A DNA stretch of 64,000 bases. Origin: Adineta vaga (Eukaryota; Animalia; Rotifera). This document shows positions 1 through 64,000 of the stretch, one piece after another. Location of the stretch: contig CP075496.1 in assembly GCA_021613535.1 (NCBI GenBank), positions 8,494,001 through 8,558,000 on the forward strand. The letters run 5' to 3'. The translations under genes and the position numbers were made by a program. Under the pieces are notes generated by a model. It saw nothing but the letters and a program-made list of their open reading frames with translations, had not been told where the DNA came from and ran no database searches. Numbering within the stretch: position 1 is the stretch's first letter; each line of letters begins with the position of its first letter.

Positions 1-280
1 AATATGGATTTATTTCGTTTAACGAGAAATTTCTTGAAAACTGATAATCGGTAGGTCGATTGAATTTGACTTGTCATGGATTATTGATAAATAAGCTAAA
101 TATGTTAAATACATGTTAAAAGAATATTGTCTGAGGTGATAAGATATCTTTTCGATTTTTTTGTTTGAAATAACAAGCAAACATGTGACTTGTCGACTTC
201 TCACGATAATATTTTTTGTTTTTTTAATCTATAAAGTAACGATATTTAAAACAATAGTCATTGTCGTTACAATATAAATC

Positions 281-1056
281 ATGGATGCATTTTCCGTTCT
301 TCAACAACCACGATTATCAATTGATCGCGTTATTAATTTAGAATTTCAAGAGCTTGTAGAATGTGGTGTGTGTCATGGTATCATATTAGATCCTGTTGGT
401 TGTTACAATTGTGATAGAGCAGTATGTTCAGCTTGTATTCATCAATTGAATGCCCATAGAGAAGAATCTATTTGTCCATATGGATGTACAACATATACTG
501 AACGTTCTTGTCCAAAAGCAATTGCTCATATTCTCTCTAGTTTAAATATAATCTGTCAATATAAATCAAATGGATGTGATGCAATTCTTTCATACAATAA
601 TATTATAAATCATGAGAAAGACTGTGATTATCAGTTGTGGAGTTGCATTGGATGTCAACAATTGATAACGAAAAAGAATTTTCAAGAACATAACAATCAA
701 TGTCCATTGATATCATTAATATGTGATGAATGTTCGAGTTCATTTCAAAGAAAAGATACTAATTCACATACATTAATCGATTGTTTACATATTCAACTAC
801 AAAACAAATATCTGAAATAGACAAATTGAAAACAAAAGAATCTGAACAAGAAAGAAAAATTGATTTAATGGAACAAAGATTGCAAAGATATGAAACGTTT
901 TGGTTAGGATTTGTCAAGACAACAAAACAAATTAGGTATATTATGAATACATTGGAAGATAATCTCAATATCACTTCATTTCTAGAGGTATGCTGGATAA
1001 CTCCAACTAAATCAATCAAATACACTAATAAAATGCCAAAACAAGATCATATTTAA
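281..1056 (+). CDS. RING + TRAF-type zinc-finger protein with a C-terminal coiled coil; apparent frameshift near 800
   Basis: CGVCHGII...CYNCDRAVCSACI...CPYGC (RING-like) is followed by CQYKSNGC...HEKDC and CIGC...HNNQC (TRAF zinc fingers). The coiled coil QISEIDKLKTKESEQERKIDLMEQRL continues in another frame after an A-run at ~801-804. Possible intron at ~936-985. Confidence 0.75.
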
Positions 1057-3558
1057 TATTTATTAATAATATTCCAAATCAAAAGTTCAACTAAATATTG
1101 AAAATATATGCACATATCAATCGTAAATATATAATTCAAGTTAACGATATACAGAAAATTTACTTTTTCAGAAAAATAGCTTTACATAAAGAGAAGCCTG
1201 ATGTTTTCATTCTATGAAAATAATCATTTGTCATCATTCGTTGCAAGTACTTTTTCGTTTTCCGATGTTTTAAATGTATATCATTGCTGTTGTGTCGAGA
1301 TTTTCTAATAGATTGAATTCGATTTGATTCCGAAGATTTAGCAAACGATTTTACTTTTGTACATTCCTTATATGATTGTCTTTGAACATTGTTTCCAAGT
1401 AATTTTGACCAAAAATCAAGAAAATATGTTCGAATTCTATTCACAATTATCTTTGTTAATGATTTCAAAGTATATGGATTAGTTCTAAATCGTGTCATGA
1501 CAAATTGTTTGAAACGAAAACTTTTTAAATTATTCAATCGATCTTTCTGTAGCTTTTATAGGCTTAATTATATATACAAAAAAAAGCCATGACGAATTAT
1601 ACGTCATCATCTTCCACTTGGATATTATATATCCGGTATACATAAATAATCTCTGACGTAAATGTCTGTTACATGAGTGGCAAATATATGCCCTTATATC
1701 ATATATTGACTATGTATATATGTCATCTCGAGATTAATCAGTAAGTTTTTAGAAAGAACAATAGTAGAAGTCTTGATGAGCTTCGAAAGAACTACAATTT
1801 GTATGTACTTTTCTAGATCAAACAATCATTGAGTTCATCAGATGGATGTTAAAACCATTTCAGATATCGTAGAATGAATTACTGAGAATCATATCTAAAC
1901 GATTACTGTCATAAACGCAAGGATGCTGTCATTTATTTAAAACACACATTTGCTCGATTATCAAACTGGTAATATCATTTCTCGTTATTGATGACAATGA
2001 TTCTATGTCATAAATCTATTTTTAATACGAAAGAAGCGTTTGTATATTAGGATATAAAATGTATTGTGTTTCCTTTAATCATTAATTATCACTGTCAACT
2101 AGTGACATTAGCAACTTAAATATCATCTGTATACTCTTGTCATATAATGTATTTTGTATTCGATATAATTTCAATAGATACACTTTTATAGTACTCATAT
2201 TTTCTTTATTTTGTTATACATAAAACATATATTGAAATAGTATTGAATTACTTTAATTCAATCAATATAATTCTAAAACATAGCAACCATTTTTTTCGAA
2301 TAACTTTATCTACATGTTTATCTATTCTTAATGTGAAATATGGACAACCTATCAATTGCATCTGGGAAAGAAAGTCACATTAATATGACACGTTATGTGT
2401 AACTGGTTTTTATGTGTCAACGTCATAGGAATAATTAAGAGTATCAATATCCATTTGCTATACGACGAGCATGCTCTCTGATATCTATGCGGTTATATTG
2501 ACTCGATTCTCTAGATGATATTCGTCGTGTCTGCTATGATTTGCCAATCAAATTGTTTTTTTTTATATTCTTGAATAAGATAATGATAAATCTTGACTTT
2601 TATATATAATATTTCTTATCATAGCGACATTTGATTTCCGTTTTCGTTCAAGAACTAATTCACTGATTCTTGTTGACAATATGAAATTTCCCGATTGGCA
2701 ATAGATCATACTGTGCAACTTTTTTATTGTTTTTTTTCTCGAATAGTGAACAAGATTTACCTGCATGAAAAAGAAACCGAAGAAAACTTCCGTTCGCAAT
2801 CGATACTTAAACTTTAATTTTTCTTTCAATAATATACGATCAATTGATCACGGAAACTTGATAGAGTTAGTCGACAATAAGCACTATCTTTTCAATTTCC
2901 AATAGAAGTCAAGTCTCATTCAAATTCGAGTACTTATGAATAGATTTCTTTCGTGAAAAGAATCGATCAATCACTTTATTGAAATTAGGTATTAATTCAA
3001 AGAAAACTAATATTTTAGTTCTTTGAAATAAGATTTTCAGTCGATATGACATCTATATTAATGCAATAGAAATCTTGTTTACAGAATATCAAAACAAAAC
3101 TATTCATCATTTACATAATTAAATAAAAATCTCATCTCGACAATGTCTTTCTTCTTATTTTATTCTATAATTAAGTTATTTTTTTACGACAAAAAATCTA
3201 ATACAAATCAATTTCATTCTTGTTCGCCGAGCTAAAAGATAACATTAATCAATCATTTTTGCATTATCCAGATTTTCTTTCTTTACATATGGTAAATTTC
3301 TATGCGATTCATTAAGCATATTGTTTTGTCAATTATAAATCCATCAGTGTATAGATAGTCGTGGAAGATTTAGTACTGTTGTATCTACTATTTTATTCTA
3401 TTAGTTTCACGGAACATTCACACACAGACATAGATAAAGAGAAAGAGCAAATGAAATAAAAAAATTTTGTTTATCACATTGAAAAGAAGAAGAAAGAAAA
3501 AAAAACGAAGATGTATTAAAAACATAAGAAACATAAAGAAAAAGAAAATGAAATGGGA

Positions 3559-3675
3559 TCATTCGAGCTCAGTTCCGGGATTGTCCATTGTATTACGTCT
3601 CGATGATTTTGGCACCATGTTTAATATTGGAACGTTGGAAATTGGTGGTTGATAAAAAGCATCGACAACAGCAAT
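3559..3675 (-). CDS. PMCA alternative terminal exon C3 ([38 protein letters not shown])
   Basis: Acceptor tctttatctAG, phase 0. It begins with an IRVVxAF-like segment that completes the CaM-binding domain. Confidence 0.8.
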   Translation of the reverse strand: MAVVDAFYQPPISNVPILNMVPKSSRRNTMDNPGTELE

Positions 3676-6600
3676 CTAGATAAAGAAATACAAAGATTCT
3701 ACTCTGTTTATTTATTTCTAATCCTAAAGAGCAAAAAAAACTAATAAAAAGAAGAAGATATATTGATTGATTGATTGATTGTATGCAAGAAACCCCAAAG
3801 AGAATTGTTTTGTTGATTATTTTAGTAATAAAAACATTCGATTGTTACATATTCCATTGTTAGAGTTAAATGTGGCTTAGTTAGGAAAAGATTAATTTCA
3901 TCTTTTTTTTTAAAATTATTTTCATATTCTTGTTATTCAACTACAGACATGATCATAATCATAATCATCTTCTTCATCACAAAAGAAAAAAAAAGAACAT
4001 AGAGACAAAAGAAACAGGAAAAAAGAATAAAATTGAAATCTATCTAGTCTAAGGACAGGAAATTAAAAAGAAAGAAAAGAAAAAGAAAGGATGGTAGGCA
4101 GTCATCATCACTCGGTGTATGTATGTTTTTATTTCATTTCCTCGACTGTTTAGGACATCGAAAGAAAAATTATCATTAATGTCAATTGTCCGTTGGTTTT
4201 TGTTTTATGTCCTTTTTTTAGGCCGTTCGACATTTGCCATCCATCTGTTATATAGCACCGCTCGACTGTGACTGACTGATTTTTGCAGAGAGCGAAGATA
4301 GAGAAAAATATAAATAAAGAAAGAAACAAAAAGAAGTTTTTCTTTAACATACAACTTTTAAAAAAAGACAAAGAGATACTTTATCACACGTTTGCAAAAA
4401 AAAACGAGAATAAGAGAGAGAGAGACATACACACTCTAAATGCGCGCAAATATGTAAGAGAGAAGTAACAGAGAAGGATAGAGTGATTTAAAGATGATAG
4501 AAATACGGGGAGAAAATAAAGGCTAGGAGCATAAAAGATTACGAGCCCACCGAATTCTTTTTCTAAAATGTTTTAAATGTTAGGTATCTTTAACGATTGT
4601 TTATGGTAATTGATTATTATCAGTGTTAGTTACATTATGAAGAGGTTTTGAAGATTGTTTATCGTAATAATATGATGATAATTTGGGTACAGTAGTGGCT
4701 CGTAGCCGATCTAATGTGATATATTTTGGTGGGTATCGATTGAATGATTCTTGAAATGCTTTTATCACACGAAGCTAGAATTGTACAAATAGAGAAAAAA
4801 ACAATAAAAATACGAATCGATCATGTATATTATGTTTTGTGATAAGAAGAAAACATTATGTGTGAATAAATAGAAAAATATTATTACGAAAGACAAGACA
4901 TAAAGAAATATAAACATTCATGCATAGATAACAAAGCACAAACAAAGCCAAGAGACAATTAACAAGCAGGACAATAGTCAAAGCAGAAGTTTATATAACA
5001 CATTGATTTATCGAATAAAGACTCAAAGAATATTAGTTCTTTGTTATTATTATTCGGGTTTTTCGTTTGGTATAGGACATGTGACAAACTAAGCACAGCA
5101 AGAGATGCACAAAACATCAAAAAGTGTTAATATTCAAACGGATAAGAAAGGGACACAAATATTGAACAGGCAGGACAAACCTCAAACGAAAATGGGTGGA
5201 TAATAATGTATAAGTTACGATTATTATAGGATGAGAAGTACAGCGCACATGCGCAATGTTTTCGTATAAGTGATAGTGTTTACCATTGGGAAGACGGCGA
5301 TTTGGCAACATGTTCTTGGAAAGTTTTAACGACTTGCACCTGTCAGAGGGATTAATTAAAAGATGAATATATAAATATATATGTATAAAGACAAGGAATT
5401 CTAGAAGAAATTGTCAAATCAATTTCATGGATATTTTTGTTGCATGGGAATAGAAAGATTCTCTATGAACTAATCGACAGGTTGCATGTACAATTTTCTT
5501 ACTAATAACTGTCGTAGAACAATCCCATTGTGTATTCAATTTTTTTTTTGTCATAAGATATTAATCATCTTTATCAAAATTGAACACATCACTCAAGCAC
5601 GAAAAAGTATTTCCTGCTTATTAGCTCAACAATTCTTCGATTCATGCATTAGATTAAGTCATCGAATAGCTTTCATCTGAAGTTTATCTAATACATGTAC
5701 ATGCGTCCAAGCTAGCATGATTAAAAGAACATTGTGATTTATCATATAAGTAGAAAAAAAAGAATAAGCAAGTATCAAGAATAGAATAAATATCTCCAAA
5801 AGTTCAAACACGATTAAGAGAAAGTGTTTTCTTTTCTCATATAAGAAGATGATACAATTTAAAAGTAATTTTTTTCGTTTTTTGTTTCATTTTTCTTACC
5901 TGTGTTTGAAGACGTGTTATTCCTCTTAACCAAAGTATTTGTCCTTTTGTCAAGCTTGAAGCTTGTCTTGCTTGACCTTCAGGACCTGAATCCACAGGTA
6001 ATGTTGGTTCATAAACTTCACCTGCACCCCATTTCGGCATATGATGTGTCGCCGGAATCAGGTTAACTAACTAAACATTCGAGACAGATTTTTGTTTTTC
6101 TAATAGAAAATTTGAAGAAAATATCTATTTACTTGATTCCACAAAAGAACTGCGGCACCAAAAAGGAAACACCACATCCATTGTTCCAGTGTTAATGGTA
6201 CACAAGAAAATGCAAATGAACCATATTGAACAAGAAGAATTTGTACGACAAATGTCACAATCCAGATACCATAAAAGATTGGATTTGTAAATATACCGCG
6301 AAAAACATTTTTTTCTCCGTGAATCTTTCGGCAATTGATTTCATTAAATAAAGTCATTAAAACGAAAACATTAAAGATCATTGTAAAATGTTCCGATGGT
6401 TTAAAAACATTATCTACTGGACGACCATCATCCATGTCAAACACCGTCGGTCCAAGAAATAGAATAAATAGCATGACAGCTAATTGATATACAGCATGAC
6501 CAATAATATTCTTCATCATTGTACGAGAAATCAATGGTCGTGTTCGTCCGTATGGTTTACGTGTTAATAGTTCTTCTGTAGGTACTTCTGTTGCTAATGC

Positions 6601-9600
6601 TAATGATGCTAAAGTATCCATAATTAGATTAACCCATAACATTTGTACGGCACGTAATGGAGATTCTTTGACAATACAGGCGCCAATAAAAGCACAAAAT
6701 ACAGCAACAACATTGACAGTTAATTGAAATTGAAGAAATTTAGCTATAGAATCATAAACATTTCGACCCCACATAACGGCTTTGACAATTGAATTAAAAT
6801 TATCATCAACGAGAATAATATCTGAAGCTTCTTTTGCGACATCAGTTCCTTGTATACCCTAAATAATAAATATCGATTTTAGTTCGTATTCTTAATCTAA
6901 TTATATGAGAATTAAAGAGAATATTTACCATAGCAAAACCAACATCTGCCTTTTTCAATGCAGGTCCATCATTAGTACCATCACCCGTGACAGCGACAAC
7001 TTCACGTGTTGGATTAAGTTTCGATGCAATAATACCTCGTACAAGAACATATTTATCTTGTGGCGATGAACGAGCCAATACACGTAATTGTGGCCATACT
7101 TTATCAAATAGATTTTGTTCAACCTATACGAAAATATTCAGAATGAATCAAATGAATTCTATTTATTTACTTCTCCATCTGGTCTTGATCTGATTCGTCG
7201 ATTGAATTCTTTTCCTTCGAGTACTAAGAAACTATCATTTGGTGATATAATACCACATTTAAGAGCAATTGATCGAGCCGTATTCACATTGTCACCTGTA
7301 ACCATTCGTACTGTAATACCGGCACTGCGACATTTACTAATAGCATCTGGTACTTCTGGTCGAACAGGATCTTCAATGCCACATATACAAATACATGTTA
7401 ATTGATCGACAACATTAGCTTCATCATCCCAATCAGGTAATGCATCTGCTTGATAATCACGATAAGCAACACATATTGTACGTAGACCATCGCATGCCAT
7501 TGGTTCAATAACTGTTTGTACAATACGATCATAATCAACAGTAGAAAATGGAATTACTTCTCCATTACGATTCAATATTGATTTGCATTTTTTTAAAACA
7601 ATTTCCGATGCACCTTTCGTATACATTCGTATAATTCCATCGGGTCTTCGAATAACTGTTGACATGTTTTTTCGTACTGAATTGAATGTATAAACGTGAA
7701 CAAAGCCTTCCTCAGGATAATCTGAACGAATTTCATCGTAACTTCCACCAAGACCACGAACAAAACCTAATAAACCACATTCAGTTTTATTTCCAACTTG
7801 TTTTGGTAATGTTTCTTTTTCTGGTGGAGGCTAGACAGTTCACAGAAAAAAATATAATCTTACTTCTATTGTTTGAATTCAAATCAGTATTCTCTTACCA
7901 ATAGTTTTGATGAATAACCACTGTTAACAGATATACCTTCGAGTATAACTTCTTTGGTTTTTGCTGGTATTACAATCTCTTTTATTTTAACAGGATTTTC
8001 TACTTGTTTCCAATGTTTTTCTCCTACATACACTTGTACGACAGTCATACGATTTGTTGTTAGTGTTCCTGTTTTATCTGAACATATAGCCGTAGCATTA
8101 CCCATCGTTTCACATGCATCCAAATGACGTACTAAGTTATTATCTATCATCATTTTCTAAGATAATAACGAGAAGAGAAAGTTTTCGTTATGAAAATTGA
8201 TCAAAGATGAAATTTAAGAAACTAACTTTAACAGCATAGGCTAATGAGATCGTTACAGCCAATGGTAAACCTTCAGGTACAGCAACAACTAATACAGTAA
8301 TACCGGTAATTAAATAGCGAACAAATCGACTCCAATATTTGTTACTCCATCGTTCACGTCTATAGATCAAAGTCAAATATAAATGAATACAATACATTAC
8401 TGAATAGTTCTATTTACTTTTGAATAAATTCTTCGATAGAAAATCGTATTAGTAAGACAAGTACAGTCAATATAGCAATTGTCATGCCTAAAATAAAACA
8501 AAAAAAATTTATCTTCAAAATTTCATCATATTTGAAAGTATATAAACTTTTGCCTCCGAAGAATTCGTTTGATTAATCCTAGAAAAGTCCCCTTGAGATT
8601 TACTGAATATATAGTTTAATCTTGCTATCGTCGTTTAACGTTGATGAATGCGTCATTGATTTTCTCTGTGAATAAGTAAACACGTACCTGCGTAACCAAT
8701 TTGGATAGCTAATTTTGTTAGTTTAGCTTGTAAAATTGATCGTTCTTTAATTTTCAAGCCACTTGTCTCATCATCACCTCCTTCTTCTGTCTCAACAGGT
8801 ACAACTTCTTGTAATTCTGTTCCTTCATGATTATTACCCGTTGCATCTAATTGGAAAGAAAAAGAAACTTTATGAAAAAAAGTATGTTCCCGAGAAAAAC
8901 CAGAAATAGGAGAAGCATATTTAATTAGTAGCAATCAGAATGTCAAGATCGAAGAAGAATTAACGATATAAAATACCTGTAATCATTCCTGGTTTAACAA
9001 GACGTTCTTTAACGTCTGCATCGGCATTATCTTCTGAATAATATGTATATGAGGTGAATGTGAAGGGAATGAATAAAAAAAAAAATAGTTTTCATACTTT
9101 CTTTTTTACGATCTGCTCCTTTCTTATCGTTATCGTCATCTTCTTGCGTTGCACCTAATAATTTAAATATCATGCCCGTTTGACTGTGTTCACCAACAGC
9201 CAAGACTAACATTTTACCACTACCTTCCATGATATGTGTACCTAGAAGATACATTGAAATAAGTATTTTTTCAGAAAACGAAAAGAAAAAAAACAATCTT
9301 TACCAGAAAGAAGAAATGGATCTTTTGCTTCATGTTTCTTGATTAAATCGGATTCTCCTGTTAAGGATGATTCATCAACTTTAAGATCATTCGATTGTAC
9401 TACGACACCATCGGCTGGTAATAAATCTCCATATCTAACCTGGCAGATATCACCAACAACAATGTCTTTGATTGGAATTTGTCGCGCAACATTATCTCTA
9501 ATGACATTAAATTTTTGATCAAGTTCAATTTTCGATTGAAGACCACGAAATTGTCGTTCTTTTGTCCAATCATTAAATGCAGTGACAAGAACGACAACAA

Positions 9601-10193
9601 TGACAGCAATAATAATAGCTGCACCTTCGATCCATTCAACATTTGCTTCTTCTACAAAAATCAAATAGCAAGAATAATATGGAAAAGGAGAAAACCACAA
9701 CTTACTTGGTTTTACGTCAGCTTCAAAGGTATCTCCACCTGGATGATAAAATGATAAACCAAATGAAATGACAGCACAGATAATAAGTATAACAAGTGTT
9801 ACATCTTGAAGAGCTTCGAACATCAAAGCAAAAAATGTTTTCGGTGGTTTTGGTGGAATTTCATTACGACCAAATGCAGCGACACGCAGAGCTAAATCAC
9901 TCTCGTCATTCGATAGACCTTATTAAATGAAAGAAAGAAATCATGGATAGATTTCATTTTTTTTCTTAAACAAAATATTAATTCATTCGGTTTTTACCTG
10001 TTAGTAAATTTGATTTTAGCTTTTGCCCAAGACCACTGAGGCCACCATAAGTGTCATTTAATTCTTTAACTCCTTCGTGACCACGTGTTTGCATTAAACC
10101 TTCTAATTCTTTTAATGAAATACCAAATTCTCTTCCAGCGATTGCAGCTGACTGATCATCTTGATCTGCATTCGATTTTTTCTTTTTAGCCAT
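3559..10193 (-). CDS. ATP2B: Plasma membrane calcium-transporting ATPase (P2B, PMCA), multi-exon, with alternative last exons
   Basis: Motifs [53 protein letters not shown] and [11 protein letters not shown], plus the CaM-binding start [15 protein letters not shown]. Exons are bounded by GT-AG. Start MAKKKK at 10193. Confidence 0.97.
4601..4774 (-). CDS. PMCA alternative terminal exon C2 ([25 protein letters not shown]...NQLP*)
   Basis: Acceptor ttctAG, phase 0. LRVIKAF matches the canonical PMCA IRVVKAF. Confidence 0.85.
   Translation of the reverse strand, partial: LRVIKAFQESFNRYPPKYITLDRLRATTVPKLSSYYYDKQSSKPLHNVTNTDNNQLP
5280..5339 (-). CDS. PMCA alternative terminal exon C1 ([19 protein letters not shown])
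   Basis: Acceptor ccctctgacAG, phase 0. VQVVKTF resembles IRVVKAF. Confidence 0.8.
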   Translation of the reverse strand: MQVVKTFQEHVAKSPSSQW

Positions 10194-12426
10194 TTATGAA
10201 ATTGATTATGATATGTAATGGGATAAAATAGGATGTTCTTGTTACTGTATGAAGAAAGTTTTAAAATTGACTAATATAATTCTAATAAGAATAGTTCGAA
10301 GATGTTAGTCTGCCGTTGAAAAAACGATAGATATAAGCTCATGATTCATTCATTTATTCGACAGACAACGACAGATAGACCTTGAAACAAAAAAAGACAA
10401 AAAAAATATATAGAAAAGAAACGAACTGATAACGAGTGTCTCGTGAGGATACAACAGAACACAGTCCTATTTTCTGTTATATCTCTTTCTGTCGCTTTTT
10501 CTCTTTTAGCTACAACGACAACACAAACATTTTCTTTCTAGTGCTCTTGTTTATCAGAAAGACGACTGGCGTTCTTCTATTCTTTGTCGGTTTTTTTTCT
10601 CTTCTCCTTCTTGTTCTGTTTGCTCGAATAAAACCGTTCGTATTCCGCCTGCGAACAAGAATAAAGAGAAGAAGGAGGTGAGGTAGTTTGCTATACAACT
10701 GATAATTCCCACGTGGAATGATGCAAGCAAACAAATCTAACAAATGTAATGAAATCTTCTGACCTTTACATATTAGATTTCTGTCTCTGTTGGTCTTCGA
10801 TTTTGACAGTAAATAGGATTGTCATTACACATATATGTGATTTGTCACATAAGTTAAGATATACAATTACTCAGAAAACAACACAAGTCAATGAAATCAA
10901 AAACGAGACATCTTAGAATTTCATTGAGAAATCTACTCAAGAACAAATAGTTTGTTGATTAGTTTTTCTATTCTTACTCTATCCTCTTACTATTGTTGTT
11001 GTCGTTGTCTTACTATCAAATTCATCTATCACGCAATAAGATCTTTATCATTAAAGGAAATCAGATCATGAATATCACCTGTTCTCTGTAAATTACCGTT
11101 TGAAAATAGAACTCTTATACAACACTAAAGTCAAATAGGACTTACTGATCTTGTTCTCTTAACATCTCTCTTTATATATATTTTTTTCTATCGTCAGTTC
11201 TCATTTCTCTTCTTCTTATTTCTTACTCGATTATTCAATAACAGGGTCTCTTTTCTCTCTGTTGCATTGTGCGGTTAGTGATGCGAAGGAAGAAAAAGAC
11301 CATGAAGGGTATGTGCTCTGACAACAAGGGCAATAGTAGTAGGAAAATTGGGTCGCTCGGCAATGATGATGATGATGATGATGTATGGATGCAAACTATA
11401 GACATAGTAATAGAGAGAAAGACACACACGCACAAGAAGAAGAAGAAGAAGAAAGAAAAGGAAAAAAGCCGAGAGATCGAGATAATCACCTAATCAGATA
11501 ATCTTGCTCAGCGATCGGCCACACTGATTTTTCTTGCTTAGTTCTATTTAGAATATGGGAAAGGATGAAAAGAGAAAAGAAAAACATAACAAAAATCAAT
11601 GTCTGAACATGAATATTAAACGAAGAAAAAAAACGATCAACATACACACAGGTGTTGAAGCACAATATACGATTAGCTTCTTTTATTGTCGCTATAAAAA
11701 AAATCAAAGACAAAAAACGCAGAGGAAAAAAACAAAAATAACAACGACGACTATTCAGATAATAACTATTGATGGCATGTTATTATTTTCGACTACTCAG
11801 AATTGTTTCTTCTGCATTCAGAAATCGACAAGGGAAATGGAAAAAGCATTATTCTTTTTCTTCTAGTTATTTTTTTCAATATTTCTCTTGTCTTTCTTTC
11901 TCTATTAGGGCTAATTTCGTCATCACTATCATCCTCCGGATTATGTGTACTGTTTTCTTACAAAAAATCAAGTTGAAAATTGAACACAAAAAAGAAACTT
12001 AAAGTCAATAATCAAATCGTTACTCTTTTGACCAGAATAATAAATGTAAAACAAAAGAATATTTGATATCTATATACATCCATATCTATACATATTTAAT
12101 CGTGACTAATGTTTATTTGTCTATTTATCTGAATAGAACATCATTAACTTGAATAATGTTATCGATTAGAAAAACTAACTAAGAAAAAAAAATGAAAAGT
12201 GCGAACAACCGTAGATTTAATGAGCCAATGGGAAAGATTTACGATAAGAAAAAAAAATAATAATAAGTCTCTTCTTTGTAGAATAAAAAGAACGACAAAA
12301 GGTCTTAATTGTACTCATGAAACGATGAAATACATGCTGTACAATGAATAATCAGTTCTATACTTGAATAAGTCATAACTTGACTACAATCTTTTTCTAT
12401 ATTCTTCTCTACTCCCTCTCCTTCAC

Positions 12427-12532
12427 TGATGATGATGATGATGATGACGACAACGACGACGATAGCAATGAGGATGATGAGGATGATGATGATGACGATG
12501 GTAGTCGTAGTGGTTATTGTTGTTGTTGTTGT
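12427..12532. repeat. (GAT/GAC)n and (TTG)n microsatellites in the PMCA upstream region
   Basis: Visible trinucleotide runs. Similar short runs occur at ~11363-11383 and ~13207-13250. Confidence 0.85.
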
Positions 12533-14592
12533 TTTTCCCGTTACTACTGTTCTCGCGACATTTTCCTCTTCTCTCTCACTCTTCTTCGCGTGCCAGAGCA
12601 CGCCATCTCGTTCTTCTAATCGACAACACATTTTTTATCGTAGGTCTACTATAACTACTACGACTAGTATACTAACAAAACCATTGCCACTGCTTTTTTC
12701 CCTTGCGACAACATGTTCGGAACTCAATTTTTTCCTTCTCTTTTTTTCTTTTTCTTTTCCTTCTTTTTCTCCTCCTTCTTAATTCTCTATTCTTTTTCCG
12801 TGTTTTTCTTCTTCTAACACACATACATACATACACACATACACACACATATTTCTCTTGATGTTGCGTCTGTAATATCTCGAGCTCTTTTGTTAGCAAC
12901 AACAGCATCACATACAACACCCTCAACAAGACGAAAATCGCTTATCGCATCATTGTCGTCCTCATACTTGAAAGCGAGAGAGAGAGAGAGAAAGAAAGAG
13001 AAAGAGAAAAGACAAAAAGAATAAAGACGAGCAAAAGACGATTATATTCTTCAGATATACTGAACACATCGAGAAAAAGATGAAAAATGAAAAGTTAAAA
13101 GAAGAAGAAGAGTTTCTGAATACAGGAAATTGGTTTATGCTGTGACGAGTACCACCACACGAACCATTTCCGCACCACTAAGCTCTTTGTCGACTGAATC
13201 AAGCTTATCATCATCGTCATCATCATCATCATCATTAGAAGAAGAAGAAGAAAAAATCACAAAAGTCGTCTTAAATCAAACTCAAAGAGGCAATTCCCAA
13301 TAGACGAATATGTATGCAATAACGAATGGGAAATCGATCATGTGTAACAATATCTATTTAAGCGAGTATAAATGGAATGGAATACACAAGTCTCTTTAAA
13401 AATGAACGAACAAGATTTATGGCGGCATCGAACCAATTATTTCTATTCAGGATGATATTATGATTGAATTAAGAAAAATTATATGCAAAACATGTTTTTT
13501 CATCTTTCAGACAAATAAAAAAGGAAGCCCGGAGAAAGATAAAATTCTTGAAAAAAAAACGTCTTAGATTGTTAACAGAATTACGAGGTCGCTAATAGAC
13601 GGTTAGCAGCTTACTATCATTTGATTAGAACTACACGAGAAATATCCTAGAGGAAATCGTTCGAAAAATGTTCAGTGCATTGATGAGGAATGAATGAAAT
13701 TGAAGAAATTAACATGATTAAAAACTAAATCAAATTGATCATTTTGAAGAGAAAAAAAAATATTGAATAACATCTGTATTTAATTCATGAAATATGAAAC
13801 AGAAACTTCGAAGTAATTGGATACTTGATGATCAGATTTCTATCTAAGTGTTCTTCTGATTCTCATACATGTCATATCGATGGTTTTCAACATTTCTCTC
13901 CACTTTTAAAAAAAGAAAAAATAGGAACCTCGAAATTAATTTACTTGAATATCTATCCCGATGATATTCTTCAAATTTACTTGCAATTATAAGTGAATTT
14001 ATATAAACTATAATTAGAAATAAGACATCCTCTTGTTTGATTGTTACATGATGAAACTTTTGTTGTTGAACACAATTATAGAATTTACTTCTTATCATAT
14101 ATGACCTGGAAGATTTATAAGTGGAAAATGAAATTTGTTGTTTTCAGTATAAATAAAGTATATGCAAAGGTTGCTTTTAACATTGTTTTTATATTTTATT
14201 GACTGAATTAAGGTCAAATGAGAAGAAACAATATACTTTTATGATCAAATTAATATTTTCTCTTCGATATGTGAAGATAATTTCGTAACGTTGAAGAAAA
14301 TTGTTGCATTAGGATTGTTAAAAAACTATTTATTATAAACTAATATTCAAAAAGCATTAAATAATTTGCAAATGAATTCAAATTTAATATTCAAATACAA
14401 TTTAATTTGAAATATTTACTAAAGAATTTTCATTTCTTTTGGATTAAGTCGAGATTAAAAGGAAAGTTTCATACATCAAATCATAAATGTGCATCGTTTA
14501 ACAATATTACTAATAAAAATAAATCAAACCGGATACAAAATAAAAAATAAATAATTCTCTTCTTCTTCTTGTTCTTCTTTCTGTTTTTTTTT

Positions 14593-15554
14593 TCAAAAAT
14601 CGCTTTCACTAACGTCAGGTGATTTCGATTGATTGGTTTTATTTATTAGTTGATGAGGTTTGATGTAACCAGCAACAGGTGTTGGATCATTTCGATGATC
14701 ATCTTCTGTCATCTTTTGAAGAAAACGAAATGCACGTGACGGATTCGATGAGCCAGTAAAACGTTTCGCTTCTGGTTCACGTGCACGAAAACTAGGTGGT
14801 ACTAGAAAATAGAAAATGAATATTAAATATAATCATTCACAATAATTTTTACATTTATTATAAATTTCTGTAAGATCTTCACGATTGTTTACGCTTTCAG
14901 ATCGATTGACGAGACTTTGTTCAGATGTATCTTGCTTTATCGTTCGATATGGTGTTGGAATATCACTACTTCGTCGAAGACCAACAGTATTTTTTGTTCC
15001 TATTGGACTAGTCTCATTGCCATACTGTTCTTGAAGATAACGAAAGGATCGTGATGGATGTGACGTTGCACCACCTGCACTAAAACGACGACTACTATAA
15101 TTTTGTTGATGAACAACAGGTGAAGTATCTAGTAGACAAGAAAATTAAGTGGATCGTTATTATCTATAATAACGTTAGAATGACCTTTTCAAATTACTAT
15201 CATTCGATAAGAACTATAGAAAAATTTAACGAAAGGTTAAACATTTACCTGTTGATTTGTTCGTTATTGGTAGATTAGATGAAGCCAATTTTTCACTATC
15301 CTCAATCCATCCTTCAAGCATTTGAAACGATCGCGTTTGGGTAATTCTATATGAGAAAAAAAGAAAGAGTGACTTTCTAACAATTTTTCGTCTTTCTTCT
15401 CATGGAATGTAACATACACATCAGTATCATGTTGAATAGATTTTCTTGGTGGTGTTGGTTGTTGACTTGCATAACTGAATGGTTGAACAGGAATTGTACC
15501 TGCATAATGATGTTGATTCATTTCTTCTGGTGGGACAATCGTTCGTCGATTCAT
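14593..15554 (-). CDS. Small multi-exon, disordered protein with repeated PSRxFRxLQ motifs (PDLIM/Zasp-like motif)
   Basis: Exons at ~15554-15418, ~15347-15249, ~15129-14853 and ~14801-14593 with GT-AG ends. Motifs SHPSRSFRYLQEQ and SNPSRAFRFLQKM. Ends ...DVSESDF*. Confidence 0.7.
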
Positions 15555-17094
15555 TTTTTTTTCGATTTAATCTAGATTGACATTAACTAAGAAAAGAGAA
15601 AAAAAACGAAAACCATTCTTTACATGCCGGAGAATGTCACATTTGAAAAATACTCACCATGTTGATTTTCATCGAATGACAAAATGCTGACTATGAAAGT
15701 AATATAAAACGGATGACTATTTTCTATTTTTATTTGACGATGTATGTTTTGTTGAATGATTATGTATTAAATTATATTACACACAAACACTACTTTTCTG
15801 TTGGATTTTTGCTTTTCGTTTTCACAAGATAAAACATACACGCACACACTCGCACGCGCAGTCGATAGTGTAGTAAAAAAGTGACGAACAAATGTGTTTG
15901 TATATGTAGATGCGGCATGGCATAAATGCGAAAAAACACATCTATGAATGAAAATAAAACGAAATTAAAAGGACAAAGAAAAAAGAAAGGAAGTTGGGTG
16001 TTATTAAGTTTATTATATCCGACGGCAAGGTAAGCTGATCTATAAAAAAAATTGCATAAAAAAAAGCTTTTGTTGAATAATGAAAAAAAAAATTCTGTTT
16101 GATTGTAAAAGGTTTCACATCTGTATTTTATTCGGTAATAGCTAGTATTCAAACATATCTTGCCACCTACTGTGAAGCTGATAGGATCAAGAGCTCTTTC
16201 TACGCGTATATAATTTATTGAAGATCAATAGAAAGACAAAGAAATTTGTCATCTATAAAATAAAATTGTCTACATATTGAATGACGATCTGAATTATTGT
16301 GTATAGAAAGTGAATTTTTGGAATAAAAAAAATTCACTGATCCATCAATTATTGATTCCTATTATAATGCCTACTATCTAATCCGATTCTGATAGAACAC
16401 CGACTACATTTTTCTAAATTTTGTTATTGTTGATAAAATCAATCCACAATCAAAACATTTTAAAACTATTTGATCGCCTTCATTCAGACAAACAATCTAT
16501 TCAATTGTCTAAATTATAATTGATATTTGTTTATAATTTTACTTTCATTACTTTCAAGATAATAATGCAATTAATTTCAATACATATCTGTTGGAGATGA
16601 TCTAAAAATGCTGGAAATCACATTTGGTCTTTCGATCTTATTTAATACACATGATTGAAAGGCAAATGTTTGGAAATAAATTCATAGATGATGTGAAAAA
16701 AAGATGCTATCGAATTTTTTTTATATCTCACACATAGTATTTTGTTCACATTTATTCCTAGAATAACTCTGTTTCTCTAGATCACACGCACACACATATA
16801 AGAATTCTTCAATATAGAAAAAAAGAAAAACATGAGAAGATAAACACAGACATTGAAAAAAAAATGAGCTCGTGCACGACAAGCAGTAGAGACAATACAG
16901 AGAAGAAGAATATATGAAAATTACACACAGACATATGTTGAACGAATGGATGTGCAAAACGAGGAAAAATTCAAAGGCGCGAAAAAAAGAAAGAGCAACT
17001 GTCGATCGATGACAAAAAAGAGAAGAAAAAAAGAATAAATATAGCACGAACAACGGACCGTTGTTTTACATATACAATGAGAAGTGCTACTTAT

Positions 17095-20000
17095 CTAATT
17101 TTTAGCCTCTAGACGAGCAGCTAGTGTACTTTGATATGGTTGTTGTGCACCAAAACTTCGAAGTACCTGGCAAACATGGTCATGTTGCTGAGATTCAGCT
17201 AAATCATAGGCAGTAACATCTTGTTCTTCGAAACGAAATTGTTGATTTACATTGGCACCATGTTCACATAAGATTCGAACTGTATCTGCGTGACCCATTG
17301 CTGCTGCAATATGTAAACATGATAAACCACTCTAAATAAACATGAATATTACATAAAATATCTGATGTCTTTGTAAGTGAAGAGTGTGTTACTTGTTCTG
17401 TTCCATTAACATCAGCTTCTTTTTCAAGTAAATATTGAACAATATCTTGAAAACCTTTTGCACATGCACAAAATAGTGGTGTACGTCCAGCTGTTTCACC
17501 CTAATACGAATAGATGAAATCTTAATGAATCAATCTATTTATCTATTCACTTACTTTTCCTTCGATTTTATAATTAACATCTAAACCAGCATCAACTAAT
17601 AATCGTAAAATATCAAATGATCCTGATTCAGCAGCAACAATTAAACCATTAATTTGTCCATCATATAAATTTTTAGCTTCAATATCGTGTTGTGCTCCAT
17701 GTTTAATTAATAATCGAGCTAGTTCAACATTATTATGTTGACAAATGGCAAGAAATGGTGATGAACCACGTTCAGATGTAACATTTACATTTGCATTTGA
17801 TTCAATTAAATGACGAATAATTGGTTCATTATTTCTCATACATGCAATCAATAGAGGTGTTTGATATTCAATATGAAGATCACGTGCTATTTGACCTTTA
17901 GGTGAACGATTGACATCAGCACCATGTTGTGTTAATAATTCAACTATTTCTAAATGACCTTCTTCTGTAGCTGTATACAAAGGTGTAGCACCAGTCTAAA
18001 AGAAAAGATTCAATATTGAATATGAATTTAAAACAATCGAATAACTCTACCATGGTAACAGCATTAACATCGGCACCATTTTGAATGAGATATTCACAAA
18101 TTTCGATGTGACCTTTTTTTGCTGCACCAAAAAGAGGTGTCTAAAAAGGAAAACAATGAAATTGGAATTTGCTTATTCTTACATGATAAAACTCGTTCTT
18201 TACTTGTCCAGCAAGAAAATTTTCTTCGGCTAATTCTCCTCGTGGTGTAATATTAACATCAGCACCGGCATCAACTAGTGCTTGAACAAGTTCTTGATTA
18301 CCCGATTCTGCACAAAGAAGTAATGGTGAAACACCATAACGATTTTGTACATTAACTTGTGCTCCTTTGTTAATTAGAAATTTCACGACATCCACACGAT
18401 CTTTTAATGTTGCCATGAATAAAGCGGTTTGTCCTGTAATATTTAAATTATCAGCATCTGAACCACTTGGTGCAAAATCCAGATCAGCATTAGCTTCAAC
18501 ACATGCTTCAATTATATCTAAATCACAGATTTCTGATGCTAATAAAAATGGTGTTGAACCTAATTTGGTTACAGCATTGGGATCAGCACCACGTTTAAGT
18601 AATAATTTAACTACATCAAATTTTCTAGATTTCATTGCTGCATAGAGTGGTGTCCATCCAGTAATATTTAATTCATCAGCTAGACTACCAAATGGTGCAA
18701 TATGTGTATCAGCACCTGCATTCAATAATAATTCAACTACTGATAACATGCCTTTTTGTGCAGGAATCCAAAGAGCACTAACACCATAATGATTTTGTAC
18801 ACGAGGATTAGCGCCACGATCTAATAAATATTTTACTATATCTATTCGACCTTCTTTTGCTGCACAAAATAATGGTGTTTGTCCACATAAATTCATTGTT
18901 AAAGCTAATTGACCTAGAAAAACCACGTTATTTTTCAATGTATTTCTATCGATAACAAAATTCTAGAAAATCTTACCACTTGGTGCGAGTTCGAGATCAG
19001 CTCCAGTTTGTACAAGTAATTTAACACATTCAACATAACCTTGTTCAGCTGCAAGCATCAATGCTGATATACCCGATTGATTCTGATGATTTGGATTTGC
19101 ATGATGTGCAAGTAAACGTTTGACACATTCGGGATGATTGTATTTCGTTGCACCAATTAATGGCGTTGAACCAGCTATTTTATTCTCTTCGGCTCGTTTA
19201 CCTACGGGTGCTGAATCAACAATCGCGCCACGTTGTAAGAGAGTATCAAGAATATCTGGCCATCCAACTTCGGCAACCATTAGTAACGGTGTAATACCAG
19301 ATAAGGAAGCTTTGTTTACTTCGACTTCGGGACATGCTAGATAATAGAATAAAACCAATAAAACTCATTGTCATAATAAATTATTTCAATTGACAAACTC
19401 ACAAGCTAAAATTTCGGTGACAGGTTTATGTTTTTTTCCAGCAGCAATACTTAATGCTGTTAGACCGTCTGCGTCTCGATAGCCTGAAAGAGAAAAAAAA
19501 GAAATATGACTTTTTTTTAAAATTTCCAACACAACTTTATGTATATTTAGAAGAGAATGAACAAAAAAAAAGAAAGAACGATCTTATTCGAAAAGTATTG
19601 CGAGATTCAAATAAAAATAAGTTCGATTCGTATAGACAAAGGATTTATTTTCATCATCGGATGATGGCAAATATCGTATTTGAATGTCAAGAAAATGTTG
19701 TCGATCTGTTGAACGATCGAAAAGATTCGATGGTAATGAAAGGTAATGATAGTCTTTAATTTCATGAGTTTCATTAAGAATCATTGTATAATTAGAATTG
19801 AATGTAAGATTTACTTGAGAATATAAATAACATGTATATAGATAGAAACGTAAATTATCATGTGAATTATTAGGAAGAGTTAGATTGAATGAATTTGAGA
19901 AAGATAAATTTGTATAGTTGGTATATGGAATTGATGTTAAATTCCAAATATGTCTTAATTTATATAAACGTGAAAAATCCTTTTTTAAAACACGTTGTAC

Positions 20001-22302
20001 ATGTGTACTAATAAATTTTATTTCTTGTCGATCATAGGTAAATATGCCATTCATTTCTCCTTCGACATCAGACAATTGAGTATAAATCATTGCTGATAAA
20101 TTCGACGAAAGATTAAGAATATATTGTTCGAAGACATATGTCATAAAATATTGATCTGGATAACGATTGTATGATGATCCATTATTCAACAAACCAAATC
20201 CACCACATTCACCAATAACTAATGCTCGGTTTCCATCATCATAAGTTGGAAATAAAATATTGTTTGTATAATCATGTATGTCTCTTAAATGTCCAATACC
20301 AGTTCGATCTTGCCAACCACTTGCAGCATCAATTAATCGATTTTGATCATAACGTTGAAGCCATGTTCCTAATCGTATAGTATCATATTGACCCCATTCT
20401 TCATTGAATAATACCCAAATAACAATCGATGGATGAAATGAAAGAAAATCAATCATTGCTTTTAATTCCGTTTCAAATTGTAATTTCGAATGAAAAGCTT
20501 TCTCATAACCCCATGGTCGTGTTTTCATAATATCTTGTTGTGCAGTCGTTCTTGTCGGTAAATTATTCGTTATATTATCACGATGTAAACGTAATTGTCT
20601 ATCAGCATCTAATTCAATTTCATAACCATTAAAATTGTCTGCAGAAGGCATATCTTGCCATACTAACATACCGAAAACATCACACCAATAATACCATCTT
20701 GAAGGTTCACTTTTCATATGTTTTCGAATTGTATTAAAACCAAGATTCTTCATTTGTTTAATATCATATTGATAGGCATAATCAGTTGGTGAACGATAAA
20801 GACCATCAGGCCAATAACCTTGATCAAGAACACCCAACATAATATAAGGTTTACCATTTAAACAGATTTTTTTCTTGTTTAAACAAAGAGAAACTTGTCG
20901 AAAACCAAGATAACTGTCAATATGATCGATAAGTTTATTCACATGATATAGATCAATTTGGACATCATATAAATATGGATTTTCTGGTGACCAGAGATGT
21001 ATTTTTGATAAAGGAAAAGATATTTCTTCATCTACATTTGCTCTGTAAGATTCAAATTCGATTAAACGTTCACTATTTTTCTGTGTAATAGTGATTTTAA
21101 ATTGAATATCTAATGCATCATAGACATTATATTTTTTTCTTATTATTTCATCTCTTCTTACATCTAATAGTAGTGTATCTTCATGGAAATTCGATTCACG
21201 ATAAATTGGAAATTCTTTATTTGGTGACTGATGATCATCTGCAAGTGAGGATGAAATTGCTAATTCAATACGATATTTTAGAAGAACATCTGTTGATGAA
21301 AGTTGTGTATTAAATTGTAAACGATGAATATAAATAGTTGGTACTTGTTCTAACCAAACAGTGCTCCATATTCCAGAACATGGCGTATAGAATATCCAAT
21401 ATTTATCTTCACCATCTAGTAATTGTTTTCCACGAGGTTGAAAACCTTTATTTGTTGGATCCCAAACGCGTACAACTATTTCATTCATATCATAATCAAT
21501 GAAATATGGTGTAATATCGTAAGAAAATGGATCATAACCGCCTAAATGTTTCCGCCCAACAATATGACGATTTACATAAACTACTGTTTCATAATCGACT
21601 TTATCAAAATTTAAAAGTAGACGAGCTTGATGCGAGCTCTTTTGTACCAATCGGGAGATTTCAAACGAAACTTTCGTTTATACCATAAATACATAGTTTC
21701 ATCAACAGATTTTTCTATGCCTGATAAATATGATTCTACAGGAAAAGGTACACGTATGGTATAATCGAAATTCATTGGATATGGACTCGTCTTGTTTGTT
21801 ATCGTAAACGACCAATTTCCGTTTAGATTGAACCATAAATTTCTTCTCAAATGTGGACGTGGGTAATCATCATGCAATGGTATTTTTTCATCCATGACTC
21901 GTCTTGTCCACCGTGTTGAAATATTCTTTTTAAAATTGGATTTTGATGAAGTTGGAAAAGTAACGAAAGAAATAGAAGAAGGAGAGGAAGAATCATCGGG
22001 TAAAAGACGATATTGATAAAATAAGATAGTTAAAATTCCAAAGAGAAGAACACTCTATGAGAATAAGTCGCGATAAACTGATTTTAATCAAAACGCAAAA
22101 AGAAAACATTTTCAAGATCTATTTTCTACATACCCATATTGAGAACTTCTTTTTTCGTCGTTGTCGCCTTCCGTCGATCAAGTTCATCAAGAATTTCTTT
22201 AATTCGTTTATCATCGCCTTTTTGTGCTGCGATTAAGATTTCTTGATGATATCGTTCAAGATCACCTTCGGCTTTACTTGCTTTCGAACCCGTGCAACCC
22301 AT
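17095..22302 (-). CDS. Long ankyrin-repeat protein with an N-terminal MGC lipidation motif; multi-exon
   Basis: Exon 22302-22134 (MGCTGSKASK...LNMG) has a phase-1 donor that joins in frame to the exon at 19483 (GYRDADGLTALSIAA). Many GxTPLxxAA ankyrin repeats follow, down to the stop at 17095. Confidence 0.9.
19584..22077 (-). CDS. Glycoside hydrolase family 2 (beta-galactosidase/glucuronidase-like), bacterial type, nested in the ankyrin gene intron; frameshift near 21645
   Basis: YPRPHLRR..W.NLNGNW, VPFPVESYLSG, VDYETVVYVN, GGYDPF, GIWSTVWLE, WSPENPYLYD, LDQGYWPDG, GFNTIRKH, WVLFNEEWGQ (acid/base Glu) and IGECGG (nucleophile). No introns in the body. An N-terminal hydrophobic stretch SVLLFGILTILFY precedes it. 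Confidence 0.9.
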
Positions 22303-24579
22303 TATGTCTGAAATAAATCGAAATGAATCGAGATAAAACAAAAAGAAAACGAAAGAACTTCATTTTATGACTTTTTACACACATACTTAACAGAATGATA
22401 GAACAAGGTTAATACTCACTTCCAACGTAAGAGTCCCATGTCTGATTTGTCTATCATAAATAATTGAAAAGAAACGAGTCATCACTACACCGAAATATGA
22501 TAGGATCAAAACGAAACTTTTTGATTATTCGAGCGGAAAATGAGTACACGAAAAAAAACCCATTGAAACGTAGGAAATAATAAATCACTAGGAAATGTAT
22601 CTTCCGATATCTTCCTCATTCAAGCTTAACTCTCCTATCATTAACCAATGATTTTAATCCCTTATGTTACAAACCAATGCATGCGTTCTCCTTCAAAATC
22701 ACTAATGATAGGATATCTTTGACAGTCTATCGAAATAAACACATTGACTCAAAGGAAGCAAAACCTTCTTTCGCTCATTTTCTAAGGCGAGATATTCATC
22801 TTAAATGACTAAAACATACTTTCAAAGATTGTTTTTCATATCTCTGAAGAGAATACAATTCTTAACAAGTGATTCGAACGATAAGAAACATTCAAGAGAC
22901 ATGATTCATAGGTAGTTTTTATTATATGTATAGGCATAATAGACGAGAATATGAGACAGACAAAATAAATAGAAACAATTTATGTAGTAGTAGAGAAGAA
23001 GACGAAGAACATACATGTACAAGTAAAAACAACACTAGATGAGTCAGACAATACCCATTAAAATTCATCGAAACTTTCAAAAATTTTCAATTTCGAAAAA
23101 AAATCCAAATGAAATATGAAGATTATTTAAACAATTTTTTCATCTCATATTAAACACATTTATCAAAAGTATAGATGTCACTATTAGTTACTCAGTTTGT
23201 GTACATAGAATAAATCTAATTGTCTTGAAAAAGTTTAAGATTCTGTAAGAAACGATTGAGAATTTCTTTCTATTTATTCTATTCTATCAACTAACGAACA
23301 CAGATGAATCATTAAGGTTAAAGACAATGTTCAATATATTGAACTAGTAACAAAGAAAACATGAACGTGTTCGAGTTAATAATACAAATGTTACTACACA
23401 TCCGTGAAGGTTACGGTTATTAAATCGATATGTTATCATTATTCAATCTTTTTTCTTTTGACACATTTATGGTCATTATTTGTTTCCTTCGCTTGCATTG
23501 GATAGTTAATTAATGAGATGATTTAAATCAAATAGAAAAACGAACGACATCATCATGTATCGCTTTTTTTTTCTCATAACGAATAGATCTTCGTTAGAAT
23601 AATAGAAAAAGAAAGATCAACTTACTTTGTCAAGAAACGATGAGAAAAGTACTAAAAAAAATATTGAGTAGCTGAATAAATACAGAGAGAGTGTGTATTC
23701 TGCCAATAGAATAATTTATTAGACGTGAGTATAGGAGAAGAAAAAAAGGTGTTTAAATATTCATTTCTTTGCATCTATGATTAGACAAACTATGAGATTT
23801 ATCGTTCGATAGATTTTTAATATTATATAATGGGTATAAGACAATCATTTCAAACGAACGTTTTGCTTTTATCACAATAAATTCTTCGTTTTCTCTTCAA
23901 AAAGGAAAACGACATGATTGAAGTTAATTCGCTAATTGGATAAATATCGTGTTTATCAAATCGAAAGCAGTAGTTGGAGAACTTAGCGTTAACAACTGTC
24001 GATAATATATTGACAACAAATGCGCACATCAACTACTAGTTTTCTTTTCAAAGATAAGTCTTATCTTATTTTTATATTCGTTATTGAATTCGTATTAATA
24101 CAATAAATCGATGTGATCAGTTTGAGATATATTTATCAATGATCGGAATAATTCAAGTAGTCTCAAAGGAGAATGATAGTAATCGTAAGAAAAAATTTCT
24201 ATTGAGAACTAAGGAAATTTTATTCAAGAACAGTTATTCGGATAATTGCATTGATTATAACCAGAGGAAATTCTTGCAGATGGTAAACAAAAAATATTTT
24301 TCTTTCGAAAACAAAATAGACAAATGTTTGATTATACATATATGTCTACGTAATAACCTATTCATGATAAAAGTTGACTAATTCATTGAAATATAATCAA
24401 AATCCGTCGAAAAACCAATATTGACGTTTATCATGCATAACCACTTTCAAGGTTACTAATGACGCATGATTAACAAACGGTTATTTTTAGATGAAAACTA
24501 CCATAAAACAATGTAACAGACCCTTTATTATCATTTTCTTTGTCAAGAAGTGACGTAAGTAATGTAATTGGTAGGTAGG

Positions 24580-24604
24580 TATATATATATATATATATAT
24601 ATAT
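24580..24604. repeat. (TA)n microsatellite
   Basis: Directly visible. Others at ~32477-32494, ~43080-43099 and ~52436-52450. Confidence 0.9.
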
Positions 24605-24654
24605 TGGCCTATTATACGACATAAATAATTATTGTTTGAAATTTTCAATTAACG

Positions 24655-25011
24655 ATGAATTCAAAGATGATCTTCATTTTACTTCTTGGCACAATCATTT
24701 TCAATGTAGAATCACTCAGCTTACCTGCAATTCCTGATGAAAAAGTTATCGGTGCAAAAATTTGTCCACAAATTAAATGTATTGCTCCTTGTCCAAATGG
24801 ATTCGTTATTAATGAGCGCGGTTGTTCAACATGTGATTGCAACCCATGCAAATGCGGACAACCTTTACATAAATATCCTTGTGGCCAAGGACAAGGAGTT
24901 TGTTCAACTGTCAAGGGTGTCTGTAAAGTGAGCATATATGACAATGCTTATTGTTGTCCTAATGAATCAATCAATTGTTTTGTTCTTCAACCTGCAATTA
25001 TAACTAATTAA
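24655..25011 (+). CDS. Secreted cysteine-rich antistasin-like protein
   Basis: Signal peptide, then CPQIKCIAPCPNGFVINERGCSTCDC (antistasin pattern), then a second Cys module ending YCCP. Confidence 0.8.
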   Translation: MNSKMIFILLLGTIIFNVESLSLPAIPDEKVIGAKICPQIKCIAPCPNGFVINERGCSTCDCNPCKCGQPLHKYPCGQGQGVCSTVKGVCKVSIYDNAYCCPNESINCFVLQPAIITN

Positions 25012-25322
25012 TTTTGTTCTCACTAACTATATGCTACATCGATATGTTATGTTAGCATTCATGTTTGTTCATGTATATCTATATAAAATAAATCGTTGAA
25101 GTAAAGTTTAATTGTGATATTTAAACTCCTAATAATTAAATAGAGTATACAACTTGATTAGTACGACATCTTTTGTTCAGTATTCTATATTTTATTTGAT
25201 TGACTCTTTGCCACTAAGAAATAAATGACTAGACAAATTCCATTCCCATTGTATACACAAACAGAATTTGTTGTTTTTCTACTTCTCTACGCGTCATTAT
25301 TCATTAATACAGAAAAGAAAAT

Positions 25323-25880
25323 ATGTCGTCAAATACTGCTACTGGTATCCTAGCTGCTCAAGTAGCTTCTGATGAAGCATCTGTTGTTCGTCGAAAAGCA
25401 GCCGAAAAATGTCAACTTGTACTAGAAACTTTACACGATTCTCATAATGGATATAAACAATGTGCAGCTGATTGTAAAGATACAAGTATTCAATTACTTT
25501 TCGAAAAAATAGCTGCTAGTCGTGCTGATCTTATTGCTCAATTATCGAATGTTATTCAAGTTGAATTAGGTATCGAACCGTAAGATAGTCTAGTCATTTT
25601 CGATTGACATAATATTTCTATTCATATACAATATTTTAGAATAAAATCAGGTTCAGCTATTGCTGCTGCTCATCGAACATGGATTGATGTAAAGGCATGG
25701 TTTACTGATGGTCGTGATAAACAAGTAATTATTACTGAAGTTCATCGTGGTGAAGAAGTTCTAATTAAATTCTATGAATCAGCAATAGAAGATCCTAATC
25801 TTGTTCCTAAAGTTCGAGATTTTCTTCAAGAACAATTGAAAACAGTTAAAGAACAAAATGCAGCAGTTGATGCTATCTAA
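25323..25880 (+). CDS. PA2169/DUF2383-family four-helix-bundle (ferritin-like) protein with one intron
   Basis: LETLHDSHNGYKQCA...L.FEKIAASRADLIAQL and SGSAIAAAHRTWIDVK...EVHRGEEVLIKFYESAIE match the bacterial PA2169 pattern. GT-AG intron at 25580-25639. Confidence 0.85.
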
Positions 25881-26113
25881 ACTCATTCTTTTCTTCGTAT
25901 TTAAATAAGTATTTAATCTCGCAGATATATTATTCATTTTTAACAAATGTCATACATACCTATTTCTTCTTTTAATAAATCATTCTAGTCGATAAAACAA
26001 AGAATCTTAGAAGATAAAAGCTATTGGCATTCAATTAGTAACCTTTTTTCTTGGATTGATAAAACGAAAGATTGAAAGAAAATTGTTTCTTTATTTTTAC
26101 TATAAACATCAGA

Positions 26114-26425
26114 ATGAGTATGATGAAATCTCTTGTTTTGTATCTTTATTATATTATTTTATTGTTTATCTGTATACAATGTCAATCTCCATCATCAATT
26201 ACAATACGAACACAATTATACAATGAATCTATATCAAGAAATACTGTTACTCCGATAATAATACAAAACATGAGTAGTCCACGATCTAATGTTAGTGTAA
26301 CATCAACGATGAAAAGTATGATTGTTAATACCACAACTCAGTTGAATGTATCAAGCAGTTCATTCAAAATGATTGAAAATATAACTCTTATTTTCTCGAT
26401 ATTCTGTATAGAATATTATTTTTGA
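26114..26425 (+). CDS. Small secreted or GPI-anchored Ser/Thr-rich protein
   Basis: Hydrophobic N-terminus, S/T-rich middle with N-glycosylation sequons, hydrophobic C-terminus. Confidence 0.55.
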   Translation: MSMMKSLVLYLYYIILLFICIQCQSPSSITIRTQLYNESISRNTVTPIIIQNMSSPRSNVSVTSTMKSMIVNTTTQLNVSSSSFKMIENITLIFSIFCIEYYF

Positions 26426-26582
26426 TTGCATATGTATTATTATTATTATTATTCAAGCATGTCTACGTAATAAACATTTTTTTCTTCATATTTTGATTGT
26501 ATAAATAAATTTCAAAAAGATAATCAATTAGATTTTATTCTTTTAAATAAAAATAAACGAATAGTATAATGTTCTAAGAAAG

Positions 26583-27779
26583 CTAAGTTTTTAGTCCATC
26601 GATTGAACATTGTTGACTTAATGGTGAACCATAATGAACAAGTACATTCAATGAATAGTCTATCAGATATAGTTCATAATCATATGTCAATACCATATCA
26701 TAAAGTGTCGGAAAGGACATTGACATATTCCATGAAGCAAGTTCATTACCATAGATTCGATTATAAACACGAATACCAAATCCCGACATCAATGCCCAAA
26801 GACGCTGACCACATGAATCAATAATTAATGTCATCGGTATTTCATTGGTGTTATTATTCGAAACAAGAACAGACCAGAGAAATGTCTTAGTAGATAATTG
26901 ATAGATCGTTGATGTATTTCCACTAACGTAAATCATCGTATCATCGTTTGATTTTGCTAAGCCATAAGGTTGAGAAAATGGAACAATTATAGTTCTATTA
27001 TACGTAAAATTCATAGATGATGAATGCCAATTGAGGAATGTTAAAGTTGAATTTGGATCATGCTGAATAATTAGACACATTAGTGAGTTATTATAAAGCC
27101 AAACTGCACGTTGAGGATCACCTTCCGGAAATGGTAAGTCATATATACGTGTTAGATTTATATAATATATATAAAAATTATAAGATGAAGATGCAGCTGG
27201 AGGATTGATGCCTACATAATAATATCCTTCATTGTAAGTAATTGGTTGAGCATTTGTTTTTGAGAATACAGTTCTACCACCGGCCATGGATCCCGTTAAA
27301 TTTCTCTGTTGAATTGATCGTGTATTGCCATAAGTCACCAACAACTTCTTTAAATCAGTATCTAACGCTAAACCAACGGGTTTAGTGACGTTTACACTAC
27401 GAAATGTATCTGATTGTTGTATGTTATTCATTAGCCATGCTATATCTGAACAACAGATAGATTTTAATTTATAAATGATGGTTTTCGTTAAAAAAAAAAG
27501 TTTCGAAGATGATGATGGCATTATATAAAATGATGTAGAATTGGAAAAATTACTTGGAATTAACTGACATGCGTTCATAGACGAAAAGAAATTGAATGCT
27601 ACGGTCGATGGAGATTGATATTGAAGTGCTTGGCACATACATTGAGACCATGATGATTGATTGTATAGCCAGATAGTAGTCAATTGGTCAATCATTAATT
27701 GTGCTTGAGAAATATTACTGTATGGAATAGAGATTGTGATAGATGGTACGCATATTATGAATACAATGTAATATAACAT
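26583..27779 (-). CDS. Secreted protein with a PAN/Apple-like N-terminal module and an NHL/beta-propeller-like region
   Basis: 398-aa intronless ORF with a signal peptide, CMCQA...AFNFF...CQL, then propeller-like blades (PVGLALD, PYGLA, PMTLIIDSCG.RLW). Confidence 0.65.
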   Translation of the reverse strand: MLYYIVFIICVPSITISIPYSNISQAQLMIDQLTTIWLYNQSSWSQCMCQALQYQSPSTVAFNFFSSMNACQLIPSNFSNSTSFYIMPSSSSKLFFLTKTIIYKLKSICCSDIAWLMNNIQQSDTFRSVNVTKPVGLALDTDLKKLLVTYGNTRSIQQRNLTGSMAGGRTVFSKTNAQPITYNEGYYYVGINPPAASSSYNFYIYYINLTRIYDLPFPEGDPQRAVWLYNNSLMCLIIQHDPNSTLTFLNWHSSSMNFTYNRTIIVPFSQPYGLAKSNDDTMIYVSGNTSTIYQLSTKTFLWSVLVSNNNTNEIPMTLIIDSCGQRLWALMSGFGIRVYNRIYGNELASWNMSMSFPTLYDMVLTYDYELYLIDYSLNVLVHYGSPLSQQCSIDGLKT

Positions 27780-28542
27780 GTTGTCAAGAAATGATTATAG
27801 GAATGAATAAGAAAATCATTTACTTTGTAGAAAAAGCATCTATATAAATGATGTAAATTTACTTGAAAATGTTTTACTCTTTTTTGAAAAGAAAATTAAA
27901 GTACCTCGCATTGTCCATTATTAAAAACATGCTAACTTAGAATGTTTTGTAAGTGTTAAAGTTCCATATTTATGTGGAAAGATGTAACTAAACCATTATA
28001 TATTTTCAAAGACTGAGTTTTTCATCAAACAACCATTGATATAAGATACTTCATCTTAAAAGTATATAATGCACTCTGATATGTTCTTTTTCCAGTTGAT
28101 CTTGAAAATCATTTAATAGGTCAAGATGATGTAACAATGAAAACATGATTATATGTATTTAAATACTCGAAACTTTTCTATTAAAGTTTTGCATTACGTC
28201 GTTCAATAATAAAACCATTATGTCTATTATATCTTTATGAAACGTATGTTCATTAATGTCATACCTAAAACGATGCACTGATATACCTTTCGTATGTATT
28301 CAATAGTTAATCCTTCTCTAAGACATACACAAATAAAATATTAAAAATTTCAAACTTCTAATCGATTAATTTATCATTGGTTAGATTGTTTCACTATATC
28401 AAAGTTTAGTAACTAAACAGACGATACTATGCTATAACACGTGTATATATTTTTATAAACAAAACGAATATTAGACAAAGAAAGACAAAAGAAATGTATA
28501 CTTTCTTTATTCAAGCGTTTATCGACCGAATCCTCACTAAAT

Positions 28543-29867
28543 ATGCAAGCAGCTGTATTAAATCATTTTAAAGAACCTCTCGAAATTAAACAAGTTGAAA
28601 TACCCAAGCCAGGATCTGATGATGTGTTAATTAAAACGATCGCTTGTGGTGTATGTCATACTGATTTACATTTTATTCGAGGAGGTAAAAAATAAAATGA
28701 ATATTTAAGTTTTCTCTGTTGTATTTTCTGTTCTTTTCTTGAACTAGATTGGGAAATATTTCAACAATATCTTCCTCGTATACCTGGTCACGAAGGAATC
28801 GGGGAAGTAATAGAATTAGGATCAAATGCAAATGATTATTTAAAAAAAGGAGATATTATTGGTATTCCTTGGGTGCATGAAACGTGTCTTCAATGTGAAT
28901 ATTGTTTAACAGATCGAGAAGAATTTTGTATGAAATTAGTACGATCTGGTGTATCTGTTCATGGATGTTTTGCTGAATATGTTCTAATGAATGCGAAATT
29001 TGCTGTTAAACTTCCACAAGACATGGATCCATATACTTCAGCACCACTTTATTGTGCAGGTGTGACAATGTATAAAGCTTTGAAAAGTTCACGATTAAAA
29101 TCAGGAGAATGGATATCAATCGTAGGTGTTGGTGGTCTTGGTAAGATTTGTTTTATTTCATAATGATGATTGTTGATAAAGTAGTTTGTTCTATATGATT
29201 ATTTACTTAGGATCTATCGGTATTCAATATGCAATTGCAATGGGTATGAAAGTATTAGCCGTAGTAGCACCTGATGATAAAGTAATAATTTTGAAATGGA
29301 AGTATCATTTTAATCGCGTTTATTTTAGAATTCCGTAAAATTAGCAAAAGAATTGGGCGTAGAAGACGGTAAGTTCTTGTGCCTTTTAATTGTTTAGAAT
29401 GATTGATTTCATAATGAAATGTGTATATAGATCTGTTGTTGAAGAGAAATAAAAAATCTTTCTATGCATTTGTTTTTCTAGTTTATGATGGTCCAGCAGA
29501 CAAACATGGAGAATGGATTCGTAATAAAGTTGGCGGTGTCCAAGCATCGTTTGTTACTGTACCATTAACTATTGCTTTTGAACAAGCATTTGAATCAGTA
29601 AAACGTTGTGGTCGAGTTATCGGTGTAGGCATGCCAAAAGGTAATATGTCCATACCAATAACTCGATGGGTAACGAGTGGAATTGAACTTATTGGTTCTA
29701 CACTTGGTTCACGACACGATTTGCAAGAAGCATTAGATTTTGCTAAACTTCATCGAATTGAATGTAAAGTGGAAAAACGAAACTTGGAAGATATCAATGA
29801 AATCTTTGATGAAATGTCAAATGGTAAAATCAATGGCAGAATTGTGATTGATTTTGTGAAGAAATAG
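28543..29867 (+). CDS. Zn-dependent alcohol dehydrogenase (AdhP/yeast ADH-like MDR), multi-exon
   Basis: CGVCHTDLH, PGHEGIG, structural Zn C..CEYC......C, APLYCAGVT.YKAL, GVGGLG and GKINGRIV. About five short introns. Confidence 0.92.
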
Positions 29868-29979
29868 TTTTTGATACTAAATAAACAAATTAACTGAAAG
29901 TAACTTATATAATTAGAACATTCAATAATTTATTGTAGAAAAAATAATAATAACAGAGCGATAAGACATCGACACATAT

Positions 29980-31500
29980 TCAAGCATTTGAGAATTTTAA
30001 ACGAAAAACTAGAGATAACACAAACAGAAGAAGAAGTAGAATAAAAATAAACAACTTTTTCTTTAACAAATCAAATATTGACAATTCATTTCTCGTATTA
30101 TTTACCGGTAATAATAATGTTCGTTCTGAAGCGACTTCTCTATTTGAAATATTTAATTGTGCTCTTTCTCCTTGTTCTCTCCAATTAATCTTTCGTATAT
30201 AGATATAAAAGATAATATTCGTTACAATTAAACTTGTTATTAGAGCTAACCAATAACCAGTCATATTTAAATGTAAAACAAATATAAAAAGAATACCCAT
30301 TGGAATGCCTACGAAACAGTAGGATAAAAATGAAAGTATGGCATCGAAATACTGTCTTCCACATGCACGTAAAATGCTTGCTTGGGATAAATGATAGAAA
30401 TCAAATGTACAACAAATGATTACAATTAATAATAAATATCGCGTTTGATCACGAGCTGATTCAGGTGTATGAAATACATATGGAATCCAATAGATAACAA
30501 GTAAACCACATAGAATTGTAAGACTAATCGGAATCCAAACAATAATATAAATTGTATTTTTGACTTGTATCGCTTTTTCATATAAATTAGCTCCAAGATA
30601 TCGTCCCATGACAATAGTTGCACTTACAGCAAATGCAAGTGTAATAAGAAAAATACAAAAATCAACATAAAAAACAACATTTTGTGCTGTTATAGCATCT
30701 TCATTGAATATTACTGCAAATAGAATAGCACCACCATAGACAAGAGTTTGAAGAAAACTTATAATAATTCCAGGAAAACCTAATTTGATATAAGTTGCCC
30801 AATCATATAAACAATCTCGTGTCCATGATTGCCATGTTTCTTTGGATGTAGATGATAACCAAAGGTAGACTATGCATGATAAACCCATCGTTAAATAAGC
30901 AAAACTGAAAGCAATCGGTGGTGTTGCAACACCAAACTTGAATATGTATAATAACAAACAATGAATGAGAATATTTACGACATTACCAATACCATTTATT
31001 ATTAAAAGTGGCCATGTCACACCATGATTGATAACAAATTTTTGCATAAGTATTGAAAATGCTTCACATGGAACCGTCGCCATTGAAAATAATAGATATC
31101 GATTAATTAATCGAACAGTTTGTTCATCTTTTTCAATAAATCCTGTTAAATATTGTATATTAACAAGACATATCCATGCGAAAATAACACCATTGATTCC
31201 CAATAAAAATCCACGTTGAATTATAGTACCCATTTGACGTTTATTTCCACCATAAGCTTGACTTAATAGTGTATCACAAGCATATGTTAAACCAAAATGA
31301 AAAGAATATGCAAATAATAAATAGAGAGTTCGTGCTAATGCACATGCATTGAATTCTTGTTGACCAGTCCATCCCATAAAAATATTCGAAACAGCTGGTA
31401 TGAGTAATAATTCAAGTACATAACTGAATATATATGGTAGGCATAGACGAAATATTTGTTTTGTATCTGATCGAAATTCAGTATTGGAAATTGTTTGCAT
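29980..31500 (-). CDS. MATE (SLC47-like) multidrug/toxin efflux transporter
   Basis: About 12 TM segments. Motifs CDTLLSQAYG, WQSWTRDCLYDW..YIKLG.PG, GRYLGAN and ILRACGRQ. Intronless. Confidence 0.9.
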   Translation of the reverse strand: MQTISNTEFRSDTKQIFRLCLPYIFSYVLELLLIPAVSNIFMGWTGQQEFNACALARTLYLLFAYSFHFGLTYACDTLLSQAYGGNKRQMGTIIQRGFLLGINGVIFAWICLVNIQYLTGFIEKDEQTVRLINRYLLFSMATVPCEAFSILMQKFVINHGVTWPLLIINGIGNVVNILIHCLLLYIFKFGVATPPIAFSFAYLTMGLSCIVYLWLSSTSKETWQSWTRDCLYDWATYIKLGFPGIIISFLQTLVYGGAILFAVIFNEDAITAQNVVFYVDFCIFLITLAFAVSATIVMGRYLGANLYEKAIQVKNTIYIIVWIPISLTILCGLLVIYWIPYVFHTPESARDQTRYLLLIVIICCTFDFYHLSQASILRACGRQYFDAILSFLSYCFVGIPMGILFIFVLHLNMTGYWLALITSLIVTNIIFYIYIRKINWREQGERAQLNISNREVASERTLLLPVNNTRNELSIFDLLKKKLFIFILLLLLFVLSLVFRLKFSNA

Positions 31501-32899
31501 TGATCGATTTGCTTTTATTATATACGAGAAGATGATATTAATTATTCTATCTAGAAATAAGACTTGTTGACTTTTAAACTGCTTGAGATTGCTTCTTTCC
31601 AAAGTATTAAATGATCAATTGTATCATATTCTTCCACCACGATTGTGTAAGAAAACAAAGTATTCTATAGCCTCAAAACAACGAAATCTTATATTGAGAA
31701 TTAAGTACTACGTACTTGGTTTCGAAATTTTTTATTGCATGTTTTAATTGCTTCTTACCGATCTGAAAAAATGAGTTTTTAACTTGTATACAAAGAAAAA
31801 AGTATAAAAAAAGCTTCACAAAAGAGTGCATTGATGCTATATTTCGAAGCCCTCAATATGTTCCAGTAAAAAAACGTATTTATTCTTAAGAAAAATTCAA
31901 AATTAACAAACTTGACTCAAGATTATGTATTGCAATTTGCTCGTTACCTCTTATAAGTCATATAATATAATCAGTTGTAATTATTATCTGTGAAAATAAA
32001 ATGATGAAGAGAAAACATAGAACAATACTTTTCTACGACCGAACATAAATTCTTTCATATCGTCTAATAGACATCGTTTTCTTTGTTTCATAAAAACAGA
32101 ATAATGTAAATGCATATTGGCAGCAGAAAAAAGCAACACGTACACTTATCGAAATATATTCGTAAGAAGTAAAGTGCATGTTATAATTTGACAGTAGATA
32201 GAACCGTCCATTCATGAGAAAATATTTTTCACATAACTTCTGTTTCATACCATGAAGAAAATAGTTAAATGAATACTCTCATAAAAGTATTTTACTTACC
32301 TCACACTCAAATTTTCTTCGCAGGAAGGTAAACAAATGATGATGTTTCAGATCTTTATGAAAATGCGCACACCTAATAACCAATAGAGGCCGTTAAACAA
32401 ACGTTGTATGCGATGGAAGGAAAATTGTGCTTAATTGATATCTTAATGTCCTTCATTAATGCAGCATATACAGAACGTATATATATATATATATACGCGT
32501 ATTGTTGCACTCACGATATAGACGAAGAGATCGATTTGTCTATGTAAAATGATACTTTGTTGATAACGTTTCAAAAACTTTCTTCTGTATTTTGGTGATG
32601 AAGTCTTGTGGCTATATTCACGAGTTGAATATTTATTTAGAAAGAAAGAAACATATTTTGAAATTTCGAGATAGAATGCATAATGGATTATTTTATCTGA
32701 TTAAACAATAACTCGCTAATCACAATCAAATCATTCTGAAGATGTGAAAGATCTAGAATTGGGCAACGAAAAAGTATTTCACAGTATTACATTAAGACAA
32801 CCCGAGATATTTGATCATATATGACAAAGAAACACTTTTCTAAGAATTTCACTAATCAATATTTATAGATGATATGATAAGTAAAATAAATTTTCTAGT

Positions 32900-33133
32900 T
32901 TAACATCGTAGTACAGTGCCAATCGTTCCAGTTCGAAGACAAGAAGCTGCATTGATTACAGCTGTGTTAGATATAATCGTTCTTGTTGTTGCTTGAGTCG
33001 TACGAACTGGTGTTGCTGATCTTGATCCTCCAGAAATTACTAAATCTAAATTATTTCAATAAATAACTCAAATGCAAAATATAGTATTATACTTACTAGA
33101 TCGATCCATTGTTTTACTATGATGATTTCCCAT
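32900..33133 (-). CDS. Putative two-exon micro-protein (~58 aa) with an MG start
   Basis: ATG GGA AAT...TCT A|GTAAGT, then a ~56-nt intron ending tttAG, gives MGNHHSKTMDRSIISGGSRSATPVRTTQATTRTIISNTAVINAASCLRTGTIGTVLRC*. A TATA-like element lies ~55 nt upstream. Confidence 0.55.
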
Positions 33134-34905
33134 TCTGCGTCTTAATTAATTACTAACTTTTAAATTAGACTCTTCATTTAACTGATATATTTATACAATT
33201 TATTTCGATGTACCGTACATGAGTCATACGAATCACGTTCTCACTGCGTGATCATAGATATATGCATCAATCAATATGACGATATTGCCTTTATTCATCG
33301 TGAACATAAATTGAGCACGATAAAGCATGCATCAATAATCTTACAATATCATCATCATAGTACAATTAAAACTAGCTTACTTGATAGGACAAAGCGAATA
33401 TATTACCTTATTAACCAATGGTTATAGTACTGTTTGAGACCTTTATCAATCGTTTAATCAAAACGTTTTTTCAAACGAATCTTGCTTCAATTACACATAA
33501 GTGAAATAATATCCTTATGAAATTTAAGTACGCATCAAGAAGAATGATATAGGACATTTTCAATATTAAATACCGAAAACTTCTTCAAATCAAGGCATCT
33601 GTTACATAATAAATCATAAAAAAATACCTGAAATTTACAGAATCGTCTACAGTCAAAATATAAAATAAAAAAGGAAATCACCTTTTTCTTCACTCATTTG
33701 ATTTCGATAAATGATCAAAAGTTATATTTATTTCCTTAACGATGCTTATTAAATACTCGTTATTCTTCTGTTTCGTTCTATTGATGTCATGATCGATAAA
33801 GAATTAAAATAAAACCATAACAAGAAAGAGCATGCTATTTCTGCTTCGATTGATGTATATCTCTCATACCAATTCGTTGTGTATAAACTTGAAAATGAGT
33901 TTTCGATGATTGCATGATTGTTTTTGCATGATTTTATAATAGTTTCAAATCAATTAATCTATTTTCTAGTCAATTAGTTTTGATTTTAAATATTACGTTC
34001 GAGAATCATTTGAATATTCTACAAGTATTTTATTGAGCGGATGACTTTGAAAATATTCAGTTCTTATTGTTACATATTGTATTAATTCATCAATAGATCA
34101 ACTTTCTGAACAAATAAAGATATTTTATGAGCAACGTCAACTATATGCACGATCATCTATTTCTTATTTTCTCTATTGTTTCGTTAACTTTTCTAAACTG
34201 TTGTTGTTGTTGAAACTTAACAGTAGTATTTAATAAATCAAGGGTTTAATTTCAATCAGATGGTGATATCCAGAGAATGTAATTCCAAGAGATATCAATG
34301 ATTTGAATTATGACTCGTTTATATTCAAAAAAAAGGTCGACTCTTCATCGAAATATTTTTGTTATTCTCCTATAAACTTGGTATATTTTTTTACCTAATA
34401 TTACGATATTACTTTCTATGACTTTTGCGTTGATTCGTGATACAACAAAAAAATACATAGTTACAGTTTCGCTTGAATAATGTCCAGGTGTGCATGATTT
34501 ATTCTGAATTTGATTCTATCATCTAAAATACGAGTCTACTTCCGTTGTGTAACCGAATGAGTAATGTTTTCGATTTTTTGTCATGATTTAAATAATCATG
34601 ACGATTTCCGTTTTTGGGTATTCTTTCAATTATAATTATTGAGGTGTGAACTAAACTAAACTATTGAATAGACATTCTCAATATATGAGGCAATTCTTAG
34701 TGACAAAGAATCAATCGTATCATTAAACAATATTACTATCATTTATTCATCGATGAATTAATAAATGTTCTATTCTATTGAGATAATTTTTATCCATTCT
34801 CTTATAAAGTGTCAATACATCCGTTGCCACAGGTACATTTGTAGAATATTTATATGGATACGTATTTTTTCTCTAGATAAAACTACCTATCAAAATTATA
34901 CAATC

Positions 34906-37622
34906 ATGGTATTGATGAAGATCTTTGGAGTGCCTATGGTCATTATGAGTATTAGTAATAGTTACTGTAGGTGTAATGCTCACTGTTATTGCTTCAGCTG
35001 TGACTGTAATTAGTATCTATGCTCTTGGTCCTGGAGGAGGTAAGTTGACAATATTTTAAAATTCAAGAAAGAAACAATGATTTCCTATACGTTAATCACT
35101 GAGCAGAAATATATTTAAGAACGTTTTCTTTCCTTCATTATTTATGAGGGAGAAATGAATTTATGATATATTTCGTTTCTTAGAATGTAAAATCTTAGTT
35201 TTTAATCATTGTATTACAATTATTATATTTTTTATAGAAAATACTGTGACTGTTGTACAAGCAGATATCAGTGTGGCTATGTTACGTATGATAATAGGAA
35301 ATGAATACAATCAATTTTTTAGTAAGAGAACGACGCTTCATGAAACTATCTACGGAATCAATAGCACTTTTTCACAAAAATTTCCCAAAGACTTTGTCAA
35401 AGTTATTATATCGTCGTTTACTGAACGACCTCGTCTCATCGATCATATTGATAATGAAACGAATTCAATTGAAGGACAACCATCACTAGTTATTGTCAAT
35501 GGTAGTATTTATTTTATGATGAATCATACCAAAGAGCAAATTCGCCAAGCGATGGAAGAGTATACTCAAAATATTGTTCTTCTCACGCGTGACGGCCTTC
35601 CCAGTTCAGGAAATGGTGTTATATCACAAGCATCTTCAGCTTTTACCGGTACTTTCCCATGCAAATACACAGTTGGTGGTGTGAAGAACCTAAATTCATT
35701 GGATTTGTCCGATGACTCTGCTATATCGCCTCCAGAATTATTTACTCTTCTTCCAATTAATTCTACTTCAACTTCATTGCCATCTATCACTAATACCTTA
35801 GAAAATAGTACTGTAATGACTAATTATACTACCGAGAGCAGTATTGACACAAACACAACACATACAACTCCATTGATCACAAACACAACTCTATTGATCT
35901 TAAACCAGACAGATCCAACTCCATTGATCACAAACACAACTCTATTGATCTTAAACCAGACAGATCCAACTCCATTGATCACAAACACAACTCTATTGAT
36001 CTTAAACCAGACAGATCCAACTCCATTGATCACAAACACAACTCTATTGATCTTAAACCAGACAGATCCAACTCCATTGATCACAAACACAACTCTTATT
36101 GATCTTAAACCAGACAGATCCAACTCCATTGATCACAAACACAACTCTATTGATCTTAAACCAGACAGATCCAACTCCATTGATCACAAACACAACTCTA
36201 TTGATCTTAAACCAGACAGATCCAACTCCATTGATCACAAACACAACTCTATTGATCTTAAACCAGACAGATCCAACTCCATTGATCACAAACACAACTC
36301 TATTGATCTTAAACCAGACAGATCCAACTCCATTGATCACAAACACAACTCTATTGATCTTAAACCAGACAGATACAACTCTGAGATCCACAGAAACCGA
36401 TTCAACTTCGAACGTCACACCGACAGATACAACTCTGAGATCCACAGAAACCGATTCAACTCCGGACGTCACATCGACCGACACAACTCCGAGATCCACA
36501 GAAACCGATTCAACTCCGGACGTCACACCGACCGACACAACTCCGGACGTCACACCGACCGATACAACTCCGAGATCCACAGAAACCGATTCAACTCTGG
36601 ACGTTACACAAACTTATAGCAATTTGAATGATACAACTGTTACTCTTATTACAGAATTGACGAATCCTTCATGTTCTTTTATTTCTCAATCAAGTTTTCA
36701 ACTGCAATTGAAACGGGCAATGCAAACATTGGAATTACCGCTATTTTATAATATAACTTCTACATTTCAAGAATTATCCACAAGTCTTACCAAGCATATT
36801 ATAACAAATTTTTCGAGTAAATTTCTTAAAATTGTTATTACAGATATAACAGGTATACCACTATTATCCCATAATAATCAATCAAGTTATATAAACATCA
36901 CTGGCCAAATTTATTCCGCTAACAATTATTTTGAAACCGGACTATACAATCTTCTTCGTTCATATGAATCAATGATAACTTTTAAAAATACAACAGGACA
37001 ACCTAGTGCATACATAGGTAAAACAAATTCTGTCACCGTATCGCTGAAATCGAAGGTCACACTTGAAGAAGAAACAAGTCATTTTTATATGTGTTATCCT
37101 CTGTCATCTCTCTCTTTGTATTACAATAACCCTGATAACTTTACTACTGTTTGTCAACCCTTTTTCAAAATGTCTACAAGTATTGGAATGCGGTTTCATA
37201 TGTATCATTCAAGTTCAGTTAGGTACAATAATCAAACTTATGCATTTGAACATCTTATTGCAAGTCTTACCGAACATATGATAATAAATTTGCCCGGTAC
37301 ATTTGTTTATTTTCATGTTGGCAATATACTTGATGCAAGTGTGTCATTCACACTATCGGAAGGATCTCATTTGACAGAATTCTCGATTACGATTTCTGGT
37401 GCATATTATTTCTTGTTAGAACATACAAAAGAAGAAATTCGTGCAATTCTTAATAAATACGCTACATCACTCGATTTTCAATCAGCAACTGGCGATATAT
37501 TTTCCGTAGCAAGCAGTTTTTCAAATGGAGATTTGTCAATATCATCGGAAGGGTTTTCTCAAGTTTCATTAAGAGAAAATACGTTGTTTACTTGTCAACG
37601 AGTTGTTCAATATTCATCTTAA
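34906..37622 (+). CDS. Type II membrane mucin-like protein A: N-terminal TM, three SEA-like domains, tandem repeats; frameshifts near 34950 and 36095
   Basis: Exon 1 encodes a hydrophobic anchor (VLVIVTVGVMLTVIASAVTVISIY). The intron 35040-35237 joins in frame to ORF 35246. One repeat copy has an extra T (aactcttatt) that shifts the frame into ORF 36099. Confidence 0.7.
35866..36610 (+). repeat. Coding minisatellites: ~10 x 51 bp (PLITNTTLLILNQTDPT) then ~4 x 54 bp (TDTTPRSTETDSTPDVTP)
   Basis: Near-identical unit ccaactccattgatcacaaacacaactctattgatcttaaaccagacagat is visible directly. Confidence 0.95.
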
Positions 37623-38937
37623 TGCCATCATCAAATACAATATTGTTACCATGTCAATGTAGCTATAATACCAATTTCTATTTCAGCACGACGAACTTGT
37701 TCTATGAATAAAAAAATTCATTTTTGTACAATAAATATTTAGTTTTCATCGCATGAAGATGATGTTAGATGTTAGATCAGAATACAACTATGCAAATATT
37801 TGAAACTGTCTTAATGTTTCCAAGATATTTGCATATATTAAGATTTTAATTAGAAAATTTATTTGAAACGATTTGTAAAATACAATTAAAACATTTCTGG
37901 ATAGATGGTTGTTATTTTATGTTACTATAATCACACAGTTTTATTTAATTATACCGTATAAACCGTTTTCTCTTAGAATTAATAAAGCATTTTATTAATT
38001 AGTATGATTCGAAGGACAAGGAGCTTTCGATGTAATAATATGCAATACAATCTTCATATCTATTTATGACATAACAACAGACAGAAAAGGACATATTTTA
38101 TTAATTTTCTACTTATTTAACGATTCGTCAATGCCAATTCATCGTTCAAAAAAATACATGATATAGGTAAAACTGCAAACTGAAAAACAAGTCTCCATAT
38201 TCGACACTTCAGAGGGTAAGTACGAAATACTTCATAAGATAAATATTAAAAAAAACATCCTTTGACAATATAAATACTAGATAAGCGCAGACGATTTCTA
38301 TCGGAAGAAAAAATTGTACTTGACCCGTCTTTTTCGTTTGCGAGTAATCCTTTCTTACGGATGAATGCTTCAATACCGATCGTAATTTTCGCTTATCATT
38401 AGTGAACTTCCGACTTTTTGTCCTATGAAATACGAATTATAATTATTCAGAAATATTTATTCGAAATCATGAGAAAATAAATGTCATTTTCTTCATTGAC
38501 ACGGAAGAACTGTATTACCTATTTGATCAGATACAAAAGTCCAGTTTCGTTCATGAAATTATTCATTAGTTTTTTATTCTACCATTGAAAAAAGAATTTT
38601 TTTTTATCAAATTATAACAAAAATCATCTTGAATGATATGAAAAAGTAAACGAATGTCTATGTCATGTTTGATTATTTCATTCTGATATCTTTGCATTAC
38701 TTTTAGACACAAAAAACTAAGAATTACTACACTTATTATATAGAAAAATGTTTGTTTTTCTCTGTTTTTCAGGTGATAATGATATGCTTGTCGCATTATG
38801 AGTTATGACTTTGATTACGAATCGATGAATATCATCGTTGACACGCAAGTGAAAGCAAATCATGTATAAAGGTATATATACCTTTCGTGAAAGCGTTATA
38901 ATAAATAACTTAGAATCCGCAAGGAGGTAGACGCAAC

Positions 38938-41900
38938 ATGTTTGATCCATCTTTGGTCCTTCGGTTTATTATGATTGGACTTACTGCTGGTGTAATGGGA
39001 TCTGTAGTCGTGACGACTGTAATGATCATAGTAAAGACTCAAGAATTACCACCGGTTTATGAATCGAATATCTATTTAGTTCTTGATCGCCCCATTGCTG
39101 TCTATGAATTAGATTTGTTCTATGATCCACGAGCAACGTTAGAAGGTTTTATTGAAAGTCTGAACTTTGAATATAAATCATATTTTTCATTAACATGTCT
39201 TAAACTTATTGTTACTGCATTTAAGTTAAAACCAATTGTACTTGAAAAACTTCCGAGTCCTATCGAACAAATACCGAAAGATACACCATCCATTGTCGTT
39301 TTAAATGCGACGGTTTTTTTCAACCAAAGCTACACTGCTGAAGAGGTTCGAGCTGCTCTTATAAATTATACACGAATTATTGATCTTATTAATAAATATA
39401 ATGGCAAACCAAGTGGAAGATACGCGACTATAAATTTGGCAAAGTCAATCTTCAGAGCTACCAATCCTTCCAGCTTTAAAAAGAAAGACGCATTGATGCA
39501 AAAAGATGTTGAAATTAATATGTCACCGCAAGACTATGTTCTCGAAGCGATATCAGGAAGCAACGATGATTTCTATACTACTCCACCGATTCAAAAAAAA
39601 ACGTGTGACTATTTTGTTCCAGCATATATGAGCATAACGTTTGAACGTTCTTTTCCTACTACAGAAAAACGTCAATTTGCTGATCTCGCATCCACTTTAC
39701 AAGATCTTGCCACAAATGTTCAAAATCGAATTACATCAAAATTCGGTACATCATTCATTAAACTTGATATTTTACTGTTTTCTGATCAGCCAATTCTATT
39801 TCCCAATACTCAAACAGTACTGACAACCGTTGTTTGTAGGATTTATCTAACATTAAATCAACGCGCCACTTTGATAGAACAAAGTCTCAAAGACGATACA
39901 CAATCGATTACTCTGTTGGATGTTGCCAATGTCCCAAGTTCAGCTATCGCGTCATTTTCGTCCAAATACTCCATCTTTACAGACACCACTTATCAATCAC
40001 TAACGAATCAGCTAACAACTGAACTGACTAATCTTTGCTACAAAGACATGTGGACAATCTCAATGACCATTCCAACAACAATACCATCCACAACATACAC
40101 ATCCACGGAAACTACTATCACCAACAGCAAAACTACAACTAGCTCTCCTACTACTGTCATAGTCACAACTATCCCTACCACTACTACTCTTAGAACTACT
40201 ACATCCAGCACTATTACTGCTACTACTATGCCGAGCACTACAGCAACCATCACCACTACTACTCCAAGCACCACCACACCCACCACTACTACCACGGAAT
40301 CTACAACTACCACCACCACACCCACCACTACTACCACGGAATCCACCAGTACCACCACCACACCCACCACTACTACCACGGAATCTACAACTACCACCAC
40401 CACACCACACCACTACTACCACGGAATCTACCAGTACCAGTACTACCACCACCACACCAACCACTACTACCACGGAATCTACAACTTCCACCACTAGCAC
40501 CACCACACCAACCACTGCTACCACGGAATCTACAACTACCACCACTAGCACTACCACACCAACCACTACTACCACGGAATCTACCAGTACCAGTACTACC
40601 ACCACCACACCAACCACTACTACCACGGAATCTACAACTACCACCACTAGCACCACCACACCAACCACTGCTACCACGGAATCTACAACTACCACCACTA
40701 GCACTACCACACCAACCACTACTACCACGGAATCTACCAGTACCAGTACTACCACCACCACACCAACTACTACTACCACGGAATCTACCAGTACCAGTAC
40801 TACCACCACCACACCAACTACTACTACCACGGAATCTACAACTACCACCACTAGCACTACCACACCAACCACTACTACCACGGAATCTACAACTACCACC
40901 ACTAGCACTACCACACCAACCACTACTACCACGGACTCTACAACTACCACCACTAGCACTACCACACCAACCACTACTACCACGGACTCTACAACTACCA
41001 CCACTAGCACTACCACACCAACCACTACTACCACGGACTCTACAACTACCAGTACTACCACCACCACACCAACTACTACTACCACGGAATCTACAACTAC
41101 CACCACTAGCACTACCACACCAACCACTACTACCACGGACTCTACAACTACCACCACTAGCACTACCACACCAACCACTACTACCACGGACTCTACAACT
41201 ACCAGTACTACCACCACCACACCAACCACTACTACCACGGAATCCACCACTAGCACCACTACTACTACAGAATCTACCAGTACAAATGCCGTTACTAGTA
41301 TAAAATCCACTACGACGGCTGCTACACTCAGTACTACCACAAGTACTAAGACCCCCGACACAACTACTACTATAACGGTGACACGCACACCGGAAATAAC
41401 AGTATCTACAATTGCAAAAACTACAAGTACACCATTAACGCGCGTTCCTGAAACAGTTACTACAACGTCCAGATGTAATTTAAACGATCAAGTTTATGAA
41501 GCATATATGAGCATTAGTCTTTTGCTTTCCGCTACTAATGATGAAATGGCTGTATTTTCAAATATAGGTACAACAATTGAAGATATTCGAGTATCGTTAA
41601 ATGTCGAATTGAAAGTAGCATTTCCATTGTCATTTTTAAAATTTAATTACATTATGATGTCAAATCAACCGATTGTATTTTCGACTATGAAGAGTAGACG
41701 AAGAAAACGGCAGTCAGATCAAACAGCAGTGATCATTGTGATTGGTAAAGCTTACTTTACACAAAGTCAATCACGATTCGAGTTACGTACGTCCCTAAAA
41801 AATTATAAATTGGGCATAGATGTTCTAAACAAATACGGAACATCAAATACAAGACTTAGTTCTTTTTCTGCAGATCATTCTATATTCGGAGATACATCAT

Positions 41901-41950
41901 CAATTGAATTAACTTCAGAAGAAATCGTCGATTTGACTGCATACTGTTGA
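38938..41950 (+). CDS. Type II membrane mucin-like protein B (paralogue of A); frameshift near 40405
   Basis: N-terminal TM, two SEA-like domains, Thr-rich repeat tract and a final SEA-like domain containing RRRKR. ORFs 38938 and 41378 are joined across one indel. Confidence 0.75.
40270..41260 (+). repeat. Coding Thr-rich minisatellite, mostly 51-bp units (ESTTTTTSTTTPTTTTT)
   Basis: Repeating gaatctacaactaccaccactagcactaccacaccaaccactactaccacg and variants. Confidence 0.95.
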
Positions 41951-42284
41951 ATAAAATATTCATTTGAACTAATCTTTCTTTTATATAACGTTTTTTCATA
42001 ATGATCAAATTGTCTTTAATTGATCAATATATTTATATGATGAATCCTTTTTACTTATTCGTATTTTTACATTCATAATAAAAACTGAAAGAAATAATAG
42101 ATATTCGTCGGATCTAAGAAAAAGATAATGAAATCTCTTCGTGAAAATTTCGAAACAACTCTTCAATTATGATAAAAATTGATAGAATCGTATCTTTTTC
42201 ATAGTATAGAAAATTCATATTTATTAATAAAATAATTTCTTACATAAAAACACAAAACAAAAGATATGAACATCAAGAATGAAT

Positions 42285-42839
42285 TCAATTTAATAAAACA
42301 TATTGACACATCATAATCATAGCAATCAATAACACTGATGCTAAATGACGTGATGTATTTGAATCAAATGGCATTGAATCTGCTAACGTTTTTACAGCCA
42401 TCGTTGGTAACTGTTTATTGCAACTATCTGTATAACAACAAAATCGTCGATGATTAGATTCATCAATTTCTTCACAATGTTTTATACCACGTAAAATAAC
42501 TTTAGTTATATCGGTTTTTGGATCCCATGTTTGCTCACTCTAGAAGATATTAAAAAATCAAATTTGTTTATCTTTTCTTTTCTTTTCTGAATGGATTCTC
42601 ATTTTTACCATGCAAGCATAAGTCGGATCATAATGTGATGTTGTAATTGCATTCTCATTACTTTCATCTCCACCATCGAGATAGAGTGGTAAAGGACAAT
42701 AATTATCATGTTCATTACATGTAAAACATTCGATCGCAACTAATTGATCAATAATTCCTAAAGATTAATTCATTGATATCATCAACAGACTAGTTTTATT
42801 CTTACCAAAAAGAAACAATATAACAAGTGTTTTAATCAT
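42285..42839 (-). CDS. Ly6/uPAR (three-finger, Quiver-like) GPI-anchored protein, 3 exons
   Basis: Signal peptide, AIECFTCN...YC, ...RFCCYTDSCN and a hydrophobic C-terminus. Two GT-AG introns. Missed by the ORF track. Confidence 0.8.
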
Positions 42840-43901
42840 GGTCGTCGTTACGTTTTGCTCTGTTGAAAATAACACACTAACAATGTTAATCACAATATAT
42901 ATATATACAAGAAATTCTTTTCTTTTCTCGCTCTTTATGCGTTTTGCATTCGAGAGAAGAATAAATAAGTAATGTAGTATTTATTTGCATGTTTCCGAAA
43001 GAGAATGTAAGCAACCTTTTCGTCAAATATGTATAATGATATACTCGAGCATAATTGAAAAGAATCGATATTTACAAACTATATATATATATATATATAC
43101 ATATCTAGTTTTGTTTTCCGAAAAATTCTCGTTTAATCAATAAATGAAACACAAGCAAAGTTTTCTTCAAAAAAAAAACAATTAATAAAAATGTCTCAGA
43201 AAACAAGGTCCTACTTCTTTTTAATTAAATAAAAGTCAAATAATAACATTTTGAAATTAATAAAGAAATTTCATGTAGCATGTTGCGTGCAAAAGTCTCG
43301 ATACATTTTCAGATTTATTAGAACAGATGTTTTAACCTTTATTTTCAGAAGTGCAAAATCGGTATGTCATCAAATAGAAGTATCAAACGACTTTCATCAT
43401 CACACACGCAATAATTTATCGAATAAACAGTAAACGTTTCTTCTATATACACGTATATGAGTTGCTATTCGCTTGTTCATTATGGAAAAGGAAAGGACTA
43501 TATTTGATATAGGTATATCTACATTAAATCTGATGATGTTTGTATAAAGATATCGAATACTAAATATTGGGATATAATAATCATAAACAAATATGTCAAA
43601 AGAAAGATATTGATCTTTCAAATTACATCGTTGGTCAGTCATTTGACTATGAAATTTAAAATGATAGATATTCGTTTTGAATCAGATATATTATTGAACA
43701 TAAAAGAAACGAAAAGAAAAGAAGAGAGAAAGGTTTATCATTCAGATATGTAAAGAATTCTTTCTCGTTCTCTTTCGAATGAAAATATCTATCGCGTGAT
43801 ATAAAGGTCAATAAAAGTATCAGTTCTATCGTTCTACTTCAATGAATTTACTAAACATTATTTCAAAAAACGACAACACATTATAATCGTTAATAATAAG
43901 A

Positions 43902-45544
43902 ATGAATAGCATCGATCGAGATGTTCATCGTCTACAATCACTTGGTTATAAACAAGAACTAACGCGAGGTTTTACACGTTTGACTAATTACGGCATATCT
44001 TTATCAGTTATTAGTGTAACATCAGGTCTTTCATCACTTTTCTCCTATGGAATGATAACTGGTGGTCCAGTTGTCATGATATGGGGCTGGTTACTTGTTT
44101 GTATTTTTACTCTATTTGTTGTCTTTGGTATGGCAGAAATCTGTTCGGCTTATCCAACAGCAGGTGGTTTGTATTATTGGACAGGTATACTTGTTCCTCA
44201 ACGACATAAAGCATTAGCAAGTTGGTTTACAGGATGGTTTAATTTAATTGGACAATTTGCTGTAACAGCAGCAATTGATTTTGGTCTTGCTATGTTAATT
44301 GGAAGTATTATTTCAATAAGTTTTAATATGCAGTGGTCACCTCAACCATATCATATTATTCTAATTCATTTAATGATTATTATTAGTCAAGGTATATGTA
44401 ATTCCTTGGGTATACGTTTTCTTTCTTGGTTAACATATATATCGACATGGTGGCAATTATTAGCACCTATTATTGTTTCAATAACATTATTGATTGGAGC
44501 AAAACCAGGACATCAATCAATGAAATTTGTATTTACTGAATTTAAAAATGAAACTGGATGGACAAATAAAGTAAATAAAATATTTGTGATGATTAACTTT
44601 GCTTTTCATCTTTTGTTTTTATCAAGATTTATGTCATTTTAATGGGTCTTCTACAAGCTCAATATGTTCTAACCGGATATGATGCATCTGCTCATATGAC
44701 GGAAGAAACAAAACAAGCAGATAAAGCGAGTCCATGGGGAATGATTAATGCTATATTAGTTTCAACTATTACTGGATGGCTTTTTCTTATTGCATTTTTC
44801 TTTGGTATACATAATTATGATGAAACTCTGAAAACATCAACTGGTTTTCCAATTACACAAATTTTACTCGATAATTTCAGTCGCGAGTGGACTCTCTTCT
44901 TTATTTCTCTTCTTTTAATTGCATGTTGGTTCTGTGGTCTAGCATCGATTACTTCAAATTCAAGGATGATCTATGCTTTTAGTCGAGATCATGCTATTGT
45001 AAATAATTTAATCATTTAGTGAAATCTATCGACATATGTTATTTTTCTCTTTCTCTCTTTTTAGCCTGGTTCTCGTTGGTGGCATACAATCCATCCCCGT
45101 GTATCATGTCCTCTTTATGCTGTCTGGTTATCATGTTTTATTGCATTTCTTCTTGCACTACCGTATTTAGGCAATACAACAGCTTATGTAGCCATTACTA
45201 GTCTTTCAACAATTTCTCTCTATATATCATATGTTTTACCAATTGTATGTAAACTTCTCTATCCAAATACATTTCTTCATGGTCCATTCCATTTGGGACG
45301 ATTTTCAACATTGATTAATTTAGTTGCTGTTGTTTGGGTTTGTATTATTATTGTTCTATTTGTTCTACCACCAATTTATCCAGTGACAGCAGTCACAATG
45401 AATTATGCATCGGTTGGAGTCGGAAGTATATTAATCTTTGCTGGATTGTTTTATTTTCTATCAGCAAAATATTGGTTTTATGGACCAAATACTAATATCA
45501 ATATAAAAGTAGATCAAAGTGTTGTTAATAAAGATTTTGTATGA
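43902..45544 (+). CDS. APC-superfamily amino-acid/GABA/choline permease (ACT family, BAT1/UGA4-like)
   Basis: LGYKQELTR, GGPVVMIWGW, MAEICSAYPTAGGLYYW, GYDASAHMTEET, SRMIYAFSRD, GPFHLG and MNYASV. Two introns. Confidence 0.92.
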
Positions 45545-45863
45545 AATTTCATGAAATGAAGATATGTATTAATCTAATTTTGAGTGTCAATAAATATCAC
45601 ATGAAACTTTGAAATATGTTATTATCATATCGAAATATCATAGAGAGATTATCTTATTTTCTTTATCCCCTTCACATATTTCGTAGCAATATACTAGGTG
45701 TGCTATTTTTCTTTATTTCTAAACAACTGTTCTTTCTCTCATGAAATATAATCATCTGTAGTTAATATTAGACAAAATATATGATAAGCATTACTAAAAA
45801 CAGAACATCCCCTATATATCAAAATCGAAAATAACTGATTAACCTATCATTTGAATATTGAAA

Positions 45864-46975
45864 ATGAATATAACATTATGTATACTCATTTTTCTTACAT
45901 ACTGTTTGATTTCCATCTCTGGACACGGTTATTTATTAAATCCAGTGGCTCGTAGTTCAGCTTGGCTCGTTGATCAATCATTTCGACAATGTTGTACTTA
46001 TAATAATCATATGGAAATGTTCTGTGGTGGTACTCAACATCAATGGTCAACTCATGGTTGGTTTTTTAAAGCATCTTATAAACTGTTGAAATCTATCTAT
46101 CTCTGTATATCATAGGTGGTAAATGCAGTATTTGTGGTGAACCATATGATAGAGCTAATAAATTATTTGAAAAAGGTGGAGCGATGTATACCGGTAAGAT
46201 TGTGAAAACATATAATCAAGGACAACAAATTGATGTAACAGTTGTTGTAAGTTTCTGTACAATAAAATTTCATATACAGTTACTGTATTGTCATAGCTAA
46301 CAGCAAATCATAAAGGTTATTTTGAATTTCGTTTATGTAATTTGGATAGTAATCCAAATTCTGATGCAACACAAGCATGTCTTGATCAACGTCTATTGAA
46401 AATGGCTGGAAGTGATTCAACAAAATATCGTGATGTGGATAAATTTGGTTCCGAAGCAATTACTGTTCGTCTTCAACTACCATCCGATGTAGCTTGTCGT
46501 CATTGTGTATTTCAATGGAAATACATAACAGGAAACAGTTGGGGCACAGATCCACTTACAGGTCAATCCGGTCTTGGAATGGGTATTGAAAATGAAACAT
46601 TTATGGGTTGTTCAGATATTTCGATTGTTGCTAATGGTTCACCTGTCAATACTCTACCACCTGTCGTTGTAACTACAGGGTAAAACAAAAGGAATTCTAC
46701 AGATATCAATTGACAAACTAAACGAACGTTTGTTTTCTTCTAGTACTGCAGCTGAAACAACAGCTCGTCCAGCAACAACAACAGGTCAACCATCAGCAAC
46801 AACATCACGTCCATCAGGTGGTGTAACAACTTGGTCATCAAATAATGTTCAATATCAAACTGGTGATATTGTTTTATATGAAGGTGCTACATATTTATGT
46901 GTTCATAATCATACATCATTTCCAGGTGCTGAACCAAGTCCAGTCACATGGGCATGGTGGAAACGTATTGATTAA
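45864..46975 (+). CDS. AA15-like lytic polysaccharide monooxygenase + linker + CBM5/12 (copy 1), 4 exons
   Basis: Signal peptide ends just before His1 (SG|HGYLLNPVARSSAW). Also CSICGE, TANHKGYFEF, CRHCVFQWKY.TGNSWG, ETFMGCSDI and C-terminal YQTGDIVLYEGATYLCVHNHTS...WAWWKRI. Confidence 0.9.
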
Positions 46976-47331
46976 TTGTTTTATCTTCTTTTATTAAATT
47001 AGATGTATGAGGATGAACAGTATTATTTTATCAATTATTCTCTGAGAATAAATATAAGAGAATAAGTCCACATACGGATCTTGTTGAAAGTTGTATTCTA
47101 TGTCGTATGATAAAAATGATTTCATAATATTAAGTATTACGACAAATAGAAGTTCAGATTCAAGAACTTGTCATTCCTCATCGATTGAAATCGATATCTC
47201 ACTTGATTTTTAATAAGTATCATAGGATCAAATGTTCAATTTTAATAGGACTTTTCAACGATTTCTTCGTTTTTTTCTTTGCTTCTTGATTTCATTTCAT
47301 TTGATAAGTTCATTCACTGGATGATAGCATC

Positions 47332-48575
47332 ATGTTCAATCTATTGATTTTATTCTCTTTTTATCTAATATCAATCGATGCTCATGGATATCTATTCGAA
47401 CCAATTGCTCGTAGTTCAGCTTGGCTCACAGATCCATCATTTAAAGATTGTTGCACCTATTCAGGTCATATGGAAATGTTTTGTGGTGGTATTGGACATC
47501 AATGGAATAATAATGGTTTGTAGAGAAATTGAAGAACGTTTGATGATCTTCTTTTGTTTAGGAGGAAAGTGTGGTATTTGTGGTGAACCCTATGATCGAG
47601 CAGTAAAATTATTTGAAAAAGGTGGACGAATGTATTTAGGTAAAATAGTTCAAACATATGCTCAAGGACAACAGATTGACGTCAAAATCAAAGTAAATTA
47701 ATGAGGAATAACAAAAAAAAGCTTTAAAATCTTCATCTATTATTACATATAGTTATCAGCAAATCATCAAGGTTATTTTGAATTTCGATTATGTAGTTTG
47801 GATAGTACTCCAAATGCAGATGCAACACAAGAATGTCTTGATAATTATTTATTAACAATTCTCGATTCCAATTCAACTAAATATCGTGATATTACTCGGC
47901 ATGGTTCGGATACAATTACAACTCGTGTACAATTACCTTCGAATCTAGCTTGTCAACATTGCGTATTTCAGTGGCGATATACAACAGGAAATAATTGGGG
48001 AAGAGATCCAACAACGAATAAATCAGGTCCTGGTTTAGGAAAAGAAAATGAAACGTTTATGGGTTGTTCAGACATCAGTATTACACCAAAAAAAACAACT
48101 ACTATTCGTCCACCAAAAATTATCATTGCTAAATCGTAAGCCATTTATAATGTTCATTTCAGTTTTAGTAAGAAGATATTATTTTAGTTCAACTACACTG
48201 AAGAGTAGTTTAACATCAACATCAGCTGATTATTGGATCGTTTTATTATCAAAATATTGGTCATTACCGCCGATGAAGCATCAATCAAAATTAACAACAA
48301 CAATAAGTTCATGGAAACCATCAAAGAGAACAACAATCAGTTTATCAAAACTACCAAAACCAACAACAACAACAACAAGAACAACTACCACTTCAATTAC
48401 AACTATTCGTTCATTGGCACGGATACCTGTATGGTCTTCATTATTAGTTGCATATCAAAAAGGTGATGAAGTGATATATAATGGTATAAAATATCGTTGT
48501 GTTACCTCACATCATTCATATGCAGGTGCAGAACCAAGTCTTCTCACGTGGGCTCTTTGGCGAAAAATTGACTAA
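47332..48575 (+). CDS. AA15-like LPMO + linker + CBM5/12 (copy 2), 4 exons
   Basis: DA|HGYLFEPIARSSAW, SANHQGYFEF, ETFMGCSDI and YQKGDEVIYNGIKYRCVTSHHS...WALWRKI. Same intron layout as copy 1. Confidence 0.9.
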
Positions 48576-48781
48576 ATGTTCTGTTTGTTTGTTTTTCTTC
48601 TCGAAACGAATATATAACTCCTAGTTTATAGAAATAGATAATGCTGGCATATTATATTTATTTTGCAAGTAAAAAGAAAGCAAAAACAAAGAAACTTCAG
48701 AGGTCTATCTAGACAAAAAAAGAAACAAAAGAGTTTATATACATGAAGACAAGAAAACAATCACCAGGTAGAATTATTATT

Positions 48782-50720
48782 TCATTTGAGAGGCTGTTCT
48801 GCTGCCAATGTATAACTTTTGACACGTGAAAATACTAATGATGGATAAGCATGTCGATCATTAGCAACATCAAGTACTGTCGAACGTTCATCACCTGTAC
48901 GTCTAAATGAAAAGATGTCTTGTTTTAAGAAAACAACAGCAAACTCTAGAAAAAAAAAGAAACTTACTTATTATTGAACCGAATTTCATAATGTATCCAA
49001 GTAAGTTGATAATGTTTCTTCTTTGCAGCATCGGACATTACAAACTCCTAGAGATCAAAATAAAGAACACGTTATACTAATTTAATAATGAATTCTACAG
49101 AATATTCTAACCATATGCATTGTTTGTTCAATATCGGATGATGATGGTATATCTCTTCCACCTCGTCGTTGCGGATTATTTGTGATTGGCGCACGTTGCG
49201 CAACACGTTTAGCAACAATTAGTACCTTAAAACTTTCATATTAACTAAGGAAATAAATTATTTTATTGGCAGTTACTCGACTATTTTGTAAACGATAGTT
49301 TCCATAGATAAGTGAAGGATCACGAGTTGTATGTCGACTTTTTAAACGACTGACTACCGATCGAGGTTCATCAGCTATATTTTAAAGAAATTTATCTATC
49401 TTATTATTATTAGACTTGATTATTTCATTTTCTTACCACTTGTATATATCAAAACAATACCTATAAGAAAAATGTACATTCAAAACAATACATTATTTGA
49501 AATAATAGAAAACAGACCATCGGGAAAAAATCGTATATATCGATAATATTCAACTAAATGCCATGGTGAATAAAATGTGTCTAAAGATTGTTCACCTTGA
49601 CGAACGTATGCAGCACGACTAATATAAACACCTAAAATAAATCGAAAATATAAAAGAATGTATTCAGTTGGTGGCTATCTTTTCTTACCATTGAAAACGA
49701 CATGTGGTGTATTGATAAATATATAACGCCAATTTGTGTTTGTAGTCGTATTTCCTATATTAACACCCCATGTTTTCAAACAAATCATTTTCCATAAATG
49801 AGGATCACGTGCACATATATAAAAACCTCGACAAACTCGTGCACATTGTTCTAATGAACGGACATCTAAATCCGATGAGATAACCCAACGAAATATATAA
49901 ATTAAAACTTCTGATGGTAGACAGGATATATGAGTAGCCTATTGAAAATATTTCATTAAAAATCTATTTTGTCAATGAAATATACTTGTTGAGGAAAGTT
50001 TTTCGAGCAGATTGTTGAAAGTTCATTATCATCAACATTCATACGTTGTAATGAATCGAGAAGATTTTCATCCTTTTCAAATGTATCATCATTTGCATGA
50101 AAATCTTCATCAGTATTTTCTCTAGAAATAAAAAATAGATTTTTCATGTAATACAACAAGTTATTTTATACTGTTGATGATGTGATTCCATTGTTGTGTT
50201 TGTTTGTTGTTGTTGTGGTCCTTTACGAGCCATACGAAATTCAATATCAGGTACTAATTGCATAGCTGCTCGATAATATTTTATCGCTAAAAATACCAAA
50301 TATATTTCGAATAACTATTAATTCTTTTTCCTAACCATCATATAATTTTCCTTCACGTTCTAATTCAGATGCGCGTTCAAAGAAATGTTTCGCCTAATAA
50401 AAAATGATCAAATTTTACAATGAGATCAAATCTCAATAAAAAAACTTGTTAATCTACTTGTTCTTCATTATTAGTTGTTCCATCGTGTTGTTGTTGTTGT
50501 TCTTCTTCTTTTTGTTTATCATTAATTACATGTCCATAGACAGTTCGTTGTTGAATTTCTTTTTGCCATTTATTACGAAAATCATCGAGTTGTTGTTCAA
50601 CTCGACGTTCATTCGTACGTTGCGCTGTCATTTCATATTCACAATCATCACTATCTTGATCGGAACTCTAGAATAAAAAGTATTTTGAGAAAAAGAAGAT
50701 GTACGAATAAAATGTACCAT
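48782..50720 (-). CDS. FBXO9: F-box only protein 9, many short exons
   Basis: [31 protein letters not shown]-box [83 protein letters not shown] and FSRVKSY. Confidence 0.9.
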
Positions 50721-51217
50721 TGCTTAAGAGAAAGTTGAAGTTTAGATATCACGGGATGAAAATTGAATAACTGTTTGATAGAGTTTTGCACGACGAGCAC
50801 CAGCCATTCGAGGAAAAACGAAAAAAAATTACAGAGTAAAACGCATTTTTACCTTAAGTATATAAGAAGAGGGAATACTTCTGGATTGAATCCAGATTTT
50901 ATTTCGAACATTACCGCCATCTATATTACAATATTCTTGTTGTTCTTAATTTCAATGCTGAAATTGAAATAACAACAAAGAATTCTGATGAAATAATTTC
51001 GATTTCGATTTCTTAAGTAAATATTTTCATGAGGTCACTACTTAATAATATTCAAAATAATCGTTCATATAATATAGTTGATTTGATACCAAACATATTT
51101 ACAGTTTTTAATATTTGAAAAAATCTTTTTCTTTTGTTCTAGTAGTAAAAATGTTATGTTTTTATTTCCAACAAGTAAAAATTCTACAAAAATGTCCACA
51201 TATATATATTTTCTTGT

Positions 51218-52269
51218 TTAAATTTGTTTCATCCGAATCTTTGGTATCGATGGAACATCATTATGTTTAATTAACCTAATCAAAGTTTTCATAGGTTGTC
51301 GTTTGAATTGTTTAAAAACGAGCATCCAGTAATCAATATGATGATCAATGATACCATCATGATCAAATGGAATAAGAAGTTTTTTTAAATGTGGATACAA
51401 TGGATTGGGTAGAGTTGGTAAATCATAATACAAAATATCAGCATGCCACATTCAATAAAGTAACACATAAACCAAGAAACATATCAACAGAATAATGATG
51501 TAATTCGATAATTGCTCGAATCATTCGTTGAATAACTTGTGTCCAAATAAATAAACGGATAAAAAAACGTAAAATTCTAAATGGATATGAAGCACAAAGA
51601 ATTGTTACAGCTATTGCTGATATAGTATAAACGATAACATGACCACTATATAATAAATCATTGCATGCACCACCTAGAAAAAGCCGACAACAAAGATTTC
51701 AACACATTTTTTATTTCTGTTTTTCAATGAAAACAAATTCTTTTACCAGGACTTAAGTTGAATGGTTGAACAGGTCCTTTGAATATACATTTTGGATTTG
51801 GATTAGGTAGCACTGTTAATGAAAATGTGATTACGCGAAGTGCACGTGCAATAGTTAAACAGCGTACGCCTTTTTGTAAAACTTTCAAACCATTTGGTCC
51901 ATGTAAAAAACAATAGAATACCCATAGAAATAACACACTATTCGTTTCTACTTGATATGTATCTTCACCAATATAAGCAAATTCCACAAATGTACGATTG
52001 ACATTACTTAAATATTCTTCAGCTAGATCTCTTAATGGTGTTCGATGATGTTCTTTTAATGAAATGACTTGTATCATTGTATTTTCAGTAAGCAATTCAA
52101 TACCCATAAAGATAAGATCACGAATTGATTTCAGTGCATAAACAGCTATTTCTGGTGTTATGTGATGTTGCCACATTTGTGAAATTGTATTGATATGAAG
52201 CATGACTGAAAAGATACTTTGATGCTCATATTGAGCGGTATGATGACGACGATGCGATACCTTCGGCAT
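51218..52269 (-). CDS. Sphingomyelin-synthase/PAP2_C superfamily membrane protein, 2 exons
   Basis: RALRVITFSLTVLPNPNPKC, GGACNDLLYSGH and HHYSVD catalytic motifs. Intron at 51746-51674. Confidence 0.8.
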
Positions 52270-53350
52270 GTGAATTACATATGGTTTCGCATCAGCAATT
52301 TAACATTAGTTGTCAATGAAAAGTATAGAACAAACTCGGTAATGCTTATGTGTGATGCACGAAATATATACACCTACGGAGGCAATGATAATGATCAATG
52401 AAAAAGGTTCGAATATGTCGTTGACTATACGTCAATATATATATATATATGTATTGTAGTGATATTTAATCTTTCCTTTGTTCATTTGTTTATTTATTAT
52501 ACATCCCAATTATACGCATAGACTTCCTTGTCAATACGAGAGCAAACATTCTATTCAAAGAAGAAGATTGATCTTAATTTTTCGTTTCTTTTTCTTATTT
52601 AGTGAGAAAACATTTTCCTTGAAATCAAACAATGAATAATGTAGTTTGATGACAGCAGTATTTTATCATAAATGTGTTTAAATCATTGTAAGTCGATAAA
52701 ATTATCATGTACACAATCATCTTGTTGAATATTGAAATATGTATTCTGCGTAATGAACACAAAAACAAAACAAAATGAGTAATAGTTTTTCTAATTACAA
52801 ATTTATTACCTACTCAAAATCGACATGAATGACGTTAGAAACATGAACTCGTCATGTTCGTTTGTTTAGTAATATTTATATAGAAATACAATCAAGGAAA
52901 GAATACAAACGAACATCTTTCATGCTTGTTTCTACAATACTAAAATATAGTCGGTTGTTCACCTTGACTATGGTTGTGTTTGATTTAAAAGTTGATAGAA
53001 GTGTGAAATTAATGTATATTAATTAATAACGTCAGTTTCGATAGTGTGAAAGCAGTGATAAATTCAAGAATTTTTACATCGAAAAAAAAACACTCTAAAG
53101 TTTCGAATGAAAGATTAAAAGAAAGTGATACAGTGTAATGCAAAATATTATTATCATAAAATGTAAAATAGATAGAAAAAACAAACCCACGTATTCGAAT
53201 GTAAAATATTCACATGTATCAGATGGGTTCTTTGTTCAAGTTAATAAATTCAAATACAGACATAACATATCGTGAATATAATAGAATTTTTATATATATT
53301 TGTGTTTTCTTTTCGATTACACTAGAGAATACACTGAAAAATTTACAAGA

Positions 53351-53989
53351 ATGATGAAGATATTTTTTTTCCTATGTTTTCTTGCTGTCACTATTATTGC
53401 CGATGATGCTGACAATATGATCAATTCTCGAGATGGTAATGAACTATTGGTACCTGATGAAGCTATCTTGAATGGAAATGACGCAATCGATCAAAAAGAA
53501 CAAGATTTTCTAATCGTGGCAATACAATCTTCTCAAAATAATCCTGACGATCCGATTGAAGGAAACAATAATTCTGAAACGAACAACGAATCCGGTGCAG
53601 AGCCCAACAATGACAAAGGTGAGGAGAACAATAGTTCTGAAACCAAAGACGAATCTGACGTAGAACGCACGAATGATTGTGCTAATAAAGATCGTGATGA
53701 TGCAAATGAAGAAGAAAATAATTCTGAAGCAAATGATGAATCTGGTGTAGAATCCAAGAATGATGATGATCGTGCTGGCACTGATGAACCAAATAACGAA
53801 TCAGATATTGAATCGAAGAATGATAGTGAACAAAATAGTCATGATAACGCTGCTGCAGAAAGTAATAATTCTGAAACAAATAACAAATCGGACGCAGATT
53901 CAAAGACTGATGGTCAACAAACAGTCGAAGTTGAAAATACATCAGAAACTGAACTAGTTGCCGTAGATGAACCCGAAGAACCACTATAA
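53351..53989 (+). CDS. Secreted acidic, disordered N/D/E/S-rich repeat protein
   Basis: Signal peptide MMKIFFFLCFLAVTIIA and about five degenerate NNSEtNxESxxE repeats. Confidence 0.7.
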   Translation: MMKIFFFLCFLAVTIIADDADNMINSRDGNELLVPDEAILNGNDAIDQKEQDFLIVAIQSSQNNPDDPIEGNNNSETNNESGAEPNNDKGEENNSSETKDESDVERTNDCANKDRDDANEEENNSEANDESGVESKNDDDRAGTDEPNNESDIESKNDSEQNSHDNAAAESNNSETNNKSDADSKTDGQQTVEVENTSETELVAVDEPEEPL

Positions 53990-54526
53990 TGACGTATCAT
54001 TTATTCATCGATTCAATTTCAGTTTATTGTCATTTCTTGGTTGTATTCATTTATCTCAGAAATAAAAACTAACTCTCTCCGTTAAAAAGTGTATATTGCC
54101 TATAGCGACATCTATGAGCTCACATTTGTATATATTTATTAATTTTTCATTCTGATTAAAAATGTTGTTCTCCATAAAAATATAAAGATTGCATAGTCTT
54201 TCAAAATTTGTGAATGCTCATAAACGCTTTACAATGTTATTGAGAAAACTGTACAATAGAAATAGAAAATCGAAATATGATGAGTCATCATTGTTTGTCA
54301 TATGTAGTAAAACGTAACGTCTTATGTAAAAATCGTCACTTGATAGGTTTTTTCACGATAATTTTCTGGGAAAAAAACAAACAGATCAAAATTCGAATTC
54401 TTTGCAATTTTATCGAAATTTCTCGAATAAATTGAACTGTCTAAACGTCAAATCAGAGTCATTGATGAGAGAAAAATAAAATATATAAATTTTACTAATG
54501 AGATTTGTTTTATATTGTAGATTATT

Positions 54527-55474
54527 ATGGCTAAATCTGTATCTACCTTAGAATCTCTACCTAATGAAACTCTTCTTGATCTCTTCGAATATTTCGATGC
54601 TCAATCACTCTATAAATATTTTTATAATCTTAATTCTCGTTGGAATTCTCTTCTTCAATCTTTATCAAATCTGTCTCTTACTTTTCGAACATCGGATATG
54701 AATTCATTTGATCATTATCCAAAACTATTTTCTTCTCAAATCTATACTCTTATGATCTATTCTCAAGATAATATAGACCTTGATCAATTTCATAATCTTC
54801 GTAATCTTTTTATTTGGTTTCCAACTGATGAACAAATCTTTCAAATCAATACCAAATCATTTCATTCACTTATTTATCTGCATATTTCATTTACAATTCT
54901 AAAACCATCAATTTCTTCTCTCTATCAAAAAGTTTTCTCTAATGGTTTTCCTTCTTTAAAATTCTGTTATCTATGTGGATGTGAATCACCTGACGATACT
55001 CTTCAATGGACTCAATCACCAAATCTTCATTATTTACATACATCATCGAATCATGCATCTATATTAAATTCATCTCCAAATTTATCTTCTTTAATTTTAG
55101 ACATAATTATCTTAGATGGTAAATTTCTTCATTTCAAATCTCATTTGAATCTAAAACGATTAGAATTAGTCACTACGAATGTGACTTGGTTAGATGATAA
55201 AAAACAATTGAAACTCTTATTCTCATTATTACCAAATCTCGAACAATTTTCGTATCATAAAACATATTCAATTACTAATTCAATTGATATTCTTCTTCAA
55301 TATGATTGGTTAGCAAATACTTTACCATTATTGAAGCGATTTGTTTACTATCTTCATATTTTTAATTTGTTTTCAATCGATCAATCAGAATTCTATGAAC
55401 ATTATTCGAAAATTAAAGAAAATTTTTTGAAAATTTATCCTAATCAATCGAAATATTCTTTAAAAATAAAGTAA
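54527..55474 (+). CDS. F-box/LRR-like protein, array unit 1
   Basis: LESLPNETLLDLFEYF...FYNLNSRWNSLL, plus family motifs FSNGFP, WTQSP and YDWL. Confidence 0.85.
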   Translation: MAKSVSTLESLPNETLLDLFEYFDAQSLYKYFYNLNSRWNSLLQSLSNLSLTFRTSDMNSFDHYPKLFSSQIYTLMIYSQDNIDLDQFHNLRNLFIWFPTDEQIFQINTKSFHSLIYLHISFTILKPSISSLYQKVFSNGFPSLKFCYLCGCESPDDTLQWTQSPNLHYLHTSSNHASILNSSPNLSSLILDIIILDGKFLHFKSHLNLKRLELVTTNVTWLDDKKQLKLLFSLLPNLEQFSYHKTYSITNSIDILLQYDWLANTLPLLKRFVYYLHIFNLFSIDQSEFYEHYSKIKENFLKIYPNQSKYSLKIK

Positions 55475-55513
55475 AAACAATCTTCTTTTCCTTTGCTTTT
55501 TCCTTCTTCAGAT

Positions 55514-56452
55514 ATGAATACTCAGTTAGAAGATTTATCAAATGAATTACTTCTGGACATATTAGATTATATTAAAACTGAAGATTTAGTATCAAGTTTT
55601 TGGAATTTAAATCAACATTTCAATAACTTAATTCGTTCACTTAAATATTTATCTTTAATAGTAAAGAAAACAGATACATTGCCAAGTAGTTTATTTTCTC
55701 AACAAATTGTTCGAGTTGTTATTGTGACATTAATCGATATACAATTGGATTCATTTGTTAATTTACGATCATTAATATTGAACATTGCTACCGAAAATCA
55801 TATAAAACAAATTCAACCACATATTCTTCCAAAGCTTGCTTATCTTTCAATTCCAATTGTATTCGAATCTCGTGTAACAAAACAATTAGCATCTGAAATA
55901 TTCTCAAATCGATTTATATTTCTTCGTTATACAGATTTAAATCTCATCAATATACCAAATATCTTCTCCTGGTCACAGTCACCATCTCTTCATTCACTTC
56001 ATCTTTCTTCATCAAATATCAATATAATACCACTTCTACTTCAATCATGTCCTCAATTAATTCATCTACAAATTCGTATAATTGATGAACATGATTTCGA
56101 TCCAACTTCTCTATTAAATTTATCCGAACATCCATTGAGAAATTTTCTTTTTATACAATCTCAACCTTCGACATTTGTTTTCAATATCTTCCCTCTCTTT
56201 TCAATCATACCGAATGTAAAACGAATCGATTTTCGTTTATGTACACGATCATTTATCGATTTAATTCAATTAATTAGCAAATCATTTTCTCAATTGACTT
56301 GTTTCGATTGTCACATTATCGAATATCCAAATAAAGATGAACATATTGATATTCATCAAATTCGAAATATTCATTCATGTTATTCAAATATACAATGTAC
56401 ACTTCGAGAAGATTGTTTTTGTCTTTATACTACAAAACGAACCTTAATGTAA
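55514..56452 (+). CDS. F-box/LRR-like protein, array unit 2
   Basis: LEDLSNELLLDILDYI, IFSNRF, WSQSPSL. Confidence 0.85.
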   Translation: MNTQLEDLSNELLLDILDYIKTEDLVSSFWNLNQHFNNLIRSLKYLSLIVKKTDTLPSSLFSQQIVRVVIVTLIDIQLDSFVNLRSLILNIATENHIKQIQPHILPKLAYLSIPIVFESRVTKQLASEIFSNRFIFLRYTDLNLINIPNIFSWSQSPSLHSLHLSSSNINIIPLLLQSCPQLIHLQIRIIDEHDFDPTSLLNLSEHPLRNFLFIQSQPSTFVFNIFPLFSIIPNVKRIDFRLCTRSFIDLIQLISKSFSQLTCFDCHIIEYPNKDEHIDIHQIRNIHSCYSNIQCTLREDCFCLYTTKRTLM

Positions 56453-56533
56453 TAGTTGAATGTTTTATACATCTGTATGGTCTTAAAATAATACATAGTA
56501 ACAAGATTGTTTTTCTTTACCCTCTTTTTTTAG

Positions 56534-57493
56534 ATGATGAATAGATTAGAACATTTACCAAATGAATTATTAATTGAAATATTTAAATATCTCGATGCAA
56601 GAAGATTATATCGAAGTTTTTCAAATCTTAATACACGATTCAATACTCTTCTTCAATCATTGACTGACTTATGTTTAATTATATGGTCATTAAAAGATGA
56701 TGCCTATGATTATTTATTTGCTTCACGTGTTCGAACATTAGTCGTACATTTTGATGTTATTTACACATTATCACAATATATGAATGTTCGTCATTTGGTA
56801 CTTTTTCATTCCAAACATGAACAAATATCTCAAATAATGAATGAAGGTTTTCATTTAGAAACAATTTCATTAATATCACCACGATGTTTCTATACAACAT
56901 TTGGTTTTCATGAAATGATCTTTTCCAATCAATTTCCTTCTTTAAAATCATGTTATTTAACCAATGTCTATTCACCATCACTTGAAGTACGACAATTATC
57001 ATGGAGTCAATCACCATTTTTACGTTCTCTACGTATATCATCTCATGATTCACTTGTTCATGTTGCTATTTTAAATGCTTGTCCAAATTTATCTTCACTC
57101 AGTCTTTCATTATTTCAATTAGATCATACACCTTTACATATTAAACCTCATCAAAATTTGAAAAAATTACAATTTATTATGAATAATCTTCTTTGGCCAT
57201 CGGATGAAACGATTTTCGATACATTTTTCTATACCATGCCATGTTTAGAACGTTTAACTATTCAACGTTCCATTGCTCTTCCAGAAATTATCGATAAATA
57301 TTTACACTTCGATTGGCTTTCAAAAATCATCTTTCGTCATCTGTCATATCTCAAGAAATTTGGTTTCTATTTAAAATTAATCAATACGAATAAAATAGAT
57401 CGAATCGAATTGACACAAATTCTCTGTCAGATAGAAAACAATTTTGTACATAGTTTTCAAAATAACAAACATTATCGTCTTCTTATCAATTAA
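56534..57493 (+). CDS. F-box/LRR-like protein, array unit 3
   Basis: LEHLPNELLIEIFKYL, IFSNQFP, WSQSP, FDWL. Confidence 0.85.
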   Translation: MMNRLEHLPNELLIEIFKYLDARRLYRSFSNLNTRFNTLLQSLTDLCLIIWSLKDDAYDYLFASRVRTLVVHFDVIYTLSQYMNVRHLVLFHSKHEQISQIMNEGFHLETISLISPRCFYTTFGFHEMIFSNQFPSLKSCYLTNVYSPSLEVRQLSWSQSPFLRSLRISSHDSLVHVAILNACPNLSSLSLSLFQLDHTPLHIKPHQNLKKLQFIMNNLLWPSDETIFDTFFYTMPCLERLTIQRSIALPEIIDKYLHFDWLSKIIFRHLSYLKKFGFYLKLINTNKIDRIELTQILCQIENNFVHSFQNNKHYRLLIN

Positions 57494-57984
57494 GTTTAAT
57501 TCTGTGAATATCTATAATTAGTTTTGTCTTTCAAAAAAAACCAACAACAACAATAATGTTCTTGAATTCAACGAATTTATAAATAAACTATATGTTCTTC
57601 TGTTATTTGTAGATTATAAATCTATTTTGAAAAGAAAATAAATGATATCAATCGACGGTAATCATATTTAATGAATTAAATATTTATCAGGAGATTTGAC
57701 TTACCGATCACATTGATATTTATTATGTAATCGTTGAGGGTTGTTATATTACATAAGCAATGTAAGATAAGCTGAATTGTTTTTAAAATATCGTCATTAC
57801 GTTCGATGATCTATGAAAACGTCGTTTATTTCGTTTACTTGTCTGTTCTTATCATTCGAATGGGTTCAGTGATTTTTTTTCTATTATAAAAAATGATGAA
57901 TGTAATAATTTTTCAAATCATTCGAAGCATTTTGAATAGTAATGAACATTCTTGAACAGATTCTCGTTTATTTTTCTTTTCTAG

Positions 57985-58965
57985 ATGACATCGAACATCG
58001 AATGTTTACCTAACGAAATATTAATCGATGTATTCGAATATCTTGATGCTCAAAGTCTTTTTAATGCTTTCTATAAACTTAATTATCGCTTGAATAACTT
58101 GTTATATTCATTGACAAGTATTTCTCTGACAATATCAAAAAAGAATACAAATCGATTAGATCATTTTCAGGAATTCTTTGCGTTTATCAATAAATTAACA
58201 ATTGAGCCTACGATCAACATTAATTTTGATCGTTTTATCAAAATTCGATGTCTGAGTCTTACATATGTACCCAATGAAGCATTAATTCAATTGCAACATA
58301 TCGATATTTTACCTTGTCTCGAACATCTTCTCATTGTCTATCGAGTTAATCAAGTATCTACTCCTGGTTTACATCAAAAGATCTTTTCCAATGGATTTTC
58401 TAAGTTAATATCTTGTCAATTACTTGGTCTAGGAACAATGGAAACAGCTGACAATTGGACACAATCACCTTCATTACGTATTTTACATGTAAGAACTATC
58501 AATCTATTGGTTTATAAAGCAATTCTATCTGCTTGTCCTAATTTATATTTTCTTCGTCTGAATATACCGAAAGATAATCTATCATCTTTAGACGTTGAAC
58601 CACATCTAAATATCAAGCGAATGATATTAAAAATTCCTCTTCACTATTATTTGGAAACCGATGATATGATCAGTGATTTTCTTTCAATTACTCCAAATCT
58701 CGAACAATTTTGTATACAAAGATTCATTTGGGATATTGATAGTATACTGTTTTTCGTTGATTATGATTGGCTTGCAAAGATAATTCATATTCGTCTACGA
58801 TTACTTCGTCGATTTGTATTCAAATTATATTTTTCAACTTTTATAAAACGCAAAAAATCTAGTATTAAATCTATACTCAATCGAATCGATGAACATTTTA
58901 AAGAGATTCATAATAAACAATACGAATCTCGATTAATCGTTCCTCTGACAGAACTATGTTCATAA
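57985..58965 (+). CDS. F-box/LRR-like protein, array unit 4
   Basis: IECLPNEILIDVFEYL, IFSNGF, WTQSP, YDWL. Confidence 0.85.
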   Translation: MTSNIECLPNEILIDVFEYLDAQSLFNAFYKLNYRLNNLLYSLTSISLTISKKNTNRLDHFQEFFAFINKLTIEPTININFDRFIKIRCLSLTYVPNEALIQLQHIDILPCLEHLLIVYRVNQVSTPGLHQKIFSNGFSKLISCQLLGLGTMETADNWTQSPSLRILHVRTINLLVYKAILSACPNLYFLRLNIPKDNLSSLDVEPHLNIKRMILKIPLHYYLETDDMISDFLSITPNLEQFCIQRFIWDIDSILFFVDYDWLAKIIHIRLRLLRRFVFKLYFSTFIKRKKSSIKSILNRIDEHFKEIHNKQYESRLIVPLTELCS

Positions 58966-59264
58966 AGAATATTATTTTTAAGATTAATTTAATATACTAA
59001 TATTACAGTAAATTGCTTGTCTATAAATATCAAGCTTTGATGCTTTCGTTTTGACTTGATTGATATTTTTCTACTTGATTTATCGGAGTTCGGTCGATAT
59101 CGTTCGCTGAAATGAAGAGATTCGTCTCGTTTGTGACCTTTGAAGCTTTTGTAGACTAGTACACATGCATCCACACTCTAAATTGTAGATGAAGTTATAA
59201 TAAGGAAAACAATAGTAGATTTAAATATGATTTTTATTTCATTTTTAGATTATGTTACAACGAA

Positions 59265-60169
59265 ATGAAAAAACAATCATCGAAATTAGAAGATTTACCA
59301 AATGAAATTTTACTTGAATTCTTTCAATATTTTGATGCTTGTAAACTATTTCAATTATTCTATAATCTTAATTATCGTTTCAATAATCTAGTCAAATCTT
59401 TTCAACCACTTAAATTGATATTTCCCATGGAATTATCTACTAATAATCAAATCAATGATCAATATCTTTTTCCTTCTTTTACTCACACACTTATCGTTGC
59501 CCGTGCAATTAATATCAATCTCAATCGATTTCATAATATTCGTTGTCTGAAATTGGAATGTCCATTGAAAAGAGTAATAGCACAACTTAATTCTCATGTA
59601 CTACCTTATTTAGAACATCTCTTCATATCTCATCTAGGTAACAGTTAATTTCTATGATAATCTTTCGATCTAACTTCTTTTATTTTGTTTAATTAGATAC
59701 AATGACAGCAGATAATGAATGGACATCATTATGATCGTTGTGTACCTTGAGAATTTCACGTATTACTTTATTAGTTTATCAAGCAATTTTAAGAGCATGT
59801 CAAAATTTACATTCCTTTGAATTATCAATATTCAGTTCAAAAATGTCAGCTTCTTTACTTGAATATGATTGGTTAGCATACAAAATATCTCTCTATTTGT
59901 TATCATTACAACAATTTAAATTCTATTTCAAAATTATTCAAGGACAAATCTTTAATGAATCAAATATTTTATCTGAAATCAAAGAAAACTTCTCGAATTC
60001 TCATAATAATCGATATGAATCTCGATTTATACTTTTAAACTGTGAATCTTTTCTTTTCACTCTTCAAAACAGATCAACTTTACACTTGTTTAAGTATAAT
60101 TTAAAATCAATAGAATATTTTTCTTTCAGATTATCTTTAGATATGACAGTATTTCTGTCTAAAGTCTAA
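59265..60169 (+). pseudogene. F-box/LRR-like array unit 5, degenerate
   Basis: The F-box is intact, but the IFSNxFP block is missing, an in-frame TGA lies at ~59732 (WTSL*SL versus WTQSPSL), and there is an internal deletion before YDWL. Confidence 0.7.
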
Positions 60170-60338
60170 ATACCATAGTAATCACTTGTTTTTCATACAA
60201 TTTCTATTGATTACATTGTACACAAGAAAAGATTCGATGAATTTCGTCCGATGTAAATGTCAAGAAACGATTTTCACTTATCAGAAAGTAAATCAATCTA
60301 TGCATTCATTTTTCATTGATCAAATCTTTGATATTTAG

Positions 60339-61313
60339 ATCGGAAATAAACATCAATCTCGATTAGAAGATCTTCCAAATGAAATTCTAACAACTATGTT
60401 CAAATATCTCAATGCTCGTGATCTATTTCGTTCATTTCATAATCTCAACAGTCGTTTCAATCAATTAATACAATCATTTCAATATCTTCAATTAAATTTT
60501 CATATGGAAGTGCCAACAACTCTGAAAACTAATGAAGAAACATTTTCACATTATGTTTATACATTGATCGTTGACGAATGGATTGATTTCAATCCGAAAT
60601 ATTTTCCTAATGTTCGTCGTTTGAAATTGAAAAGTCCAATACCAAAAGTTCTCGAACAATTAAAAGGAAACATCATGCCTTATTTGGAATATCTTTCCGT
60701 TCTATATAAATATACAATGTATGAAACCAATCTTTTACATAATGAAATATTTTCCAATCGTTTTCCAAATTTATTTTCATGTGAATTATATGGACTAGAA
60801 GGTTTATTAACCATTCAACAATGGAAATCATCACCGGTGATACGAATTTTAAAAACTGAACAAATTAATTTAATGATTTATGAAAACATTCTTAGAACTT
60901 GTTTAAATTTATCGTTTCTCAAGTTTTCTATGCATTCATCCAATGAAAGTTCCATAGATATTTTCAAACATAAAAATTTGAAACATATGATTGTCGATAT
61001 GAAACAATTCGATTGGTCAGATGATGATAATATTTTAAGTAAATTTCTGTTCTATGTCGAAAATCTTGAACAATTGGAAATTCATCGACGAAAATATTCT
61101 CATGACATTCTCGAACGATTTCAATATTATGATTGGTTACAATCAATCATAAATCGTTGTTCACCATTCTTACGAATCTTTAAATTTTATTTTTATTTAT
61201 CCAACGATGAACATTTGAGAAAACTTATCAATGAAAATCTTCTCAAACAAATACAAAGTGATTTTCATCATGTACATAACGGACAATACGAAGCTCAACT
61301 AATAATTTGTTAA
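60339..61313 (+). CDS. F-box/LRR-like protein, array unit 6 (no ATG before the F-box)
   Basis: The frame is open from acceptor tttAG|ATC GGA: IGNKHQSRLEDLPNEILTTMFKYL. The first ATG (60396) lies inside the F-box. Confidence 0.8.
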   Translation: MGNKHQSRLEDLPNEILTTMFKYLNARDLFRSFHNLNSRFNQLIQSFQYLQLNFHMEVPTTLKTNEETFSHYVYTLIVDEWIDFNPKYFPNVRRLKLKSPIPKVLEQLKGNIMPYLEYLSVLYKYTMYETNLLHNEIFSNRFPNLFSCELYGLEGLLTIQQWKSSPVIRILKTEQINLMIYENILRTCLNLSFLKFSMHSSNESSIDIFKHKNLKHMIVDMKQFDWSDDDNILSKFLFYVENLEQLEIHRRKYSHDILERFQYYDWLQSIINRCSPFLRIFKFYFYLSNDEHLRKLINENLLKQIQSDFHHVHNGQYEAQLIIC

Positions 61314-61456
61314 AATTCGATAAAATTGACGTTTTCTGGAAAGTGTTATTTTGAATAAATATATACAGACCATGATTTCGATCGTTTTTTTTTGTTTTGT
61401 ATATATACATAAGAATTTTAACAGAATTTCTTATATATTTTAGATCAGTTGTACAT

Positions 61457-62416
61457 ATGACTAATCAAGTATTCCTATTAGAATTGTTACCTAATGAACT
61501 ATTGATCGAATTATTCAAGTATTTTCAAACTCAAGATCTTTTTCAAGCTTTTTATAATCTTAATTTTCGATTGAATCATCTGATTCATTCATTAACACAT
61601 TTGATCTATTCGACAAATCAACAAAATGATCGTATTCAATCCTATCCATATATTCGTACATTAATTATCGATACACATATTCATCCTCAACTTATTTGCT
61701 TTCCAAATATTCGTCGTCTTAGTATTGATTATGTTACTGATGGTTTTATTTCACAATTCAATGGACATGTTTTCCCTTTTCTAGAATTTCTATCAGTCGA
61801 TCATAAAATTCATCCATTCTATATGTCTGATTTACGTGCAAGGATTTTTTCGAATACATTTCCTAATTTGAAATATTGTTCCATATCTCGAATGAGATCA
61901 CCATGTATAAATCAAGAATGGACACAATCATTATCTTTACGATATTTAAAATTTAATGAAATCGATTCAATAATTTATACGTCTATTCTTACAGCATGTC
62001 CAAATTTATCCGTTGTGAAATTTAAATTACCAACCAGATCAAAAATTCAAACAAATTTCATTAAACATATTCATTTGAAGCGATTAATTATCAATATGAA
62101 TTACGATGAATATCCATGGGATGATAGTATTTTAGAAAGTTATTTATTATGTGTACCGAATCTTGAACAGTTGAAAATATCTCGATCAGTATCGTCAATA
62201 AATTCGAATATAATGCAACAGTTACAATGTTATGATTGGCTTTTATCAATTATTTCTAGTCATTTATCAAAACTTGATCGACTTAAGTTTGATTTATGTG
62301 TTCGCCGGTCTCAGGAATTAATTGAATTGAATTTTCAAGACATTTGTAGTCAATTGAAAAGACAGTTTTATCATGTTTATAAAAATCGATATGAAAGTCG
62401 ATTGGTTGTTTTTTGA
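61457..62416 (+). CDS. F-box/LRR-like protein, array unit 7
   Basis: LELLPNELLIELFKYF, IFSNTFP, WTQS, YDWL, RYESRL. Confidence 0.85.
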   Translation: MTNQVFLLELLPNELLIELFKYFQTQDLFQAFYNLNFRLNHLIHSLTHLIYSTNQQNDRIQSYPYIRTLIIDTHIHPQLICFPNIRRLSIDYVTDGFISQFNGHVFPFLEFLSVDHKIHPFYMSDLRARIFSNTFPNLKYCSISRMRSPCINQEWTQSLSLRYLKFNEIDSIIYTSILTACPNLSVVKFKLPTRSKIQTNFIKHIHLKRLIINMNYDEYPWDDSILESYLLCVPNLEQLKISRSVSSINSNIMQQLQCYDWLLSIISSHLSKLDRLKFDLCVRRSQELIELNFQDICSQLKRQFYHVYKNRYESRLVVF

Positions 62417-62715
62417 GAATTTTATTTCAATTCGTTTTTCTTGTAAATACGTTCGTTTTTATAACATTGAATAGTTTTAGTAGTTTTGTAAATTTGAATA
62501 AATAAAATAATCACTGCAATAAGATCTTACCGTGAAATCAAGAGAGATACGATCACAACATTCTCTAATGACATCTGTAGATATTTTCATGTTACTGTTG
62601 GATTATACTATGCACCATTCATAAATTGACTTGACAGTAGACAAGCACTCACTGGGCACACACACATATTGCTATTTTTCGCACGCAATATAAAAATAGA
62701 TTTCTTTTTATTCAG

Positions 62716-63312
62716 ATGTTTCCATTACTTCGTCGTTTCATATCGATACCAAAACAATCGATTCGTTCATTTCATTCATTCGATGAAATAACACCTGCAA
62801 AATATATCTCAACTCGTCTTCAAAATGGTATCGGTTCTCGATATGTTTGTCAATTACAACGTTTAACGATTCAAATATGTAAAGAATTTCGTTCATCCTA
62901 TGGTACTCGAGAATGGATTGCTAATGATTTAACTGCATTTGCTCGTCAACATCCATATGTAGTTATATATGTTCAGCCACGTCGTCATCGAGCACCAAAT
63001 TTAATTGGAGAATATTTGAGTGGTGATCGTCAATGGATTCCTCTTTCAAATTGTGATCGACATCATGTTAATTGGTGGATACATACTCTCTTAACACAAC
63101 AAGGTGATCCACAATGGCGATTATTAAAACAAATGCATACTGATTCCCCTTCAACTCAAGGTGTATGGACACCATTCACAAATAAATCCATTGATCGAAC
63201 ATTGAGAACATATCCTGATCAAGATCTTATTGAAATGGAATATCCACAAATGACAGCAACACAGCAAATCAAAGAATTATTTGAACAACAGAAACTAGAT
63301 AAAACTACATAA
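62716..63312 (+). CDS. MRPL43: Mitochondrial ribosomal protein L43 (mL43)
   Basis: LQNGIGSRYVCQLQRLTIQICK...SYGTREWI...FARQHPYVVIYVQPRRHRAPNLIGEYLSG and HTDSPSTQGVWTPF. Confidence 0.9.
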   Translation: MFPLLRRFISIPKQSIRSFHSFDEITPAKYISTRLQNGIGSRYVCQLQRLTIQICKEFRSSYGTREWIANDLTAFARQHPYVVIYVQPRRHRAPNLIGEYLSGDRQWIPLSNCDRHHVNWWIHTLLTQQGDPQWRLLKQMHTDSPSTQGVWTPFTNKSIDRTLRTYPDQDLIEMEYPQMTATQQIKELFEQQKLDKTT

Positions 63313-63421
63313 ATTTTGATACATTTTTTTTGTAGAATCATTCAGTTAACATATGAGCGTGTTTACTAGATTGATTTCTAATGTTATTAAAGAAAATGTT
63401 TTTCGTTTTTTCTTTTTTTAG

Positions 63422-64000
63422 ATTTATGAAATTATCGAAGATAAACATGGTCTTCATGTAATCAACTCATCTCTTGTCTGTAGACATTACATACCATGTT
63501 TTCCACTAAAGATTTCAACAGATCCATAATCAATGCCACTATTCTATCCAACTATTTTTCAACATAGTTTTCGTCGACTTGTTCAACGATGTACTTCAAT
63601 TGATTTTCGTCAATCTTTTACCACTCTATGTTTATTTTTTCTTCTTTCTTTTCTTACTTCAATCATTGTTAATCTTCTAATACCATTTATCGTTATTAAA
63701 CCTTCAACACCGTCAATCTCATCATCATCATCACTTAGTCTACTCTCATCCGGTCATGTTTTCTTTCCACCGGGTGTAACATCGTTACAATGTTCATCAC
63801 CAAAACGACATGAATTACAAGCACATCATCATCATCATCCTCAACACGAATCGTTGAATATAAAACGAAAATATACTAAAGATCAAACGAAACAAAAGAA
63901 CGTGTCCAGTGGTAAGTGTTCGCTCAATGTTCTTCAACTATGTCATTCAACGAAAGAATTCGAATCTTTTTCATGTAGATCTTCGACAAGAAGCAGAAAC
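63422..64000 (+). CDS. Partial unidentified gene (possible TM, Ser/His-rich), frameshifted, runs off the window
   Basis: Acceptor at ~63421, coding-like stretch ...LLIPFIVIKPSTPSISSSSS...HHHHPQH, donor G|GTAAG at ~63912 and acceptor at ~63979. Confidence 0.4.

Follow-up and report, generated by a model that had tools for sequence, protein, structure and literature searches.

In the window, the whole 64,000-nt stretch of Adineta vaga contig CP075496.1 analysed here, a bacterial-type GH2 glycosidase gene lies with its entire body (22054-19584) inside the first intron of an ankyrin-repeat gene on the same strand, and the two probably constitute one transcription unit that yields two unrelated proteins through a shared, dual-coding first exon. 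We compared 14 loci, namely the window, its ohnolog on C1, Adineta steineri, A. ricciae, three Rotaria and seven metagenome or run contigs; the nested layout recurs in the C1 ohnolog and at a further 12 loci, all in other bdelloid-like genomes, which argues against a chance arrangement and answers the call for synteny in relatives made in the first-pass annotation of this DNA. That annotation had suggested that a horizontally acquired enzyme captured host splicing, so that one locus gives two proteins; this core idea is strongly supported by the 14 loci, but both splice models offered for it proved wrong or unsupported. The model that fits all loci was absent from it and joins exon 1, read in its +1 frame, from 22134 to 22055/22054.

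The host gene consists of the following features:

22134-22307, minus strand: shared exon 1, with spliced-leader acceptor, ankyrin ATG and donor
19484-22133, minus strand: ankyrin intron 1, 2650 nt, containing the GH2 gene, from the RNA joint in runs X1 and X2
17095-19483, minus strand: ankyrin exons 2-8, from RNA joints and loose ends, with Pfam Ank domains
19483-19403, minus strand: ankyrin exon 2
19336-18977, minus strand: ankyrin exon 3
18913-18204, minus strand: ankyrin exon 4
18140-18051, minus strand: ankyrin exon 5
17995-17554, minus strand: ankyrin exon 6
17499-17396, minus strand: ankyrin exon 7
17331-17095, minus strand: ankyrin exon 8

RNA contigs from runs X1 and X2 (depth 81 and 41) join 22134 directly to 19483, skipping 2650 bases whose ends read GT..AG on the minus strand, and the same joint is absent from DNA run X10. 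The RNA joint therefore establishes the 2650-nt ankyrin intron as real and, as had been claimed, the intron contains the whole GH2 frame. Exon 1 starts at a spliced-leader acceptor (cag/A at 22308/22307), comprises the ankyrin ATG (22302-22300) and 56 codons with a myristoylation-type N-terminus (MGCTGSK...), and ends at the donor TGG/gtatgt (22134/22133) that is used in the joint to 19483. At its 5' end the ankyrin mRNA carries the bdelloid spliced leader, attached at 22307: the X2 contig continues from 22309 into the reverse complement of GCTTATTACAACTTACCAAG, the leader, in a loose end. This sequence is listed in PMC3795323, and GCTTATTACAACTTACCAAG followed by AG/GT has 42 copies in the genome against 0 for a control pattern. 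The 23-nt leader thus sits at a 3' splice site and was observed on ankyrin, not on GH2. Exons 1-8 together give a 2193-nt CDS with one stop, the terminal one, encoding a 730-aa ankyrin-repeat protein.

The nested gene adds two features:

19584-22054, minus strand: GH2 main exon, from Pfam domains, with low-depth RNA contigs over parts
21632-21633, minus strand: one-base indel splitting the GH2 frame in the assembly, from a DNA contig of run X10

The main exon encodes the rest of a hydrophobic anchor, a Ser/Pro-rich linker and three GH2 domains, ordered as a sugar-binding N domain (PF02837, 1e-8), an immunoglobulin-like domain (PF00703, 2.5e-11) and a TIM-barrel domain (PF02836, 6e-10), all passing the curated cut-offs, and ends in a TAA at 19586-19584. 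Matches to solved GH2 enzymes reach E-values of 4e-89, the closest solved structures being 7sf2 and the beta-D-galactofuranosidases 9j6n and 9j6m (beta-D-galactofuranosidase 2, E ~1e-85), a sequence similarity that makes beta-D-galactofuranosides a candidate substrate. Residues N416-E417 (FNEEWGQ) and E481 (IGECGG), which by the usual GH2 pattern would be the catalytic pair (acid/base and nucleophile, respectively), are invariant across 86 aligned homologues; the window GH2 keeps all invariant columns of that alignment, as it must by definition. Among the best 120 of ~8000 matches, the named non-rotifer ones are all bacterial, at 34-41% identity, and in an unrooted tree 20 rotifer-type GH2 sequences and the Logan protein P0024 form one long-branched clade with 100% SH-aLRT; both results bear out the foreign origin proposed at first reading. 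None of these best 120 matches comes from a non-rotifer animal. GH2 is nonetheless part of the animal genome rather than contamination, since the two exons on either side of it belong to a single spliced animal mRNA that carries the leader, and the arrangement recurs in 13 further loci. Horizontal gene transfer into bdelloids is described as both ancient and ongoing in two reports (PMC4632278, PMC3499245).

In the assembly, GH2 is spread over two frames that overlap at 21650-21611, close to the position (~21645) at which the first-pass annotation had asked for a look at the DNA. A contig from DNA run X10 (20176-22188, depth 118) has one extra A behind 21632 that fuses the two frames, reads ...DWYKRARHQARLLLNFDKV... 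and restores a length equal to that of the Rotaria orthologues, with 823 codons in the main exon. Furthermore, low-level RNA contigs from three runs in two studies cover parts of the gene at depths of 1-5, against 30-80 for the ankyrin exons (~3-5% of ankyrin), a disparity that means they could be unspliced ankyrin pre-mRNA. Judged by its retained invariant columns, the intact frame in X10 and the low-level RNA, the gene looks functional. The alternative that GH2 in the window is a recent pseudogene or one dead allele, with the deletion at ~21633 real and the RNA intronic, is one that we regard as unlikely, and it would leave room for the shared exon elsewhere, in the C1 ohnolog and other species. 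The deletion does lie outside any homopolymer, and the X10 contig shows 7 further differences from the window within 2 kb and may for that reason be the other haplotype. The reference haplotype is frameshifted, and this allele may therefore be broken; the low RNA depth points the same way. A dead copy is nevertheless hard to reconcile with 823 codons of an AT-rich gene that are stop-free apart from the indel, with the retention of all invariant residues, with an intact frame in the sole independent-run DNA contig over the site, and with an RNA contig (21786-21996) that shares three variants with this intact-frame DNA.

The link between host and enzyme rests on two further features:

22134-22214, minus strand: dual-coding part of exon 1, its +1 frame open from ATG to donor in 14/14 loci
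22055-22133, minus strand: predicted GH2 intron, 79 nt, from the shared donor to the acceptor ctcatAG/, phase 0 in 14/14 loci

As the first-pass annotation had noticed, a hydrophobic anchor precedes the first in-frame GH2 ATG (21895): the stretch SVLLFGILTILFY lies 53 codons upstream of it, directly after an in-frame TAG (22057-22055) whose AG is that of the predicted acceptor. In each of the 14 loci, exon 1 can be read without a stop in its +1 frame from an ATG up to the donor. This reading finishes with a basic cluster, and its join to the acceptor just before the GH2 anchor is of phase 0; in 10 of the loci the acceptor at the anchor start is a tAG that also closes the GH2 frame upstream. 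The proposed cytosolic tail in the window, MINELKKFLMNLIDGRRQRRKKKFSIW, would span 27 codons laid over ankyrin codons 30-56, with candidate starts at ATG 22214 and at a second ATG (22187-22185). In the 12 loci computed, the hydrophobic window begins no more than 4 residues from the junction, its best 17-residue Kyte-Doolittle value is 1.7-3.5, and the net charge falls from +3 to +7 before it to 0 or negative after it; a hydrophobic segment behind N-terminal positive charge, the pattern of a type II signal anchor, is thus found in the sequence, its topology being a prediction. Moreover, between the acceptor and a point past the conserved YPRP motif, L012 and L014 lack any in-frame ATG and therefore require an upstream coding exon.

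Codon usage in exon 1 shows signs of selection on the +1 frame. The Asp/Asn codon 30 is xAT in 8/8 loci, which makes the +1 ATG, and Leu codons able to create a +1 stop are CTY in 12/12 cases, 8 loci contributing codon 54 and 4 contributing codon 34, where this is a Leu followed by A. Synonymous reshuffling left the +1 frame open for at least 27 codons in 0.6-30% of trials per locus, probabilities that are not small singly and come from related loci, and conservation of the +1 frame follows in part from that of the ankyrin frame. The two are separated in Rotaria (L004, L006 and L008), where no ankyrin repeats lie nearby and none of the three loci retains an intact ankyrin frame in exon 1, which is broken by stops and a frameshift in L004 and by an ATG to ATA change plus stops in L008, while the exon-1 relic still has the donor and the +1 frame with its ATG. 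As far as can be read from these loci, ankyrin is gone from Rotaria and the relic keeps the frame predicted to join GH2, a natural knock-out in which the host gene was lost and its first exon kept. Exon 1 therefore has two frames open on the same strand, and retention of the +1 frame does not depend on the ankyrin frame, the pattern of an overprinted exon whose two translations are predicted. This exact join is used by NCBI models of R. sordida (P0003, P0136, P0138, P0141) and R. socialis (P0132, 850 aa), the latter's residue 27, the first after the junction, aligning to 22054; the Rotaria models come from a pipeline of BRAKER with RNA-seq of the same species (PMC7943196). Exon 1 is thus seen directly in the ankyrin mRNA, and its presence in GH2 mRNA is predicted from the 14/14 phase-0 join and the Rotaria models.

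The acceptor motif aatcAG/ ending at 22078, already reported in the first-pass annotation, is present 56 nt after the ankyrin donor and would compete with ctcatAG/ from upstream. In the window and A. steineri it is a good acceptor giving an intron of a size typical here, and the A. steineri models P0151 and P0153 use it. As the GH2 acceptor, we rejected 22077, which meets a stop in every usable frame, both in the window and in A. steineri. Joining exon 1 to 22077, as had been suggested, does give the GH2 frame except for the TAG, but this TAG stands in X10 DNA as well, with no indel; nor does X10 carry the single indel near 22055 invoked to link the upstream mini-exon to the anchor, and the mini-exon cannot be joined to GH2 in frame in most of the ankyrin-intact loci that carry it.

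We consider it distinctly improbable that GH2 is an independent nested gene, with its own start site or spliced-leader acceptor (22078 or 22055), translated without the anchor from ATG 21895, the +1 match being a by-product of ankyrin conservation. Good acceptor motifs do lie 56 and 79 nt past the ankyrin donor, trans-splicing affects over half of bdelloid mRNAs (PMC1925144), L003, L010 and L013 have an ATG beside the anchor, and the predicted exon 1-GH2 junction (22134 to 22054) is not among the RNA joints; no RNA contig covers 21997-22121. Yet in every locus the frame between acceptor and first ATG is both open and hydrophobic, although ATG positions are unconserved; L012 and L014 would have to start well inside the catalytic domain; the bdelloid leader as seen here brings no ATG; and Rotaria retains the exon-1 relic and donor despite the loss of ankyrin.

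Upstream of exon 1, two more features are conserved:

22420-22439, minus strand: exon 0, mini-exon ATGGGACTCTTACGTTGGAA/GTGAGT with ATG at 22439-22437, from conservation across loci
22520-22540, minus strand: conserved box (TTTTCCGCT...), possibly a promoter element of the shared locus, from alignment

The box TTTTCCGCT aligns in 9/10 loci and is also found in L014 and L019. Exon 0 was described in the first-pass annotation and is indeed present in 10/10 ankyrin-intact loci that extend far enough upstream, always in phase 2, as an ATG with 8, 20 or 29 nt and GTRAGTAT; in the window its donor is the consensus GTGAGTAT, with GT at 22419-22418, and in Rotaria L004 and L008 the donor has decayed. 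RNA contigs are absent over 22319-22900 and hence over exon 0. Were exon 0 cis-spliced to 22307, it would open a 17-codon uORF in frame +2 that overlaps the ankyrin AUG and stops at 22276-22274, a layout conserved across loci, and exon 0 may thereby mask the ankyrin AUG. The latter is the first AUG of the spliced-leader mRNA and its sequence context is strong, with A at -3 and G at +4; GH2 would therefore need leaky scanning, the uORF route or another 5' end. That difficulty would be avoided if exon 0 were spliced in the window straight to tAGAG/ (exon from 22052), skipping exon 1 and giving a classical signal peptide (MGLLRWN-VLLFGILTILFY...). The phase-2 exon 0 and the T at 22052 are in frame, and exon 0 is conserved together with its phase, but we give this route little credence: besides the missing RNA coverage of exon 0, it needs an AGx codon at the anchor start, which only the window and L011 have, and is impossible in eight ankyrin-intact loci (L002, L003, L005, L010, L012, L013, L014, L019). 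A fusion of exon 1 to GH2 in the ankyrin frame, with a myristoylated 56-aa ankyrin N-terminus ahead of GH2, is scarcely credible, for although Adineta BRAKER models (P0010, P0152, P0017, P0165) join ...EVLNM to V(V/M)(F/L)IQF... in this frame rather than +1, a matching gcAG/ acceptor exists in the C1 ohnolog and the window join to 22077 is in frame, the latter runs into the TAG at 22057-22055, a suitable AG is absent in the window, L012 and L014, the anchor shrinks to 8-11 residues, the A. ricciae models continue into ankyrin exons like a gene-finder artefact, and the broken ankyrin frame precludes it in Rotaria.

For the preferred reading, with a dual-coding exon 1, we propose the following course of events. 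Leader-bearing exon 1 (22307-22134) is spliced to 19483 for the 730-aa ankyrin protein, a step seen in RNA, and in a minor mRNA form, to which the 14 loci point, donor 22134 would instead be spliced to the nearby acceptor 22055/22054, the transcript ending in the 100 nt that separate the GH2 stop from ankyrin exon 2. Translation of this form from the +1-frame ATG of exon 1 (22214 or 22187) would re-read ankyrin codons 30-56 as a lysine/arginine-rich cytosolic tail crossing the junction into the hydrophobic helix, with a type II (N-in, C-out) signal-anchored GH2 of ~850 aa as the predicted product. By re-reading a host exon, the foreign gene would thus have gained a start codon, a topology signal and, probably, the host's promoter. 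More speculatively, the exon 0 AUG, once cis-spliced to 22307, could open the short uORF across the ankyrin AUG, after which ribosomes might reinitiate at the GH2 AUG, the next one downstream; the spliced-leader form would then yield mainly the ankyrin protein, and the exon-0 form mainly GH2. The full scenario, combining an overprinted host exon (AUG, positive-inside tail and anchor start), start choice by the uORF, an origin before the bdelloid genome duplication and survival in Rotaria as the enzyme's first exon, is in our judgement evenly balanced between right and wrong. The arrangement itself is old and stable: both ohnologs have it, as do several genera of bdelloids, Adineta and Rotaria among them.

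In the cholinergic locus, alternative splicing can give rise to transcripts of both genes from a common promoter and 5' exon. There, as here, a single-exon ORF (VAChT/unc-17) lies on the same strand in an intron, the first, of an unrelated host (ChAT/cha-1), a nesting conserved from nematodes to mammals (PMC3053374). The shared cholinergic exon is non-coding, however, whereas exon 1 is coding, and in two frames if GH2 uses it; likewise, the cholinergic proteins serve one pathway, whereas here a foreign gene is nested that shows no obvious functional link with ankyrin. One exon stretch is read in two frames in CDKN2A (INK4a/ARF). The same holds for XL-alpha-s/ALEX of GNAS, with unrelated polypeptides as proposed here (PMC2329644). 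ALEX and XL-alpha-s share an mRNA, and INK4a/ARF share downstream exons and differ in their first, whereas this locus would share the first exon and differ downstream, the overprinted frame supplying only the start codon, basic tail and first signal-anchor residues of a foreign enzyme. In regulation of the GCN4/ATF4 type, a uORF overlapping the main AUG out of frame lets ribosomes pass it and initiate at a later site; here, by contrast, the AUG passed over and the one used after it would start two different proteins, and the hypothetical uORF would be confined to cis-spliced (exon 0) mRNAs.

Like other horizontally acquired bdelloid genes, GH2 is a bacterial-type carbohydrate-active enzyme, conserved across genera, with host-type features (a predicted intron). 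For horizontal transfer into eukaryotes it is an open question how a bacterial gene with neither a promoter nor eukaryotic signals comes to function in an animal, and this locus offers a concrete, testable route: a gene inserted into a 5' intron would use the donor and promoter of its host, and would obtain a start codon and secretory anchor through the re-reading of a host coding exon in another frame. Our literature search found no paper on a foreign gene activated through a host intron and a re-read host coding exon; dual-coding exons are rare in animals, and we found none linking a host gene to a foreign one. Finally, the locus carries a warning for annotation, as current models here cut GH2 short, merge it with ankyrin or break off small spurious proteins.

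The window belongs to a genome of 100.8 Mb in six contigs, has a G+C content of approximately 30% with introns of 55-66 nt, and the proteins closest to the locus in a protein search are those of Adineta and Rotaria. Two minus-strand ORFs, 21895-21611 and 21650-19584, encode the three domains of GH2, a bacterial-type glycosidase, with ankyrin-repeat ORFs downstream and a short ORF from 22302, beginning MGCTGSK, upstream. We mapped assembled reads from three RNA runs and one DNA run (X10) onto positions 17000-22900, the RNA nature of the former being judged by missing introns and the presence of the leader. A joint between 22134 and 19483, skipping 2650 bases with GT..AG ends, is carried by RNA runs X1 (depth 81) and X2 (depth 41) and was not found in X10. 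Its presence in RNA and absence from DNA therefore bear out the first-pass annotation, in which GH2 had been placed on the same strand inside an intron, here the first, of an ankyrin gene. Six further ankyrin introns were mapped:

19402-19337, minus strand, ankyrin intron
18976-18914, minus strand, ankyrin intron
18203-18141, minus strand, ankyrin intron
18050-17996, minus strand, ankyrin intron
17553-17500, minus strand, ankyrin intron
17395-17332, minus strand, ankyrin intron

The eight exons join into an ankyrin coding sequence of 2193 nt (730 residues) whose one stop is terminal. Past 22309, the exon-1 contig of X2 is the reverse complement of GCTTATTACAACTTACCAAG, the bdelloid spliced leader (PMC3795323), which occurs followed by GT in 42 genomic copies versus none for a control pattern; the 23-nt leader is trans-spliced onto more than half of bdelloid mRNAs (PMC1925144). 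This places trans-splicing of the ankyrin mRNA at cag|A (22308/22307), with its ATG five bases further on. At the intron 17395-17332, the skipping contigs of all three RNA runs bear an extra TTT at the joint, and the splice site or allele there is therefore slightly unlike the assembly.

To this locus we compared 13 others: the C1 ohnolog (L002), A. steineri L005, A. ricciae L019, R. sordida L004 and L008, R. socialis L006, the Logan contig L003 and the metagenome contigs L010-L015. The C1 ohnolog, at 59% identity and with an open frame of 804 codons, has the same design as the window, and the order ankyrin exon 1, GH2, ankyrin exons on one strand recurs in 11 of 11 non-Rotaria loci (exon 1 being partial in L015). 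The nested arrangement is thus found again in A. steineri, A. ricciae and the Logan and metagenome contigs as well as in the ohnolog, and is therefore older than the divergence of the ohnologs from each other and of several bdelloid lineages. Across all ankyrin-bearing loci, identity between lineages is 70-94% for the ankyrin host versus 56-65% for the nested GH2.

The sole X10 contig over 20176-22188 has one added base behind 21632, which fuses the two GH2 frames as ...DWYKRARHQARLLLNFDKV... into a frame whose length agrees with that of the Rotaria orthologues. Apart from the indel site at 21633, the 823 GH2 codons are stop-free, and with the extra base in X10 this leaves two readings of the frameshift, an error of the assembly or a lesion that one allele acquired very recently. 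All columns invariant in 86 homologues are kept by the window GH2, including the N-E and E positions, which we take to be those expected of the GH2 catalytic pair. Among solved structures, 7sf2 comes closest together with 9j6n and 9j6m, both of them beta-D-galactofuranosidases (E from 1e-85 to 4e-89). A bacterial-type affinity, as first proposed, is upheld by the phylogeny: the named non-rotifer relatives among the matches listed are all bacterial (34-41% identity), and an unrooted tree unites the rotifer-type sequences in a single clade (100% support), within which the copy in the window falls with Rotaria (99%) and that on C1 with A. steineri (98%). GH2 is partly covered by RNA contigs from three runs in two studies, at depth 1-5 versus 30-80 on the ankyrin exons, and no RNA contig of the three runs lies on 21997-22121 or 22319-22900; since Logan contigs lose rare isoforms, the missing GH2 junction is no evidence of its absence. 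Between the GH2 stop and ankyrin exon 2 lies a T-rich spacer of just 100 nt, which two X10 variant contigs cover at depth 73 and 83. In this region (19476-19582) and at 21617, X10 contigs also match to 19578, 19582 and 21617 and then diverge into unlike sequence; these loose ends either fall in low-complexity, T-rich sequence or share little length with the window, and together with the variant contigs may reflect haplotype differences or assembly-graph branches.

How translation of GH2 would begin is suggested by the ankyrin exon itself. The GH2 frame opens at 22054, just 3' of a TAG, with the hydrophobic SVLLFGILTILFY, and its first in-frame ATG follows 53 codons on. In 14 of 14 loci, exon 1 read in the +1 frame (shifted against that of the ankyrin) has an ATG and no stop between it and the donor, the last codon lying flush with the donor; this ATG mostly lies 27 codons upstream of the donor, often with a second at 18 codons. 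A basic cluster closes the +1 frame in all 14 loci (RRQRRKKKFSIW in the window, QQQRKKKYLIW in L002, YQRRRKKCSKW in L004, RRTRRKKCSTW in L012), and a phase-0 acceptor stands right at the start of the hydrophobic segment in each of them; in 10 of the 14 this acceptor reads tAG and doubles as the upstream stop of the GH2 frame. The predicted GH2 parts in the window are as follows:

22214 or 22187, minus strand, predicted GH2 start ATG
22136-22134, minus strand, TGG, last +1 codon
22133-22055, minus strand, predicted GH2 intron of 79 nt
from 22054, minus strand, next predicted GH2 exon

The predicted protein has 27 + 823 = 850 residues. In the joined peptides of the 12 loci computed, a 17-residue hydrophobic window (Kyte-Doolittle 1.7-3.5) begins within 4 residues of the junction, preceded by a net charge of +3 to +7 and followed by one of zero or below, a predicted type II signal-anchor signature. 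In the metagenome contigs L012 and L014, in-frame ATGs are missing all the way from the acceptor past the conserved YPRP motif, so that an upstream coding exon is compulsory there. The +1-frame join is the only splice model that fits all 14 loci. The original proposal that GH2 uses ankyrin splicing is supported in its general idea by the nesting and by the phase-compatible +1 frame in 14 of 14 loci, and wrong in its splice details. In the lineage of the ENA protein P0161, which shares a 90% cluster with P0012 (contig L003), the short GH2 intron has no stop in the +1/GH2 frame and a length divisible by three, and a prokaryote-style ORF call runs from the +1-frame ATG through it into GH2 (823 residues); intron retention in this lineage would leave the GH2 protein unbroken.

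In Rotaria the exon appears to have outlived its host. Ankyrin repeats are absent from the available flanks (6-8 kb downstream in L004 and L008, approximately 1.2 kb in L006), and the ankyrin frame of the exon-1 relic reads MSCTS-stop plus a frameshift in L004 and has its ATG changed to ATA plus stops in L008; in L006 the upstream part of exon 1 is unrecognisable. The Rotaria loci nonetheless keep the +1 frame, its ATG, the ATGG|GTATGT donor and an in-phase join to the anchor. That join is used by the R. sordida models P0003, P0136, P0138 and P0141 (MNWFGIKYQRRRKKCSKW|NIIVCGIF...) and by the R. socialis model P0132, of 850 residues (MFKHRICCLIVCLGQHQGSRKNCTKW|NIIVFGIF...), whose residue 27, the first after the junction, aligns at window base 22054 in tblastn. 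These Rotaria annotations derive from BRAKER with same-species RNA-seq (PMC7943196), and the join is that of the predicted gene models.

Codon choice, tabulated for eight loci whose ankyrin exon 1 is complete, is consistent with constraint on the +1 frame. The Asp/Asn codon 30 is xAT in 8/8 loci and makes the +1 ATG with the following G, whereas Asp codons elsewhere mix GAT and GAC. Leu codons before A are CTT or CTC in 12/12 cases (codon 54 in eight loci, codon 34 in the four with Leu then AAA), positions at which CTA, TTA, CTG or TTG would create a +1 stop, while TTG, TTA and CTG are all used for Leu at safe positions. When synonymous codons were reshuffled under each locus's own usage, the +1 frame stayed open for at least 27 codons in 0.6-30% of trials per locus, a suggestive result with modest per-locus probabilities, which the relatedness of the loci keeps from being decisive.

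Other routes to a GH2 start fit fewer loci. Exon 1 could be fused to GH2 in the ankyrin frame via a downstream AG, the solution of the Adineta models P0010, P0017, P0152 and P0165, only in L002, L005, L019 and L013; such a fusion shortens the anchor and in the window runs into the TAG. Splicing of an upstream mini-exon (exon 0, 22439-22420) straight to the anchor (tAGAG|) is in frame solely in the window and L011, and a conserved trans-splice acceptor inside exon 1 (GCAG, codons 25-26) was discarded as an option, since just 4 of 8 loci have it. The first-pass annotation had itself offered two joins to an acceptor at 22077: that from exon 1 in the ankyrin frame is stopped by TAG 22057-22055, present in X10 too, and that from exon 0, which needs one indel, finds no indel near 22055 in the X10 contig and no RNA contig on exon 0. 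The leader cannot supply the start, having no ATG. Protein clusters and exact-protein look-ups yielded no spliced cDNA, the matches being genomic contigs and gene models. The rival acceptor in the window (22078) and in A. steineri would lead to non-productive mRNAs. In A. steineri L005, models P0151 and P0153 (66-68 residues) join exon 1 to the first intron acceptor (…LNMG|EFSFYDFYNTK) and stem either from a genuine isoform that is non-productive or from an error of the gene finder. The A. ricciae L019 models P0165 and P0017 and the A. steineri models P0152 and P0157 (1128-1494 residues) combine exon 1, GH2 and ankyrin repeats by splicing out the GH2 stop, a fusion that the nested layout very likely induced as an annotation artefact.

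Exon 0 is itself conserved, although the splicing first put forward for it is not sustained: each of the 10 ankyrin-intact loci with enough upstream sequence keeps an ATG followed by 8, 20 or 29 nt (always phase 2) and then a GTRAGTAT donor, 75-201 nt 5' of the exon-1 acceptor, and the donor is decayed in R. sordida. If exon 0 were cis-spliced to 22307, its AUG would open a uORF of 13-26 codons in the +2 frame, predicted in the eight loci computed to span the ankyrin AUG and end 28-46 nt past it (stop at 22276-22274 in the window); in the same loci, all later exon 1 ATGs up to the final codon are in the GH2 frame. The ankyrin AUG stands upstream of the GH2 AUGs in a strong context (A at -3, G at +4). 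On leader-bearing mRNAs it would be met first, and on exon-0 mRNAs the uORF would hide it, so that ribosomes could reinitiate at the GH2 AUG. This layout suggests that exon 0 could act as a switch between the ankyrin and GH2 starts, which, if true, would answer the main weakness of the +1-frame model, namely the strong ankyrin AUG upstream; the uORF pattern is partly expected by chance, since +2-frame stops are frequent in AT-rich sequence. Further upstream lies a conserved box:

22520-22540, minus strand, TTTTCCGCTT(G/C)A... box, approximately 80-100 nt upstream of exon 0

It recurs in nearly all loci, Rotaria included (L002, L003, L005, L010-L012, L014, L019, L004 and L008), and probably serves the shared locus as a promoter element or a transcription-factor site.

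The arrangement resembles the cholinergic locus in that an ORF is nested in the first intron of its host, and differs from it in that the shared exon is non-coding there whereas ankyrin exon 1 is coding; exon 1 also resembles the dual-coding exons of XL-alpha-s/ALEX and INK4a/ARF, in neither of which is a partner foreign. In the cholinergic locus the nested frame is the single-exon VAChT ORF within the ChAT first intron (PMC3053374), and the dual-coding exon of XL-alpha-s/ALEX is described in PMC2329644. A literature search for a horizontally acquired gene expressed via an overprinted host exon found no report.

Elsewhere in the window, a G+C and skew spike at 36-41 kb is due to two plus-strand tandem arrays of 51-nt period (35858-36613 and 40222-41261; 10 and 20 copies, 90-98% matches), the second of which encodes a Thr/Pro/Ser-rich, mucin-like stretch within a plus-strand ORF starting at 38938.

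What the first reader, a model, noticed from the sequence alone, without database searches (positions are those of the whole stretch)
54500..63430. Seven-unit F-box/LRR cassette array in which every unit has its own splice acceptor and some have no room for a promoter: an operon or an exon-choice system
Seen: seven divergent, same-strand, single-exon paralogues. Each is preceded by a pyrimidine tract and AG 0-16 nt before the reading frame (AG ends at 54520, 55511, 56533, 57984, 59248, 60338, 61443), and each exon begins 'AT'. MRPL43 (ttcAG|ATG, 62715) continues the pattern. Unit 1 stop and unit 2 acceptor are only ~36 nt apart, almost all polypyrimidine, with AATAAA (55465-55470) inside unit 1's last codons. 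Unit 2 to unit 3 is ~80 nt. Known: spliced-leader trans-splicing occurs in bdelloid rotifers, and F-box proteins are SCF substrate adaptors. Inference: either a polycistron resolved by SL trans-splicing, or mutually exclusive terminal exons spliced to one shared leader, giving a diversified ubiquitin-ligase receptor repertoire that could be defensive.
Basis: partly seen in the sequence, partly recalled or inferred. Interest (0 to 1): 0.8.

Follow-up and report, generated by a model that had tools for sequence, protein, structure and literature searches.

The report
Rotifer F-box genes in spliced-leader operon
Seven tandem F-box/LRR genes of the bdelloid rotifer Adineta vaga are separate genes, not an exon-choice system; RNA data show the rotifer spliced leader on two units, and where RNA data could test it each messenger ends exactly where the next one starts, a sea-squirt-type operon layout that the papers I could search do not report for rotifers.

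Summary
The sequence observation holds. Seven same-strand F-box/LRR paralogues each sit behind a pyrimidine tract plus AG at the stated coordinates. Two corrections apply: unit 5 has a 59-nt intron and is decayed, and unit 6 has a private 5' exon.

RNA contigs from two studies show four things:
- The rotifer spliced-leader tail is joined at the acceptors of units 2 and 5.
- Poly(A) tails start exactly at AG 55511 (end of unit 1, start of unit 2) and at AG 57612 (end of unit 3).
- An RNA joins unit 2's 3'UTR to unit 3's ATG.
- The unit 6 acceptor is an ordinary cis acceptor.

The leader comes from at least 42 SL RNA genes elsewhere in the genome, so the operon alternative is supported at units 1-3. 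The shared-exon (exon-choice) alternative is rejected. A defensive role is untested; dN/dS is 0.22-0.33.

This is the Ciona / C. elegans SL1-type operon without intercistronic DNA. The accessible literature lists rotifer operons as not determined. This scan has already noted the same layout at seven other places in this genome, including another F-box array. A single promoter, and the leader on units 3 and 7, were not shown.

The parts
54519..55512 (+). Unit 1 mRNA: acceptor AG 54519-54520, CDS 54527-55474, AATAAA 55465-55470, poly(A) added at 55511/55512
   Evidence: X1 contig covers 54519-55512 with 1 letter before it and 12 A behind 55512..
55510..56534 (+). Unit 2 mRNA: SL acceptor AG 55510-55511, CDS 55514-56452, 3' end at or near 56533/56534
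   Evidence: loose end CTTACCAAG before 55510 equals the last 11 nt of the SL once the AG is included. X1 contig 56207-56534 runs unspliced up to the U3 acceptor and carries 5 further letters that the tool did not list.
56475..56533 (+). 59-nt GT..AG intron that joins the U2 3'UTR (22 nt after its stop) to the first codon of U3
   Evidence: table 5: joint 56474>56534 in X2, X3 and X4. Contigs span 55510/55579-56474 and 56534-57418/57540.
56534..57613 (+). Unit 3: CDS 56534-57493, AATAAA 57582-57587, poly(A) at AG 57611-57612 (+A 57613)
   Evidence: 14 A behind 57613 in X1. The TTTGTAG|AT site is conserved in L016 and L017.
57613..57984 (+). Transcribed spacer; probably an alternative long 5'UTR or outron of unit 4, running from the distal acceptor 57612 to the proximal acceptor 57984
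   Evidence: contigs 57611-57867 (4 letters before), 57615-57807 and 57705-57927.
57983..59205 (+). Unit 4: acceptor AG 57983-57984, CDS 57985-58965, 3'UTR to at least 59205
   Evidence: contigs of all four runs start at 57983; three listed records (X1, X2, X4) show 4 extra letters before it. Pfam F-box-like 25.1 bits. AF2 model and Foldseek.
59247..60129 (+). Unit 5, a decayed copy: SL acceptor AG 59247-59248, ATG 59265, intron 59638-59696, in-frame TGA 59732-59734, about 60 residues missing, transcript end near AG 60128-60129
   Evidence: CTTACCAAG before 59247; joint 59634>59694 (cut +3) in 4 runs; 59733 G>C in X3; X1 contig ends at 60128..
60130..61313 (+). Unit 6: private exon 1 (seen from about 60196, ATG 60237, ends 60287), intron 60288-60338, exon 2 60339-61313. 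Possible SL acceptor at 60129 (inferred).
   Evidence: joint 60287>60339 GT..AG in X3 and X4, and X2 loose end ATCAGAAA; the orthologue in L017 has ATG right behind the acceptor, whereas the window has lost it.
61442..62416 (+). Unit 7: acceptor AG 61442-61443, CDS 61457-62416
   Evidence: The acceptor is kept in the L017 orthologue. There are no RNA data, because this unit lies outside the stretch laid.
62714..63421 (+). MRPL43-like gene (acceptor AG 62714-62715, CDS 62716-63312), followed by the next acceptor AG 63420-63421 with ATTAAA 30 nt upstream
   Evidence: The junction is conserved in L017.

Best explanation
The seven units are separate genes of a large bdelloid F-box/LRR family, presumably substrate receptors of SCF ubiquitin ligases. 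They are not cassettes of one gene.

Shown: for units 2 and 5, the mRNA 5' end is made by trans-splicing of the 23-nt rotifer spliced leader onto the pyrimidine-tract/AG in front of the unit. [quoted passage not shown] No intercistronic DNA is left, as in Ciona operons and C. elegans SL1-type operons.

Inferred: transcription must cross each such boundary, so U1-U2-U3 form one polycistronic transcription unit. U3-U4 (through the distal acceptor 57612) and U5-U6 (through AG 60129) probably do too.

Also shown: U6 lost its ancestral start codon and now uses the old acceptor in cis, from a new upstream exon that carries the ATG. U5 is a decayed copy that is still trans-spliced and cis-spliced.

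Not shown: one promoter for the whole array, and the leader on U3 and U7.
For: -: SL tail CTTACCAAG+AG at 55510/11 and 59247/48 (chance of a 9-nt match is about 4e-6 each). Poly(A) sits directly behind 55512 and 57613.
- joint 56474>56534 in three runs. An unspliced contig reaches 56534 in a run of a second study. Contigs of all four runs start at 57983.
- the published SL occurs 42 times in this genome, each followed by GT; none is in the window or within several Mb of it.
- Ciona and C. elegans SL1-type operons show the same '...AG + poly(A)' boundary.
- the sister array on contig 1 has 8 units with stop-to-ATG gaps of 84-126 nt at five of its seven junctions. Each has a Y-tract+AG|AT, and a poly(A) signal lies 24-36 nt upstream at three of them.
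- the acceptor/poly(A) sites are kept in other bdelloids at dS of about 0.8. In L021 the stop-to-acceptor distance is only 18 nt.
- F-box plus LRR fold.
Against: - No contig bridges the U1/U2 boundary, and contigs cannot show the level of an RNA.
- The U2-U3 RNA is a cis-spliced dicistronic form, not an unprocessed precursor. It comes from one study only and could be read-through noise.
- Spacers U4-U5 (283 nt), U7-MRPL43 (299 nt) and 57613-57984 leave room for internal promoters.
- In the related contig L017, the orthologues of U5-U7 lie 1.2-3 kb apart, so tight packing of the distal half is not conserved.
- No transcription start site was mapped.
Confidence: 0.7

Rival explanations
1. The array is an ordinary tandem gene family. 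Each unit has its own promoter, lying inside or just after the preceding unit. The SL merely trims each outron, and the RNAs that cross boundaries are read-through noise.
For: - About 60% of bdelloid mRNAs carry the SL whether or not they are in an operon (PMC4824033).
- Spacers of 283-491 nt exist at U3-U4, U4-U5 and U7-MRPL43.
- U6 has a private 5' exon.
- The distal units are far apart in L017.
Against: - At U1/U2, poly(A) and the SL acceptor share one AG, 37 nt after the stop. The U2 outron, with its branch point, must therefore lie inside the U1 transcript.
- The same holds at 57612 and probably at 56533.
- An RNA joining U2 to U3 exists in three runs.
- The decayed U5 is still expressed and processed.
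Confidence: 0.2
2. The array is an exon-choice system. The units are mutually exclusive terminal exons, each spliced to one shared genomic leader exon upstream of 54520.
For: Each unit has an acceptor, and unit 6 lacks an ATG behind its acceptor.
Against: - The letters joined at 55511 and 59248 are the SL, which is encoded by at least 42 SL RNA genes elsewhere.
- The U6 upstream exon is private and lies 51 nt away.
- Six units have their own start codon directly behind the acceptor.
- Unit-specific poly(A) tails were seen.
- No joint to a common exon appears in table 5 or table 7.
Confidence: 0.02
3. The poly(A)-at-acceptor coincidence arises because the upstream 3' end is produced by the trans-splicing reaction itself: the released outron ends in AG-OH, is debranched, and is then polyadenylated. 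On this view, independent cleavage by the polyadenylation machinery is not involved.
For: - The last templated letters are ...AG or ...AGA at both tails seen.
- The same puzzle is left open for Ciona (PMC1488885).
Against: AATAAA or close variants lie 24-41 nt upstream of the AG at most tight junctions. This fits ordinary cleavage, as in C. elegans SL1-type operons. No branched intermediate was observed.
Confidence: 0.15

Closest known systems
Ciona intestinalis SL-resolved operons without intercistronic DNA (Satou et al. 2006, PMC1488885)
   Same: A single SL serves both monocistronic and operon genes. The upstream mRNA ends '...AG' plus poly(A), exactly at the downstream trans-splice acceptor. 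The genes lie on the same strand and are directly juxtaposed.
   Different: Most Ciona operons lack AATAAA within 40 nt of the boundary, whereas here a signal lies 24-41 nt upstream. The Ciona operons analysed in that paper are not described as runs of paralogues, whereas here the cistrons are paralogues. The phylum differs (Rotifera), with an unrelated SL.
C. elegans SL1-type operons (cited in PMC7986045 and PMC1488885)
   Same: The poly(A) site is adjacent to the trans-splice site, a canonical AATAAA is present, and resolution uses the general SL rather than a dedicated SL2.
   Different: This is a rare class in the worm. Here, and at seven other places noted by this scan in the same genome, it may be the usual form. 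That generality was not tested here.
FBXL-type F-box/LRR substrate receptors (SKP2, FBXL2, FBXL17, COI1, TIR1)
   Same: An N-terminal F-box is followed by an LRR solenoid. These proteins are the best structural matches (Foldseek E 1e-5 to 1e-3).
   Different: Sequence identity is 10-16% and TM-scores are only 0.36-0.48. The family was found only in bdelloid genomes or unnamed environmental contigs in the word search. Skp1 binding is untested.
Expanded F-box families of C. elegans, proposed as an innate-defence repertoire (from my own knowledge, not checked here)
   Same: A large, fast-evolving, tandemly arrayed F-box family: at least 107 matches in this genome.
   Different: Gene-wide dN/dS here is 0.22-0.33, with no excess in the LRR part over 1. 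No evidence links the family to defence.

Membership tests
SL-resolved operon, Ciona / SL1 type | Same-strand genes directly juxtaposed | tested here: met
   Stop-to-acceptor distance is 37 nt (U1/U2), 81 nt (U2/U3) and 119 nt (U3/57612).
SL-resolved operon, Ciona / SL1 type | Downstream cistrons carry the spliced leader at the boundary acceptor | tested here: met
   Met for U2 and U5 (SL tail). Consistent for U4 (contigs start at the AG). Not shown for U3. The U6 acceptor 60338 is cis.
SL-resolved operon, Ciona / SL1 type | The upstream mRNA 3' end coincides with the downstream acceptor | tested here: met
   Poly(A) lies behind 55512 and 57613. A contig ends at 56534.
SL-resolved operon, Ciona / SL1 type | An RNA molecule spans two cistrons | tested here: inconclusive
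   A U2-U3 joined RNA appears in three runs of one study, but it is cis-spliced. None was seen across U1/U2. These are contigs, not single molecules.
SL-resolved operon, Ciona / SL1 type | One promoter upstream and none between cistrons | not testable with these tools
   No start-site data are available. Read laying was limited to one call on contigs.
F-box/LRR (FBXL-like) SCF receptor | F-box motif | tested here: met
   PF12937 scores 25.8 bits (U3) and 25.1 bits (U4) against a cut-off of 24.3. U1, U2, U5 and U7 score 13-17 bits; the U6 piece from its internal ATG gave none. LPNE(I/L)L..(I/L)F is conserved in alignment A1.
F-box/LRR (FBXL-like) SCF receptor | LRR solenoid after the F-box | tested here: met
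   The AF2 model shows alternating strand and helix. Foldseek top hits are COI1, FBXL2, SKP2 and TIR1.
F-box/LRR (FBXL-like) SCF receptor | Binds Skp1 and recruits substrates | not testable with these tools
   This needs biochemistry.
Alternative-cassette (exon-choice) locus | Cassettes joined to shared genomic constant exon(s) | tested here: not met
   The leader is the SL from SL RNA genes elsewhere. The units have their own stops, and poly(A) ends were seen for U1 and U3. No common exon joint was found.

The most novel reading that the evidence does not exclude
In bdelloid rotifers the boundary AG may be a single bifunctional processing site. [quoted passage not shown] One cut would then serve two messengers along the whole array. 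This would answer the question left open for Ciona operons in 2006.
Probability: 0.15. Interest if true: 0.8.

Novelty: new member of a known kind. Interest (0 to 1): 0.55.

Why it matters
Operons resolved by a spliced leader are known in nematodes, tunicates, flatworms, chaetognaths and kinetoplastids. For rotifers, a 2008 survey lists them as not determined (PMC2481426), and I found no later paper that describes them.

This locus gives direct RNA evidence that a bdelloid uses the intercistron-less operon type. In this type the poly(A) site and the leader acceptor are one and the same AG. That adds an independent lineage for asking two questions: how such boundaries are resolved, and whether the upstream and downstream messengers exclude each other.

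The locus also shows how a gene family can expand inside an operon. A decayed copy stays expressed, and a former leader acceptor has been re-used as an ordinary intron acceptor after loss of a start codon.

For annotation, it warns that A. vaga gene boundaries should be set by acceptor and poly(A) sites.

Tried and rejected
- The look-up of encoding contigs with the exact proteins of U7, MRPL43 and U1 found nothing. The leader on U7 and MRPL43 therefore could not be checked.
- Two Logan contigs with tightly packed units gave gene tables but no DNA.
- The 2005 paper that first described the rotifer SL is not held. What I say about it beyond the SL sequence comes from citing papers or from memory.
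- Five literature searches for rotifer operons found none.
- The 'AT after AG' feature is only mildly enriched among strong acceptors in the window (18 of 82 against a 12% background). I treat it as part of the acceptor context, not as a code.
- Exon choice was rejected, as set out under rival explanations.
- Gene-wide positive selection was rejected, since dN/dS is 0.22-0.33. Site-wise tests were not run.
- The spliced proteins of U5 and U6 were built only inside a script for the tree (with X at the U5 stop).
Full report
**What is there**

The window is G000:C4:8494001-8558000 of a 100.8-Mb, six-contig assembly. The published rotifer leader and a syntenic Rotaria locus fit a bdelloid.

Between 54500 and 62416 lie seven + strand paralogues of about 320 codons:
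- U1: 54527-55474
- U2: 55514-56452
- U3: 56534-57493
- U4: 57985-58965
- U5: from 59265
- U6: to 61313
- U7: 61457-62416

An MRPL43-like gene follows at 62716-63312 (Pfam PF05047).

Pfam finds the F-box above its cut-off in U3 and U4 and below it in U1, U2, U5 and U7; the U6 piece searched, which starts at an internal ATG, gave no F-box hit. A 28-row family alignment conserves LPNE(I/L)L..(I/L)F and LRR-like blocks. An AF2 model of U4 (pLDDT 84.6) is a helix/strand solenoid. Its best PDB matches are COI1, FBXL2, SKP2, TIR1, D3/MAX2 and FBXL17. 'F-box/LRR' therefore stands.

A strict acceptor motif occurs only 43 times on this strand of the window, and it coincides with four unit starts plus 62715 and 63421.

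**RNA evidence**

One stretch, 54450-60449, was laid on Logan contigs of four runs from two studies. The runs behave as RNA: GT..AG introns are removed, poly(A) tails are present, and some intergenic bins have no depth.

(a) At 55510 and at 59247 a contig continues upstream with CTTACCAAG. Together with the genomic AG, this is the last 11 nt of the rotifer leader GGCTTATTACAACTTACCAAGAG (PMC3795323). That leader occurs 42 times in this genome, always followed by GT (for example L012:1501). None lies in the window or within several Mb of it. U2 and U5 are therefore trans-spliced.

(b) The U1 contig runs 54519-55512 and then carries 12 A. The U3 contig ends at 57613 and then carries 14 A. Both tails begin at a pyrimidine-tract AG (55511 and 57612). 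The first of these is the U2 leader acceptor. A contig starting at 57611 with four extra letters suggests that the second is an acceptor too. The U2 contig of the same run ends at 56534, at the U3 acceptor, with five letters that the tool did not list.

(c) In the three runs of the other study, 56474 is joined to 56534 (59-nt GT..AG intron). One RNA therefore contains the U2 coding region, 22 nt of its 3'UTR, and U3 from its ATG.

(d) Contigs of all four runs start at 57983, at the AG of U4; three listed records show four extra letters before it.

(e) The intron 59638-59696 of U5 is removed in all four runs.

(f) 60287 is joined to 60339. Reading back from this joint, an ATG at 60237 opens the U6 frame.

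**Reading**

The boundary '...AG + poly(A)', which is at the same time the leader acceptor of the next gene, is what Satou et al. described for Ciona operons. It also characterises the rare SL1-type operons of C. elegans (PMC1488885; PMC7986045). [quoted passage not shown]

I therefore read U1-U2-U3 as cistrons of one transcription unit. U3-U4 (through 57612) and U5-U6 are probable extensions of it. For U5-U6, a strong acceptor lies at 60129 and the U5 contig ends at 60128.

Poly(A) signals sit 24-41 nt upstream of the AG at the tight junctions, which is closer to the C. elegans SL1 type than to Ciona. This holds for U1/U2, U2/U3, U3/57612 and MRPL43/next, and for three of the tight junctions of the sister array.

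What is not shown:
- a single promoter;
- a molecule across U1/U2;
- the leader on U1, U3 and U7.

**Comparative support**

- **Sister array.** A second array on contig 1 (4676877-4686000, minus strand) has eight intact units. Stop-to-ATG gaps are 84, 126, 388, 99, 101, 89 and 574 nt. Each unit lies behind a Y-tract AG|AT.
- **Other bdelloids.** Environmental contigs L016 and L017 carry orthologues of U3, U4, U6 and U7, followed by MRPL43, a membrane protein and a Fic gene. At dS of about 0.8, the U3 poly(A)/acceptor site and the MRPL43/next-gene acceptor are conserved blocks.
- **Tightest junction.** L021, from another lineage, has only 18 nt between a stop and the next acceptor.
- **Rotaria.** The syntenic place holds a single F-box gene behind TTGTAG|AT. 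The array therefore probably expanded in the Adineta line, although the tree is too deep to date the expansion.
- **Against a single seven-gene operon.** In L017 the orthologues of U5-U7 lie 1.2-3 kb apart.

**Unit details**

- **U5** is decayed. It has a TGA at 59732 (one run reads TCA instead), lacks about 60 residues, and has lost the usual stop. It is nevertheless leader-spliced, which is easy to understand if it rides on a neighbour's transcription.
- **U6** lost the start codon that its L017 orthologue keeps directly behind the acceptor (ATTATG versus ATCGGA). It now uses that acceptor in cis, from a new exon.

**Selection and family size**

dN/dS against orthologues is 0.22-0.33 for four units, compared with 0.07 for MRPL43 at the same dS. 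The F-box part is equal to or slower than the remainder. This is fast evolution under purifying selection.

The genome holds at least 107 profile matches, about 30 of them full-length. A defensive role is speculation.

**Literature and earlier scan notes**

Rotifer operons are listed as 'ND' in PMC2481426. A 2025 paper lists nematodes, tunicates and rotifers together as lineages in which trans-splicing and operonic transcription evolved independently, without giving rotifer operon data. Five searches found no description.

This scan has already reported the same layout at seven other loci of this genome, one of them an F-box array. Those notes agree with mine but are not independent evidence.

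**Limits**

Only contigs, not reads, could be laid, and only once. U7 and MRPL43 lay outside the stretch. The spliced U5 and U6 proteins were used only in a local script and were not searched in any database.

Noticed in passing
window 60237-60339 vs L017:8150-8200: Unit 6 lost the start codon that its orthologue keeps right behind the acceptor. It gained a 51-nt intron and a new ATG-bearing exon, so a former leader acceptor has been re-used as a cis acceptor.
   Followed up: yes
window 59732-59734: The in-frame TGA of unit 5 reads TCA in one RNA run (59733 G>C). The stop may therefore be allelic or strain-specific. The internal deletion of about 60 residues remains either way.
   Followed up: partly
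window 40267-41261: Twenty copies of a 51-nt repeat rich in ACC/ACT codons (Thr/Pro/Ser, mucin-like). They explain the GC-rich, strongly skewed block at 40-42 kb.
   Followed up: partly
window 53300-53989: A + strand ORF just upstream of unit 1 has a hydrophobic N-terminus and a long Asn/Asp/Glu/Ser-rich body. It has no Pfam match. Whether it belongs to the same transcription unit is unknown.
   Followed up: no
G000 contigs 1, 2, 5 and 6: Many of the 42 SL RNA genes lie in head-to-head pairs about 155 nt apart, on opposite strands. There are clusters on contig 5 near 9.88-9.93 Mb and 10.91-10.93 Mb.
   Followed up: no
window 58005, 55064, 55606, 57094 (table 7): Some contigs leave the stretch at these points and continue into unlike sequence. 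One example reads ...ATGAATACTTTGGAAGA before 58005, which looks like the N-terminus of a paralogue. These are probably paralogue or allele chimeras of the assembler.
   Followed up: no
G000:C1 array, spacer between its third and fourth units: The 388-nt spacer holds a decayed F-box start (ATGGAATCTTTACCTAATGAAATTCTA...) right behind a CCAG acceptor. It is a remnant of a further unit.
   Followed up: no
window 63421-64000; L017:13700-15345: After MRPL43 come a small membrane protein and, in L017 and Rotaria, a TPR-Fic (FICD-like) gene. F-box array, then MRPL43 or Yip1, then Fic is a synteny block shared among bdelloids.
   Followed up: partly
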